Of a DNA stretch of 51,863 nt, positions 1 to 51,863 are shown in pieces. The DNA is from an uncultured Erysipelotrichaceae bacterium (GTDB taxonomy: Bacteria; Bacillota_I; Bacilli_A; RF39; UBA660). Below the pieces are notes generated by a model. It did no database searches, had not been told where the DNA came from, and saw nothing but the letters and a program-made list of their open reading frames with translations. The stretch's first letter is position 1. Every line of letters begins with the position of its first letter. The position numbers and the translations under genes are program-made. The stretch covers positions 1 to 51,863 of the forward strand of contig CACZQK010000019.1 of the NCBI GenBank assembly GCA_902783315.1, read 5' to 3'.

Positions 1-585
1 GTTATCTTCAAAGTCTTTAACATCAACATATTTTGAAGTATACAAATCAGAAGTCGCAGAGTTTTCATTCAAAGTATCTGCCATCATTTCCTTTATATCG
101 GGTAAGTCACTCGTAGAAGCCAATCCAAAATAATCCAAAAACTCATTTGTTGTTTCATACAAAATAGGTCTACCAGGCATATCACTCCGACCACTTTCTT
201 TTATAAAACCTTTAGCAACAAGTTTTCGAATAATAGATGTTGAACCTACTCCTCTAATAGCGTCTACCTGAATCCTCGTAATAGGTTCATTATATGCAAT
301 AATAGCTAAAGTCTCAAGGGCTGCTTGTGATAAAGAATTAGTTTCTGGATTTTCTATTAATTTTTGATAATAGGATTTATGTTCAAATTTTGTAGTTAAT
401 TTAAAACGATTCCCTAAAAAATCAATTCGCAAGCCACGGTGCTCATCTTCATAATCTTTTTTTAGTTCCATAATTAATTTTTTAGACTCTTCTTCATTTA
501 TCTCTAAAACTTCTTCAATTTGTTGAAGAGTTAACCCATCTTCACCAACAACAAACAAAAGACCTTCTAGTATTGCTTTATTCAT
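1..585 (-). CDS. scpB: SMC-Scp complex subunit ScpB (3' end runs off window)
   Basis: Manually translated: MNKAILEGLLFVVGEDGL...LSQAALETLAIIAYNEPITRIQVDAIRGV...GRPILYETT; overlaps scpA stop. Confidence 0.95.
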   Translation of the reverse strand, partial: MNKAILEGLLFVVGEDGLTLQQIEEVLEINEEESKKLIMELKKDYEDEHRGLRIDFLGNRFKLTTKFEHKSYYQKLIENPETNSLSQAALETLAIIAYNEPITRIQVDAIRGVGSTSIIRKLVAKGFIKESGRSDMPGRPILYETTNEFLDYFGLASTSDLPDIKEMMADTLNENSATSDLYTSKYVDVKDFEDN

Positions 586-1306
586 TAGCACACACCTCAC
601 ATATAATATCATCAAAAGCATCATTTTGAGTAACAATAATTTGTTTATTTCGAGTCATTTCTAAAATAGCCAAAAAAGTAGCTATTACATATTCTTTGGT
701 TTGAACTGGAAACAATTCAAAAAAGGAAATTTTTGGTTTCTTTTTTAATATATTTTTAATATCATAAATTCTAGAAGAAACACTAATTTCTTTAACAGTA
801 ACCTTAGTATTTAAAGGCTTAGAACCTGCTTTTCTCTGACAGTATTTTTGAAAAGCTTGTATTAAATCATCCAAAGTAGCATTGCAATGAATCTCCTTTA
901 TTTCCTCAACATAGTTTTGGATATTCTCAGGAGATTTTGTATAAATATCTTTTCTTAAACTTTCCTTTTCTTGTAAAACCTTTGTAATATCTTTATAAGC
1001 TTGATACTCTAATAATCGATTAATCAATTGATCTTTAGGATTTTCAACTTCTTCATCATCTAAAGAATCATCTTTATTATTAGGAATCAACATATGAGAT
1101 TTTATTTCTAAAAGTTCAGCTGCTAAAACCAAATATTCTGAAGAAACTTCTAAATTCAATTTTTCTTGCTCATTTAAAAAATCAACATATTGTTGAGTAA
1201 TAGACTCAATCTCAATATCCATGATATCCATTTTAGACTTCTTAATAAGATGAAGAAGTAAATCTAATGGTCCTTCAAAATCATGAATTCGAAATTCCAT
1301 TTCCAT
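578..1306 (-). CDS. scpA: Segregation and condensation protein A
   Basis: FEGPLDLLLHLI N-terminal motif, ATFLAILEM C-terminal motif, adjacent to scpB. Confidence 0.96.
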   Translation of the reverse strand: MEMEFRIHDFEGPLDLLLHLIKKSKMDIMDIEIESITQQYVDFLNEQEKLNLEVSSEYLVLAAELLEIKSHMLIPNNKDDSLDDEEVENPKDQLINRLLEYQAYKDITKVLQEKESLRKDIYTKSPENIQNYVEEIKEIHCNATLDDLIQAFQKYCQRKAGSKPLNTKVTVKEISVSSRIYDIKNILKKKPKISFFELFPVQTKEYVIATFLAILEMTRNKQIIVTQNDAFDDIICEVCANE

Positions 1307-1445
1307 AAAACCACCTACTATAAAAAAATTATATCACAAAAAAAAGAAAAAAGTATTTTCTTACGAAAAACACTTTATCTTTCTATTAAAATTAAATATT
1401 TGACCTTCATATCTACAAATCATCACAAAAGAAATTTAAACCTCT

Positions 1446-2459
1446 TTACATAGTTTTTTTTAATTGATTAGCACATTCTTTTGTTGGATTAAGAAAACAA
1501 TTCATAACTTGCTGCGCTTTTCCTAAAGAATCAATAATAAGACGCTTATCCGACTCAGAAATAGGACCTAGTAAATTAATATCACGTTCTATTATATTTT
1601 TTCCACTACCAGACTCAATATAAATAGTATTTTCATTGTTTAAAACTCTATGTTTCACAAATAAGCCATCACCCTCAAAAGAAAAAGCTTCATCATCACC
1701 TGTTTCATAACTTACACGAACAGGTCTATTTGGACATTCTTCATTTGGAAAAGAAACAGAACTCTTTAATCCATTATTTGAAACAAAGACAGACAAATTT
1801 TCATAAAAACTTGAATCCTTATTCATAATTTGCAAAACAGTTGAAGCAAATCGATAAATATTAGCACCACAATTCTCTAATGTCGGCATAAAAGTCATTA
1901 AACATTCAGTGGGTAAAAATTGAACATTTCTTAGTAAAGAAGAATTTACCTCCCCAACAAACCCATCATAATTTTCAAACAACGCCAGTCCATCAACAGT
2001 TTCCAAAGAATAATCCCCAAGTAAAAGCATACAATACAAGAGTGCTCGCCAATTAGTAATGGTAATATAAGTAAAATATTTATTGCTATAACATCTTTTA
2101 AGTATTCTGCTTATTAGTTTTCTTTCTTGAATTTCCTCACTTAAAGGAGATAATTTTTTAGTTCCTAGTTCTAATAATTTTGAGGCATGCCTATCCTCGA
2201 CAATATTACTTGTTGTCATATTTCCATCTTTAGGGCCATTCTCCATAAGACAATGTATAACTTCCCACGGAATTTTCCCAATAATTTTAGCAGTCACGCA
2301 TCCATAAGGCGTTTCTTCAGAAAAAATGCTAAAATTTGAAAAAGAATAATAATAGTGTTTAAACATTTCTGTTCCTTTATATGAAATATCCTCACGCTTT
2401 TCTAAAACAAGATCAAAACCTAATAAATCCATGACTTTTTCATATTCAATATATGTCAT
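1446..2459 (-). CDS. Hypothetical protein (orphan, 337 aa)
   Basis: Long ORF with GGGAGG RBS; no recognisable family motif. Confidence 0.75.
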   Translation of the reverse strand: MTYIEYEKVMDLLGFDLVLEKREDISYKGTEMFKHYYYSFSNFSIFSEETPYGCVTAKIIGKIPWEVIHCLMENGPKDGNMTTSNIVEDRHASKLLELGTKKLSPLSEEIQERKLISRILKRCYSNKYFTYITITNWRALLYCMLLLGDYSLETVDGLALFENYDGFVGEVNSSLLRNVQFLPTECLMTFMPTLENCGANIYRFASTVLQIMNKDSSFYENLSVFVSNNGLKSSVSFPNEECPNRPVRVSYETGDDEAFSFEGDGLFVKHRVLNNENTIYIESGSGKNIIERDINLLGPISESDKRLIIDSLGKAQQVMNCFLNPTKECANQLKKTM

Positions 2460-2749
2460 AAAAACCTCCCTAACAACATTTTCTTATTTTAACATATTCA
2501 TAAATTTAGTTTTAAAGCAAAAAACAATTTATTAAATTATTCCCCTATTTTCAACTTAAAGACAACTCATAAAATAATAATACATTTTATAACCCAAAAA
2601 TAATATTAATTATTACCCATATAATTAAATTATTTAATCTTCAATATAAAAATTCTTTTTACTGATTAATTATTATAACATACATTTCTATTTTTAAAGA
2701 AAAAATTTCTTTATAATTAAAAATATACTATAATAATGGTGGTGATTAT

Positions 2750-3052
2750 ATGAAACATTTTAGTGAAAAAGATGAAGGATTTATTTGTGAAAACTGCCAA
2801 AAAGAGGTCTTACCATTAGGATATTCATCAAGAGACCACTGTCCATATTGCTTATATTCAAAACATGTTGATATTAATCCAGGAGATAGAAAAAACCTTT
2901 GTAAAGGATTATTAAAACCGATTCAATTAGAAAAATATCGCGATACCTATAAAATTATTTACGAATGCCAAAGTTGCAAAGAACTTCATAAAAATATTAT
3001 TGCTAAAGATGACAATATGGATGAAATAATCAAAGTATCTAAAATAAACTAA
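2750..3052 (+). CDS. RNHCP domain (zinc-binding) protein
   Basis: F-x-CENC, SRDHCPYCLYSKHVD-x2-PGDR, CQSC motifs. Confidence 0.9.
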   Translation: MKHFSEKDEGFICENCQKEVLPLGYSSRDHCPYCLYSKHVDINPGDRKNLCKGLLKPIQLEKYRDTYKIIYECQSCKELHKNIIAKDDNMDEIIKVSKIN

Positions 3053-3086
3053 AAAAACTTTCCACAGATTTTGTGGAAAGTTTTTT
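3051..3086. terminator. Bidirectional intrinsic terminator
   Basis: AAAAAACTTTCCACA-gatt(t)-TGTGGAAAGTTTTTT hairpin between convergent genes. Confidence 0.88.
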
Positions 3087-4041
3087 AAATATCAATCCTT
3101 TTTGCATGAATAACTTTACGGCCTTTATTATCATCAGTACAAGTGGACAAAGTAATAATTTTATCATCAGATGTCACCTCAAGTCCAAAGTCGTAATTAC
3201 TTCTAGATTTTAGTATATTTAAAAACTCTTGATAATCACTATCACGATAAAAATTAGTTTGTAAATAATATATTTCAGGATTAATGTAGTAGCAAGAAAA
3301 AACTTGATAAACATAACGAACTTTTTCTGTCCTTACAACAATATAATGATTTGAATTTTTAAACCACTTATCTGTAAAAGCATTAGATAAACTTCCAAAC
3401 GCCGTCTTATTTAACAAATTATGTCCATAAAAAATAGTATTATTATCAATTAAATCTGCTGAATTTCTATAATCCATAAACACCCAACCACTTGCTTTTG
3501 GATTTTTCTTAATATCGTGATTTAAATAAAAATCATTATCATCTGTTTGCACAACCGGATAATTTACATTGGTTCCATCGACCATAATCCAAGCTTTGAC
3601 TTCATCATTTGTTTGTTTTAACCCTGAAAAATCAACCTGATTAATATCCATTTTTCCATACTTTCTAAATAAATTAACTTCATTATCATTATATGTTTCT
3701 TTATCACTAGCTATGGACTTTTCTTGTACAACGTCTTCTTGAATAATTTCTTTATCAACATATTTTATATCACTTTTATCAACATAAAAATAAGAATGTA
3801 GAAAAACCCCAACATAGAAAAAGAAAACAATCATCAAGAAAGCAACAGGATTAGCCTGTTCTTTTTTAAAATAATTCTTCATTTTGGTAAAAGCTGACAA
3901 ATGAAATATTTTTTCAAAAAAAAGCGAAATCACATAAAAATAGAAAAAGAAACCTTTTGAAAAGACAAGACATATATAATAAAATCCAACTTGAATAGAC
4001 TCAAAAAAATTTTTAAAAACATTTTTTATGAAACTCATCAC
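3085..4041 (-). CDS. srtB: Class B sortase with extended hydrophobic N-terminus
   Basis: NYPVVQ-x-DDNDFYL, FMDYRN, IFYGHN, catalytic TLSTC...R. Confidence 0.9.
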   Translation of the reverse strand: MMSFIKNVFKNFFESIQVGFYYICLVFSKGFFFYFYVISLFFEKIFHLSAFTKMKNYFKKEQANPVAFLMIVFFFYVGVFLHSYFYVDKSDIKYVDKEIIQEDVVQEKSIASDKETYNDNEVNLFRKYGKMDINQVDFSGLKQTNDEVKAWIMVDGTNVNYPVVQTDDNDFYLNHDIKKNPKASGWVFMDYRNSADLIDNNTIFYGHNLLNKTAFGSLSNAFTDKWFKNSNHYIVVRTEKVRYVYQVFSCYYINPEIYYLQTNFYRDSDYQEFLNILKSRSNYDFGLEVTSDDKIITLSTCTDDNKGRKVIHAKRIDI

Positions 4042-4181
4042 AAAACTTCCTCATCTATAAGCCTACCTTTGTCTAAAATCAGTCTCTTCTTCTTATTTTT
4101 TCGTTCGGAAATAAGCACAATAATACCAGTAAGAAATGACAAAACTAAAACAACAATAAATATCACATATACAGTATACAT
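4038..4181 (-). CDS. 47-aa single-pass membrane microprotein
   Basis: GAGGTGA RBS before ATG 4181; MYTVYVIFIVVLVLSFLTGIIVLISERKNKKK...DEEVL; stop overlaps srtB start. Confidence 0.65.
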   Translation of the reverse strand: MYTVYVIFIVVLVLSFLTGIIVLISERKNKKKRLILDKGRLIDEEVL

Positions 4182-4272
4182 TAGGCTCACCTCTATCTTC
4201 TTACCTATATTATATATGATTTTAGAAAAAAATAGAAAAAAAATAGAAATTTTTTCTGATTTTACATGTAAA

Positions 4273-4623
4273 TCAATCAAGGGGTTTAAAAATCAAAGCT
4301 GCAAAAAATGCACATATGATAGCCGCACTAATACCAGTAGCAGTTAAATCAAACATGCCCATAAAAATACCTATAATACCTAAACTTTCAGCTTTAGCTA
4401 AAGCACCATGAACAAGAGAATGACCAAAACTAGTAATTGGTAATAATGCTCCCCCTCCTACATATTTAATAAATTTATCATAAATACTGAATGAATCTAG
4501 AAAAGCTCCAAATACTACTAAAAGAGACGTAATATGTCCTGGAGTTAATTTTGTATTATCCAAAATTATTTGAGAAATCATACAAATCATCCCACAAAAT
4601 AGAAACGAATTAAATAACAACAT
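4273..4623 (-). CDS. spoVAE: Stage V sporulation protein AE (SpoVAEb-like)
   Basis: F-x2-GMIC-x-ISQIILD-x-TKLTPGHI, LPITSFGHSL; third gene of spoVA cluster; start set at GGAGG RBS. Confidence 0.9.
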   Translation of the reverse strand: MLLFNSFLFCGMICMISQIILDNTKLTPGHITSLLVVFGAFLDSFSIYDKFIKYVGGGALLPITSFGHSLVHGALAKAESLGIIGIFMGMFDLTATGISAAIICAFFAALIFKPLD

Positions 4624-5615
4624 TAAACCGCCTCCAAACTTATTGCATGGCAAATAGAATTAATATTTTCTTTTTGATATAAAAAAACTGGTGAGAACAA
4701 AGCCCCTGTTGCTAATAAAAGCACTCTTCGTAATTTCTTTCTCTTTAATTGATCATATATATAAGAATAAGCAACTAAGGCGCTACAAACTGGCCCACTT
4801 CCACCAGCTTTAATTTCTTTTTGATAGTTTAAATCATATAACATAACTCCACAATCATCGTAATTATAATCCAAATCAACATTGTAATAAGATAACATAT
4901 AATCTTTTAGAATTTCCTTACCATATACCCCTAAGTCACCTGTAACAATCAAATCATAATATTCTGGACTCCTTCCAGTATCTTTAAAATGTTGAGCTAA
5001 TGTTTCAATAGCAGCAGGAGCCATAACTCTCCCCATGTCATTAGGATCATTTTGCTCATAATCTATAATCTTTCCTAAAGTAGCACAATCAATTTTAACC
5101 TCTGTCTCTTCATTTGTTAAAAAAGCTGCTGCTGCACCAGTTGATGTAAAAGTCGCACTATTAGGTCTTGGAGCTCCATACTCAGTTGGATATCGAAATT
5201 GCTTTTCACTAGTCATATTATGGGAAGAAACTAAACAAATAGAATTAGAAACAGCTTTACTTTCAATAAAATTAGCAGCAACAATAAGTCCCAAGACACT
5301 ACTACTACAAGCACCATATATCCCAATAAAACTTTTGCCAACTCCACAACATCCATAGGTAGAAGCAGCAATTTGATTTAATAAATCACCACCAATTACC
5401 AGATCAACATTTTTTTTAGAAATACCAACTTTTTTCATAATCATAACTAAAGCATCTCGAACTAGTTTAATTTCTGCCTTTTCAAAAGATTTTTCACCAA
5501 AATAGAAATCGGAATATGTTTTATCAAAAAATTTATAGAGCGGTCCAGCTTTTTCATATGGACCAACAATAGTAGCTGTATCATCCAAAAAAACGTTGTT
5601 ATAAAAAAAAGTCAT
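4623..5615 (-). CDS. spoVAD: Stage V sporulation protein AD (DPA-binding, thiolase-like fold)
   Basis: GDLLNQ, YGACS, EKQFRYPTEYG, MAPAA, TGDLG, GGSG, ATGAL motifs. Confidence 0.95.
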   Translation of the reverse strand: MTFFYNNVFLDDTATIVGPYEKAGPLYKFFDKTYSDFYFGEKSFEKAEIKLVRDALVMIMKKVGISKKNVDLVIGGDLLNQIAASTYGCCGVGKSFIGIYGACSSSVLGLIVAANFIESKAVSNSICLVSSHNMTSEKQFRYPTEYGAPRPNSATFTSTGAAAAFLTNEETEVKIDCATLGKIIDYEQNDPNDMGRVMAPAAIETLAQHFKDTGRSPEYYDLIVTGDLGVYGKEILKDYMLSYYNVDLDYNYDDCGVMLYDLNYQKEIKAGGSGPVCSALVAYSYIYDQLKRKKLRRVLLLATGALFSPVFLYQKENINSICHAISLEAV

Positions 5616-6055
5616 CTTACCCCTCCTATAATAAATCGAATCATTCCAAAAAACCAAGCAGAAAGGACTCCATATAAAATAACATTCCCAGCTAATTTAA
5701 ACATATTAGAACCAATTCCATAAATAAAACCCTCTCTTTTATAATCCAAACTACTACTAGTCATAGAATGCGCAAATCCAGTAATAGGAATTAATAGCCC
5801 ACATTTTAATTTAGTAACCCATTTATCAAAGAAACCAAAAGCAGTAAATAAGCTAGCAAAAAAAATAAAAAATACAATCATAAAAGTTGAAGCTTCTACT
5901 CGACTCATTCCCATCACATAACAGAGAAGTTGAATAATAACTTCCGCTAAAAGTCCCATCATTCCCCCACTAAAAAAAGCAATTAAAGCGTTTTTTAATC
6001 TTGCTTTTGGTGCTTTATGAGAATTAGCTATTTTCTCATATCTTGTATTTCGCAT
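5612..6055 (-). CDS. spoVAC: Stage V sporulation protein AC
   Basis: IPITGFAHSM, EGFIYGIGSNMFKLAG-x-VILYG. Confidence 0.93.
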   Translation of the reverse strand: MRNTRYEKIANSHKAPKARLKNALIAFFSGGMMGLLAEVIIQLLCYVMGMSRVEASTFMIVFFIFFASLFTAFGFFDKWVTKLKCGLLIPITGFAHSMTSSSLDYKREGFIYGIGSNMFKLAGNVILYGVLSAWFFGMIRFIIGGVR

Positions 6056-6071
6056 TATCATCACCTAAATA

Positions 6072-6100
6072 TAGAATAACCTTTTAAAAAAAATTTATTC
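6072..6100 (-). promoter_or_regulatory. Possible forespore (SigF/SigG-type) promoter for spoVA
   Basis: GAATA-N14-GGTTATTCTA on minus strand, near the SigF consensus GYATA-N15-GGnnAnAHTR (spacer 1 nt short). Confidence 0.35.
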
Positions 6101-6115
6101 AAAAAAAAACTAAGG

Positions 6116-6733
6116 TCATAAATTTTCCCTAAGTTTTTGAAGTATTTTTGCCTCTTTACGAGAAACCTGCACTTGACTTATCCCTAATACATTAGAAGTC
6201 TCACTTTGAGTAAGATCTTCATAATATCTAGCAATAATAAGCTTTCTCTCACTATCAGAAAGTTTTTCAAGTTCTAAATGTAAATCTAAAATAGCAGGAT
6301 CCATTGCAGTATCATCATAAGATCTATATTTTTCACAACTATCATCTAAAGAATCAATATCACTAGTTGCTAAAATTGCTTGATCAATTAATTTTTCATC
6401 TACATCTAAAAACAACGCAACCTCCAAATTTGTAGGTTCTCGCCCCAATCTCTGCATCATAACATCTTTTGCTTTCAAAATTTGATTTTTTAGTTGTAAA
6501 AAGCTTTTTCCGACTTTTAAACCCTTACTTTGACGAATATATTTATTTATTTCTCCAACAATATAATAATAAGCAAAACTAGAAAATTTAGTTCCAAACT
6601 CTTTTTTATAATGTTTAAATGCATCCATCAGACCAAGCATAGAAACCTGATACAAATCTTCCAAATCATATCGATTAGAATATTTATTGATAATACTGTA
6701 TATTAACCCCTCATATTCTAAAAGCTTTTCCAT
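6116..6733 (-). CDS. sigF: Sporulation sigma factor, SigF-like, short N-terminus
   Basis: EDLYQV..GL, KFSSFA...I-x-GEI, LGREPT, and RYYEDLTQSE-x4-LGISQVQVSR (SigF-type rather than SigG QAQVSR); upstream of spoVA. Confidence 0.8.
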   Translation of the reverse strand: MEKLLEYEGLIYSIINKYSNRYDLEDLYQVSMLGLMDAFKHYKKEFGTKFSSFAYYYIVGEINKYIRQSKGLKVGKSFLQLKNQILKAKDVMMQRLGREPTNLEVALFLDVDEKLIDQAILATSDIDSLDDSCEKYRSYDDTAMDPAILDLHLELEKLSDSERKLIIARYYEDLTQSETSNVLGISQVQVSRKEAKILQKLRENL

Positions 6734-6785
6734 TATCCTCCTTTCTAAAAACAGAATAACGAAAATAAAAAAAACAATCTACCAA

Positions 6786-6818
6786 TTCGACAAAACAACA
6801 AAAAAAAAGTGTTCGACA
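6786..6818 (-). promoter_or_regulatory. Two Spo0A (0A) boxes
   Basis: Perfect TGTCGAA on minus strand at 6786-6792 and 6812-6818, upstream of sigF. Confidence 0.75.
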
Positions 6819-6831
6819 AAAAACACCTTTT
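6800..6831 (-). terminator. Intrinsic terminator of nrd-trxB-dut operon
   Basis: AAAAGGTGTT-loop-AACACTTTTTTTT immediately after dut stop. Confidence 0.6.
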
Positions 6832-7291
6832 AAACATCTGTAGAACCAAATCCACCCTTTCTTACATTACTAGAGCTGTCATTATCACAAACTAAATACT
6901 TTGTAAACATCACTTGAGCAATAACGTCTCCTTTTTTTATATGAAGTTCTCGATTGCTACAATTAAATACTTGAATCATGAAATGGCCATCATTAGTAGA
7001 ATTTTCATAATAATCAGCATCAATAAGTCCAAATCCATGAGGCATAACAAGTCCTTTTTTAGGTCCACTAGACCGATTTATTAGAAAATAACATTCATCA
7101 TCTTGACAATAAGCTTTCAAGCCTGTTGAAATCAAGGTTGGTTCTATTCCAGGAGTATAAACAGGAACAATAATATCTTCGGCAGCTTCAATATCATATG
7201 CCGCTGAATGAGCTGTCTTACGAACAGGAATATGAATATCTTTATCTTCCCATCCTTTTACTATTTCAAAACCTCTAACTCGTGCCTTCAT
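6830..7291 (-). CDS. dut: dUTP diphosphatase (trimeric dUTPase)
   Basis: SAAYDI, RSS, GLIDADYY, IAQ, RKGGFGST motifs. Confidence 0.95.
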   Translation of the reverse strand: MKARVRGFEIVKGWEDKDIHIPVRKTAHSAAYDIEAAEDIIVPVYTPGIEPTLISTGLKAYCQDDECYFLINRSSGPKKGLVMPHGFGLIDADYYENSTNDGHFMIQVFNCSNRELHIKKGDVIAQVMFTKYLVCDNDSSSNVRKGGFGSTDV

Positions 7292-7299
7292 TACAATCC

Positions 7300-8217
7300 C
7301 TAAATAGTACCAACTAATTTTGCTTCGTTTTCTAAATAATGAATAGCAAAATTAGCAGCTTCTGCACCATCTGATACAGCCGTTGTTAATTGTCTAAGAT
7401 TTTTATTTCGACAATCTCCTGCAACAAAGATTCCTTGTTCTGCAGTTGTACAATCATCGCTCAAAATATATTTTTTATCACTTAAAGGCAATATATTTTG
7501 AACTAAAGAAGTTTCAGCATTCATACCAATTGATAAAAACATTCCTTGAACTTTCAAATTATGACGTTCCCCATCTTTTTCAAAAACAATTTCCTCTAAT
7601 TCATCTTCACCCTTTATTTCAACAACACTAGAATGATACAAAATTTCTACGTTTTCTTTTTCTTGCAACCCATCAAATAATGCTTTCTCACATCTTAACT
7701 TACTACCATGATAAATTAAATAAACCTTTCTACACAAATTAGACATATATAAAGCATTAGTAACAGCTGTATTAGCACCACCTACAATAGCAACATCCAA
7801 TCCCTTGAAAAAAGCACCATCACAAGATGTACAAAAAGAAATTCCTTTTCCAATAAACTTTTCTTCATTCGGCAAATTTAAGAGTCTATGCTTTGCACCA
7901 GTAGCAATAATAACTGTTTTAGCTTGATATTCACCATCATCAGTAATTATTGTTTTCACTTTGCCAGGCTTAATATCAAGAACCTCTTCAATAACAATAT
8001 CAACACCTAAATTAACTGCTTGTTCATATAAATTACTAGCAAAATCCGCACCATTTATAGAAATAAAACCTGGAAAATTTTGAATAGAAGGTGTAGACGC
8101 AATCTGCCCACCTATACACTCTCTTTCAAAAATAATAGTCTTTAAATTAGCTCTAGCACAGTAGATACCTGCCGTAATACCAGCAGGTCCTCCACCAATA
8201 ATCATAACATCATACAT
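7300..8217 (-). CDS. trxB: Thioredoxin-disulfide reductase
   Basis: GGGPAG, ATGA, SFCTSCDG active site, GGANTA, FVAGD. Confidence 0.93.
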   Translation of the reverse strand: MYDVMIIGGGPAGITAGIYCARANLKTIIFERECIGGQIASTPSIQNFPGFISINGADFASNLYEQAVNLGVDIVIEEVLDIKPGKVKTIITDDGEYQAKTVIIATGAKHRLLNLPNEEKFIGKGISFCTSCDGAFFKGLDVAIVGGANTAVTNALYMSNLCRKVYLIYHGSKLRCEKALFDGLQEKENVEILYHSSVVEIKGEDELEEIVFEKDGERHNLKVQGMFLSIGMNAETSLVQNILPLSDKKYILSDDCTTAEQGIFVAGDCRNKNLRQLTTAVSDGAEAANFAIHYLENEAKLVGTI

Positions 8218-8220
8218 ATA

Positions 8221-10590
8221 CTACTTTCCTTTTTTTATAGATTCAACATATTTTTTAATATTTGAAAGATTAGCAATAACATTAACCTTACCTTTTTTTA
8301 TTTCAACAAGAGTAGGAGCCTGTTTAACTCCAAGTTTCTTTGTCAATTCTACCTCTTCTTCTGCATCGACAAAACGATATGAAACTTGGGCTTTTTCCAA
8401 TATTTTTTTTGCAGAAGCACAATTTGGACAAGTTTTTGATCCAAAAAGAATCAAATCATCATCCATCTTTTCACATTTTTCACTGCACTCCTCTATTTTT
8501 TCTTCTGCCTTTTTACAATTACTATTTTTGAGATTATACTCCTTTCTCATTTTATATTCTTTACTTTTTCCATCATTCCAATTCTTTACTGGTCTATAAT
8601 ATCCAGTAATACGACTATATACTTCAACTTCTCCACCACATTTTGGACACTTTGAATGATCACCTTTTAAATATCCATGTTTATTGCAAACAGAATATGT
8701 AGGGCTAATCGTATAATAAGGCAACTTATAATTTTCCGCTATTTTACGAACTAAGTTAGCCGTAGTTTTCCAGTCTTTCAACCTTTCTCCTAAGAATGCA
8801 TGAAATACCGTTCCTGATGTATATAGTGTTTGTAACTCATCTTGAATATCTAAAGCTTCAAAAATATCATCAGTATATCCAACTGGTAAATGAGAACTAT
8901 TTGTATAATATGGAGTATCATCGTCAGAAGCAGTAATAATATCAGGATATAAGACTTTATCTTTCTTTGCCATACGATAAGATGTAGATTCAGCTGGTGT
9001 TGCTTCTAAGTTATATAAGTCACCATATTCCTCTTGATAATCAGATAATTTTTCTCTCATAAAATTCAAAACTTCTTTAGTAAATTTCTGAGCTTTCTCA
9101 TGTGTTAAATCTTCTCCAACCCATTTAGCATTTAAACTTGCTTCATTCATACCTACTAGACCAATAGTGGAAAAATGATTATTAAATGTTCCCAAATATC
9201 TTCTTGTATAAGGATATAATCCTTCATCTAATAATTTAGTAATAACATTCCTTTTTATTTTCAAACTTCTAGCAGCAAGATTCATTAAATTTTCAAGTTT
9301 CTCATAAAATTCCTGTTCAGTTTCCGAAGTATATGCAATCCTTGGCATATTAATAGTAACAACACCAATAGATCCCGTAGACTCTCCACTTCCAAAAAAT
9401 CCACCACTTTTCTTTCTAAGTTCTCTTAAATCAAGCCTCAAACGACAACACATACTTCTAACATCACTTGGTTCCATATCACTATTTACATAATTTGAAA
9501 AATATGGAGTCCCATACTTGGCAGTCATTTCAAACAATAATTTATTATTTTCACTTTCAGACCAATCAAAATCTTTTGTAATAGAATAAGTTGGAATAGG
9601 GTACTGGAATCCTCTACCATTAGCGTCTCCTTCTACCATAATTTCAATAAATACCTTATTAATTAAATCCATTTCTTTTTGACAATCTTTGTATTTAAAA
9701 TCTTGTTCAACGCCACCAACAATAGCATTTAACTCAGCAAGATCATTTGGTACAGTCCAATCCAATGTAATATTAGTAAATGGAGCTTGAGTTCCCCATC
9801 TAGAAGGAGTATTAACACCATAAATAAAAGATTGAATTGCTTGCTTAACATCAGTATAAGATAAATTATCAGCTTTAACAAAAGGAGCTAAATAAGTATC
9901 AAAGGAAGAAAACGCTTGTGCACCCGCCCATTCATTTTGTAAAATACCAAGGAAATTAACCATTTGATTACACAAAGTAGATAAATGTTTTGCAGGACTA
10001 CTAGTAATTCTTCCAGGCACTCCTCCTAATCCCTCTTGGATTAACTGTTTTAAACTCCAACCAGCACAATAACCAGTAAGCATTGATAAATCATGAATAT
10101 GGAAATCACAATTATGATGTGCTTTTGCTATTTCTTCATCATAAACCTCACTTAACCAATAGTTAGCTGTAATAGCACCTGAATTATTCAATATTAAACC
10201 ACCAACAGAATAGGTAACAGTAGAATTTTCTTTTACTCTCCAATCTGTAACATTGATATAACTATTTACTACTTGTTTATAATCTAGTATTGTTGATTCC
10301 ATTTTTCTTTGTTTTTCATGCAATTTACGATATAAAATATATGCTTTAGCAATATTCGAATATCCTGCTTGTGATAATACATACTCAACCTTATCTTGAA
10401 TAGCTTCTTCATCAATAATATTATTTTTTATACTAGGTTCAAAAGCTGCTGTTACCTTCAATGCTAAAAAATCAATAACATTTTCATCATAGTTTACCTT
10501 TTCAGCTTCAAAAGCCTTTATAATGGCACTTTTAATTTTTTCTATTTCAAATGGAATAATCTTTCCTTCTCTATTTCTTACTTTATACAT
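8221..10590 (-). CDS. nrdD: Class III anaerobic ribonucleoside-triphosphate reductase with N-terminal ATP-cone and C-terminal glutaredoxin/NrdH-like domain
   Basis: HIHDL, GYCAGW, SMCCRL thiyl loop, EATPAES, CxxH/CxxC Zn site, YSRITGYY glycyl-radical motif, terminal TCPNC...QAPTL redoxin. Confidence 0.95.
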   Translation of the reverse strand: MYKVRNREGKIIPFEIEKIKSAIIKAFEAEKVNYDENVIDFLALKVTAAFEPSIKNNIIDEEAIQDKVEYVLSQAGYSNIAKAYILYRKLHEKQRKMESTILDYKQVVNSYINVTDWRVKENSTVTYSVGGLILNNSGAITANYWLSEVYDEEIAKAHHNCDFHIHDLSMLTGYCAGWSLKQLIQEGLGGVPGRITSSPAKHLSTLCNQMVNFLGILQNEWAGAQAFSSFDTYLAPFVKADNLSYTDVKQAIQSFIYGVNTPSRWGTQAPFTNITLDWTVPNDLAELNAIVGGVEQDFKYKDCQKEMDLINKVFIEIMVEGDANGRGFQYPIPTYSITKDFDWSESENNKLLFEMTAKYGTPYFSNYVNSDMEPSDVRSMCCRLRLDLRELRKKSGGFFGSGESTGSIGVVTINMPRIAYTSETEQEFYEKLENLMNLAARSLKIKRNVITKLLDEGLYPYTRRYLGTFNNHFSTIGLVGMNEASLNAKWVGEDLTHEKAQKFTKEVLNFMREKLSDYQEEYGDLYNLEATPAESTSYRMAKKDKVLYPDIITASDDDTPYYTNSSHLPVGYTDDIFEALDIQDELQTLYTSGTVFHAFLGERLKDWKTTANLVRKIAENYKLPYYTISPTYSVCNKHGYLKGDHSKCPKCGGEVEVYSRITGYYRPVKNWNDGKSKEYKMRKEYNLKNSNCKKAEEKIEECSEKCEKMDDDLILFGSKTCPNCASAKKILEKAQVSYRFVDAEEEVELTKKLGVKQAPTLVEIKKGKVNVIANLSNIKKYVESIKKGK

Positions 10591-10600
10591 ATTTAACTCC

Positions 10601-11278
10601 TCATTCTCCTCTAATAATTACATTAGGGAATCTTTCTTCTAATATTTTTTCTAATTTTTTTAACTCATCTCTTGAAAAAGATTCTAATAATTGATTTTGA
10701 ACATTTTCACTTAATTTAAAATTTTGAATATAGTATTTTTCTGAAAAAGATTTACATAAACTCAAAATCTTATTAACATCATGAAAACCTTTAATGATAG
10801 TAGTCCTAAATTCATAATCAATTCCACTATTTTTAATAAGCTCAACACTTCTTTTAATATTTTCTATATGAACTTTGCATTTAGTAATATTTTCATATTC
10901 ATTAAAAATTGTTTTTATATCCATAGCAATATAATCTACTAAATGCTTATCAATTAATTCCTGCAAAACACTTGGATTAGTACCATTTGTATCTAATTTA
11001 ACAGAAAACCCTTTCTCTTTAATAATTTCAATAAAATGAACTAAATCTGCTTGTATCGTAGGCTCGCCACCACTAATTACAACTCCATCTAAAAGTTTTT
11101 TTCTTTTATCCAAATAATCAAATATAGTACTTTCTGATATTTTTCCATCACAACAAGAAATTAATTCTGAATTATGACAATAAGAGCATTTAAAATTACA
11201 CCCTTGTGTAAATACAATGCAAGCTGTTTTGTCGGGATAATCAAGTAAAGTCAATTTTTGAAAACCACTTATTTTCAT
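10601..11278 (-). CDS. nrdG: Anaerobic RNR activating protein (radical SAM)
   Basis: DYP, GCNFKCSYCHN, SGGEPT, KLDTNG, YEFRTT. Confidence 0.93.
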   Translation of the reverse strand: MKISGFQKLTLLDYPDKTACIVFTQGCNFKCSYCHNSELISCCDGKISESTIFDYLDKRKKLLDGVVISGGEPTIQADLVHFIEIIKEKGFSVKLDTNGTNPSVLQELIDKHLVDYIAMDIKTIFNEYENITKCKVHIENIKRSVELIKNSGIDYEFRTTIIKGFHDVNKILSLCKSFSEKYYIQNFKLSENVQNQLLESFSRDELKKLEKILEERFPNVIIRGE

Positions 11279-13233
11279 TTTCCACCTACTTTCAAGTGAG
11301 CAAATGAAACATCAGACTGTATTAGCTCCTTTATTAAATCAATAATTCTTTTATTATTGGCTCTTTTTGATATTTTAAAAACAGTTAAGTTACCACCTGG
11401 TAAAAGTTTTTGCACCTTAGCAAAGTCTTCATATTTTTCTAAGAATTTTGCATTACAAATTAAATCATACAACTTCTCTTCATTAATATCTTTATGAACC
11501 CCATAAATAGCCTTATCTAATTCAACAAAATATTTTCTAGCAGTCGTTGAACCAGATTCAAATATTGAAAAATTTAATCTCGTATCTATACTAAATTGTT
11601 TTACTTTTTCATTTAAATAATTCAATAATTCAAATAAAAATTCATATTGTTTTTTACTATCTTGATTATAAGCTAAAACACATTCTTTTAATCCAATAAG
11701 ACCAACTCCTAAAACCCCTGATTTAAGAATTTTTCGAATCTTTTGACCAGTTTCTAACCTCTCATCTCCTAAAACATTTCCATGAAACAATGCCGTATAG
11801 TTTTCTTTATTTCGGCTTCCTAAATTTTCAAACATAAACAACAATTCATTTTTAGCAAGCTCCAAAAGTTGATCAAGTTCTTCATAAAAACTATCAAAGC
11901 TTTTACTATTAAGACATTTTAATCCCAATCTTCCTAAGTTAATGGATGTTTTTGCAACAAACATTCTTCCGTTTGATTTTCCCACAGTATCATTTATATT
12001 ATCATAAATTGTAAGTCCGTCACTAAAGTATTCAACTTCATTATTATTTTTCTTAGGAAAAGAAAATGAAATATTTTTATTACTAATAACCAAACCAGCA
12101 AGTTTTTGTAAATATTCATCACATGAATCAGAAAAGACTTTAAAGTTTACATGAATATTATCCAAATAATTATTATCATTTAAATAACTTATTACATCTT
12201 CACGAATCAAAGAACCAATTCTACTATTTTCTTTATAACCAATACTAATGGAATAAATACTACTTGCTAAATCATTAGCCTTAATAGTATTAAATATCCT
12301 ATATATAGTATCAGAAATATATCGTTCTGTTCTTTCAAATGTACTTTCTAATACAATTTCAAAAACTTCCTTTATTTTAGAATTAACTAAGAAAAGCTCA
12401 AATTCTGAAATAGAAACATCAATGTCATTCACATTAAAAATAACTTCTTGAATTCTTTTAAAATTTAAAAACTCATAAACTCCAATAAATTTAAAATACT
12501 TTTCTAGCTCCTTTAAAAAATTTCTTCGATAAAATCCCAAAAAAAAGTTTTTTAACATAAAATCTAAATTATTAATTCCAATCTCAGAACTAACTTCATT
12601 AGAAGAATTAATAATATTATTTAAAAATTCATCTAAATAATAATCATCATCACTAATATTTATCTTTAAATAAATATTTGAAAGATATCCAAGTAAAAAA
12701 CTATCTAAATCATGAATAAATATTTTTCCTTCTTCAATTGCCCTTACAAACTTGTTATCTAATATATAAGCTTTAGCATATTCAGAAGAAACAATTTTTC
12801 CAAAACTACTTAACATTTCATTTGGACTTTCATAACTATCAAACTTTTCACTTTCTTTTTCTAATCTTTCCACTACCTTTACAAATTTATGTTGCTGCTT
12901 TACATTAAAAGTTCTTCTAGAAGCAGCTCTCTCTTGCCTATACTCCTTAAAAGCTATAAAAACTTCTTGATATCCCATTTCACTAAGCTTGTTTTCTATA
13001 ATATCTTGAATATCTTCAACATTAATTGTCTTACGATCTTTATAATTATCATTAATATATGTTAAGACTTCTTTAAAAACACGATGAACATTTTTTCCTT
13101 CTTCATTATCATAAATAACACAAAAAGCGTTTCTAATAGCAACAGCTAATTTTGAGGCATCAAAGCTTACTCTCTGACCACTTCTTTTAACAACCACTAA
13201 ATTATCAAGGACCTTATTCCACATAGCATTCAA
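11275..13233 (-). CDS. Degenerate NrdD paralog (ATP-cone plus NrdD barrel; no catalytic Cys or glycyl-radical domain)
   Basis: VVKRSGQRVSFD ATP-cone, IFIHDLD, GR...TSINLGRL, GVGLIGLKE, GGN; ends before Zn-ribbon/RxxGY. Confidence 0.85.
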   Translation of the reverse strand: MNAMWNKVLDNLVVVKRSGQRVSFDASKLAVAIRNAFCVIYDNEEGKNVHRVFKEVLTYINDNYKDRKTINVEDIQDIIENKLSEMGYQEVFIAFKEYRQERAASRRTFNVKQQHKFVKVVERLEKESEKFDSYESPNEMLSSFGKIVSSEYAKAYILDNKFVRAIEEGKIFIHDLDSFLLGYLSNIYLKINISDDDYYLDEFLNNIINSSNEVSSEIGINNLDFMLKNFFLGFYRRNFLKELEKYFKFIGVYEFLNFKRIQEVIFNVNDIDVSISEFELFLVNSKIKEVFEIVLESTFERTERYISDTIYRIFNTIKANDLASSIYSISIGYKENSRIGSLIREDVISYLNDNNYLDNIHVNFKVFSDSCDEYLQKLAGLVISNKNISFSFPKKNNNEVEYFSDGLTIYDNINDTVGKSNGRMFVAKTSINLGRLGLKCLNSKSFDSFYEELDQLLELAKNELLFMFENLGSRNKENYTALFHGNVLGDERLETGQKIRKILKSGVLGVGLIGLKECVLAYNQDSKKQYEFLFELLNYLNEKVKQFSIDTRLNFSIFESGSTTARKYFVELDKAIYGVHKDINEEKLYDLICNAKFLEKYEDFAKVQKLLPGGNLTVFKISKRANNKRIIDLIKELIQSDVSFAHLKVGGK

Positions 13234-13256
13234 TCACCTCACTTAGGCTAAAATCA

Positions 13257-13285
13257 TAGTACCATTCTATCAAAAAATAAGCAAT
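13257..13285 (-). promoter_or_regulatory. SigA-type promoter of nrd operon
   Basis: TTGCTT-N17-TACTAT with TG extension; coordinates approximate. Confidence 0.5.
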
Positions 13286-13441
13286 ATTTTTTTAGATAAT
13301 TTTTTAATTGTTTTTTTAAAGTGTAAATCTTTTTTTTAAAAAACGATAAAAAAAAACATATAATAAAAGGAATTTCTAAAATGTGAATATATTCTAAGAT
13401 TTTACAGTAAATTTACATAAAAAAAACAAAATAAAAAAAAG

Positions 13442-13471
13442 ATGTTTTTTATAACAATTTATAAAAAACAT
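13442..13471. repeat. Perfect 13-bp inverted repeat (terminator or operator)
   Basis: ATGTTTTTTATAA-caat-TTATAAAAAACAT flanked by A/T runs. Confidence 0.6.
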
Positions 13472-13668
13472 TTTTTGTTTTCTAATTATCAAAAAGAAAA
13501 AAACAATAAAAACAACATTTAAAATATTTTTAAATATAATTACATTTTCTATCATTTATAGCATCAACAAAAAAATAAGATTGCTTACCCGCTTAATACA
13601 CAAACAAGATACTTATTAACATAATAAATGCAAAATTAGTCATACTCTTTATGATAATATTTTTACAC

Positions 13669-14772
13669 TCAACTAATAGAACGTGCTCTTTGTTTTAAAG
13701 CTTTAATTAATCGATAACCACAATTTCTTCTCTGTTTTCCTTGTTCTATATTAAAGAAATCAATGCAAGTAAGCGAAGGATTTTTTCTTTTGGCGACACA
13801 ATAAGCTTCCTTATGTGATGATACAAATTCCTGAGCTTCCCTTTCATTATTTGCTAAATCAATATGTTTTGTATCATCATTATATCTTTCTAATGCTTCT
13901 TCTTGACTAATTCTATCCGCTATTTTTAACACTTCTTTTTCTATACAGATATCATTATTATCACCATATTTAGCATATATGTATTGAATCGTGCCATCCT
14001 CTCGAAAGTTATTTGGATTATATTTACAAACATTAATATAATCAATAAGCCAAAAAGGACAACTAAATTCAAATTCAGATAAATCTTTAACACAAATAGA
14101 ATCTTTTATTTTATAATATCTTATCCCTGTATTAGGTATATTATCCTTGTATTCAGCTATAAATAGTTCATCTTTCTCTTTTTCGAAAACTTCCTGCAAT
14201 TTTGAAATTCTATTTACAAAAGATTGATTTAATAAACAAAGTGCCATTTCAAGATTTAATAAATCCCATACTTCTGTCTTTTCAACAGGAATATATAAAG
14301 TACATGATGAATTAAATTTATATATTTTTAAAGCTTCTTTTTCTTGATTTGTTTTCATAAAATTATAAGGTTCAATAATTGAATTTAAGAATTCATTTCG
14401 CTCATCTGGTTGCATTAAAGTTCCATGTATTTTTAACTTATTAGTATTAATTTCACTAAAAGTTACATCTGACTCAAAAAACATTTTATGCCATACTTCC
14501 TCTGAAAAAAGCTTAGAATCTAAAAAATCTGAAATAATAATATGATCTCCAGCTTGAAATGAAAGTTGAATATATGAATCACTATTAAATGTAATTTTGT
14601 CTTGCATTTTTATGAATCGACTTAAATCAAAAGGCTCATCTTTTGGATAACTGGTTGAACTACCAGCAAAACAAAACGTAGAAATCGAATCATTTTGATA
14701 TTTAAAAATATTTCCAGACTCATCTACAAAATATCTATAATTATCAGAGTTAAAACCATTAAGTATCATCAA
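13669..14772 (-). CDS. Hypothetical protein (orphan, 367 aa)
   Basis: Long ORF with GGAGGTG RBS and extended -10 TGTTATAAT; no recognisable family. Confidence 0.75.
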   Translation of the reverse strand: MMILNGFNSDNYRYFVDESGNIFKYQNDSISTFCFAGSSTSYPKDEPFDLSRFIKMQDKITFNSDSYIQLSFQAGDHIIISDFLDSKLFSEEVWHKMFFESDVTFSEINTNKLKIHGTLMQPDERNEFLNSIIEPYNFMKTNQEKEALKIYKFNSSCTLYIPVEKTEVWDLLNLEMALCLLNQSFVNRISKLQEVFEKEKDELFIAEYKDNIPNTGIRYYKIKDSICVKDLSEFEFSCPFWLIDYINVCKYNPNNFREDGTIQYIYAKYGDNNDICIEKEVLKIADRISQEEALERYNDDTKHIDLANNEREAQEFVSSHKEAYCVAKRKNPSLTCIDFFNIEQGKQRRNCGYRLIKALKQRARSIS

Positions 14773-14867
14773 AACACCTCCAGTTACGCATTATTATAAC
14801 ATACATTTCTTTTTTATAAAAAAATAAAATGAAACTCATAAGAATTTCATCTGTTTTTTACTAATAA

Positions 14868-17024
14868 TTATCGCTCTATTAAGCTTAAACTAACTTTATT
14901 TTTTTCTAAAGAAATATCATCCACATAACAATTCACAATATCACCAACACTAAATAAATCACTTGGGTGTTTTACATAATTAGTAGATAATTTAGAAATA
15001 TGAGCCAAACCATCATCATGCAAACCAATATCAATAAATAAACCAAAGTCAACAACATTACGAACAGTCCCCTGTAATCTCATGCCTATTTTTAAATCTT
15101 TTATATCTAAAATGTCACTTTTTAGTATTGGTTGTGGATATTCATCTCTAGGATCTAAATTAGGTTTTTTCAAAGATGTGATAACATCCTCAAATGTATA
15201 AATATCAATATTTAAAATTTTTCTAATCTCTTCCAAATTAATTTTATTCAAAGCAGAAATCAATTCATCAGTTCCAACTTTACTAGCATCCATTCCTAGT
15301 TTTTCCAATAGCTTATTTGCAATCGCATAACTCTCAGGATGAATAGCAGTAGAATCTAAAATATTATTACCATCTGTAATACGTAAAAACCCAATAGCCT
15401 GTTCATAAGCTTTATCTGATAATAATTTTTCTTTTTTGATTTGTTCCCGAGACATAATTTTACCAACAGAATCGCGATAAGAAAGAATCTTCTTAATAGC
15501 CGCTTTCGTAATTCCCGAAACATAAGACAACAAAGATGCCGATGCGGTATTAATATTAACTCCAACACTGTTAACACATTTTTCGACAACAAAATCTAAA
15601 GAAGAAGATAATTTTTTTTCACTAACATCATGTTGATATAAACCAACACCAATCCCCTCTGGAGGAATTTTAACAAGTTCAGCAAGAGGATCTTGTAGCC
15701 GTCTTCCAATACTAACAGCACTTCTTTTCTCAATAGCTAAATCAGGAAACTCTTCAATTGCTTGAGGAGAAGCAGAATAAATAGATGCACCAGCCTCGCT
15801 AACAATAACATATTTACAAGATAAATTATATTCCTTAATAATGTCGCTACAAAGCTTTTCAGATTCACGTGATGCCGTACCATTTCCTATCGCAATAATA
15901 TCAATTTTATATTTTTGAATTAATTGATAAATAACCTCTTTAGACATTTTTATATTCTTTTCTTCATTTCCCTTTAAAAATGGTTTTACAACGACACTAT
16001 CCAAATATTTTCCCTGTTCATCCAAAACAGCTAGCTTACAACCATTAACATATCCAGGATCAAAAGCTAATACTCTCCGCTCTTTCATTGGGGGTGTTAA
16101 AAGTAAAGACTCTAAATTCTTACCAAAATTTAAAATAGCAGCTTCTTCTCCTTTTTCTGTAAGTTCACTACGAATTTCTCTTTGAATAGAAGGAGCAATT
16201 AATCTTTTATAAGAATCATTAATTGCATCAATAACATAGGACGTAACAAAACTTTTATCATTCTTAATAACTTTTTTTTCTAAAAAAGATAAAATTTCAT
16301 CTTTATTAACATCGAGACTAACATTTAAAATCTTTTCTTTCTCTCCACGATTAATAGCTAAAATACGATGTGGCTTAATTTGTTTAATCAACTCACTATA
16401 ATCATAATACATCTCATAAATAGCATTAGAATCAACTGCATCCTTCTTTTTCTTAGAGACAAGAATTCCATTTTTATAATAATAACCTCGAATAAAGCGA
16501 CGATAACTTGCATTATCACTAATCCACTCTGCAATAATATAGCAAGCCCCCGTAATGGCTGTTGAAGTATCACAAACTTTATCGGTTATAAATTTAGAAC
16601 ATAAAGAATCAATATCTCCACTAGCAGGAAAAGCCATAACCATTTTAGCAAGAGGTTCCAATCCAAGAGCAATAGCTTCTGTTGCTTTAGATTTTTTCTT
16701 TTCCTTATATGGGCGATAAATATCTTCAACTTCAACCAGCTTAGAACAAGCCATTATCGCCTCTTCTATTTCCTTTGTTAACATTCCTTTTTCATCTATT
16801 AAACGAACGACATCTTCTTTTCGCTTTAATAAATTTTCTTGATAAGCATAAACTTCTTCTATTTTCTTTATAGTTTCCTCATCCAAAGCCCCTGTTACTT
16901 CCTTTCGATATCTAGCAATAAAAGGAATCGTATTTCCATCACTTAATAAATTTAATACAACATCTACTTGCTTTTCTGTAATATTTAAATTACTAGCTAT
17001 TTTTTTTATAATTTGTTCACTCAT
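14868..17024 (-). CDS. tex: Tex-family RNA-binding transcriptional accessory protein
   Basis: GNTIPFIARYRKE, DPG, IAIGNGTASRE, SIGRRLQDPL, C-terminal S1 domain; start MSEQ after GAGGTG RBS. Confidence 0.95.
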   Translation of the reverse strand: MSEQIIKKIASNLNITEKQVDVVLNLLSDGNTIPFIARYRKEVTGALDEETIKKIEEVYAYQENLLKRKEDVVRLIDEKGMLTKEIEEAIMACSKLVEVEDIYRPYKEKKKSKATEAIALGLEPLAKMVMAFPASGDIDSLCSKFITDKVCDTSTAITGACYIIAEWISDNASYRRFIRGYYYKNGILVSKKKKDAVDSNAIYEMYYDYSELIKQIKPHRILAINRGEKEKILNVSLDVNKDEILSFLEKKVIKNDKSFVTSYVIDAINDSYKRLIAPSIQREIRSELTEKGEEAAILNFGKNLESLLLTPPMKERRVLAFDPGYVNGCKLAVLDEQGKYLDSVVVKPFLKGNEEKNIKMSKEVIYQLIQKYKIDIIAIGNGTASRESEKLCSDIIKEYNLSCKYVIVSEAGASIYSASPQAIEEFPDLAIEKRSAVSIGRRLQDPLAELVKIPPEGIGVGLYQHDVSEKKLSSSLDFVVEKCVNSVGVNINTASASLLSYVSGITKAAIKKILSYRDSVGKIMSREQIKKEKLLSDKAYEQAIGFLRITDGNNILDSTAIHPESYAIANKLLEKLGMDASKVGTDELISALNKINLEEIRKILNIDIYTFEDVITSLKKPNLDPRDEYPQPILKSDILDIKDLKIGMRLQGTVRNVVDFGLFIDIGLHDDGLAHISKLSTNYVKHPSDLFSVGDIVNCYVDDISLEKNKVSLSLIER

Positions 17025-17079
17025 TTTTTGCACCTCGCTACCATAATAACAAAAAGACCTAAAAAAAAAAAGTATTGAC

Positions 17080-17853
17080 TTATTTATTAACAGGATTATA
17101 CCCGTATAAATAAAATTCGCCACTCTCATTTTTCTTTAATTCATATTTATATAATTGCAACTTTTTATACTCATTTATTGGTTGTTTTTCAAAATTATTA
17201 TATCCATTACAAACATCAGTATATACAACATCTCCAGTCATAAAATCAAATAATTCTAACTTTTCACCATTTATACAATTTCCATTATAATATCCTTCAT
17301 ACATATAAAATATATATAAATCTTTTTCTTCTCTATACTTTGCAAACTTTGAATATTTTCTATAATTATGATTATTGGTACCAAGCACTAATCTATAATA
17401 TGGAGAATTACTAGTACTATTAATATTATAATTACCATAATCATCTATATACAATCTTATAGTATTAGAATGAAATTCTGTATTTGTATTAAATGTTTTA
17501 AATAATAAATTATCTTGTAGACTTTCTTTATTTATACAAATATCTTTTCCATCTCCACATAAATATGTATTAATCTTATTTTTTAATAAATAAGCCATTA
17601 AAATACTTTCTCTTTTATCATTTGATAAATTATCAAAACCACTAAAATACTCATTTGAAATATTAAACTGAATTGGTAACGTATCAATAAGAGATACTCC
17701 TGCAGTAATATTAGAATATTCACTATTATCACTGTATCTAAATTGTTCAATATGATCTTCTAATGAATAGCAAATTGTACCTAATGCTAAAAAATTAAAA
17801 GATGCTACTAATAATAACGTAATTGCAATATTTGCTACTTTACTGCCATTCAT
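17080..17853 (-). CDS. Hypothetical exported or membrane-anchored protein
   Basis: N-terminal hydrophobic segment; directly downstream of LTA synthase-like gene. Confidence 0.7.
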   Translation of the reverse strand: MNGSKVANIAITLLLVASFNFLALGTICYSLEDHIEQFRYSDNSEYSNITAGVSLIDTLPIQFNISNEYFSGFDNLSNDKRESILMAYLLKNKINTYLCGDGKDICINKESLQDNLLFKTFNTNTEFHSNTIRLYIDDYGNYNINSTSNSPYYRLVLGTNNHNYRKYSKFAKYREEKDLYIFYMYEGYYNGNCINGEKLELFDFMTGDVVYTDVCNGYNNFEKQPINEYKKLQLYKYELKKNESGEFYLYGYNPVNK

Positions 17854-17862
17854 ACTTTTCTC

Positions 17863-19791
17863 CTATCTAAATACATATTTATAATAATCATTATATTGCA
17901 TAGCAACAGATATATTATATTTTTCATTTACTTCGTTTGTAATTTTCGTAATATATTTATCATCAATTGATTCTACATATGGAGTAAATCTTGAAGTTTC
18001 TACATCATAGCTTCCTTTATTATTTACCCAACTTCTATCTGGAAATACAACTAATCCATCATGATTTTGAGCCATTATATCTCTTCCAATCATTAATCTA
18101 GAGTCATAAGGAATATTCAACATATTTAATACCGTTGGTAAAACATCAATGTTCATAGCATATTTATCAATTTTATCATTCCCTTTATAAACACTATTAT
18201 AAATAATAAGAGACCCCCTATTTCGATCAAACTTATTATCTCTATCAATTTTTGAAACACTATTAACTTCTTTATTTGAAAGATAATAAGGAGAATGATC
18301 ACTAGAAATAACAATTAAAGTATCATTAAGTTTACCAGAATTTTTTAATTTTGTTATTAATTGATTCATTGCCAAATCAAAATCTATATTAGCAGCTATA
18401 TAATATTTAATTTGTGATGAATATGGAAGATTTTTGACTTTATCTAAATGTTTTTCAGCAACAAAATTACTTGAATCATATGATCCGTGACCACTCAAAG
18501 TAATATAATAAGCAAAAAAGCGATCTTGATTAATAAAATCATCAATTGTTTGATCCATCATATCCATATCACTACCATGAAAGAATTCACACTTCATATT
18601 AATTCCTTCATTACAATATCTATGACCATCAAAATCAAGAGTACTAAAATAAGTACTTCTTCTATTATAGTAACCAACATAATCATGGTATACATAAGTT
18701 TTATAAGAATACTTTTTTAATACTCTTGGTAAAATATATGGATTAACATTATATACCATATCAATTAAACTATAATCTTCACCAATAATTGGTAATGTTG
18801 CCCATTCAAGCATATATTCCCCATCAGCAGTAGATGCTGGATACTTAGGAGAAAAATAATTATTAAAAACAATACCTTCATTTTTTAATTTATAAAGAGT
18901 TGGTGTTAGTTCAGGATTAATTGCTATCTCATCAAAAGATTCTGCTAATATAAAAATTACATTTTTTTCTTGAAATAATCCCGTAAATTTATTTTGTTCA
19001 GTTGGTTCTTGATTATTAAAATAATTATGTAAATTTTTAATTGTTTCGTTTGTCTCTTTTTCTGCTAACTGCTTTAAATCAATACTATTATTAATATTAT
19101 ATTTTTGCTCTACTTTATCCACTAAAAAAGTCCTTTTATTAATTAAAATATCTTCTTCTGGTAAAATTTTGGGATTAAAACCAAATATTTTTCTTTCTAA
19201 ACTTAGCATTGCAGTAGAAAATAATCCCATTTTATGAACAGACTGAATTGGCACATTTTTTAAATGCACGATATTATAAAGACTGTTCTCATTATTTCTA
19301 TTAACAAATTCTATTGAAAAAACAGTATATAAGGCACACACAATCATAAACATAGATAATAACAAAGTATCATAGTGATTTATTTTTTTTACTTTAGGAA
19401 TTTTTATTAAAAAAACAACAGTTGGAATTACAAATAAAAGTATATATAAAGTATTTTGAAATATCGTTAAAAGTATTTTGTCATATCCATCTTTCAATAC
19501 ACCAGCAAACTGTATTCCATTAAAACTAAAAAAAGATTCATAGATACTATAATAAACTAGCTCTGCTGAAAATATTAATACTGTCATTCCACATATTGCT
19601 CTCATAATAATAGTATTAACTTTCTCATTTTTAAATAAAGATGAAACAATCGTTAAAGGCCAAGCTATAATAATAGAAACAAAAAATATAAATAAAGTTG
19701 ATGATAAAGAAAAAGATTTAAAACAAGCAATATGAAAAACTATTTCCATATATAATAAAAATAATATGTACATAATAAATGTTTTTCGCAT
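17863..19791 (-). CDS. LTA synthase-family sulfatase-fold membrane protein
   Basis: About five N-terminal TM helices, NVIFILAES, STADGE (catalytic Thr), SGH, SDH, IDVLPTV. Confidence 0.88.
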   Translation of the reverse strand: MRKTFIMYILFLLYMEIVFHIACFKSFSLSSTLFIFFVSIIIAWPLTIVSSLFKNEKVNTIIMRAICGMTVLIFSAELVYYSIYESFFSFNGIQFAGVLKDGYDKILLTIFQNTLYILLFVIPTVVFLIKIPKVKKINHYDTLLLSMFMIVCALYTVFSIEFVNRNNENSLYNIVHLKNVPIQSVHKMGLFSTAMLSLERKIFGFNPKILPEEDILINKRTFLVDKVEQKYNINNSIDLKQLAEKETNETIKNLHNYFNNQEPTEQNKFTGLFQEKNVIFILAESFDEIAINPELTPTLYKLKNEGIVFNNYFSPKYPASTADGEYMLEWATLPIIGEDYSLIDMVYNVNPYILPRVLKKYSYKTYVYHDYVGYYNRRSTYFSTLDFDGHRYCNEGINMKCEFFHGSDMDMMDQTIDDFINQDRFFAYYITLSGHGSYDSSNFVAEKHLDKVKNLPYSSQIKYYIAANIDFDLAMNQLITKLKNSGKLNDTLIVISSDHSPYYLSNKEVNSVSKIDRDNKFDRNRGSLIIYNSVYKGNDKIDKYAMNIDVLPTVLNMLNIPYDSRLMIGRDIMAQNHDGLVVFPDRSWVNNKGSYDVETSRFTPYVESIDDKYITKITNEVNEKYNISVAMQYNDYYKYVFR

Positions 19792-20021
19792 TTTTTCACC
19801 TACTATACTTACAATAACATTTTAAATTTTATTTAAATATTTATAAACATTTTTTTATTTTTTTTTACTAATTTTACATTTGCTTTACTAATTTATTTAT
19901 AAAAATTTATCAAAAAAAAATAAAGACAAAAAATCTTTATTTAAAAAATGTTAACCCTTCAATAGTAGATATGAATTACCATCAAATGATAAATAGCTAG
20001 ATCCCAAAATTTGAATAAAAT

Positions 20022-20447
20022 TTACCCTCCAAAACCAATAGTATCCATAACTTTATAAACATCACCATTTTCATCAAAATAAATAAAGTAATAGTGTTTT
20101 TGATAATCAGGCATGATAGGTCCATTATCAGTATAAATATAATAGCCTATCATACCTGATTCACCATCTTGAAGAAAACCCGCATCAAATTTACCATATT
20201 TATCTACAATTACTTTAATATTAGAATGAAGAACAAACCAATCATTAAACTTATAATAAGTAGCATGTGACAAAAAAAACAATTGCACTAGCATAAATAA
20301 AAATATATTAGTAACTAACAAAAAAATTTCTATTTTTATAGAACAATACTTTTTCTTTTTTACTATCAACAATATAAAAAAAAATATAAAAAAAAGAAGA
20401 ACACCAAAAACAAGAAACTCAATAATTGCAATGTGCCAAGGACTCAT
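20022..20447 (-). CDS. Hypothetical membrane protein
   Basis: Two hydrophobic segments followed by a small soluble domain; GTG start. Confidence 0.65.
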   Translation of the reverse strand: MSPWHIAIIEFLVFGVLLFFIFFFILLIVKKKKYCSIKIEIFLLVTNIFLFMLVQLFFLSHATYYKFNDWFVLHSNIKVIVDKYGKFDAGFLQDGESGMIGYYIYTDNGPIMPDYQKHYYFIYFDENGDVYKVMDTIGFGG

Positions 20448-20465
20448 TCACAACACCCACCAAAA

Positions 20466-21071
20466 TTAATATCCATATCTCAACACTTCGAAAGTAGTAT
20501 TACGAGCCAAACCAAATTGAGATGCTTCAGCCTCAGTAGAAAATAATAAGTCAAACAAATATCTTCTTCCAATACCTATATCCCCACCACGATCTAAAAC
20601 GATTACATGAAACGTTCCTATTTTGCTATCTACAACGCGAACAACAGTTCCATAAGGATATTTTTTATCACCAGCAACAATCCGAAGGATTCCATACTTG
20701 GGATCATTATATACAAGTTGATTTTCTAATGCAGGATAACCAGAACCAACTCTTCCAGAACATCCAGAACAATCAAGCCCATAAGCAGACATAGTACCAA
20801 CTTGTGTTTCTAAAACATCAGAAACCACACTAGCCCCAGCAGTCTGATAAAACATCTCCTTTTTCAGAGTATAAACAGCATCACTTAATTTATTACTTTC
20901 TTCAAAGGAACTTACTTGAATTTCATCAGACTCAATTCCATAAAAAAGATTAGTAGTAATACTTTTTGGTACAACAGAAGAAGAAAGTCTCATTTTACTA
21001 GGCCTCATAAAAATAATACCCACAATCATAAAAATCAAAAAGAAATTAAATGTTATAAAAAACCTTTTCAT
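20466..21071 (-). CDS. 3D-domain cell-wall hydrolase-like protein
   Basis: SAY, DCSGCSG, IVAGD, YGT, VLDRGG, FDLL; N-terminal anchor. Confidence 0.85.
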   Translation of the reverse strand: MKRFFITFNFFLIFMIVGIIFMRPSKMRLSSSVVPKSITTNLFYGIESDEIQVSSFEESNKLSDAVYTLKKEMFYQTAGASVVSDVLETQVGTMSAYGLDCSGCSGRVGSGYPALENQLVYNDPKYGILRIVAGDKKYPYGTVVRVVDSKIGTFHVIVLDRGGDIGIGRRYLFDLLFSTEAEASQFGLARNTTFEVLRYGY

Positions 21072-21108
21072 AAAAACTCCTTAAAAACATTAGAATTTCA
21101 ATACCGTT

Positions 21109-22020
21109 TTATTTTTGTCTAGTACAAGTATATCCAGAAGATTTCATACTTCTCTCAATTAAATCAATATCTTGACCATATTGATATTCAGGATAATTTC
21201 CACCCGCCTCAGAAAAGGCAGCATTTAAAGAACTCAAATCAACATTAGCAAGATCAAAAGTTTGCTTTTCAATTAACTTTCCTGTAGAATACTCACAACG
21301 AATATAAATTCCATCTGCTCCACTCAAATCATCTTTTAACTGATTACAAATAGAAGCAACATTATTTAATGTTTCCTCATCTTCCGTTGGATTTCCTTTG
21401 GTCGTAATCACAAAGTCCGTCTTTACTAACTTATTATCTTTAAAACGGAAGGACAAATCATAATTTTTATCTAAACTAGCCGTATTAGTTTTTAAAGAGC
21501 ACATCATACTTCCGGTAGTAATTTTTTCTTCTACTTTATTATAGGCACCAGACTTATATAAATTAATCATAGAGGTTATTTCAGGTAAAAAAATAATAAA
21601 AGCTAGTAAAATAATAAAAGCAAAAGCTAAGAATATCATCTTTCCTTTACTAGGAGATGTATACTCAATATCTACTTTCTTTTGATTTTCTAAATTAGTA
21701 TTTTGCTCCTGACTAGAAGAAGTATTATTCACAACATTACCAGTTTGTAAAAAAGCATTATCAATACGATTCACAAGATTATTAGATGTTGGATTAGAAT
21801 TGCCAACAAAATTATTTACTGATTGAGGAGGAATATTTCCTAAATTATTAGCCGGATTTACAGTAGGTACAGAATTATTATTTGAAACAATAGTATTATC
21901 CACTGGTTGGGAAGAAACATTTTCTAAATTACCAACTGGATTTACTGTAGGTATAGAACCGTTATTTTGTATATTACCTTGTGCATTATTATTATCTAAA
22001 TTATTATTCAACAAAATCAA
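21109..22020 (-). CDS. Hypothetical single-pass membrane protein with Asn/Pro-rich N-terminal repeats
   Basis: Low-complexity N-terminus, TM helix, Cys-containing C-terminal domain; exact start uncertain. Confidence 0.75.
   Translation of the reverse strand: MILLNNNLDNNNAQGNIQNNGSIPTVNPVGNLENVSSQPVDNTIVSNNNSVPTVNPANNLGNIPPQSVNNFVGNSNPTSNNLVNRIDNAFLQTGNVVNNTSSSQEQNTNLENQKKVDIEYTSPSKGKMIFLAFAFIILLAFIIFLPEITSMINLYKSGAYNKVEEKITTGSMMCSLKTNTASLDKNYDLSFRFKDNKLVKTDFVITTKGNPTEDEETLNNVASICNQLKDDLSGADGIYIRCEYSTGKLIEKQTFDLANVDLSSLNAAFSEAGGNYPEYQYGQDIDLIERSMKSSGYTCTRQK
21799..21966 (-). repeat. Two imperfect 84-bp (28-aa) tandem repeats
   Basis: NNGSIPTVNPVGNLENVSSQPVDNTIVS / NNNSVPTVNPANNLGNIPPQSVNNFVGN. 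Confidence 0.75.
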
Positions 22021-22059
22021 CTCCTACTATTAATTATAAAATGATTATAACATAAAACT

Positions 22060-22689
22060 CTATCTCAAACTAGATATTTTTTCTTGAAAATCTAAAGCAT
22101 TAGTAATATAACTACCAGAAGTCAAAATATCAGCATCATAACACAAATCTTTAGTTTGATCATTTACTCCACCATCCACATTAATCAAAATGGTAAAATG
22201 GTAAGAATTAATTAACTGCTTTAATTCCTTAATTTTTTTCTCTGTTTCTGGAATAAATAATTGTCCACCCATACCAGGAGCAACACCCATTACAATAACA
22301 ACATCCAAATAAGGTAAATACGGAATCAGATTATTTACTTTTGTTTCAGGATTAATAGCTAATCCACACCCAATAGAATAACTTTTAATTTTTTCTAAAT
22401 TAGAGATAATATCTTCATCACTTTCAATATGAAAGGTCATAAACTCCGTATTCAACTCAGCAAAAAGCGGAATATATTTTGATGGCTTTTTAACCATCAA
22501 ATGAACATCTAATCTCTTAGAAGTATATTCACCAATATGTTTCATCTCAGAAAAAGGAAGAGTTTTATTAGAAACAAACTTTCCATCCATAAAATCAACA
22601 TGAATATAATCAACATCCGTAGTATTCAATTTTATTAAATCACTGGGTATGTTCTTACTAGATAAAAAGGTAGCACTAACTTTTTTCAT
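22060..22689 (-). CDS. rpe: Ribulose-phosphate 3-epimerase
   Basis: HVDFMDGKFV, DVHLMV, MGVAPGMGGQ, VDGG. Confidence 0.94.
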   Translation of the reverse strand: MKKVSATFLSSKNIPSDLIKLNTTDVDYIHVDFMDGKFVSNKTLPFSEMKHIGEYTSKRLDVHLMVKKPSKYIPLFAELNTEFMTFHIESDEDIISNLEKIKSYSIGCGLAINPETKVNNLIPYLPYLDVVIVMGVAPGMGGQLFIPETEKKIKELKQLINSYHFTILINVDGGVNDQTKDLCYDADILTSGSYITNALDFQEKISSLR

Positions 22690-23518
22690 TTGAATCAACT
22701 CCTATAAACTTAAGATAATTAAAATAACGACTTTCTAAAATATCATGCGAATGAACATGAGACTTTACACAACACTCACTTTCGTTTGTATGACTACAAT
22801 CTAAAAATGGACAAGGATATTTTGAAAACTCTACAAAGGCTTTTTTTATTTGCTCAGTACTGTAGTTTTTTAACTCCAAAGAAGAAAAACCCGGAGTATC
22901 CATAACTTTACCACCTAAAAAAGAAAACAACTCAACAACTCGAGTAGTATGTTTACCTCTACCTAAAGCCATCGAAATTTCCCCAGTATTTAAATTCCAA
23001 TCTGGATTTATCTTATTTAGCAAAGTTGATTTTCCCGCTCCTGTTTGTCCTGTAAAAACACTAGTTTTATTATCAATTAGTTTTTTTATAGCAGAAATAT
23101 CCATATTAGATACTACTGTATATCCTAACTCTTCATAATATTTCAAAACTAACCTAATATCCTTTAATTCCTCCTCACTTACTAAATCTTCTTTAGTAAT
23201 ACAAATAATTGGTATAACATGATTAATCTCCATAAGTACTAAAAACTTATCTAATAAATTAAGAGAAAAATTTGGATATTTTAAACTAGTAATTAAAAAA
23301 GCTTGATCAACATTACTTACTTTAGGCCTATCAAAGAAATTCTTTCGTGGTAATACCTTTTCAATAAGCAACTTATCTTTCTGAAAAAGAACATAGTCCC
23401 CTACTACAGGAACAATATGTTCTTTTCGAAAAACACCACGGCACTTACAAGGATAAACTTTATTTTCATAATTAATATAATGCAAATCACTGCTTATCTT
23501 TATAATTTGTCCTTTCAC
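22676..23518 (-). CDS. rsgA: Ribosome small subunit-dependent GTPase A
   Basis: TKED, GQTGAGKS, GKHTTR, DTPG, C-terminal C-x4-C-x-H-x5-C. Confidence 0.95.
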   Translation of the reverse strand: MKGQIIKISSDLHYINYENKVYPCKCRGVFRKEHIVPVVGDYVLFQKDKLLIEKVLPRKNFFDRPKVSNVDQAFLITSLKYPNFSLNLLDKFLVLMEINHVIPIICITKEDLVSEEELKDIRLVLKYYEELGYTVVSNMDISAIKKLIDNKTSVFTGQTGAGKSTLLNKINPDWNLNTGEISMALGRGKHTTRVVELFSFLGGKVMDTPGFSSLELKNYSTEQIKKAFVEFSKYPCPFLDCSHTNESECCVKSHVHSHDILESRYFNYLKFIGVDSNEKS

Positions 23519-25363
23519 TTAGTTTCCTTCCTTATCTTTATCAGTTTCTTCATCCTTTTGAGTTTGATTAGTATCTTTATTATCTTTTTCTGGAGTAACC
23601 TCAGGAGTAGGATTAGGTTGTGGTGTTGGCTTAGCCTTTGGTTTAATAGCAACCGTTACCCGAAGTGTCATACCCTTTGTAATTTCCCGATTCTTTGGTA
23701 AGTTTTGTGAAATAATAGTTCCTTCAGAATAAGCCGTCGTTTCTTCTTCTTTTGTTTCCAAATTTAAGCCATATTTATTACAAAAAGCTTCAACATCGCT
23801 TAAATTCCATTTTTCTTCTACCATATCTGGAATTTTTTCCACAATATTAGGAACATATAAAATAAGAGAATCCCCTTTTTTCACTTCACTTCCAGCTGCT
23901 AAAGATTGCCCAATAATTTCATCATCATCATATTCTTTAGTACCATCACTTACTTCTTTTTTTTCGATAGTAACAGTAAGCCCGTACTTTGTCTCTAATA
24001 ATGTTTTAACAGAATTAGCATTTTGTTTAGTATAATCTTCTAATTTAATAATTTCTTCACCCTTAGATTTATAAATGGTGACTTTCGTTCCCTTCTTTAC
24101 ACTTCTACCTTTAGCAGGATCGGTTTTTACGACACGATTCTTTTCAATATCAGAAGAAGATATACTTTTAATTTTTGTATTAACTTCAAAACCAACTTTC
24201 TGTAATTTTTTTTCACAAGCCGTTACCTTCAAATTTTTGCAATCTGGTACAGTTACAGCCTTACCATTAGAAGCTTTTGGAACAATAAAGAAAATAATTA
24301 ACAGTAAAAGAACAATACTACAAAATACAATAGACAAAATAATGATAACTTTCTTATTCTTTTTTTCTTCCAAGTCTTCAATCTTTTCAGCAAGATCAAT
24401 TTTATTTGTATCTTCCCCAATTGCTTCAAGTTTAGCGTCTTCCTCTTTATCTTGTTCCTTTATTTCTTCTTTCCTTGTCTTCTTACCTTCGTTTTCACTT
24501 TCAGGATATTTATATTGATAAACTTCTTCATTCATTCGCTCATCATTTAAAGCTGTCAGCAAATCCTCATGCATACTTCTAGCACTTTCATAACGATTTT
24601 TTGGATTTTTAGCTGTAGCTTTTCGAATAATATTTTCAATACTTTGAGGAATGGAAGGATTATCTTCTCTTAAACTTGGAAGTGGATCTCTCATATGTTT
24701 TAAAGCAATTTCTACAGCATTATCACCACGAAATGGTAAAGAGCCAGATAAAAGTTCATAAAAAATAATTCCCATAGAATAGATATCGCTCTTTATAGTG
24801 CATCCTTTTCCACTAGCCTGCTCAGGAGGTAAATAGTGAACGCTTCCCATAACAGAATTAGTTTGTGTAAGCTGCGTTGAATTTAAAGCCATAGCAATCC
24901 CAAAATCTGTAATCTTAATTTGTCCATCATCTTTAATCATAATATTTTGTGGTTTCAAATCCCGATGAATAATATAAGAATCATGGGCATGAGCCATACC
25001 ATCTGTCAATTGACTCATAATATCAATAGCTTCACTAAGAGTTAGCGTACCACGTTTTTTCAAAAGTTGCTTTAATGTCTTTCCATCCACATATTCCATA
25101 ACAATATAATATGTGCCATCATCCTCTCCAACATCATACATTTCAACAATATTAGGATGAGCTAAACTAGAAGCAGAAAGAGCCTCTCTTTGAAACCTTC
25201 TAACAAATTTTTCATCATTGGATAAATCTCCACGCAAAACCTTAATGGCTACATTACGATCAAGTATTGTATCATACCCAAGATATACATTAGCCATTCC
25301 GCCTTCACCAATTGATCGAATAACTTCATAACGATCATTTATTGTTTGGCCCTTTGTAATCAC
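23519..25363 (-). CDS. prkC: PASTA-domain Ser/Thr protein kinase (PrkC/PknB)
   Basis: GEGGMA, HRDLKPQN, DFG, TM helix, three PASTA-like repeats. Confidence 0.96.
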   Translation of the reverse strand: MITKGQTINDRYEVIRSIGEGGMANVYLGYDTILDRNVAIKVLRGDLSNDEKFVRRFQREALSASSLAHPNIVEMYDVGEDDGTYYIVMEYVDGKTLKQLLKKRGTLTLSEAIDIMSQLTDGMAHAHDSYIIHRDLKPQNIMIKDDGQIKITDFGIAMALNSTQLTQTNSVMGSVHYLPPEQASGKGCTIKSDIYSMGIIFYELLSGSLPFRGDNAVEIALKHMRDPLPSLREDNPSIPQSIENIIRKATAKNPKNRYESARSMHEDLLTALNDERMNEEVYQYKYPESENEGKKTRKEEIKEQDKEEDAKLEAIGEDTNKIDLAEKIEDLEEKKNKKVIIILSIVFCSIVLLLLIIFFIVPKASNGKAVTVPDCKNLKVTACEKKLQKVGFEVNTKIKSISSSDIEKNRVVKTDPAKGRSVKKGTKVTIYKSKGEEIIKLEDYTKQNANSVKTLLETKYGLTVTIEKKEVSDGTKEYDDDEIIGQSLAAGSEVKKGDSLILYVPNIVEKIPDMVEEKWNLSDVEAFCNKYGLNLETKEEETTAYSEGTIISQNLPKNREITKGMTLRVTVAIKPKAKPTPQPNPTPEVTPEKDNKDTNQTQKDEETDKDKEGN

Positions 25364-26103
25364 TTATCTTCACCTTCTTCAAGAACTAAATAAGCAACCG
25401 AAACATTATCAATTCCACCCCTATTATTTGCCTTTTGAATTAACTTAGAAACTTTGTCCTCAACACTACCATCTCCCAAAAGAACTTTTTCAATCTGTTC
25501 TCTCTCTAGCATACCTGTAAGCCCATCGCTAGACAATAGTATTTCAGAAATATCCATATCACAATCAAAAATATCAACATCAACTTCTACGGATGCACCT
25601 AATGCCTTCATTAATACATTTTTCTTAGGATGAACACTAGCTTCTTCCTTAGTCAATTCTCCAGCACTAACAAGCAAATTGACTAAAGTATGATCATATG
25701 TTACTTTATGAAGTTTTGCATCTTTCATGACAAAACCACTAGAATCCCCAACATTTCCAAACAGCAAATACTCTTTTGTTAAAACAGCCATCACAAGCGT
25801 AGTTCCCATTCCTTTACTTTCAGGATGAGACTTCTCATGTTTAAAAATTAACGAATTAATTTCATTAACAGCATCACGAATCCAATTAACAGCATCTATC
25901 TTAGACATATTTCTAAATGTAGCTTTAAAATGCTTTTCTAAATAGTTAATAGCAATAGAACTAGCAACTTCCCCAGCAGAATGTCCTCCCATACCATCAG
26001 CTATAGCCATAAGATAATCATTTTCTGAATTTTTTATAATAATAACACTATCTTCATTATGCTTTCGTACAATCCCAGCATCCGTTAAATAAAAAGATTT
26101 CAT
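25360..26103 (-). CDS. prpC: PP2C-family Ser/Thr phosphatase
   Basis: NED, ADGMGGH, GTT, NVGDS, SDGL, GGIDN. Confidence 0.95.
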   Translation of the reverse strand: MKSFYLTDAGIVRKHNEDSVIIIKNSENDYLMAIADGMGGHSAGEVASSIAINYLEKHFKATFRNMSKIDAVNWIRDAVNEINSLIFKHEKSHPESKGMGTTLVMAVLTKEYLLFGNVGDSSGFVMKDAKLHKVTYDHTLVNLLVSAGELTKEEASVHPKKNVLMKALGASVEVDVDIFDCDMDISEILLSSDGLTGMLEREQIEKVLLGDGSVEDKVSKLIQKANNRGGIDNVSVAYLVLEEGEDK

Positions 26104-27122
26104 AACTCCTCCTTATTACTTCTAAGCTGTCCACAAGCAGCACTTATATTACTACCAAATTCTCTTCTTATTGTCACACCAATATTATTTTTCTTAAGTA
26201 TATCATAAAAGCGCATAATTTGGATAGTTTTTGTTCTTTTAAATTCCAAATTATTTGTTTCATTATAAGGAATCAAATTAACATAACAATTAATTTTCTT
26301 TACTAAATTAGCAAGTTCTAAAGCACATTCATCAGTATCATTAATATCTTTTAATAAAATATACTCAAAAGTAACTCTTCTATTAGTCTTTTCTAAATAT
26401 TTCTTTATAGCAGGAATCAATTTTTCTAAAGGATATGCCTTGTTAATTGGCATAATCTTATTACGTATCTCATTATTGGGAGCATGTAAACTAATAGCTA
26501 AATTAATCTGTAATGGAAAATCACCAAACTCCAATATTTTAGGAACTAAACCACAAGTACTAACAGTAATATGTCGTGCTCCTATTGCAAGGCCTTTAGG
26601 ATGATTAATAATTTGAAAAAACTTTTTTAAATTATCATAATTATCAAAGGGCTCACCAATCCCCATCACAACAACATGACTAATTCTCTTTTTTAAATAT
26701 TCTTCAATCATTAACAATTGTAAAACAAGCTCATGAACTTCTAAATTTCTAACTTTCTTTCTTCTACCAGATTCACAGAATTTACACCCCATATTACAAC
26801 CGACTTGACTAGAAATACAAACACTATTTCCATAATCATGATACATTAAAACAGCTTCAATATGTTCAGAATCTTCAAGTTCAAACAAAAATTTACAAGC
26901 ATCTATATCTTCCTGAACTTCCACAATCTTCAAATGATTAATAGAATAATCCAAACTTAAAGAATTTAGAATTTCTTTTTTTATATTTGTTATTTCATCA
27001 TATGCATAAATTCTTTTTTCATATAACCAAGAAAACAATTGAAGAGCATGAAATTTTTTTACTCCCTTACTCAAAAAATAGTTTTCTATTTCATCTAATG
27101 TTAACCCATAAATATTTTTCAT
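26100..27122 (-). CDS. rlmN: 23S rRNA m2A2503 / tRNA A37 methyltransferase
   Basis: CISSQVGCNMGCKFC, MGIGEP, ISLHA, AACGQL; start MKNIYG. Confidence 0.95.
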   Translation of the reverse strand: MKNIYGLTLDEIENYFLSKGVKKFHALQLFSWLYEKRIYAYDEITNIKKEILNSLSLDYSINHLKIVEVQEDIDACKFLFELEDSEHIEAVLMYHDYGNSVCISSQVGCNMGCKFCESGRRKKVRNLEVHELVLQLLMIEEYLKKRISHVVVMGIGEPFDNYDNLKKFFQIINHPKGLAIGARHITVSTCGLVPKILEFGDFPLQINLAISLHAPNNEIRNKIMPINKAYPLEKLIPAIKKYLEKTNRRVTFEYILLKDINDTDECALELANLVKKINCYVNLIPYNETNNLEFKRTKTIQIMRFYDILKKNNIGVTIRREFGSNISAACGQLRSNKEEL

Positions 27123-27168
27123 TTCACCACTTGCCATTTCTAATAATATTATACCGAAAAAAAGATAG

Positions 27169-27861
27169 TTAAACAATCGGATTATCGATTTTTTCTATCT
27201 TCCCAACTTCATCAAATTGAATATCTATTTTTAAACTTTTCATGCAATTTTGATTTAAAGAGCAATAACTATCTAACAAAAACAGAACTTGATTAACATT
27301 TTGATTTTCATCTGTACTTACGATAACTTGATTAGGTTCCTCTAAAAAATCACTTTCAATATTATAGATTTCTTTATTAATAGTATTAGTAGATAATAAA
27401 TAATTAAATGTCATCTTACCACTTTCATAACTTGTTTTTGAAAGATAACTAGCTAAATGAATTAAAAGTTCAATATTGTTAGAATTTAAAAATTCTGAAT
27501 AAAGATATGGACTCTCACATTTAGACCATATTTCATTTTCAACATAAAAATCATCTCCTACTCGATAATAATTTTTATTCATATATTGAAATGATTCAAC
27601 ATTTTTCATTTTTTCACCTTGATATTGGTAGATTTTGTCATCCAACGTAATAGTATAAGTAAAAGAATAGTTATCTCCTAATAAAAGTTTTGAAGAATAG
27701 TCAGTCGCAATTCCTCTTTCATAGTCCTCTGCTGTTGTATAGTCTTTCTTACCAAAAAACAAAATACAGACAATAATCAAAAAAAAGAAAGCATAAAATA
27801 TAAAAAACCAAATAGCTTTTCCCTTAGGATTTTCTTGAATTTCTTTAATTAAATCTTTCAT
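27169..27861 (-). CDS. Hypothetical membrane-anchored protein
   Basis: N-terminal TM helix, beta-rich soluble part; coupled to fmt. Confidence 0.75.
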   Translation of the reverse strand: MKDLIKEIQENPKGKAIWFFIFYAFFFLIIVCILFFGKKDYTTAEDYERGIATDYSSKLLLGDNYSFTYTITLDDKIYQYQGEKMKNVESFQYMNKNYYRVGDDFYVENEIWSKCESPYLYSEFLNSNNIELLIHLASYLSKTSYESGKMTFNYLLSTNTINKEIYNIESDFLEEPNQVIVSTDENQNVNQVLFLLDSYCSLNQNCMKSLKIDIQFDEVGKIEKIDNPIV

Positions 27862-28790
27862 TATATAAACACCTGACCAATAATCTTATCTTTTCCAACA
27901 CCATTAACATAACTACTAGCATCCATCATTTTTTTGCCAAATGGTTTCACTTTAGTAAGAAGGATAGAACCATCTCCAGTCACTACAACAATTCCCTCTT
28001 TTAATACTTCGACAATTTCTCCACAAACATGATTTAAATAATTTTTACTAAATAATCTACTTTCACATATTTTCATCTCTTGATCAAAAAGAATAGCATT
28101 AGCTGCCGGATTTGGTGACAATCCTCGAATTAAATTATAAACTTCTAAACTAGTTTTAGAAAAATCAATATGTTCCTCTTCTCTTTTGATATTATAAGCA
28201 TACGTTACTTCATCAGAATTTTGTTTAATTCTTTCATTAGTTCCATCTAAAATACTAGGAATTGTATCTAACAATAATTTTGCTCCTAAAAGACTAAGCT
28301 TATCATGCAAACTTTCTAAATTATCAGAATCTAATATTGGAATCTCACTTTGAGAAATAATATCTCCATCATCCATACCAACATCCATATACATAATAGT
28401 AATCCCTGTACTAGAATACCCTTCCATAATTGCTTTATGAATTGGTGCCCCTCCCCTAAGTTTTGGTAAAAGAGAGGCGTGAACATTAATACATCCAAAT
28501 TTTGGACAATCCAAAATAATTTTTGGTACAATTTGACCATAAGCACATGTAACAATCATATCGGGCTTAGAATCAAGTATTTTCTGATAATCAACCCGAA
28601 TTTTTTCTGGTTGAAAAACAGAAATATCATATTCTAATGCTAATTCTTTAATTGGAGACATCCTCAAATTTTGATGTCTCCCTATTTTTTTATCTGGTTG
28701 TGTAACAACCAAAACAACATCATAATTATCGATTAATCCTTGTAAAACTGGTACTGCAAAACTAGGAGTACCCATAAAAACAACTTTCAT
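27861..28790 (-). CDS. fmt: Methionyl-tRNA formyltransferase
   Basis: FMGTP-x-FA, VVTQPD, AYGQI, NVHASLLP-x2-RGGAPI. Confidence 0.97.
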   Translation of the reverse strand: MKVVFMGTPSFAVPVLQGLIDNYDVVLVVTQPDKKIGRHQNLRMSPIKELALEYDISVFQPEKIRVDYQKILDSKPDMIVTCAYGQIVPKIILDCPKFGCINVHASLLPKLRGGAPIHKAIMEGYSSTGITIMYMDVGMDDGDIISQSEIPILDSDNLESLHDKLSLLGAKLLLDTIPSILDGTNERIKQNSDEVTYAYNIKREEEHIDFSKTSLEVYNLIRGLSPNPAANAILFDQEMKICESRLFSKNYLNHVCGEIVEVLKEGIVVVTGDGSILLTKVKPFGKKMMDASSYVNGVGKDKIIGQVFI

Positions 28791-28791
28791 A

Positions 28792-29949
28792 TTATTGCCC
28801 CCTCAAAATAGAAATAATAGTAATAATAACCCCAAAACTAATAAACAAAGCCCCAAAAAGAAGCAAAAAGGAAACATTTCCATGCATATCTAAAGAATCA
28901 ACATTATTATCGATAAAATTTTCATCTTCATTACCCTCTTTTTTTTCGTTAGAAAAAGAATTATAGATATCAAAAGAAACAAGCTTAAAATCCAATGGCA
29001 CAAAGGTCAAATTACTCGAAATATTAGAATATTTCCCACTAAGCATTCGATCTACTACTTCATAAGTCGTATGATTATCTTTTAAATATTCATCAAGTAA
29101 AACTTCTTCGGAAAAAATTTTATCTCTTTGAACAAGAAGTAACGTAACTTTGTTACTATTTTCTTGAAGAAAATCCCACTGCTTTTTAACAATATCTAAA
29201 ACCGTTTTACAATCAGATTCTGTAAACAAATTATTACGCATGTATTTTCTCAGTGGAAAAATCAACTTATTATAATCATGAATATAAGATAAATTTATTC
29301 TTATTTTTTTACCAAATAATTCATTACTTAGAAAATCATAAAAGAACATAGGAGCATAGACAGAATGATAACAACCAATAACAAAGTCATCAGTAAAGAA
29401 AACCTTATCACAAGAAAAATCTTTCAATATAATAGATTTCCCACTATACTTCTTAAAAATGGAATTTAATTCAGAAAAAGATTCATAATAATTTTGATAT
29501 TTTTCAGGAACAAATGAATTATTTTCTAAATAATGATAATAAGCAGGAGAAAACCCATGAATAAAATACCCATTTTTAATATATTTATCATATACATATA
29601 AAATAATTTTTCTCTTACATTCACGATCACTAATATCCAAAACAGAAAGTTTAGTAAATAACATTCTACAAACCAAGTGGTGAATTCCAATACGAATATC
29701 TTCAAAATTATCAATTTTTCGATATAACTTTTCTAACTGGGATAAATAGCCACCAAATAAAGATATATCATCAACAAGAATTTGATACTTATATAATGCA
29801 TCATAAAAAATAAAAAGAGCTAATTGATCTGATATAGAAAAAGAAGATCTTTCTAAATGCTGTGACTTTTTTGAATAGTATCGTTTATTAGTGCGTATTT
29901 CATAAATAAAATCCAAAACATCTTTTCGCTCTAACAATTTACAAAACAT
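28792..29949 (-). CDS. Hypothetical protein with C-terminal TM helix (possible ADP-ribosyltransferase-like fold)
   Basis: YFIHGFS and VFFTDD motifs; hydrophobic C-terminus. Confidence 0.7.
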   Translation of the reverse strand: MFCKLLERKDVLDFIYEIRTNKRYYSKKSQHLERSSFSISDQLALFIFYDALYKYQILVDDISLFGGYLSQLEKLYRKIDNFEDIRIGIHHLVCRMLFTKLSVLDISDRECKRKIILYVYDKYIKNGYFIHGFSPAYYHYLENNSFVPEKYQNYYESFSELNSIFKKYSGKSIILKDFSCDKVFFTDDFVIGCYHSVYAPMFFYDFLSNELFGKKIRINLSYIHDYNKLIFPLRKYMRNNLFTESDCKTVLDIVKKQWDFLQENSNKVTLLLVQRDKIFSEEVLLDEYLKDNHTTYEVVDRMLSGKYSNISSNLTFVPLDFKLVSFDIYNSFSNEKKEGNEDENFIDNNVDSLDMHGNVSFLLLFGALFISFGVIITIISILRGQ

Positions 29950-29974
29950 TATATCCCCTCCATATCAAACAAAA

Positions 29975-30241
29975 TCAAGAACTCATCATCATGAAAAAAT
30001 ATACAATACCTCCAACTATAATAGCTGCCAAAGCAAATAGAATGAAGCGTACAACTGGATTATTTTTATCCCAATATCCATCTAAATTAGTAGCTGAAGA
30101 AGACATCAAATTCTCATAATTTTCTCTTTTTTCCTTATTAAAATTCAATTCTGACGAATTATTTTCTTCTATATTTTTTGTAGCTTTCTCACTAACAAGC
30201 CCAGAAGAATTATTAATATATTTATTTTCATCTTGATTCAT
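29975..30241 (-). CDS. Small tail-anchored membrane protein
   Basis: GGAGG RBS; polar N-terminus, C-terminal TM helix. Confidence 0.7.
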   Translation of the reverse strand: MNQDENKYINNSSGLVSEKATKNIEENNSSELNFNKEKRENYENLMSSSATNLDGYWDKNNPVVRFILFALAAIIVGGIVYFFMMMSS

Positions 30242-30300
30242 ATAATATCCTCCAAATCTATTATAAGGATATCATATTTTATTACTTTTTACTACAGAAT

Positions 30301-32478
30301 TTATAATATCTGACTTGGCTCAAAATCAATTTCAAGATAAACCTGACTCTTTGTTTTATAATGCTCATCAATTTTTTCCAACACCTCGTACAAGTTATCA
30401 AAAGTTTTATATTTTAAAATAATATTATAGCGATAAACATTATTTATCTTAAAAACACTAGCTGTACTAGGCCCTAAAATAATAATATTAGTTAAGGCAC
30501 TTGTTAACTCAGACTTAATTTTAAGTGCTTCACGCAAAACTAAATCAGACTTCTTCCCACTTACTTTCAAGTTGCAAAGATAAAAATATGGAGGATATTT
30601 CAAAATTCTCCGAACATTCATCTCGTACATATAAAAAGAAAAATAATCATGATTTTTTGCAAAAGATATCGCATAATGATTTGGATTAAACGTTTGAATA
30701 ACGACACATCCTTCTCGCTCACCTCTGCCACATCTCCCTGCTGCTTGACTAAGTAAAGAAAAAGTATTTTCACTACTACGAAAATCTGGAATATTTAATG
30801 ATGTATCAGCATTAATAATACCAACTAATGTAACCTTTGAAAAATCTAATCCCTTGGCTACCATCTGCGTTCCTAAAAGAACATCATATTTTCCATCTCG
30901 AAAATCAGTTGTCATCTTCTCATGCATTCCTTTTCGACTTGTAGTATCATAATCCATTCGAAGAATTTTACAAGTTGGAAATAAAGTGTTTAATTCCTCT
31001 TCTATTTTTTGAGTACCAAGTCCTAAATTACTCAAAGACTTTTCATGACATTTAGGACATTCAAAATATCTTTTTTCCCCAAACCCACAATAGTGACATC
31101 TTAACGTATTACTACTCTTATGATAAGTAAGAGTAATATCACAGTTAGGGCATTTAAAAGTATATCCACAATTTTTACACATCACAAAAGAGGAATATCC
31201 TCTTCTATTTAGTAATAAAATAACTTGTTCATTCCTATCTAAGGTATTTTGAATAGCTTTTATTAACTCTTTTGAAAGATTTCCACTAATATTTTTCATT
31301 TCTTTATTCATATCAACAACAGTTACTCTAGGCATTTCCTTCCCGTTAACTCTATGAGAAAGCTCCAATAAGGAATAGACACCCTTTTGAGCCCGAGCCA
31401 TAGTCTCTAAAGAGGGAGTTGCACTACCTAATACAATAGAACAGTGATGATACCGACTACGAAAAATAGCGACATCTCTAGCATGATATCTCGGATTAGA
31501 ATTACTCTGTTTATAAGAATCACTGTGCTCCTCATCAATAATAATAATCCCAATATTTTTTAAAGGAGCAAAAATAGCACTCCTAGCCCCAATAACAATA
31601 GAAGCTTCTCCTCTAGTAATTCTTCTCCATTCATCATATCTTTCCCCATCACTAAGCCCTGAATGGATGGCAGCAATCTTACTTCCAAATCTCTCTTGAA
31701 AGCGTTGCACCATTTGCGGAGTTAAACTAATTTCAGGAACCAACATAATACTTGTTTTTCCTTGTTTCAAATAATAATCAATAACTTCCATATAAACTTC
31801 TGTTTTCCCTGAACCAGTTACTCCATACAATAAATAGGTTTGCGGTGAATTTAGTGTAACTTGTGAAACTACTTTTTTCTGATTTTCAGTTAGTTGATGC
31901 TTAAAAAAAGCCACATTCGCATAATTTCTTCGATAATGTTCTTTCTTAACTTCTTCCAATATTTCTTTTTTGATTAATGTATTCAAACTACTAGTAGAAA
32001 TAGCACACAATTCTTTACGAAGAACCAACTTCTTTTGGCGAACAATTTCTATAATTTTCAATTGTGAATCATTAAACTTTAACTGATCCAAATTTATATT
32101 TTGCCTCAAACAATAAAATGTATCAAATTGAACAGCAACATTACTACCATGTTTCGCTTTCAAGGCCTTAGGAAGCATAACTTGATAGCAACTAATTAAA
32201 CTTGCCAAAGTCTTTTTTTGAACTTTTTTTCCGAGCTCTAATAATTCATGATTTAATACAATATCAGAATCAATAATATTTAGAATATCTTTCAATTCTT
32301 TATCAAAAGTCTTATCATTTTTTACCTCAAGCACAAATCCTTCCAACGTCATCTTACCAAAAGGTACTAAAACTCGAATTCCAACTTTTATTTTATCTTT
32401 TAAAGAACAAGGTACAGAATAATCAAATATTCTATCAACCGCTTTATTAGATATCTCAACTAACACACCAACAATCAT
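30301..32478 (-). CDS. priA: Primosomal protein N'
   Basis: GVTGSGKTEVY, DEEH, Cys-rich region, GTQMVAKGLDF, QAAGRCGR. Confidence 0.97.
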   Translation of the reverse strand: MIVGVLVEISNKAVDRIFDYSVPCSLKDKIKVGIRVLVPFGKMTLEGFVLEVKNDKTFDKELKDILNIIDSDIVLNHELLELGKKVQKKTLASLISCYQVMLPKALKAKHGSNVAVQFDTFYCLRQNINLDQLKFNDSQLKIIEIVRQKKLVLRKELCAISTSSLNTLIKKEILEEVKKEHYRRNYANVAFFKHQLTENQKKVVSQVTLNSPQTYLLYGVTGSGKTEVYMEVIDYYLKQGKTSIMLVPEISLTPQMVQRFQERFGSKIAAIHSGLSDGERYDEWRRITRGEASIVIGARSAIFAPLKNIGIIIIDEEHSDSYKQSNSNPRYHARDVAIFRSRYHHCSIVLGSATPSLETMARAQKGVYSLLELSHRVNGKEMPRVTVVDMNKEMKNISGNLSKELIKAIQNTLDRNEQVILLLNRRGYSSFVMCKNCGYTFKCPNCDITLTYHKSSNTLRCHYCGFGEKRYFECPKCHEKSLSNLGLGTQKIEEELNTLFPTCKILRMDYDTTSRKGMHEKMTTDFRDGKYDVLLGTQMVAKGLDFSKVTLVGIINADTSLNIPDFRSSENTFSLLSQAAGRCGRGEREGCVVIQTFNPNHYAISFAKNHDYFSFYMYEMNVRRILKYPPYFYLCNLKVSGKKSDLVLREALKIKSELTSALTNIIILGPSTASVFKINNVYRYNIILKYKTFDNLYEVLEKIDEHYKTKSQVYLEIDFEPSQIL

Positions 32479-32536
32479 CCATTCACCTCCTCACTTTTAT
32501 TATACCAAAGAAAAAATAGTTCTTACAAAACTATTT

Positions 32537-32698
32537 TTAATCAGGATTTTCACTTAAAATTTCAATTTCTGAAAAAGAATTATTAAAACTTAAACTTTCA
32601 TCTTCTCTCTGAAACTTTTTCTGAAGATAATCAAATAAAAAACCAAGAATAAACATAAAGGCAGAGAAAAAAACTAAAGAAAAATAAAGTACATACAT
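32537..32698 (-). CDS. 53-aa single-pass membrane microprotein (below ORF-track cutoff)
   Basis: GGGGTGA RBS; MYVLYFSLVFFSAFMFILGFLFDYLQKKFQREDESLSFNNSFSEIEILSENPD*. Confidence 0.6.
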   Translation of the reverse strand: MYVLYFSLVFFSAFMFILGFLFDYLQKKFQREDESLSFNNSFSEIEILSENPD

Positions 32699-32778
32699 TT
32701 TATCACCCCAAAATTCTAATTATCTAAATACATTATACACTAAAATTAAAAAAACAAAAAAAAAGAACAAAAGTTCTT

Positions 32779-33828
32779 TTAAAAAAAACGTAAAATATCG
32801 TTAACTGTAATAATTAACATAAGTATCATAAGCAATATTAAGAAAATACTATGAATCTTATTTTCTAACTCTGAATTAACAGGAGATCCTTTTATTTTTT
32901 CTATAACAATAAATAAGATATGTCCACCATCAAAAGCTGGAATTGGAAGCAAATTAATAACCCCCACATTAATACTTAGAAAAGCCACCAAATACAATAT
33001 ATTAGCAAGTCCAGCAGTTCTTTGTTGACCTACAACAGAATAAATACCGACCGGTCCAGATAATTGATTTAAATGAATACCACCAGTAAATAAATACCAA
33101 ATAGTAATAAACATTTGCTTAAAAATAGAAACAGTTTTCTTATAAGTATAAACAAGGCTAGCGCCAATTCCCTTTGTCTTTTCTTGTTTAATACCTATTC
33201 CATAGCGATAACTAATTTTTTTACCAGTACCAATTTTAGTAGGCTTTACCAAAAAAGTTTTTTTCTTACCATCTCTTAATACGACAATTTTAGTATTATC
33301 ATTAGGATTAGCCATAGCTAAATATAAAGATAAATCATCACTCGTAGAAACTTTATGACTATTAATTTCGATAACTAAATCACCATTCTTTATTCCCGAT
33401 TGATACGCAGCAGAGCCCTCCTCAACAGAAGAAATCTTAGAAGATAAAGTAGTTCCCCCCCATACAAGAGAAACAAATAAAAGCAAAACAATCGCCAAAA
33501 TAAAATTATTCATTGGTCCAAAAACCATAATTAAAAAACGTTGCCATGCTGTTTTTGCCTGAAGTCTCCGATCTTCTGGAATCTTATCTATCGCATCATT
33601 ATCTAAATTTTCCCCAGCCATTTGGCAAAAACCACCAATTGGAATCATTCGTAAATTATATTCAGTTTCTCCTCTTTTTACTCCAAACAATTTAGGACCC
33701 ATTCCTATTGCAAATTCATAAACATACACACCTGTAATCTTGGCCCATATAAAATGTCCAAACTCATGAACAAAAACAATAACACCCAAAATCACAACAA
33801 ATAACAATATATTAAGTAATATAGACAA
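32779..33828 (-). CDS. rseP: RIP metalloprotease RseP/RasP
   Basis: HEFGH, GP-x-NN, PDZ domain, NLLPIPAFDGG. Confidence 0.95.
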   Translation of the reverse strand: MSILLNILLFVVILGVIVFVHEFGHFIWAKITGVYVYEFAIGMGPKLFGVKRGETEYNLRMIPIGGFCQMAGENLDNDAIDKIPEDRRLQAKTAWQRFLIMVFGPMNNFILAIVLLLFVSLVWGGTTLSSKISSVEEGSAAYQSGIKNGDLVIEINSHKVSTSDDLSLYLAMANPNDNTKIVVLRDGKKKTFLVKPTKIGTGKKISYRYGIGIKQEKTKGIGASLVYTYKKTVSIFKQMFITIWYLFTGGIHLNQLSGPVGIYSVVGQQRTAGLANILYLVAFLSINVGVINLLPIPAFDGGHILFIVIEKIKGSPVNSELENKIHSIFLILLMILMLIITVNDILRFF

Positions 33829-33839
33829 AATAATCCCTC

Positions 33840-34640
33840 CTATAACATTTCAAACAAAATAGAAAATGCCAATGCCACAAATATCAAACTATCAAAACGA
33901 TCTAAGATACCACCATGCCCGGGAATAATCCCAGAAAAATCTTTCATTCCATAATATCTTTTAATAGACGAAAAAACCAAATCACCAAGTTGCCCACACA
34001 AACATAAAACAGCTGTTATTAAAATAACAAATGGCAGTGATGCATTAGAATCAATAACAGTAACATAAAGTGCTGTAGCAACAAAAGTTCCCATAAATAC
34101 ACCACCAATTAATCCTTCAATTGTTTTTTTGGGACTAATATTCGGACACAATTTATGTTTCCCGACAAGTTTGCCAGTAAAAAAAGCAAAAGTATCTGTT
34201 ATAGTAGTAATCAGCAATAAATAAAAAATATACCAAAAATCATAATTTCTTGTAATGGTTAAGAGATTAAAACTCAATCCAATAAATAACACAGAACCAA
34301 TTAAAAATAATGCATCATTTAAATTATATTTCTTATTATCACCAATAAATACCATTGGTGATAAAAAAATAAAAATAATAAAAGCCATTACATGATAATC
34401 AAATTTATTATAAAAATCAATCGCTCCCGTATTATACAAACAAAAATAGATAGTTAAAGCATACGCAAATACTTTCAAGATAAATGGAAATTTCTTTTTA
34501 CTTTCACGAACACTTAACAATTCATAAAGAGCAACAGCACTTAAAAGCGCCATAAAAACTGAAAAATAAAAATCACCAATAATTAGAAAAGGCAAAAATA
34601 TCGCTACAATTAAAAACCCCCCTAAAACTCTTTGTTTCAT
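33840..34640 (-). CDS. cdsA: Phosphatidate cytidylyltransferase
   Basis: DTFA, ISPKKTIEG, GDL-x2-S-x-IKR, KD-x5-PGHGGILDRFDS. Confidence 0.96.
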   Translation of the reverse strand: MKQRVLGGFLIVAIFLPFLIIGDFYFSVFMALLSAVALYELLSVRESKKKFPFILKVFAYALTIYFCLYNTGAIDFYNKFDYHVMAFIIFIFLSPMVFIGDNKKYNLNDALFLIGSVLFIGLSFNLLTITRNYDFWYIFYLLLITTITDTFAFFTGKLVGKHKLCPNISPKKTIEGLIGGVFMGTFVATALYVTVIDSNASLPFVILITAVLCLCGQLGDLVFSSIKRYYGMKDFSGIIPGHGGILDRFDSLIFVALAFSILFEML

Positions 34641-34796
34641 TTTACTCCTCCAAACTTTAAAATAATACTTTTTTATTATTTTTAAACAATCTACTCTTTT
34701 TATTCATAATAACTAAATAATGAATAATCAACCATCATTTTTCCCCAATTCAATTATATAATAATTACCAAAAAAAAAAAAAGCCAAAATGACTTT

Positions 34797-35045
34797 CTAA
34801 AACTTATCAATGTCAATTTTAATATATTTATTATCTCCTAAAGAACTACTTGCCTGAACTAAAGTACGAATTGCATTAGCAATACGACCTTCTCTTCCAA
34901 TAACTCGACCAATATCATCCTCAGCAACCATTACTTGAATAAGCATCGTATTTTCTTCTTCCGTTGGAAATTCTTTAACACTGACACTTTCCTTATGAAT
35001 AGCAAGCGATTTTACAATTAACTCTACTAAATCAACTAAATTCAT
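34797..35045 (-). CDS. khpA: KH-domain RNA-binding protein
   Basis: DIGRVIGREGRIANAIRT; follows rpsP. Confidence 0.92.
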   Translation of the reverse strand: MNLVDLVELIVKSLAIHKESVSVKEFPTEEENTMLIQVMVAEDDIGRVIGREGRIANAIRTLVQASSSLGDNKYIKIDIDKF

Positions 35046-35047
35046 AA

Positions 35048-35320
35048 TTATTTGTCTCCCTTTTTAAGGGCATTAAATTTTTCTATAATTCCTTCTTTTT
35101 TCAATAAACTATAAACAGTATCAGTAGGAATTGCTCCATTATTTAACCATTTTATTGCAAGTTCATCATTAATATCTACTTTACATTCCCCAACTGGTGC
35201 ATAAGTTCCAATTAATTCTAAATATTGCCCATCTCTAGAACGTCTTGAATCAGTTGCAACTACTCGATACATTGGTTTACCTTTAGCTCCTAATCTTGTT
35301 AATCTTAATTTAACAGCCAT
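35048..35320 (-). CDS. rpsP: 30S ribosomal protein S16
   Basis: [11 protein letters not shown]...YRVVATDSR...RDG. Confidence 0.98.
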
Positions 35321-35351
35321 ATTATCCCTCCATTTCTAAATATCGATTTTT

Positions 35352-35380
35352 ATTATAATAGAAAAAAAAAACAATGTCAA
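35352..35380 (-). promoter_or_regulatory. Consensus SigA promoter for rpsP
   Basis: TTGACA-N17-TATAAT. Confidence 0.85.
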
Positions 35381-35390
35381 CCTTTTTTTG

Positions 35391-35795
35391 TTAACACCGT
35401 TTAGATAATTGATATCCGATTTTCTTTTGTGGAATTTGAAGAGAATATAAACTAGAGCATTCAAAAAGTTCATTAAAATTTCCCAATTCTAGTGCATTCT
35501 CTGTTGCATTACCACAACAACAACTACACACAATCATTCCATCTTTTTTTAAAAGTTGACTTAAATTATTTCTAATAGCAATCAATTTGTCTTGATCTAA
35601 AGCATAACCCTCTATAATATTAGAAGGAAAGACAACGTCGTATTCCTTGTCAATTATTAACTTACCAGCTAAGTCTTGTTCAAAAAAAGTCATTTTTTTT
35701 GGTAATGAATATTGCTGTGCATAGGAATCCATCCGACTAGATATATAACTTTCATAAAAAAAACAAGAAAAACGACTATATAGCTTTATCTTCAT
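35391..35795 (-). pseudogene. Probable 5'-truncated fragment of a SAM-methyltransferase-fold protein
   Basis: YDVVFPSNIIE and LLKKDGMIV resemble class I MTase C-terminal motifs; no glycine-rich motif I; start overlaps cotE. Confidence 0.4.
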
Positions 35796-36315
35796 CTATA
35801 TAGTCTTCATTAACTTGTTGATCAATATTTTCCAAAGTTTCAATATCTTTATCCTCTTCTACTATTTCATCCCAAGGATCTTCTTCTAAATTTGCTTCTA
35901 TTTTTACTTTTATATCCCCAACCAATTCAACTCCTAGTTCCTTTTCAACAACATAGCGAATAGTATTATCAACAATATCAGCCTTAATACAATTGGGTTG
36001 TTTTAAACTGCGAACAATAATATCTTCTCCTTCAAGATTTTCATTAGAACGCATATGAATAATTTCATGATAAGTATTTGTATTTCGAACAACATCTGTT
36101 TTAGTATCATTATCATAAGAATACCAAATATTTACATCATAACTTCCATTTATAATAATATCATTTCCACTTTTATTTCCACTAAAATTATGATTAATAA
36201 CCCAACAACCTAAAATAGTAGAAGGATTATCTACATTGATTTGATTAACAGTAGTAAAAGTCTTCTTTCCTTTTGATACAATAGCCTTCGTAACAATTTC
36301 TCTATAATCTGCCAT
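35776..36315 (-). CDS. cotE: Outer spore coat morphogenetic protein CotE
   Basis: YREIVTKA-x3-KG, PSTILGCWVINH, GSYDVNIWYSY, QPNC; start MADYRE after GGGAGG. Confidence 0.93.
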   Translation of the reverse strand: MADYREIVTKAIVSKGKKTFTTVNQINVDNPSTILGCWVINHNFSGNKSGNDIIINGSYDVNIWYSYDNDTKTDVVRNTNTYHEIIHMRSNENLEGEDIIVRSLKQPNCIKADIVDNTIRYVVEKELGVELVGDIKVKIEANLEEDPWDEIVEEDKDIETLENIDQQVNEDYIDEDKAI

Positions 36316-36331
36316 AGTTTCCTCCCAATTT

Positions 36332-36358
36332 AATATATGTAAAAGGTTTAAAAAAAGT
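36332..36358 (-). promoter_or_regulatory. Mother-cell (SigK/SigE-type) promoter for cotE
   Basis: AC-N17-CATATATT matches the SigK consensus AC-N17-CATAnnnT. Confidence 0.55.
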
Positions 36359-36413
36359 ACTGAAAAATGCAAAAAATAATGCTATAATAAAAATAGAATA
36401 AGGAGGGATTTTG

Positions 36414-37040
36414 ATGGCATCTTCTATTATCCATCTAGCTATAGCTAAAAAAGTAAATGAAAAAATCAAAGTAGAAAATCAAAAGGACTATTATTTAGGG
36501 GCAATTGCACCAGATATTTCTAAACAAATAGGAGAAAGTAGAGAAAAATCCCATTTTTTAATTAATACAATAAATGAAATTCCCAATATAGATTTATTTA
36601 AAAAAAGATACCCTACATTTATGTATAATTCCTTTGATTTAGGATATTTTACTCATTTATATGCTGATAAATATTGGAGAAAAGAGTTTCTTCCCAGTAT
36701 CAAACAAAATGATTTTATAAAGCTGACCAATGGCTCTTTTATAAAAGCAACCAAAGAAGATATAGAAAAAATGATTTATTCAGACTACACAAATCTAAAT
36801 ATAATAATAATTGAAGATTATGACCTAGATTTATCATTATTCTATGAAGATTTTATAATTCCTAAAACAAACTTCAAAGAAATTCCAATCAATCATCTAG
36901 ATATCCTAATTAATAAGATGGGCATACTAATAGAAAACTCAAAATCTGAAAAGACATATACTTTAGACTTAGAAAAAATAAAAGAATTCATTGAAAAAAC
37001 ATCCAATGAAATTATAAAAGAGCTAAAGAAATACTATTAA
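36414..37040 (+). CDS. Zinc-dependent phospholipase C-like family protein
   Basis: N-terminal IIH, LGAIAPD, SHF, LGYFTHLYAD. Confidence 0.75.
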   Translation: MASSIIHLAIAKKVNEKIKVENQKDYYLGAIAPDISKQIGESREKSHFLINTINEIPNIDLFKKRYPTFMYNSFDLGYFTHLYADKYWRKEFLPSIKQNDFIKLTNGSFIKATKEDIEKMIYSDYTNLNIIIIEDYDLDLSLFYEDFIIPKTNFKEIPINHLDILINKMGILIENSKSEKTYTLDLEKIKEFIEKTSNEIIKELKKYY

Positions 37041-37070
37041 AAAAACGCACCTTACAATGCGTTATTTTTT
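37039..37070. terminator. Bidirectional terminator
   Basis: AAAAAACGCA-loop-TGCGTTATTTTTT between convergent genes. Confidence 0.65.
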
Positions 37071-37404
37071 ATTTTTCTATGCTATTTAATAAACGATAAA
37101 AATAATCATTAAGAAAATCCCTAATATAATCAATCATATAATTAACCACTTCTAAATTTTGCATATAAACCGAATAAACAGGAATACTTTTTAAAGTATT
37201 TACTAATGCTTCATAATCTTTCTCTAAAGACTTATCATAATTACTTTTAACATAATTTTTCTGACAGTTTTTTACCTTTCGAATTAACTGCAAAACTTCT
37301 TCATTTGAATCCATTTGTTTTTTTAATAAGATACACTTTTTATATTCTTTCGAACTTTTAACAAAATCAACAACTTCCTCTAAAGATTTATTTACAGTTA
37401 CCAT
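37069..37404 (-). CDS. YlbF/YmcA-family regulator (RicA-like)
   Basis: Helical 111-aa protein overlapping miaB end, in the ymcA position of miaB-ymcA-cotE. Confidence 0.7.
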   Translation of the reverse strand: MVTVNKSLEEVVDFVKSSKEYKKCILLKKQMDSNEEVLQLIRKVKNCQKNYVKSNYDKSLEKDYEALVNTLKSIPVYSVYMQNLEVVNYMIDYIRDFLNDYFYRLLNSIEK

Positions 37405-38800
37405 CTAAACTCCACGTCTTAGCCGCAGTTATTTCAACCTCGACAATTTCTCCTACTTTTAAATCTTTTGCACTAGTAAAATTTATTAATTTATTAGATT
37501 CACTATAACCATAATACATATTCTTTTTTTCACTAACACCTTCGACTAACACTTTTAAGCATTTGCCCTCTAAAGCTTTATTATTTTTTAAAAAATATGA
37601 ATTAACAACTTGATTTAAGCGTTGTAACCGTTCTTCTTTTTCAGAAAGAGAAACATTATCTTCCAACTTACAAGCAGGTGTCCCATCACGAGATGAAAAA
37701 ATAAAAGTAAAAGCATTATCATATTGACATTCCTCAACTAAACTTATTGTCTGCAAAAAGTCATCTTCAGTCTCCCCAGGAAACCCAACAATAATGTCTG
37801 TAGAAACACTAACATGAGGAATAGTATCCTTTATTTTATGAAACAATTCCAAATAACTCTCACGACTATAACGTCGACCCATTAATTTTAAAATTCTACT
37901 AGATCCACTCTGAACAGGTAAATGAATACTAGGCATTATATTAGGATATTTTGCAACTACCTCTATCATCTTATCAGTAAAATCCCATGGATGTGAAGTC
38001 ATAAAACGAATTCTTGGTATATCTTTTTTTGCAATATCTTCTAATAGATCACCTAAGTTATAATCATCATATAAGTCTTTTCCATAAGCATTAACATTTT
38101 GTCCTAATAAAGTTACCTCCTTATAGCCATCAGTAATTAAATCATCAATTTCCCTTAAAATGTCTTCCTTTGCCCGACTTCTTTCCCTACCGCGTGTATA
38201 GGGAACAATACAATAGGTACAAAATTTATTACAACCATAAATAATATTTACATAAGCCTTAAATGGACTAACTCTTACTACCGGTAATCCTTCATATAAA
38301 TCACCTTCTCGAGAAAAAACTTCTATTTGTTGGACATTTTTTTCTATTGACTCATCAATAACATTAGGAAGCTGATATAAATTATGAGTTCCTAAAACAA
38401 AGTTAACAAATTTGTAGTCTTTTAACATTTCATCCACAACAGTTGCTTCTTGAGCCATGCAGCCACATACACCAATAATAAGATTTTTCTTTTCTTGCTT
38501 TAAATGCTTTAATCTTCCAAGCATACCAAAAGCCTTATTATGTGCATTTTCACGAATACTACAGGTATTTAAAAGTACCAAATCCGCATTTAAATAAGAA
38601 TCTGCTAAAGTAAATCCTAATTCTTCTAATAATGCTGCAATAGTTTCACTATCATGCTCATTCATTTGACAACCATAAGTTTTAATAAAATATTTTTTTC
38701 CTTTATATTTATTTTTCAATTTATTATCAATTTGAAAAAAAACTCGTTTATATTCCCTTTTATCTCGAGTTCTAGCATCCTTATAATTAGGCAAATGCAT
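37388..38800 (-). CDS. miaB: tRNA i6A37 methylthiotransferase
   Basis: TYGCQMN, NTCSIRE, GCNKFCTYC, TRAM domain. Confidence 0.96.
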   Translation of the reverse strand: MHLPNYKDARTRDKREYKRVFFQIDNKLKNKYKGKKYFIKTYGCQMNEHDSETIAALLEELGFTLADSYLNADLVLLNTCSIRENAHNKAFGMLGRLKHLKQEKKNLIIGVCGCMAQEATVVDEMLKDYKFVNFVLGTHNLYQLPNVIDESIEKNVQQIEVFSREGDLYEGLPVVRVSPFKAYVNIIYGCNKFCTYCIVPYTRGRERSRAKEDILREIDDLITDGYKEVTLLGQNVNAYGKDLYDDYNLGDLLEDIAKKDIPRIRFMTSHPWDFTDKMIEVVAKYPNIMPSIHLPVQSGSSRILKLMGRRYSRESYLELFHKIKDTIPHVSVSTDIIVGFPGETEDDFLQTISLVEECQYDNAFTFIFSSRDGTPACKLEDNVSLSEKEERLQRLNQVVNSYFLKNNKALEGKCLKVLVEGVSEKKNMYYGYSESNKLINFTSAKDLKVGEIVEVEITAAKTWSLDGNCK

Positions 38801-38900
38801 AATATCACCCCGCCTCCTATATATGATAACCCAAAAAAAAGAATAACTCAAGACAAGAAATTATTCTTTTACTTTTTTATAGAAATCTACTAAATTCACT

Positions 38901-39557
38901 TTACTGAACAATCGATTCCAATAAAAATAAACGATTATTCATAATATCATTTTTAATTGCTTCCATGTTTTTACGAATAGTCTCAACTAACTCTTTTACT
39001 TTAATATCAAGATTTTTCTTTTCCAAGTTTGAAACAATAATAGTTAAATTCATAATCTTTGAATATTTACCATAAAGTTTATTTTTTAAAGTAACATTTA
39101 ACAAATTTTTAAAAGAAAGAATATCTATATTATCAAATCTTTTATCTTCCAATATTTTAAAAGCAGTTGATAGATAATGATTAGAAAGAGCAATATCCAT
39201 AGCTGTTTCACCCCTATTATTTTTAATATTAGGCAAATAATTTTTCTTTTTAGTTAATTGTTCCATAACTTTAATGGCCATCGCAGAGTCATCATGTGCT
39301 AAAATATGCCCAAATGTATTTCCATCAATATTTTTATGATTAACATCCCAATTTTTCTTTTTCATAATTTCCATAACAAAATCATACTGCTTAGCTTTTA
39401 ACAAGCGAATAACTACATCATTACCAACACAATCAACCACATTAACATTAATCTCATTATTAAGGACAAGCCTTACTACTTCTTCATATTCACTTCGTTT
39501 AAATAAAGAATTTACCAAATCTTGATTTTCTACACATGTTATCATATTTTTTCTCAT
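38901..39557 (-). CDS. Ankyrin-repeat protein
   Basis: INVNVVDCVGND, DVNHKNIDGNTFGH, PNIKNNRGETAMDIA at about 35-aa spacing. Confidence 0.75.
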   Translation of the reverse strand: MRKNMITCVENQDLVNSLFKRSEYEEVVRLVLNNEINVNVVDCVGNDVVIRLLKAKQYDFVMEIMKKKNWDVNHKNIDGNTFGHILAHDDSAMAIKVMEQLTKKKNYLPNIKNNRGETAMDIALSNHYLSTAFKILEDKRFDNIDILSFKNLLNVTLKNKLYGKYSKIMNLTIIVSNLEKKNLDIKVKELVETIRKNMEAIKNDIMNNRLFLLESIVQ

Positions 39558-39587
39558 AAAACACCTCTTTACACGTGACAGTTAAAT

Positions 39588-39616
39588 ATTCTAACAGGGC
39601 AAAATAAAAGTGTCAA
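39588..39616 (-). promoter_or_regulatory. SigA promoter of ankyrin gene
   Basis: TTGACA-N17-TAGAAT with TG extension. Confidence 0.75.
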
Positions 39617-39789
39617 ATGACTAATTACCAATAACATAAAAAATTCTTATTACTTGATTTTTATTAAAATACAAACAAAAAAAGAGAAAGTCAAGAAAAC
39701 TTTTCTTTTTTTTTCAATTTAGAAATAAATAATTTATATAAAAACCAATCTATGATTTAGTTAATTACAAATAAAACAATAGATTTCTA

Positions 39790-39972
39790 TTACAAAACAT
39801 TAAGAATATAAGATCACTAAATAGAAAATAACACAATCAACAACGCAATCTATATTATGATAATCATAAAAACACCCAATTTTAGGATCTAGTTTATCCC
39901 CTAATTACTATTAAAACCACTTTTTTTAATTACATAATATTCTTCATTTTCATCAGTGTGACTATTACTCAT
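39790..39972 (-). pseudogene. Interrupted small membrane-protein reading frame
   Basis: AGGTAGGGG RBS plus ATG; MSNSHTDENEEYYVIKKSGFNSN*GIN*ILKLGVFMIIII*IALLIVLFSI**SYILNVL*. Confidence 0.4.
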
Positions 39973-40068
39973 AAATTATTCCCCTACCTAACACTATATA
40001 TTACAATTTCAAATTTCAATTAAATTGCAATATCTAATATATTTTTGGGTTTAATATGAATAAAAAGT

Positions 40069-40107
40069 AAAAAACACAAATAATTAATGCAATAATTTGT
40101 GTTTTTT
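40069..40107 (-). terminator. Intrinsic terminator after SPFH gene
   Basis: AAAAAACACAAAT...ATTTGTGTTTTTT inverted repeat. Confidence 0.7.
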
Positions 40108-40126
40108 AAACAAACATATAAATAAA

Positions 40127-41251
40127 TTAGCCTAATTTAGTTCCACAATTTGAACAAAATTTAGCACCATTAGTAGCTGTTCCACAATTTGGACAAAACT
40201 TAGCACCAGCAACAGGGGTTACTGCCTCATTAGCAGCTCCTGATTGCAAATCTTTCGCACTAACACCAGGATTTTGGAAAGCACCTTGAGCAGTGCCACC
40301 AACCATTCCTCCACTAGCCATGTTCATCATTCCAACTCCCATTAAGCCAGCAGCTGCTCCATTAGCATTGTTTGCAGCATCTTGAACAGCTCTTCCATAA
40401 GAACCAACAAGTGTTCCTTGTTGCATATAGCTATTTGAAGAAAGTTCATAATTATCAATCTTCTTCTCAGATTCATCATCTAATGTTACAGATTCAACCA
40501 CAAAACCTTCCAAGCTCATACCACGATCACGAATTGGCTGGTCAAAAACTTTTTCATCCATTACTTTTTTAATCTCAGCAGTTGCACTAGGTAATTCAAG
40601 TACAGGAATTTTATGTACACTATTTCCCATCTCGTTTAAGACATTTTGAAAAGCGCCAATAACTTCAGATCTCATTTGATCTATAATAGTCTCTTTGCGA
40701 TACTCATCAGCAGTTCCAGCAATTTTACTCATAAACAAAGCTGGATTATTAATAGTAAATGTATATTTACCAAAACATTTAACTTCTACTCGCAATGGTG
40801 TCATTTCTCCAGTCATTTGATTTGGAATAGGATGAGACCAATCCTGAAAAGGAATTGGAGCAGGAGTACCAAATTTATTATCAATAATTTCTTTTCCATT
40901 AATATAAAAAACTGCCTGCTCTTTACTAGTCCCTCCTCCATACGTAAAACGAGTCCACATTTCTTTAAAAACATCTCCAAATTGTCCTGCAAAAAAAGAA
41001 GGTGAAGTGGATTGATCAAACGTAAAAATTCCATCCTCAGCAGTAGCATCTAAAATTTGCCCATTTTGAAATATAACAGCAATTTGACCAGGTGCAACTT
41101 GAATTGCACTATCCTTACTAATAATACCATTAGGAGTAGTGACTTTCTTCATTAAAATATCATTTCCTAAATCATCACATTTAATGTACTCTTTCCATTG
41201 ATCATGTAAAGTGCCACCAACAGCACCAACTACAGCTTTAACTAAACCCAT
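40127..41251 (-). CDS. SPFH/band-7 domain protein with C-terminal double zinc ribbon (YdjI-like)
   Basis: I-x-V-x-PGQ-x-A, KFGTP-x-PI, FGKYTF, Gly/Met-rich linker, KFCPNCG...KFCSNCG. Confidence 0.88.
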   Translation of the reverse strand: MGLVKAVVGAVGGTLHDQWKEYIKCDDLGNDILMKKVTTPNGIISKDSAIQVAPGQIAVIFQNGQILDATAEDGIFTFDQSTSPSFFAGQFGDVFKEMWTRFTYGGGTSKEQAVFYINGKEIIDNKFGTPAPIPFQDWSHPIPNQMTGEMTPLRVEVKCFGKYTFTINNPALFMSKIAGTADEYRKETIIDQMRSEVIGAFQNVLNEMGNSVHKIPVLELPSATAEIKKVMDEKVFDQPIRDRGMSLEGFVVESVTLDDESEKKIDNYELSSNSYMQQGTLVGSYGRAVQDAANNANGAAAGLMGVGMMNMASGGMVGGTAQGAFQNPGVSAKDLQSGAANEAVTPVAGAKFCPNCGTATNGAKFCSNCGTKLG

Positions 41252-41316
41252 AAAAATCTCCTTATCTAAATAAATTATTAATTCTATTATACATCAGTTT
41301 TTATCCATTTGAAAGA

Positions 41317-42135
41317 TTATTTTTTATCTTCAACAATAGAATCACAAAAAAGATCTTTTTCCAATTTAACCTTTAATGTGGAATTATCAATATTATTTAA
41401 CAACCCACTTTTATAAGAAACCTTATTATATCTATTCAAACGATACACAAAAAACATAGTTAAAATAAAAGACATAGTTGTAGATAAAATAATAATTTCT
41501 ATCCAAGGAATAACTTTAATAATCTTACCATTACTACTAACTCGATAGTCACCATTACGATTAAGATTAAAAAAACCATCTAATATTTTTATATAAGTAT
41601 TAGTAGCAGAATAGTATTTAGCTTCCTTAATATCAGAATAAATATACTTTAATATATCATGAATTCTATCATCTGTATAAATAGTAAACACCTTACCAGT
41701 CTCATCACCACTATTTCCCATAAAAATTTCAGGGGTACCGTCAATAACACATATAACAAAAACAATTCCATCTTCTTTAAAATCATTATAATCATAGAAA
41801 TGATAAGCATAATCTTGAACTAAATAGCCATTAGTATTATTTGTAGTAACAATAGCAACATCAATAGCACTTGTATTGATAAATGCATTTACTTGCTTGT
41901 AAAGCTTTTTTTCTTCTTCATCAGTATACAAATCAGCATAATCATATATCTTTTCACTAGAATCAACGGCAGGTGTCTGCAATATTTCTTGAATATTACT
42001 CTCATCCACAACAATATTTTTAGGAGTTAAAGGAGCATCGATTGTTCTAGTATAAGTATTAATACTAGCAAAAGAATTACTTGGAAAAAGTAAAAACAAA
42101 AAAACCAAAAAAACAAAATATCGCTTATATCTCAT
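41317..42135 (-). CDS. TPM-domain membrane protein (YdjH-like)
   Basis: Signal peptide, IYDYADL-x-TDEEE, DVAIVT, DGIVFVI, C-terminal TM. Confidence 0.85.
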   Translation of the reverse strand: MRYKRYFVFLVFLFLLFPSNSFASINTYTRTIDAPLTPKNIVVDESNIQEILQTPAVDSSEKIYDYADLYTDEEEKKLYKQVNAFINTSAIDVAIVTTNNTNGYLVQDYAYHFYDYNDFKEDGIVFVICVIDGTPEIFMGNSGDETGKVFTIYTDDRIHDILKYIYSDIKEAKYYSATNTYIKILDGFFNLNRNGDYRVSSNGKIIKVIPWIEIIILSTTMSFILTMFFVYRLNRYNKVSYKSGLLNNIDNSTLKVKLEKDLFCDSIVEDKK

Positions 42136-42147
42136 AAAAACCTCCTC

Positions 42148-43077
42148 CTACAAAAAATATGCTATTAAAAATGAAAGTAAAAATATTATACTAAAAGAGA
42201 AAATAGCAAAAAGAACAGTTTCAACAATTCCCATAGGAATATCAAAATAAAATTTTCCATTTTGACCATTCATAATAAATTGGTATATTTTATTTTTATA
42301 TTTTACATTTAATAAATAAACAGGAACAAATAACTCTTTTGTATCAGCAAAAGTAATAGTCGTTTTGTCTGTTTTCAGTTTTTTTAAAGGATGTGGAATA
42401 TTTTGCCGAGCAACAGCCATAGTTTGCTTAGATATTTTTTCACGAGCCTTCTCAGAAACAGTAGCTACCGACATATTATCAACTAAATAAAAGGATTGAG
42501 ACTTACCAGAAAAATCAATCTTTTCCAAATGACTAAAATCATAATTACATATGGTTTGAAAAATTTTATCATCAATTTTTGAATTAATGTTTAATAAAAC
42601 ATCACAATAATCAAAATGAATAGTTTCAAAAACAGTATAACGCTTTGTTTCCATTACATTATAAGAATTTTTTCCACGCTCACCCCCTAAGAAATAAAGC
42701 TCCCCTTTTTGATTAACATTCGATAAAAAGCAAGGCAAATAAACATCTTTTACCAACCACATAACTTTCTTTTTTTTGAATTGGATAGGAACAAGAGGAT
42801 TCCAAAAGACTTTTCTTTTATACATTCGAATAAAGTCTTTAGTTAATTTATTAAAGGGAACAAGATAAGAATTTTTAAAATTAGTATAAGAGTCTTCAAC
42901 AATCCCATTCTCACAACAAATTATACAATTATCAATATTCTGCTTAGCAAAGGAATAAAAAGTACTGCCACAACGACTACAATTATATTGAAATGCAGAA
43001 CTATTTAACCCTTTCGCTAATTCTGGACTGTTCTCAACAGACTCATCTTTATATAAAGAGTCTTCATCATAAAGCAT
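42148..43077 (-). CDS. Zinc-ribbon membrane protein (YdjG-like)
   Basis: CSRCG...CIIC, LVPF, YLP, VPVY, MNGQNGK, C-terminal TM. Confidence 0.8.
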   Translation of the reverse strand: MLYDEDSLYKDESVENSPELAKGLNSSAFQYNCSRCGSTFYSFAKQNIDNCIICCENGIVEDSYTNFKNSYLVPFNKLTKDFIRMYKRKVFWNPLVPIQFKKKKVMWLVKDVYLPCFLSNVNQKGELYFLGGERGKNSYNVMETKRYTVFETIHFDYCDVLLNINSKIDDKIFQTICNYDFSHLEKIDFSGKSQSFYLVDNMSVATVSEKAREKISKQTMAVARQNIPHPLKKLKTDKTTITFADTKELFVPVYLLNVKYKNKIYQFIMNGQNGKFYFDIPMGIVETVLFAIFSFSIIFLLSFLIAYFL

Positions 43078-43134
43078 AAAATCACTCCTTCTAGCATAAT
43101 TAAATTATATCAAACAAATTCACAGAGAACAATG

Positions 43135-43163
43135 AAAAAAGTAGAATATAAAAAATTCTACTT
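43135..43163 (-). terminator. Intrinsic terminator of serS
   Basis: AAGTAGAAT-loop-ATTCTACTTTTTT. Confidence 0.7.
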
Positions 43164-43179
43164 GTCATAATCACACATT

Positions 43180-44466
43180 TTATTTTTTTGGTTCTATACT
43201 TGTCTTTCCACCCATATAAGATTGTAATACTTTCGGTATCTTAATTGAACCATCTTCTTGATAATTATTTTCAATCAAAGCAATCAATCCTCTAGGAGTC
43301 GCCACAACTGTATTATTTAAAGTATGCAAATAATAAGTTCCTTTTTCGCCTTTTGCACGAATTCCTAATCGTCTAGCCTGTGCATCTCCCAAAGTACTAC
43401 AACTTCCTACTTCAAAATATTTTTTCTGTCTTGGACTCCATGCCTCTATATCACAAGATTTTACTTTTAAATCCGCTAAATCCCCACTACAACATTCTAA
43501 TTGACGAACTGGAATATCAAAATTACGGAAAATATCAACAGTTAATTTCCACATTTTTTCATACCATTTCATAGAATCCTCTGGTTCACAAATAACAATC
43601 ATTTCTTGTTTTTCAAATTGATGAACACGGTATAAACCTCGTTCTTCTAAGCCATGAGAGCCACCTTCTTTTCGAAAACATGGAGAATAGCTTGTCATAT
43701 GAATAGGTAACTCTTCCTTTTTAATAATCTGATCTTTAAACTTTCCAATCATAGAATGCTCACTAGTTCCAATTAAATACAAATCTTCTCCCTCAATTTT
43801 GTACATCATAGCTTGCATTTCTGGAAATGACATAACACCAGTGACAACATCACTATGAATCATAAAAGGTGGGATTGCATAAGTAAATCCTGCATCAATC
43901 ATAAAATCTCTTGCATAAGCAATCATAGCCTCATGTAACCGAGCTATATCACCTAACAAATAATAAAAGCCTTGTCCACTTGTTCTACCCGCAGAATCTT
44001 TATCAATTCCCCCAACTTTCTCAAGAATATCAGCATGATAAGGAATTTCATATGAAGGAACTACTGGATCTCCAAATCTTTGAACTTCCACATTTTCTGT
44101 ATCATCATGACCAATAGGAACAGATGAATCAATAATTTGCGGAATAACCATCATTTTTTCACGGATATTGATGGTTAGGCAATCTTGCTCCTTTTCCAAA
44201 TCTGCTATTTCATTTGACATCTTACTAATATCTTCTTTTATTTTATTAGCATCTTCCTTCTTACCATCCTTCATAAGCTTACCAATTTCACCACTAAGCC
44301 TATTCTTATCGGCTTTCAATCCATCAGCCTTAACTTGTACTTCACGTACCCTCTTATCAAGTTCAAAAACCTCATCTACTAAAGGAAGTTTTTCATCTTG
44401 AAATTTCTTTTTAATATTTTCTTTTACTAAATCCTTATTTTCTCTTATTAATTTAATATCTATCAT
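43180..44466 (-). CDS. serS: Serine--tRNA ligase
   Basis: N-terminal coiled coil, LIGTSE, CFRKE, RVHQFEKQE, HTLN. Confidence 0.97.
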   Translation of the reverse strand: MIDIKLIRENKDLVKENIKKKFQDEKLPLVDEVFELDKRVREVQVKADGLKADKNRLSGEIGKLMKDGKKEDANKIKEDISKMSNEIADLEKEQDCLTINIREKMMVIPQIIDSSVPIGHDDTENVEVQRFGDPVVPSYEIPYHADILEKVGGIDKDSAGRTSGQGFYYLLGDIARLHEAMIAYARDFMIDAGFTYAIPPFMIHSDVVTGVMSFPEMQAMMYKIEGEDLYLIGTSEHSMIGKFKDQIIKKEELPIHMTSYSPCFRKEGGSHGLEERGLYRVHQFEKQEMIVICEPEDSMKWYEKMWKLTVDIFRNFDIPVRQLECCSGDLADLKVKSCDIEAWSPRQKKYFEVGSCSTLGDAQARRLGIRAKGEKGTYYLHTLNNTVVATPRGLIALIENNYQEDGSIKIPKVLQSYMGGKTSIEPKK

Positions 44467-45410
44467 ACTTTTTCTCCTTTTCCTATTGAAATATTAAAAT
44501 CTAATTTATTAAAAATATTTTGATATAATAATTTGTCAATTTCTAAATCAGTAAATCTTTTTTTTAAAAGATTTGTCATTTCTTTCTTAATACTAGAATA
44601 ATCAAATATCATATCCCCAAAATTTTCATCAAACAATGCCTTATAAAATTCCATATCATCGGATGATACACATACATGATCAATTCCAAGTAAGGAAACA
44701 GCCCGTGTAATATGTTCCAAATAAGCATCTTTTAAATTCTCATGATTATCAGAGTCTCTAGTAAAAACACTATAAGCAACAATCCCTAAAAGGCCTCCAA
44801 CACTGCCTAGCGCTTTAATTTGGTCATCATCTAAATTTCTCTCATGATGACATATTTCATAACAATTTGAATGGCTAGCAATCACCTTAACCTCTTTCCC
44901 CAAGCTTTGTTGTTCTCTAATCAAATCAATTGTATCATAAAATGTCTTTTTATTCATATGACTTAAATCTAATGAAATTCCTAAATCAATGGCCTTTATT
45001 AAAAATTCTTTTCCCAAATCAGTAAGCCCATAATCACCTCGATTACCAGAACCATACTTATTAGGACAATTCCACACAAGCAAAATATTACGAAGACCTA
45101 AATCATATAATCTTTCAAGTTCAGAAATATCATTAATATAATCACAACCTTCAATACTAAAGACAACCTTTTCGTTTGGAAGATATTTTTGAAACATTTC
45201 GATAGACCTTTGAAACATCTCAATAACATCAAAATTTCTACTACCAAGTTCTCTCTCCATTTCATCTAAGCTCATATAATAAAGATTTGCTATCAGCCCC
45301 GAGACATTTCCATCATGAAAATTCTTAATCCATTTATCCAAAAAAGAATAATCATTTTTTTTATAACAATAATACATAATTGACAACAAATCATGATGTA
45401 AATCAATCAC
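44463..45410 (-). CDS. Membrane dipeptidase (peptidase M19) family protein
   Basis: IDLHHD, SIEG, DLSH, ASHSN, RNLDD, SSD. Confidence 0.88.
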   Translation of the reverse strand: MIDLHHDLLSIMYYCYKKNDYSFLDKWIKNFHDGNVSGLIANLYYMSLDEMERELGSRNFDVIEMFQRSIEMFQKYLPNEKVVFSIEGCDYINDISELERLYDLGLRNILLVWNCPNKYGSGNRGDYGLTDLGKEFLIKAIDLGISLDLSHMNKKTFYDTIDLIREQQSLGKEVKVIASHSNCYEICHHERNLDDDQIKALGSVGGLLGIVAYSVFTRDSDNHENLKDAYLEHITRAVSLLGIDHVCVSSDDMEFYKALFDENFGDMIFDYSSIKKEMTNLLKKRFTDLEIDKLLYQNIFNKLDFNISIGKGEKV

Positions 45411-45440
45411 AAAATCATCTCCTCAAGTAATATAAAAATG

Positions 45441-45627
45441 AAAAAAAGGCAGTACAAGGAGTGCATAATAATACACGGTACCATCCTTTTTTTTACTTAA
45501 TTAAATAACGGCATTAACCGGGATTTCTCCATCTATAGAGTAGATAAATAAGCATTTAATAGTGTTTTCACCAACCACACATTCTCTAAAATTAAATAAT
45601 CTTATTATTAGTTCTAATCATCGACTT
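45441..45627 (-). ncRNA. T-box riboswitch (probable Ser, UCU specifier)
   Basis: AGAGA and GGTTGGTGAAA Stem I boxes, CCGTTA element, antiterminator AAGGA-TGGTACC-GTGTAT/ATGCAC-TCCTT, U7 tract; upstream of serS operon. Confidence 0.9.
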
Positions 45628-45633
45628 ATTGAT

Positions 45634-45662
45634 ATTATAATCAAAATAATCGTTTTTTTCAA
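45634..45662 (-). promoter_or_regulatory. SigA promoter of T-box leader
   Basis: TTGAAA-N17-TATAAT. Confidence 0.8.
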
Positions 45663-45748
45663 GAAAAAACAGTAAATATTATAACTCTCTCTATTTTCTT
45701 TAAATAATAGACAAAGCTTTTATACTAAACTTTATAACCAACTTATTT

Positions 45749-46891
45749 CTAACGAATTTGGCAAGAACCGTTAAAAGAAGTATCTATAGAATGAAAATCC
45801 ATATTGATAACAGAATCAGTAGTAATAGAATCAATAGAAGTCTCAGGTATTCCTTTTTCTAAATCACCAACACTCACAAAGTATTGATAAGTACCATTAT
45901 TATATTCTACTTTAACATACCCACTAATTACTTCTCTAGAATAATAAAGGGGTAAGTAAACATAATTTCCTAAGTCAGGATAAGAAAAATAATATATACC
46001 TGCATTAGAAAAAGCATCTTTTCCACATTCAAAATTTCCTTTCACAATAGCTTTTTCAGTTTTAGAAACGATTCTTTTTGCAGCATAAACATAATAATAA
46101 GAAGGAAATGAACTAATTTTCTTTTTTATCTCATCAAAATGGAAAAAGGCAACAATAGCAAATGAACCAAATAAAAAAATAGAAACAACTGTTAAAAATA
46201 TTTTTTTATATTTATATTCTCTTTCTAAAAATGTAGTATCATCTAAAGAAGAAGTAAATGCATGTCCTTCATAAAAACGATTTCCATAACCTATGAATAA
46301 AAGATAAACAAATGATAATAAAGCCGTTAAAATGCCATTATAGCGAAAACTTTTCCCTAAATGATAAAGAAGAAGAAGAAAAATAATTTGACCAACAATA
46401 GGAACAAAAAGCAAAACTCCAATCCAAGACTTATGAAAAACAATATCCGACAACACCATACCATTATAAACAGGAATTAAAGCAGACCACCAAAGTTTAT
46501 TACATTTCATAAAGATTAATTCAATGGCATAAATATATAAGAATAAGATTGAAATTATGATAGCAAAAACAGAAAAAACAAAAGTTGAATTATTAAAAAA
46601 GCAAAAGATGAGAGATACAACATATGCTAAAAGAGTGGCAAAAAAGCAAATCTTTTTACTCCCTGTACTATTTCCAATACTTGTTTGAACAGCCGTATCA
46701 TTATTTTGAACAGCAAATTTTCCTGATCCAACTTGATAAGTTCCTTTTTCTTCAATCGAAATAAAAGGTCTCATTTCTTTATTAGCATCGTGATTATAAT
46801 TCAAATTACCACATTTCATACAATAACGAGAATTATCATTCATTTCTGCTCCACATCTAGAACAATATATTACATTTTTTTCTTCATTCAT
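45749..46891 (-). CDS. Zinc-ribbon plus DUF5684-like membrane protein
   Basis: CSRCG...CMKCG, WWSALIPVYN, several TM helices, C-terminal soluble domain. Confidence 0.75.
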   Translation of the reverse strand: MNEEKNVIYCSRCGAEMNDNSRYCMKCGNLNYNHDANKEMRPFISIEEKGTYQVGSGKFAVQNNDTAVQTSIGNSTGSKKICFFATLLAYVVSLIFCFFNNSTFVFSVFAIIISILFLYIYAIELIFMKCNKLWWSALIPVYNGMVLSDIVFHKSWIGVLLFVPIVGQIIFLLLLYHLGKSFRYNGILTALLSFVYLLFIGYGNRFYEGHAFTSSLDDTTFLEREYKYKKIFLTVVSIFLFGSFAIVAFFHFDEIKKKISSFPSYYYVYAAKRIVSKTEKAIVKGNFECGKDAFSNAGIYYFSYPDLGNYVYLPLYYSREVISGYVKVEYNNGTYQYFVSVGDLEKGIPETSIDSITTDSVINMDFHSIDTSFNGSCQIR

Positions 46892-46969
46892 CTATTATCA
46901 CCATCTTATCAACTATATCTATTTTATCATAGAAAATAGTTCATGATTCAAAAAAATAAAAAAGAAGCA

Positions 46970-47230
46970 TTATTTTGCCTCTATAATTAACTTTATAGCC
47001 GTTCTTTCTTCTCCAGCAATTGATATATCTTGAAATGCAGGAATACAAACTAAATTTTTTCCAGAAGGAGCAACAAATCCCCTAGCAATAGCAATAGCTT
47101 TAATAGCTTGATTAAGAGCACCAGCACCCACCGCTTGAACTTCAACTACACCTTTCTCTCGAAATACATTAGCTAATGCTCCTGCTACACTATTTGGGTT
47201 TGATTTACTACTAACTTTTAATATTTCCAT
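46970..47230 (-). CDS. spoVS: Stage V sporulation protein S
   Basis: MEILKVSSKSNPNSVAGALA...GAGALNQAIKAIAIARGF. Confidence 0.97.
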   Translation of the reverse strand: MEILKVSSKSNPNSVAGALANVFREKGVVEVQAVGAGALNQAIKAIAIARGFVAPSGKNLVCIPAFQDISIAGEERTAIKLIIEAK

Positions 47231-47319
47231 AATTTCCTCACTTTCATAATTAATAATATGAACAAATTATAAAAATATGTAATAAAACCTTTGAAAACAA
47301 AAATAAAAAGTAAATAGCA

Positions 47320-48330
47320 TTAATTATTACTATCTACAATTTTACGAACAACTTTAAATAATCTTTTATATCCATCTTGATTTAAATGAACTCCATCATC
47401 TGTATACTTTTCATTCAACTTATCGTTAACACTAAGTTCAGAAAAAACATCAAAATAATGTACATGAACATCATCACAAATAATCTTCAACTCCTGATTA
47501 AACTTTATCAAATCTTTATTATCCTTTTCTAAAAACATATCATCTGGATAGCCATCCACATCTTTATTAATAGGGAAAAAAGACTCTACATATATTTCTG
47601 CATAAGGACGATTTTCTTTCGTTTGAGTTATAATATCCCGAATATTTCTTAAAATATCAGAATCACTCTTTCCATCTAAATAATCTGCTATTCCTAATTC
47701 AAAAAAAACAACTGAAGGATTATAATCATAGATGTTTTTTTTCATAGAGTCTAAAATATCATCAGTAAAAAGCTCTCTTTTACTATTTTTTACATATGGA
47801 AAAGACCCCCCCAATTCATCTAAAGAAAAATCATCAGTATGATATCCACCTATAAACAAGCAATTAGTATCAATTATATTATCTTTTTTAACATTACTAT
47901 CTTTCTTTTCTACAACACCTTTTTTATTATTATTACCCTTGTCAACAAAAAAACGATTATTAAAAAGAAAGACAAAAACCAACGCAAATAAAGACACAAA
48001 ACCCAAAAAATAAAAAGTATTTCGAAACCTTCTAATAGTAGAAACATTAACTCTCTTCTTTTTACTATTCTTTTTCTCTAGTTTTGCTTCTTTAGTTAAA
48101 TTATTTTGTCTTCTTCCCTCCAAAAAACTAGTGTCCAAAGACTCAAAATCATTTAATCTATCCTTATCAATGCGGATTCTTGTTGTATTTTCAAGGAGAT
48201 TCCTATCTTTAAAAAGAGATTCCTTTTTGCCACCATTTCGATTATTGTTTCTCATTGAATTATGATTACGATTATAACTAGGATTATGTCTATTTTTCAC
48301 ACCATTACCATAAGGCCTTTTTCTTCCCAT
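47320..48330 (-). CDS. Membrane-anchored SGNH/GDSL-fold protein, catalytic Ser absent
   Basis: Block V DGVHL intact; block I FIGGYHT, block III LGIAD; start MGRKRP. Confidence 0.8.
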   Translation of the reverse strand: MGRKRPYGNGVKNRHNPSYNRNHNSMRNNNRNGGKKESLFKDRNLLENTTRIRIDKDRLNDFESLDTSFLEGRRQNNLTKEAKLEKKNSKKKRVNVSTIRRFRNTFYFLGFVSLFALVFVFLFNNRFFVDKGNNNKKGVVEKKDSNVKKDNIIDTNCLFIGGYHTDDFSLDELGGSFPYVKNSKRELFTDDILDSMKKNIYDYNPSVVFFELGIADYLDGKSDSDILRNIRDIITQTKENRPYAEIYVESFFPINKDVDGYPDDMFLEKDNKDLIKFNQELKIICDDVHVHYFDVFSELSVNDKLNEKYTDDGVHLNQDGYKRLFKVVRKIVDSNN

Positions 48331-48412
48331 ACTACCAACCTTCCTACGAAAAATATTATACCAAAAAAAAAGAAAAATGGAAATTTTTATTTCCACAAAT
48401 AAAAAGAAAGAA

Positions 48413-49549
48413 TTAAAAACTACCAAATAACACCCCTTTTATAGAATCAAAAAACAATTCTAAAAAGGAAAGTTTTCGAACATCTTCACTACTAATAAGT
48501 GAAGCACTTGAAATAACTTTATTTCCATTTTTAGCTTGAATAATCCCCAATACATCACCCTTCTTAATAGGAAAAGACAATTTTCTTAGTTTTACATTAT
48601 AAGTATACATATTTTTTTTATTTGGAGACTCAATAACATTTAAATCATCTTTTAAAATATAAAATATTCTTTTAGGGTCAGTTTTAGAAAAAGAAACATT
48701 TTTTACAATACTACCCTTTTTTTTCAAAGTCTTCATCTTAATACTTTGAAATCCATAATCAAGTAAACTCATAGTTTCTTGATTGCGAACTTTACTATTT
48801 TTTTCGCCCAAAGTAATAGCAATAAGCCGCAAATTGCCCCTCTGTACTGTAGCAGCCAAGCAATAACCAGCATCATCAGTATGTCCTGTTTTTAGTCCAT
48901 CAGCCCCTTCATATTGACTAACCAATTTATTAGTATTAACAAGCCAAAATTTTCGTTCAGTATCTTTACGAAGATAATCTTCATAAATAGATGAGAATCG
49001 AAGAATTTCTGGATATTTCATCAACAATTCACGAGCAATAACTGCCATATCATAACTACTAGAATAATGATTTTCTTCATCAAGTCCAGTACAATTTTGA
49101 AAGTGAGTATGTTTTAGTCCTAGTTTTTTTACTTTCTGATTCATTCTTTCAACAAATTTTTCTTCTGTTCCACTAATATACTCAGCCATAGCTACTGTAG
49201 CATCGTTTCCACTCGCAACACTGATTCCTTTCATTAAATCTTCAACGCTCATTTTTTCACCAGTTTCCAAATAAATTTGACTTCCACCCATAGAACTAGC
49301 ATTTTGACTAACTGTAACAATATCATCCCATTTAATTTTTTTAGATCGAATTTCTTCCAAAATAATAATTTGAGCAACCATCTTTGTCATAGAGGCAACA
49401 CTAACCTCTTTATCTTTTTCTTTTTCAAAAACAACTTTACCAGTACTAAATTCCATTAATAGTCCACTTTCTGCATTTGGAAGAAAATCCTCTGCAAATA
49501 CGGAATATGGAAGCAGTAAAAGAAAAAGAAATATTCCTATTTTTCTCAT
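48413..49549 (-). CDS. dacF: D-alanyl-D-alanine carboxypeptidase (S11), DacF-like
   Basis: SMTK, SGN, KTG motifs; FWLVNTNKL typical of DacF. Confidence 0.85.
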   Translation of the reverse strand: MRKIGIFLFLLLLPYSVFAEDFLPNAESGLLMEFSTGKVVFEKEKDKEVSVASMTKMVAQIIILEEIRSKKIKWDDIVTVSQNASSMGGSQIYLETGEKMSVEDLMKGISVASGNDATVAMAEYISGTEEKFVERMNQKVKKLGLKHTHFQNCTGLDEENHYSSSYDMAVIARELLMKYPEILRFSSIYEDYLRKDTERKFWLVNTNKLVSQYEGADGLKTGHTDDAGYCLAATVQRGNLRLIAITLGEKNSKVRNQETMSLLDYGFQSIKMKTLKKKGSIVKNVSFSKTDPKRIFYILKDDLNVIESPNKKNMYTYNVKLRKLSFPIKKGDVLGIIQAKNGNKVISSASLISSEDVRKLSFLELFFDSIKGVLFGSF

Positions 49550-49634
49550 AAATCCTCCTATCATTTTTTATGTAAATCATAGAAAAATTATTCATAAAAT
49601 AAGAATTTAATGCTATGATAAATTAGGTGATAAA

Positions 49635-50540
49635 ATGAAAAATAGAAAAAAAAGAAAATTAAAAATAAAAAATATAATAATAGTTTTAATAGTCTTTTTA
49701 ACATTAGGACTCACAATGCAAGCAATTGTAAAAAGCAATCCCAAAAAGCAAAAAGAAGAAAAAAACGAAGTAAAAACAAAAAAAAAGGCATTAACAGAAC
49801 AAGAGGAAAAATACAAAGAATTAAACAACATTAATAAGAAACTAGATTATTTTAAAGATGATTATTTAGAAAGATATTTAAAATATAAGAAAAATAACCA
49901 AAACCTTACAGATGAACAAATTATTAAAAATGTAAATATGAATTTAGATTTAGAAAAGTATGAACAAAAACAACCAGCAAAATACCTAAATACAGAAAAA
50001 ATATTAGTAAATAAATATTACTATTTAGAACCTGACTATGTTCCAGAAAACCTCGAACCAATAGATAGTCAATATGCAAATAGTAACATGAAAATGGTAA
50101 AAATAGCAAAAGAAGCTTTTGAAAAACTTGCTACTGCAGCAAAAAAAGAGAACTTAAATATCATTGCTATGTCCACTTATAGAAGCTACGATTATCAAAC
50201 AAAATTATATGATAGATATGTTCAACAAGACGGGAAAGAAAATGCCGATACTTATTCTGGAAGACCAGGACACTCTGAACATCAAACAGGTCTAGCCGCT
50301 GATGTTTACAACAAAATAGAACCCTATACAAATTTTGAAAAAACTAAAGAATTTGAATGGATGCAAGAACATGCCCATGAATATGGCTTTATTTTAAGAT
50401 TTCCAAAAGATAAAGTTGATGAAACAGGATATCAATTTGAATCATGGCACTATAGATATGTAGGGCTTGAAACTGCTAAATACATAAAAGAACAGAATAT
50501 TTCGTTTGAAGAATATTATGCAACTATAATAGACAAATAA
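49635..50540 (+). CDS. M15B (VanY/LdcB-like) zinc carboxypeptidase
   Basis: STYRSY, SEHQTGLAAD, ESWHYRYVG; N-terminal anchor. Confidence 0.9.
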   Translation: MKNRKKRKLKIKNIIIVLIVFLTLGLTMQAIVKSNPKKQKEEKNEVKTKKKALTEQEEKYKELNNINKKLDYFKDDYLERYLKYKKNNQNLTDEQIIKNVNMNLDLEKYEQKQPAKYLNTEKILVNKYYYLEPDYVPENLEPIDSQYANSNMKMVKIAKEAFEKLATAAKKENLNIIAMSTYRSYDYQTKLYDRYVQQDGKENADTYSGRPGHSEHQTGLAADVYNKIEPYTNFEKTKEFEWMQEHAHEYGFILRFPKDKVDETGYQFESWHYRYVGLETAKYIKEQNISFEEYYATIIDK

Positions 50541-50549
50541 AAATATGGA

Positions 50550-51122
50550 TTAACCATATTTTTTCTTTAAAAAACAATACAAATGATAAAAACCTGTAAA
50601 CACTAACCAAAAAAGTAATATAAAATTACTAATTTGTACAAAACATAAAATCGTATTATTTTGATATAACTTAGCAATATCTATCAAATCTACTCCATCA
50701 TAAGCCGCTAAAGCAACAAAGGACATAAATAGAAAATATAAAATGCTAAAAAAGAAATAATTAAATATTTTCTTAAATAATGTCATTTTCTTACTAAACA
50801 GAGTCCATAAAATCATAGTCGTTACAAAAACAATAATAAAAAAATAAATAACTGTAGATGGAAAATAGACGTAATTCATAATAGCCTTTACAAAAGAATG
50901 AACACAAGTTTTTACATATGTTGTATAGCTAATTAATATTCCAATCAAAAAGCCAATATAAACACCAATAGCTAATCTTTCAACAAAATGATTTTTACGC
51001 TTTAAATTAACAGTTAAAATAATAAATAATAAAAGGCTTAACATGAATATCTCGATAGAAAGAAAAGAAGAAAATACATATTGAAAAATAACACCCAATT
51101 TTTCTAAAAAAGACAAATCCAT
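50550..51122 (-). CDS. Hypothetical polytopic membrane protein
   Basis: About five TM segments; GAGGGTG RBS; follows sortase. Confidence 0.7.
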   Translation of the reverse strand: MDLSFLEKLGVIFQYVFSSFLSIEIFMLSLLLFIILTVNLKRKNHFVERLAIGVYIGFLIGILISYTTYVKTCVHSFVKAIMNYVYFPSTVIYFFIIVFVTTMILWTLFSKKMTLFKKIFNYFFFSILYFLFMSFVALAAYDGVDLIDIAKLYQNNTILCFVQISNFILLFWLVFTGFYHLYCFLKKKYG

Positions 51123-51135
51123 GTAATCACCCTCT

Positions 51136-51804
51136 CTAGCCAACTAGTTCAGAAATATAAACAGTTTGGGTATAATCATTGTTTTTTGTACAAGTAACCA
51201 TTGTCAAAGTCGTTCTAAACTTATTCCTTTGAATAGAAACTATACCATTTTTTTCAACCTCATAGATATTTACAAGTTGATATTCATATCTCCTACCACC
51301 ATAAGTAACATAAATCATATCGCCTACATTTAAACGATACAAATAAGCAAAATAAGAAATATAGGCATCACCAGAATGCGCCATTAAAATTAAATTTCCA
51401 TTTTCAACATCTGGTAATGTAGAACCTTGTACCATTGTAACATTATACTGAATATTATTATATTTTGAACCAACGTTATAAAAACCCCTCTTTAAACCAA
51501 TTCGTGGTATTTCTAAAACTGCCAAATATTTACTATAATCAACAACATAACTATTATTATTAGTTTCATTATCTACATTTTCAACAATAGGAACATCTTC
51601 AACTGTATCAGTAACAGCATTTTCATCAGAATAATCATCCATCATAGCAATTCGCATATCTGAATAAACTTCATCACGTAGACGGATAATTTCATTCCAT
51701 GAAAGAGAAATAATTCCCATAAAAATAAGGAAAGAGCCAATCAATAATATATGGCTCTTTTTAATTTTATTGTTGCTTACTCTTAACCGGTTTTGCATTT
51801 GCAT
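51136..51804 (-). CDS. Sortase (non-class-B)
   Basis: LEIPRIGL, LILMAHSG, L-x-VGD, TMVTC; start uncertain. Confidence 0.88.
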   Translation of the reverse strand: MQMQNRLRVSNNKIKKSHILLIGSFLIFMGIISLSWNEIIRLRDEVYSDMRIAMMDDYSDENAVTDTVEDVPIVENVDNETNNNSYVVDYSKYLAVLEIPRIGLKRGFYNVGSKYNNIQYNVTMVQGSTLPDVENGNLILMAHSGDAYISYFAYLYRLNVGDMIYVTYGGRRYEYQLVNIYEVEKNGIVSIQRNKFRTTLTMVTCTKNNDYTQTVYISELVG

Positions 51805-51863
51805 AAACAATGCCGACACCACATAATAGTATAATTAAACCAATAAAGTAAATTGTTTGAGCA
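51767..51863 (-). CDS. C-terminal end of a probable sortase substrate (partial)
   Basis: ...AQTIYFIGLIILLCGVGIVYANAKPVKSKQQ*: hydrophobic helix plus basic tail, overlapping sortase start; LPxTG would lie outside window. Confidence 0.6.
   Translation of the reverse strand, partial: AQTIYFIGLIILLCGVGIVYANAKPVKSKQQ

Follow-up and report, generated by a model that had tools for sequence, protein, structure and literature searches.

Evidence for a conserved, non-catalytic NrdD paralog at the head of an anaerobic ribonucleotide reductase cassette

The window analyzed here, the whole 51,863-nucleotide stretch of contig CACZQK010000019.1 from an uncultured Erysipelotrichaceae bacterium, carries a four-gene class III (anaerobic) ribonucleotide reductase (RNR) cassette in the order paralog, nrdG, thioredoxin-type nrdD-grx, trxB. 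Its first gene is very probably a conserved, non-catalytic paralog of NrdD and not a decaying pseudogene. The product is most likely an accessory or regulatory subunit that has not been described previously, since the radical parts of the enzyme are lost, an ATP/dATP-sensing domain is kept, and the gene shares its cassette with a working reductase. Our literature search returned no description of a non-catalytic large-subunit paralog for class III RNR, and to our knowledge none is known. The cassette comprises the following features.

13235..13240, minus strand: Shine-Dalgarno-like GAGGTG, 10 nt upstream of ATG 13224, read from the sequence
11275..13233, minus strand: non-catalytic NrdD paralog, a 652-aa ORF from TTG 13233 to the stop codon TGA at 11277-11275
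12925..13197, minus strand: ATP-cone (residues 13-103, Pfam), the best-conserved part of the paralog family
12703..12714, minus strand: HDLD (residues 174-177); the first His of HxHD is Phe172 and the following beta-A Cys is Asn
12007..12042, minus strand: finger loop lacking the thiyl-radical Cys (residues 398-409, EVEYFSDGLTIY); family consensus EYFSxGxRI
11308..11994, minus strand: C-terminal half of the barrel (residues 414-642), matching positions 271-499 of 562 in the Pfam NRDD profile at 1e-30
11275..11278, minus strand: ATGA overlap of paralog stop and nrdG start (translational coupling), with AGGTGGA just upstream
10601..11278, minus strand: nrdG, NrdG2-type class III RNR activase (TIGR02495, 219 bits against a cut-off of 131)
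8221..10590, minus strand: active nrdD, 789 aa (NF006126, 1131.6 bits against a cut-off of 548)
about 8221-8466, minus strand: glutaredoxin-like C-terminal domain of nrdD with CPNC
7300..8217, minus strand: trxB, thioredoxin-reductase-like flavoprotein (TIGR01292, 314.5 bits, just under the cut-off of 343)

The uninterrupted 652-aa NrdD-like frame and the ATGA overlap with nrdG reported by an earlier, sequence-only reading of this DNA are both real, but the start has been revised: the true initiation codon is probably ATG 13224 (649 aa), because homologs begin at that methionine. The promoter which that reading assigned to the gene could not be demonstrated: the region contains 39 promoter-like sites where 42.9 are expected from shuffles; a TTCACA-16-TATTAT site does lie upstream of the paralog at 13387-13360, but such sites are no commoner than in shuffled sequence. 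An Rfam scan of 7000-15000 (E<=0.1) found nothing within the 435-nt spacer upstream of the paralog; its single sub-threshold match, to an sRNA, lies inside nrdD. Contigs from metatranscriptomic libraries of three studies partly cover the paralog gene at 95-100% identity, which does not prove its transcription because such libraries may contain DNA. Four RNA-library runs have no contigs across 12436-12649 or 13292-13700, and these gaps carry no weight as evidence. Contigs end at 13236/13237 in one sample and at 13219 in a second study, which hints only very faintly, if at all, at a 5' end close to the start codon.

The paralog has kept the fold of its family. Its AF2 model is very confident (pLDDT 93.3, pTM 0.92), Foldseek returns P. 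copri NrdD chains as top matches (E 3e-28, TM 0.64-0.79), and the two together identify a ten-stranded alpha/beta-barrel of the RNR/glycyl-radical-enzyme type. The barrel landmarks named in the sequence-only reading are in place, with HDLD at 174-177, GRMFVAKTSINLGRLG at 422-437, GLIGLKE at 511-517 and GG at 613-614. The profile comparison proposed at that stage gave an ATP-cone and a partial NRDD match: Pfam NRDD is passed with 107 bits against 26.2, covering only profile positions 7-52 and 271-499, and all six NCBIfam NrdD-type equivalog models that match fall far below their cut-offs (top score 166.8 bits against 764).

The ATP-cone, also recognized from the sequence at the outset, is matched by PF03477 over residues 13-103 (2e-12, 47.9 bits against a cut-off of 25.8). 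Residues K16, R17, Y98, R102 and R106 align to Lys7, Arg8, Tyr83, Arg87 and Arg91, the nucleotide-binding residues of P. copri NrdD. Across 109 paralog-family sequences R17 and R106 never vary, and conservation of K16, Y98 and R102 is 90% or higher; the cone has a mean top-residue frequency of 0.72, compared with 0.35-0.59 for other regions of the protein body. The cone thus retains its nucleotide-contacting residues intact, and the paralog is predicted to bind nucleotide.

Alignments to active relatives indicate, by contrast, that the substrate-binding elements and the radical relay (glycyl-radical domain, Zn ribbon, thiyl Cys and beta-A Cys) have been lost. According to PMC9669993, the thiyl-radical Cys of class III RNR sits at the finger loop's tip, within an MGCR or MCCR motif, and the Cys of strand beta-A is conserved in 92.6% of class III sequences. 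In the paralog the latter is Asn, ATPAEG has become ESGSTT, the thiyl loop reads EVEYFSDGLTI where active enzymes have EVGYMGCRTRV, and the chain ends at the strand preceding the Zn ribbon. All these losses had been claimed from the sequence and are borne out by alignment, which supports the original conclusion that class III chemistry is impossible for this protein. Further losses came to light as well. The triphosphate motif HxHD reads FIHD, the NxN flap motif has disappeared, leaving a gap of 10 residues in the MAFFT alignment, and Phe takes the place of the beta-F Asn. The stretch YYTNSFHVPV is missing, as are about 20 residues at the expected position of the specificity-site hairpin.

These losses extend to the family. 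Among 99 paralog-family representatives with a length of 560 aa or more, 89 have no Cys at the aligned finger-loop column, and only 10 of the 99 have the beta-A Cys. Within the query's own clade of 69 rows, Cys occupancy peaks at 68%, in a column that lies outside the finger loop. The EYFSxGxRI consensus of the loop is itself conserved: F403 and G406 each reach at least 85% in the paralog family. A separate radical domain supplied in trans, a possibility raised by the sequence-only reading, does exist, but in active relatives. It was not found alongside the paralog, neither in the window's own genome (72% complete, searched without a control) nor in any of four other paralog-carrying genomes, for which the positive control G001 was matched at 5e-29.

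The gene has nonetheless been retained. At E<=1e-30 it is matched by 109 clusters at 50% identity; the best 120 homologs all measure 626-658 aa at 46-99% identity, and the frame is full-length and constant in size across about 70 such clusters. NG86 dN/dS values are below 1 in all seven pairs compared (0.07, 0.23, 0.20, 0.31, 0.41, 0.56 and 0.57; the lowest rests on 16 synonymous and 5 non-synonymous changes), indicating the purifying selection that had been surmised from the open frame. This range overlaps those of nrdG (0.13-0.31) and trxB. The paralog evolves much faster than the reductase, with identities of 32-64% across loci where NrdD shows 77-87%.

The paralog heads the four-gene cassette and is inherited and transferred with it. 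The search for synteny in related genomes that had been suggested recovered the identical gene order in all 11 main-clade loci examined, most of them from the genome search (single-protein scans of genome and metagenome contigs gave 3 loci each). In all 11, the nrdG start falls within a span that runs from 23 nt ahead of the end of the paralog stop codon to 4 nt past it, in most of them with an ATGA or one-base overlap, and nrdD follows after a gap of 10-30 nt. In a sample of 151 genomes, one per genus of the window's family, the paralog occurs in 20 of the 21 genomes that have a Grx-tailed nrdD (directly upstream of nrdG in 19), and the main-clade paralog was found in none of the 130 that lack one. 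The two departures are G462 (94% complete), which has an nrdG-nrdD-grx-trxB operon without the paralog, and G354, in which the paralog is unlinked from nrdG; the paralog is therefore dispensable, or able to act in trans. A second dead clade lies divergent from adjoining, other nrdD-nrdG pairs in four of four loci (L054-L056 and L067). In the window's genus, the cassette occupies the chromosomal site of a canonical nrdD-nrdG pair that it has replaced. Absence from relatives, named beforehand as a mark of decay, was observed within the genus (searches of 24 same-genus genomes did not find the gene) and not beyond it, where 19 other genera of the family have it. Searches of phage records returned only two weak, partial matches.

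The neighboring NrdD has an ATP-cone, a full NRDD domain, an MCCR finger loop, TPAE, a Zn ribbon and RITGY. We considered whether its own ATP-cone is degenerate, the Lys being Asn in the window, and rejected this idea as the orthologs in L004 and L005 keep the Lys. In the window's genome, which is 72% complete, PF02867 had no match, class III was the only RNR found, NrdR was not found, and the sole other ATP-cone match was weak and lay in a Nudix-like ORF.

We see roughly even chances that the paralog serves the cassette's reductase as an ATP/dATP-sensing accessory acting in trans. Once ATP or dATP had bound to its ATP-cone, the protein would join NrdD, NrdG or both, possibly through cone-to-cone contacts like those of the dATP tetramers of P. 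copri NrdD, or alternatively as a silent partner in a dimer. By either route, radical generation or activity would be adjusted to the dNTP pool. One point against this reading is that the active NrdD has an ATP-cone of its own, and it is not obvious why another would be needed. Further points against it are the fast divergence of the paralog beside a well-conserved NrdD, the exceptions G462 and G354, and the deletion in the specificity-site hairpin region. The sequence-only reading had also suggested a role around dormancy, but the data show no link between the gene and dormancy.

Other roles fit parts of the evidence. The paralog could be a partner of the activase rather than of NrdD, binding, stabilizing or gating NrdG, for example as a docking scaffold. 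Junctions of a few nucleotides between the paralog stop and the nrdG start in 11 of 11 loci are a pattern typical of stoichiometric partners. We nevertheless regard this as unlikely: activases are known to engage the glycyl-radical domain, the very part that the paralog lacks, the gene is unlinked in G354 and stands divergent from nrdD-nrdG in the second dead clade, and the high conservation of the ATP-cone would be left unexplained.

Similarly improbable is a silent heterodimer partner that replaces one NrdD monomer to form an obligate asymmetric dimer with one active site. The retained NrdD fold is compatible with such a role, and PMC11226230 describes P. copri NrdD as having one monomer active and the other inactive at any time. 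Yet identity to the partner NrdD is just 24-28% in short stretches, and G462 manages without the paralog. Deletion of the specificity-site hairpin region means that the classical NrdD dimer interface may be altered, and drift of the paralog beside a well-conserved NrdD is a poor fit to a large obligate interface on the latter.

A function unrelated to the reductase, as a nucleotide-binding or signaling protein that merely rides in the operon or as a regulator of something else, is hinted at by the new consensus of the finger loop, which may reflect a new binding function. We doubt it, given the near-perfect co-occurrence with one type of nrdD, the location of members of both dead clades next to nrdD genes, and the finding that Pfam detects no domain in the paralog beyond the ATP-cone and NRDD. 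Finally, that the gene is a slowly decaying relic, its frame kept open solely by translational coupling to nrdG, would agree with its faster evolution than its neighbors (dN/dS up to 0.57 in two pairs) and its absence from G462, but this is very improbable and already largely refuted by constant full length, dN/dS well under 1 in every pair, a confidently predicted fold, an ATP-cone strongly conserved far from the 3' end, and persistence away from nrdG in G354.

As to its origin, the paralog is best explained as descending from a single-cysteine (formate-type) NrdD, with the fold kept and catalysis lost. The proposal that it belongs to this lineage and is no duplicate of its neighbor agrees with the low identity between the two, which is confined to two short stretches. 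PRK07111 is its best NCBIfam match, P. copri NrdD its best structural match, and a FastTree tree agrees with this placement. We claim no count of independent catalytic losses because the backbone of that tree between dead and active clades lacks resolution; the motif-regex labels on it also marked three intein-bearing active enzymes as "dead".

RNR allosteric control sets dNTP pools and mutation rates. The paralog family is large in uncultured, small-genome gut Bacilli, under selection, tied to one reductase type and transferred together with it. Should the paralog prove to sense ATP/dATP in trans, RNR regulation would gain a new layer, and there would be a clean natural system in which ATP-cone signaling is separated from catalysis. 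More tentatively, dead NrdD paralogs might form a recurrent, so far unreported class of pseudoenzymes regulating anaerobic ribonucleotide reduction that assemble into nucleotide-dependent hetero-oligomers with NrdD, its activase or both, act as an activity switch in trans and move horizontally with the enzyme as a cassette. For annotation, proteins of about 650 aa that carry the name "anaerobic ribonucleoside-triphosphate reductase" should not be taken for reductases.

Among known systems, formate-type NrdD (PRK07111-like; P. copri NrdD, 8P23/8P28) shares with the paralog an N-terminal ATP-cone with its nucleotide-contacting residues, the alpha/beta-barrel fold, the TSINLxR strand and the GLxE motif. 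The paralog differs from it by a degraded HxHD and by the loss of the thiyl Cys, beta-A Cys, NxN flap, TPAE loop, Zn ribbon and glycyl-radical domain. Relatives of the same family and genus have a split formate-type NrdD, composed of a large subunit of about 760 aa and a separate glycyl-radical ORF of about 50-60 aa. This large subunit is about 39% identical to the paralog over its first 310 residues, and both share the VVKRSGQRV start of the cone and a helical insert of about 80 aa that is missing from the window's own NrdD. The split enzyme keeps all catalytic motifs, with its radical domain in trans, whereas the paralog has neither; no searched genome contained both at E<=1e-20.

In class I RNR, yeast Rnr4 and the herpesvirus R1 homologs are subunit paralogs that lost catalytic residues and were retained in a structural or regulatory role. 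The paralog described here differs in being a bacterial class III large subunit with an ATP-cone, and its partner is only putative. NrdR, the ATP-cone repressor of nrd operons, likewise places an ATP-cone outside the catalytic RNR subunit, there as a stand-alone sensor. NrdR joins its cone to a Zn-ribbon DNA-binding domain, whereas the paralog, in which Pfam and NCBIfam detect no DNA-binding domain, joins it to a whole dead barrel.

The NrdD-like paralog lies in a cassette of four closely packed minus-strand genes:

11275..13233, minus strand, NrdD-like ORF (the paralog), called at 652 aa
10601..11278, minus strand, nrdG, NrdG2 type (TIGR02495, 219 bits; cut-off 131)
8221..10590, minus strand, nrdD, 789 aa (NF006126, 1131.6 bits; cut-off 548)
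7300..8217, minus strand, thioredoxin-reductase-like gene (trxB)

The paralog stop and the nrdG start overlap in an ATGA. Because an in-frame ATG at 13224 is preceded 10 nt upstream by GAGGTG and aligned homologs begin at the same Met, the paralog is probably 649 aa long. The cassette nrdD is complete (ATP-cone, MCCR finger loop, TPAE, Zn ribbon, RITGY) and ends in a fused glutaredoxin-like (Grx) domain with CPNC (window 8221-8466, minus strand; Pfam Glutaredoxin, 6e-07), a tail that 20 orthologs with 75-100% identity also carry. Since trxB adjoins it, this nrdD belongs to the thioredoxin-type branch; the MGCR/MCCR finger-loop distinction follows PMC9669993. Between the cassette and a Tex-like gene lies a 367-aa ORF (13669-14772, minus strand) that matches DUF3800 weakly in Pfam (0.003, under cut-off).

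The paralog retains the shape of an NrdD. Pfam places an ATP-cone at residues 13-103 (2e-12) and covers only positions 271-499 of the 562-position NRDD profile, plus a weak 7-52 stretch. All NCBIfam NrdD equivalogs score the protein far under their cut-offs, no NCBIfam model claims it, and the ESM Atlas names its relatives by domains only. Among solved sequences, P. copri NrdD comes nearest (4e-22). An AlphaFold2 model that drew on an alignment of 109 sequences has very high confidence (pLDDT 93.3, pTM 0.92), and its top fold matches are the NrdDs of P. copri, S. thermophilus, T4 and T. maritima. Losses were scored by aligning the paralog to active NrdD relatives from the same bacterial family, with residue roles for the P. 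copri enzyme taken from PMC11226230; residue numbers in the PDB chain and in the paper differ by 4, as deduced from the positions of HxHD and Tyr83. In this alignment the NxN flap motif is absent, the first His of HxHD is gone (FIHD), the beta-A Cys is Asn, about 20 residues are missing at the expected position of the specificity-site hairpin, EYFSDG stands in place of the finger-loop Met-Gly-Cys, the beta-F Asn is Phe, the TPAE loop reads SGST, and the YYTNSFHVPV segment, the Zn ribbon and the glycyl-radical domain are all missing. Judged from its sequence, the paralog is NrdD-shaped yet cannot act as a reductase.

The paralog belongs to a large family under selection. A word-indexed search returned 1439 proteins at E ≤ 1e-3, the best 120 of which are all 626-658 aa long and 46-99% identical to the paralog at 98-100% query coverage; an exhaustive search gave 1085 clusters (50% identity) at E ≤ 1e-3, 300 at 1e-10 and 109 at 1e-30. 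A motif census covered the 99 of 150 listed representatives that are at least 560 aa long, leaving out 51 shorter fragments. The aligned finger-loop Cys is present in 10 of these 99 and missing from 89 (in 16 of these, another position of the loop window is Cys), the beta-A Cys is found in 10, TPAE in 8, and RxxGY near the C-terminal end in 4. In a FastTree phylogeny of 121 rows, the paralog belongs to a 69-row clade, all dead, with local support 99 (hereafter the main clade), and other dead groups and active enzymes join at an unresolved backbone. Three "dead" labels inside the active clade were rejected: these proteins (P0248, P0261 and P0262; 1074-1109 aa) are active NrdDs with a long insertion straight after the finger-loop MGC, which looks like an intein at the catalytic Cys, and they lack RxxGY at the C-terminal end.

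The paralog is a non-catalytic protein, predicted to fold, that is under selection and has preserved its ATP-cone. Pairwise Nei-Gojobori dN/dS is 0.07 against a 99% identical relative (16 synonymous, 5 non-synonymous changes); with dS near saturation in all other comparisons, it is 0.23 between the window and locus L048, 0.20, 0.31 and 0.41 among loci L004, L005 and L060, and 0.56 and 0.57 in two deeper pairs. The same pairs give 0.13-0.31 for nrdG and 0.05-0.16 for nrdD. Conservation within the main clade peaks in the ATP-cone by a wide margin: its mean top-residue frequency is 0.72, while other regions of the protein body give 0.35-0.59. Residues K16, R17, Y98, R102 and R106 align to P. copri Lys7, Arg8, Tyr83, Arg87 and Arg91; among 109 sequences R17 and R106 never vary, and K16, Y98 and R102 are each at least 90% conserved.

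The paralog is also linked to, and transferred with, one type of reductase. The order paralog, nrdG, nrdD-grx, trxB holds in all 11 main-clade loci examined (the window, L059, L048-L053, L004, L005, L060), and the start of nrdG ranges from 23 nt upstream to 4 nt downstream of the point where the paralog stop codon ends. Across these loci the NrdD is unusually conserved, at 77-87% identity where its neighbours stand near 50% (paralog 32-64%, with L059 at 99%; NrdG 47-67%; TrxR 47-71%). L004 and L005 are filed under Muribaculaceae (Bacteroidota) MAGs, likely a binning contamination, since in the tree their cassette genes fall among those of the Bacilli family.

With the paralog and NrdD as queries, we surveyed a set of 151 genomes in which each genus of the family has one representative; as kin are not independent, the counts describe the sample and are not a hypothesis test. 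A Grx-tailed NrdD ortholog occurs in 21 genomes (20 full-length, 75-100% identity; in pieces in G461), and 20 of these carry the paralog, which in 19 sits on the same strand, upstream by the length of one nrdG, and in G354 on a different contig. In G462 (94% complete) the paralog was not found and the operon begins at nrdG. None of the 130 surveyed genomes without a Grx-tailed NrdD has a main-clade paralog. Three of them (G102, G277, G456) have members of a second, separate dead clade, in which the dead gene stands divergent beside another nrdD (4/4 loci examined: L054-L056, L067), followed by nrdG in three; the L054 contig stops within nrdD. About 80 further genomes gave two-piece matches to frames of 760-830 aa, which is the pattern of the active enzyme, and active motifs were confirmed in 13 loci. 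At E ≤ 1e-20, no surveyed genome showed both an active and a dead member of the lineage.

Within the window's genus, the cassette appears to be a replacement. The paralog was found in none of 24 same-genus genomes, yet the contig belongs to the genus: its Tex-like flank is 76-81% identical to same-genus orthologs. In three same-genus genomes, a canonical nrdD (729 aa, CMGCR, RRTCGY) and a short nrdG fill the slot that is bounded by the Tex-like gene on one side and by the ortholog of window ORF 6830-7291 on the other; in the window, the DUF3800-like ORF and the four-gene cassette take that place. The DUF3800-like ORF has no counterpart in the slot of the three genomes and may have come with the cassette, whose nearest relatives lie in other genera (NrdD 85-88%, paralog 54-56% identical). 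Divergent from the canonical pair is a conserved ORF of about 210 aa (L068:3225-3860, minus; L069:5239-5868, minus; L070:10598-11227, plus), which could be its regulator.

On the simplest reading, the cassette was acquired as a unit, dead gene included, and replaced the resident reductase genes, which argues that the paralog is a working part of the reductase system. We infer that it would act in trans as an ATP/dATP-sensing accessory of the cassette reductase, targeting NrdD, NrdG or both. As rival explanations, it may be a scaffold on the activase side, a silent heterodimer partner of the reductase, or a protein with an unrelated binding function. A relic fits the data worst. In metatranscriptomic libraries of three studies, contigs with 95-100% identity span parts of the paralog and the remaining operon, which is compatible with transcription without proving it.

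Neither full-text searches of the openly available literature nor passages of PMC9669993, PMC11226230 and PMC13450708 turned up an account of an NrdD that lacks catalytic function, or of a split NrdD whose radical subunit is free.

In 13 of the 24 same-genus genomes there is a relative some 39% identical to the first 310 residues of the paralog. This single-cysteine NrdD is active, about 760 aa long, and ends just past a Zn-ribbon-like CPxCG motif. The enzyme is split in all eight loci examined: behind it comes a separate 50-60 aa ORF that has a ribosome-binding site of its own and encodes the glycyl-radical motif RIRRITGYLVG:

L008, L010, L012-L017 (same-genus genomes), for example L010:57-206, minus strand, small radical ORF

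Two other genera carry an unsplit version (L037, L038). The small ORF was matched in the control genome G001 (5e-29), and was found neither in four paralog-carrying genomes searched with this positive control nor in the window's genome. The split lineage and the paralog have in common a helical insert of about 80 aa, unlike the window's own NrdD. A free, replaceable radical subunit of a ribonucleotide reductase recalls GrcA, which plays this part for pyruvate formate-lyase.
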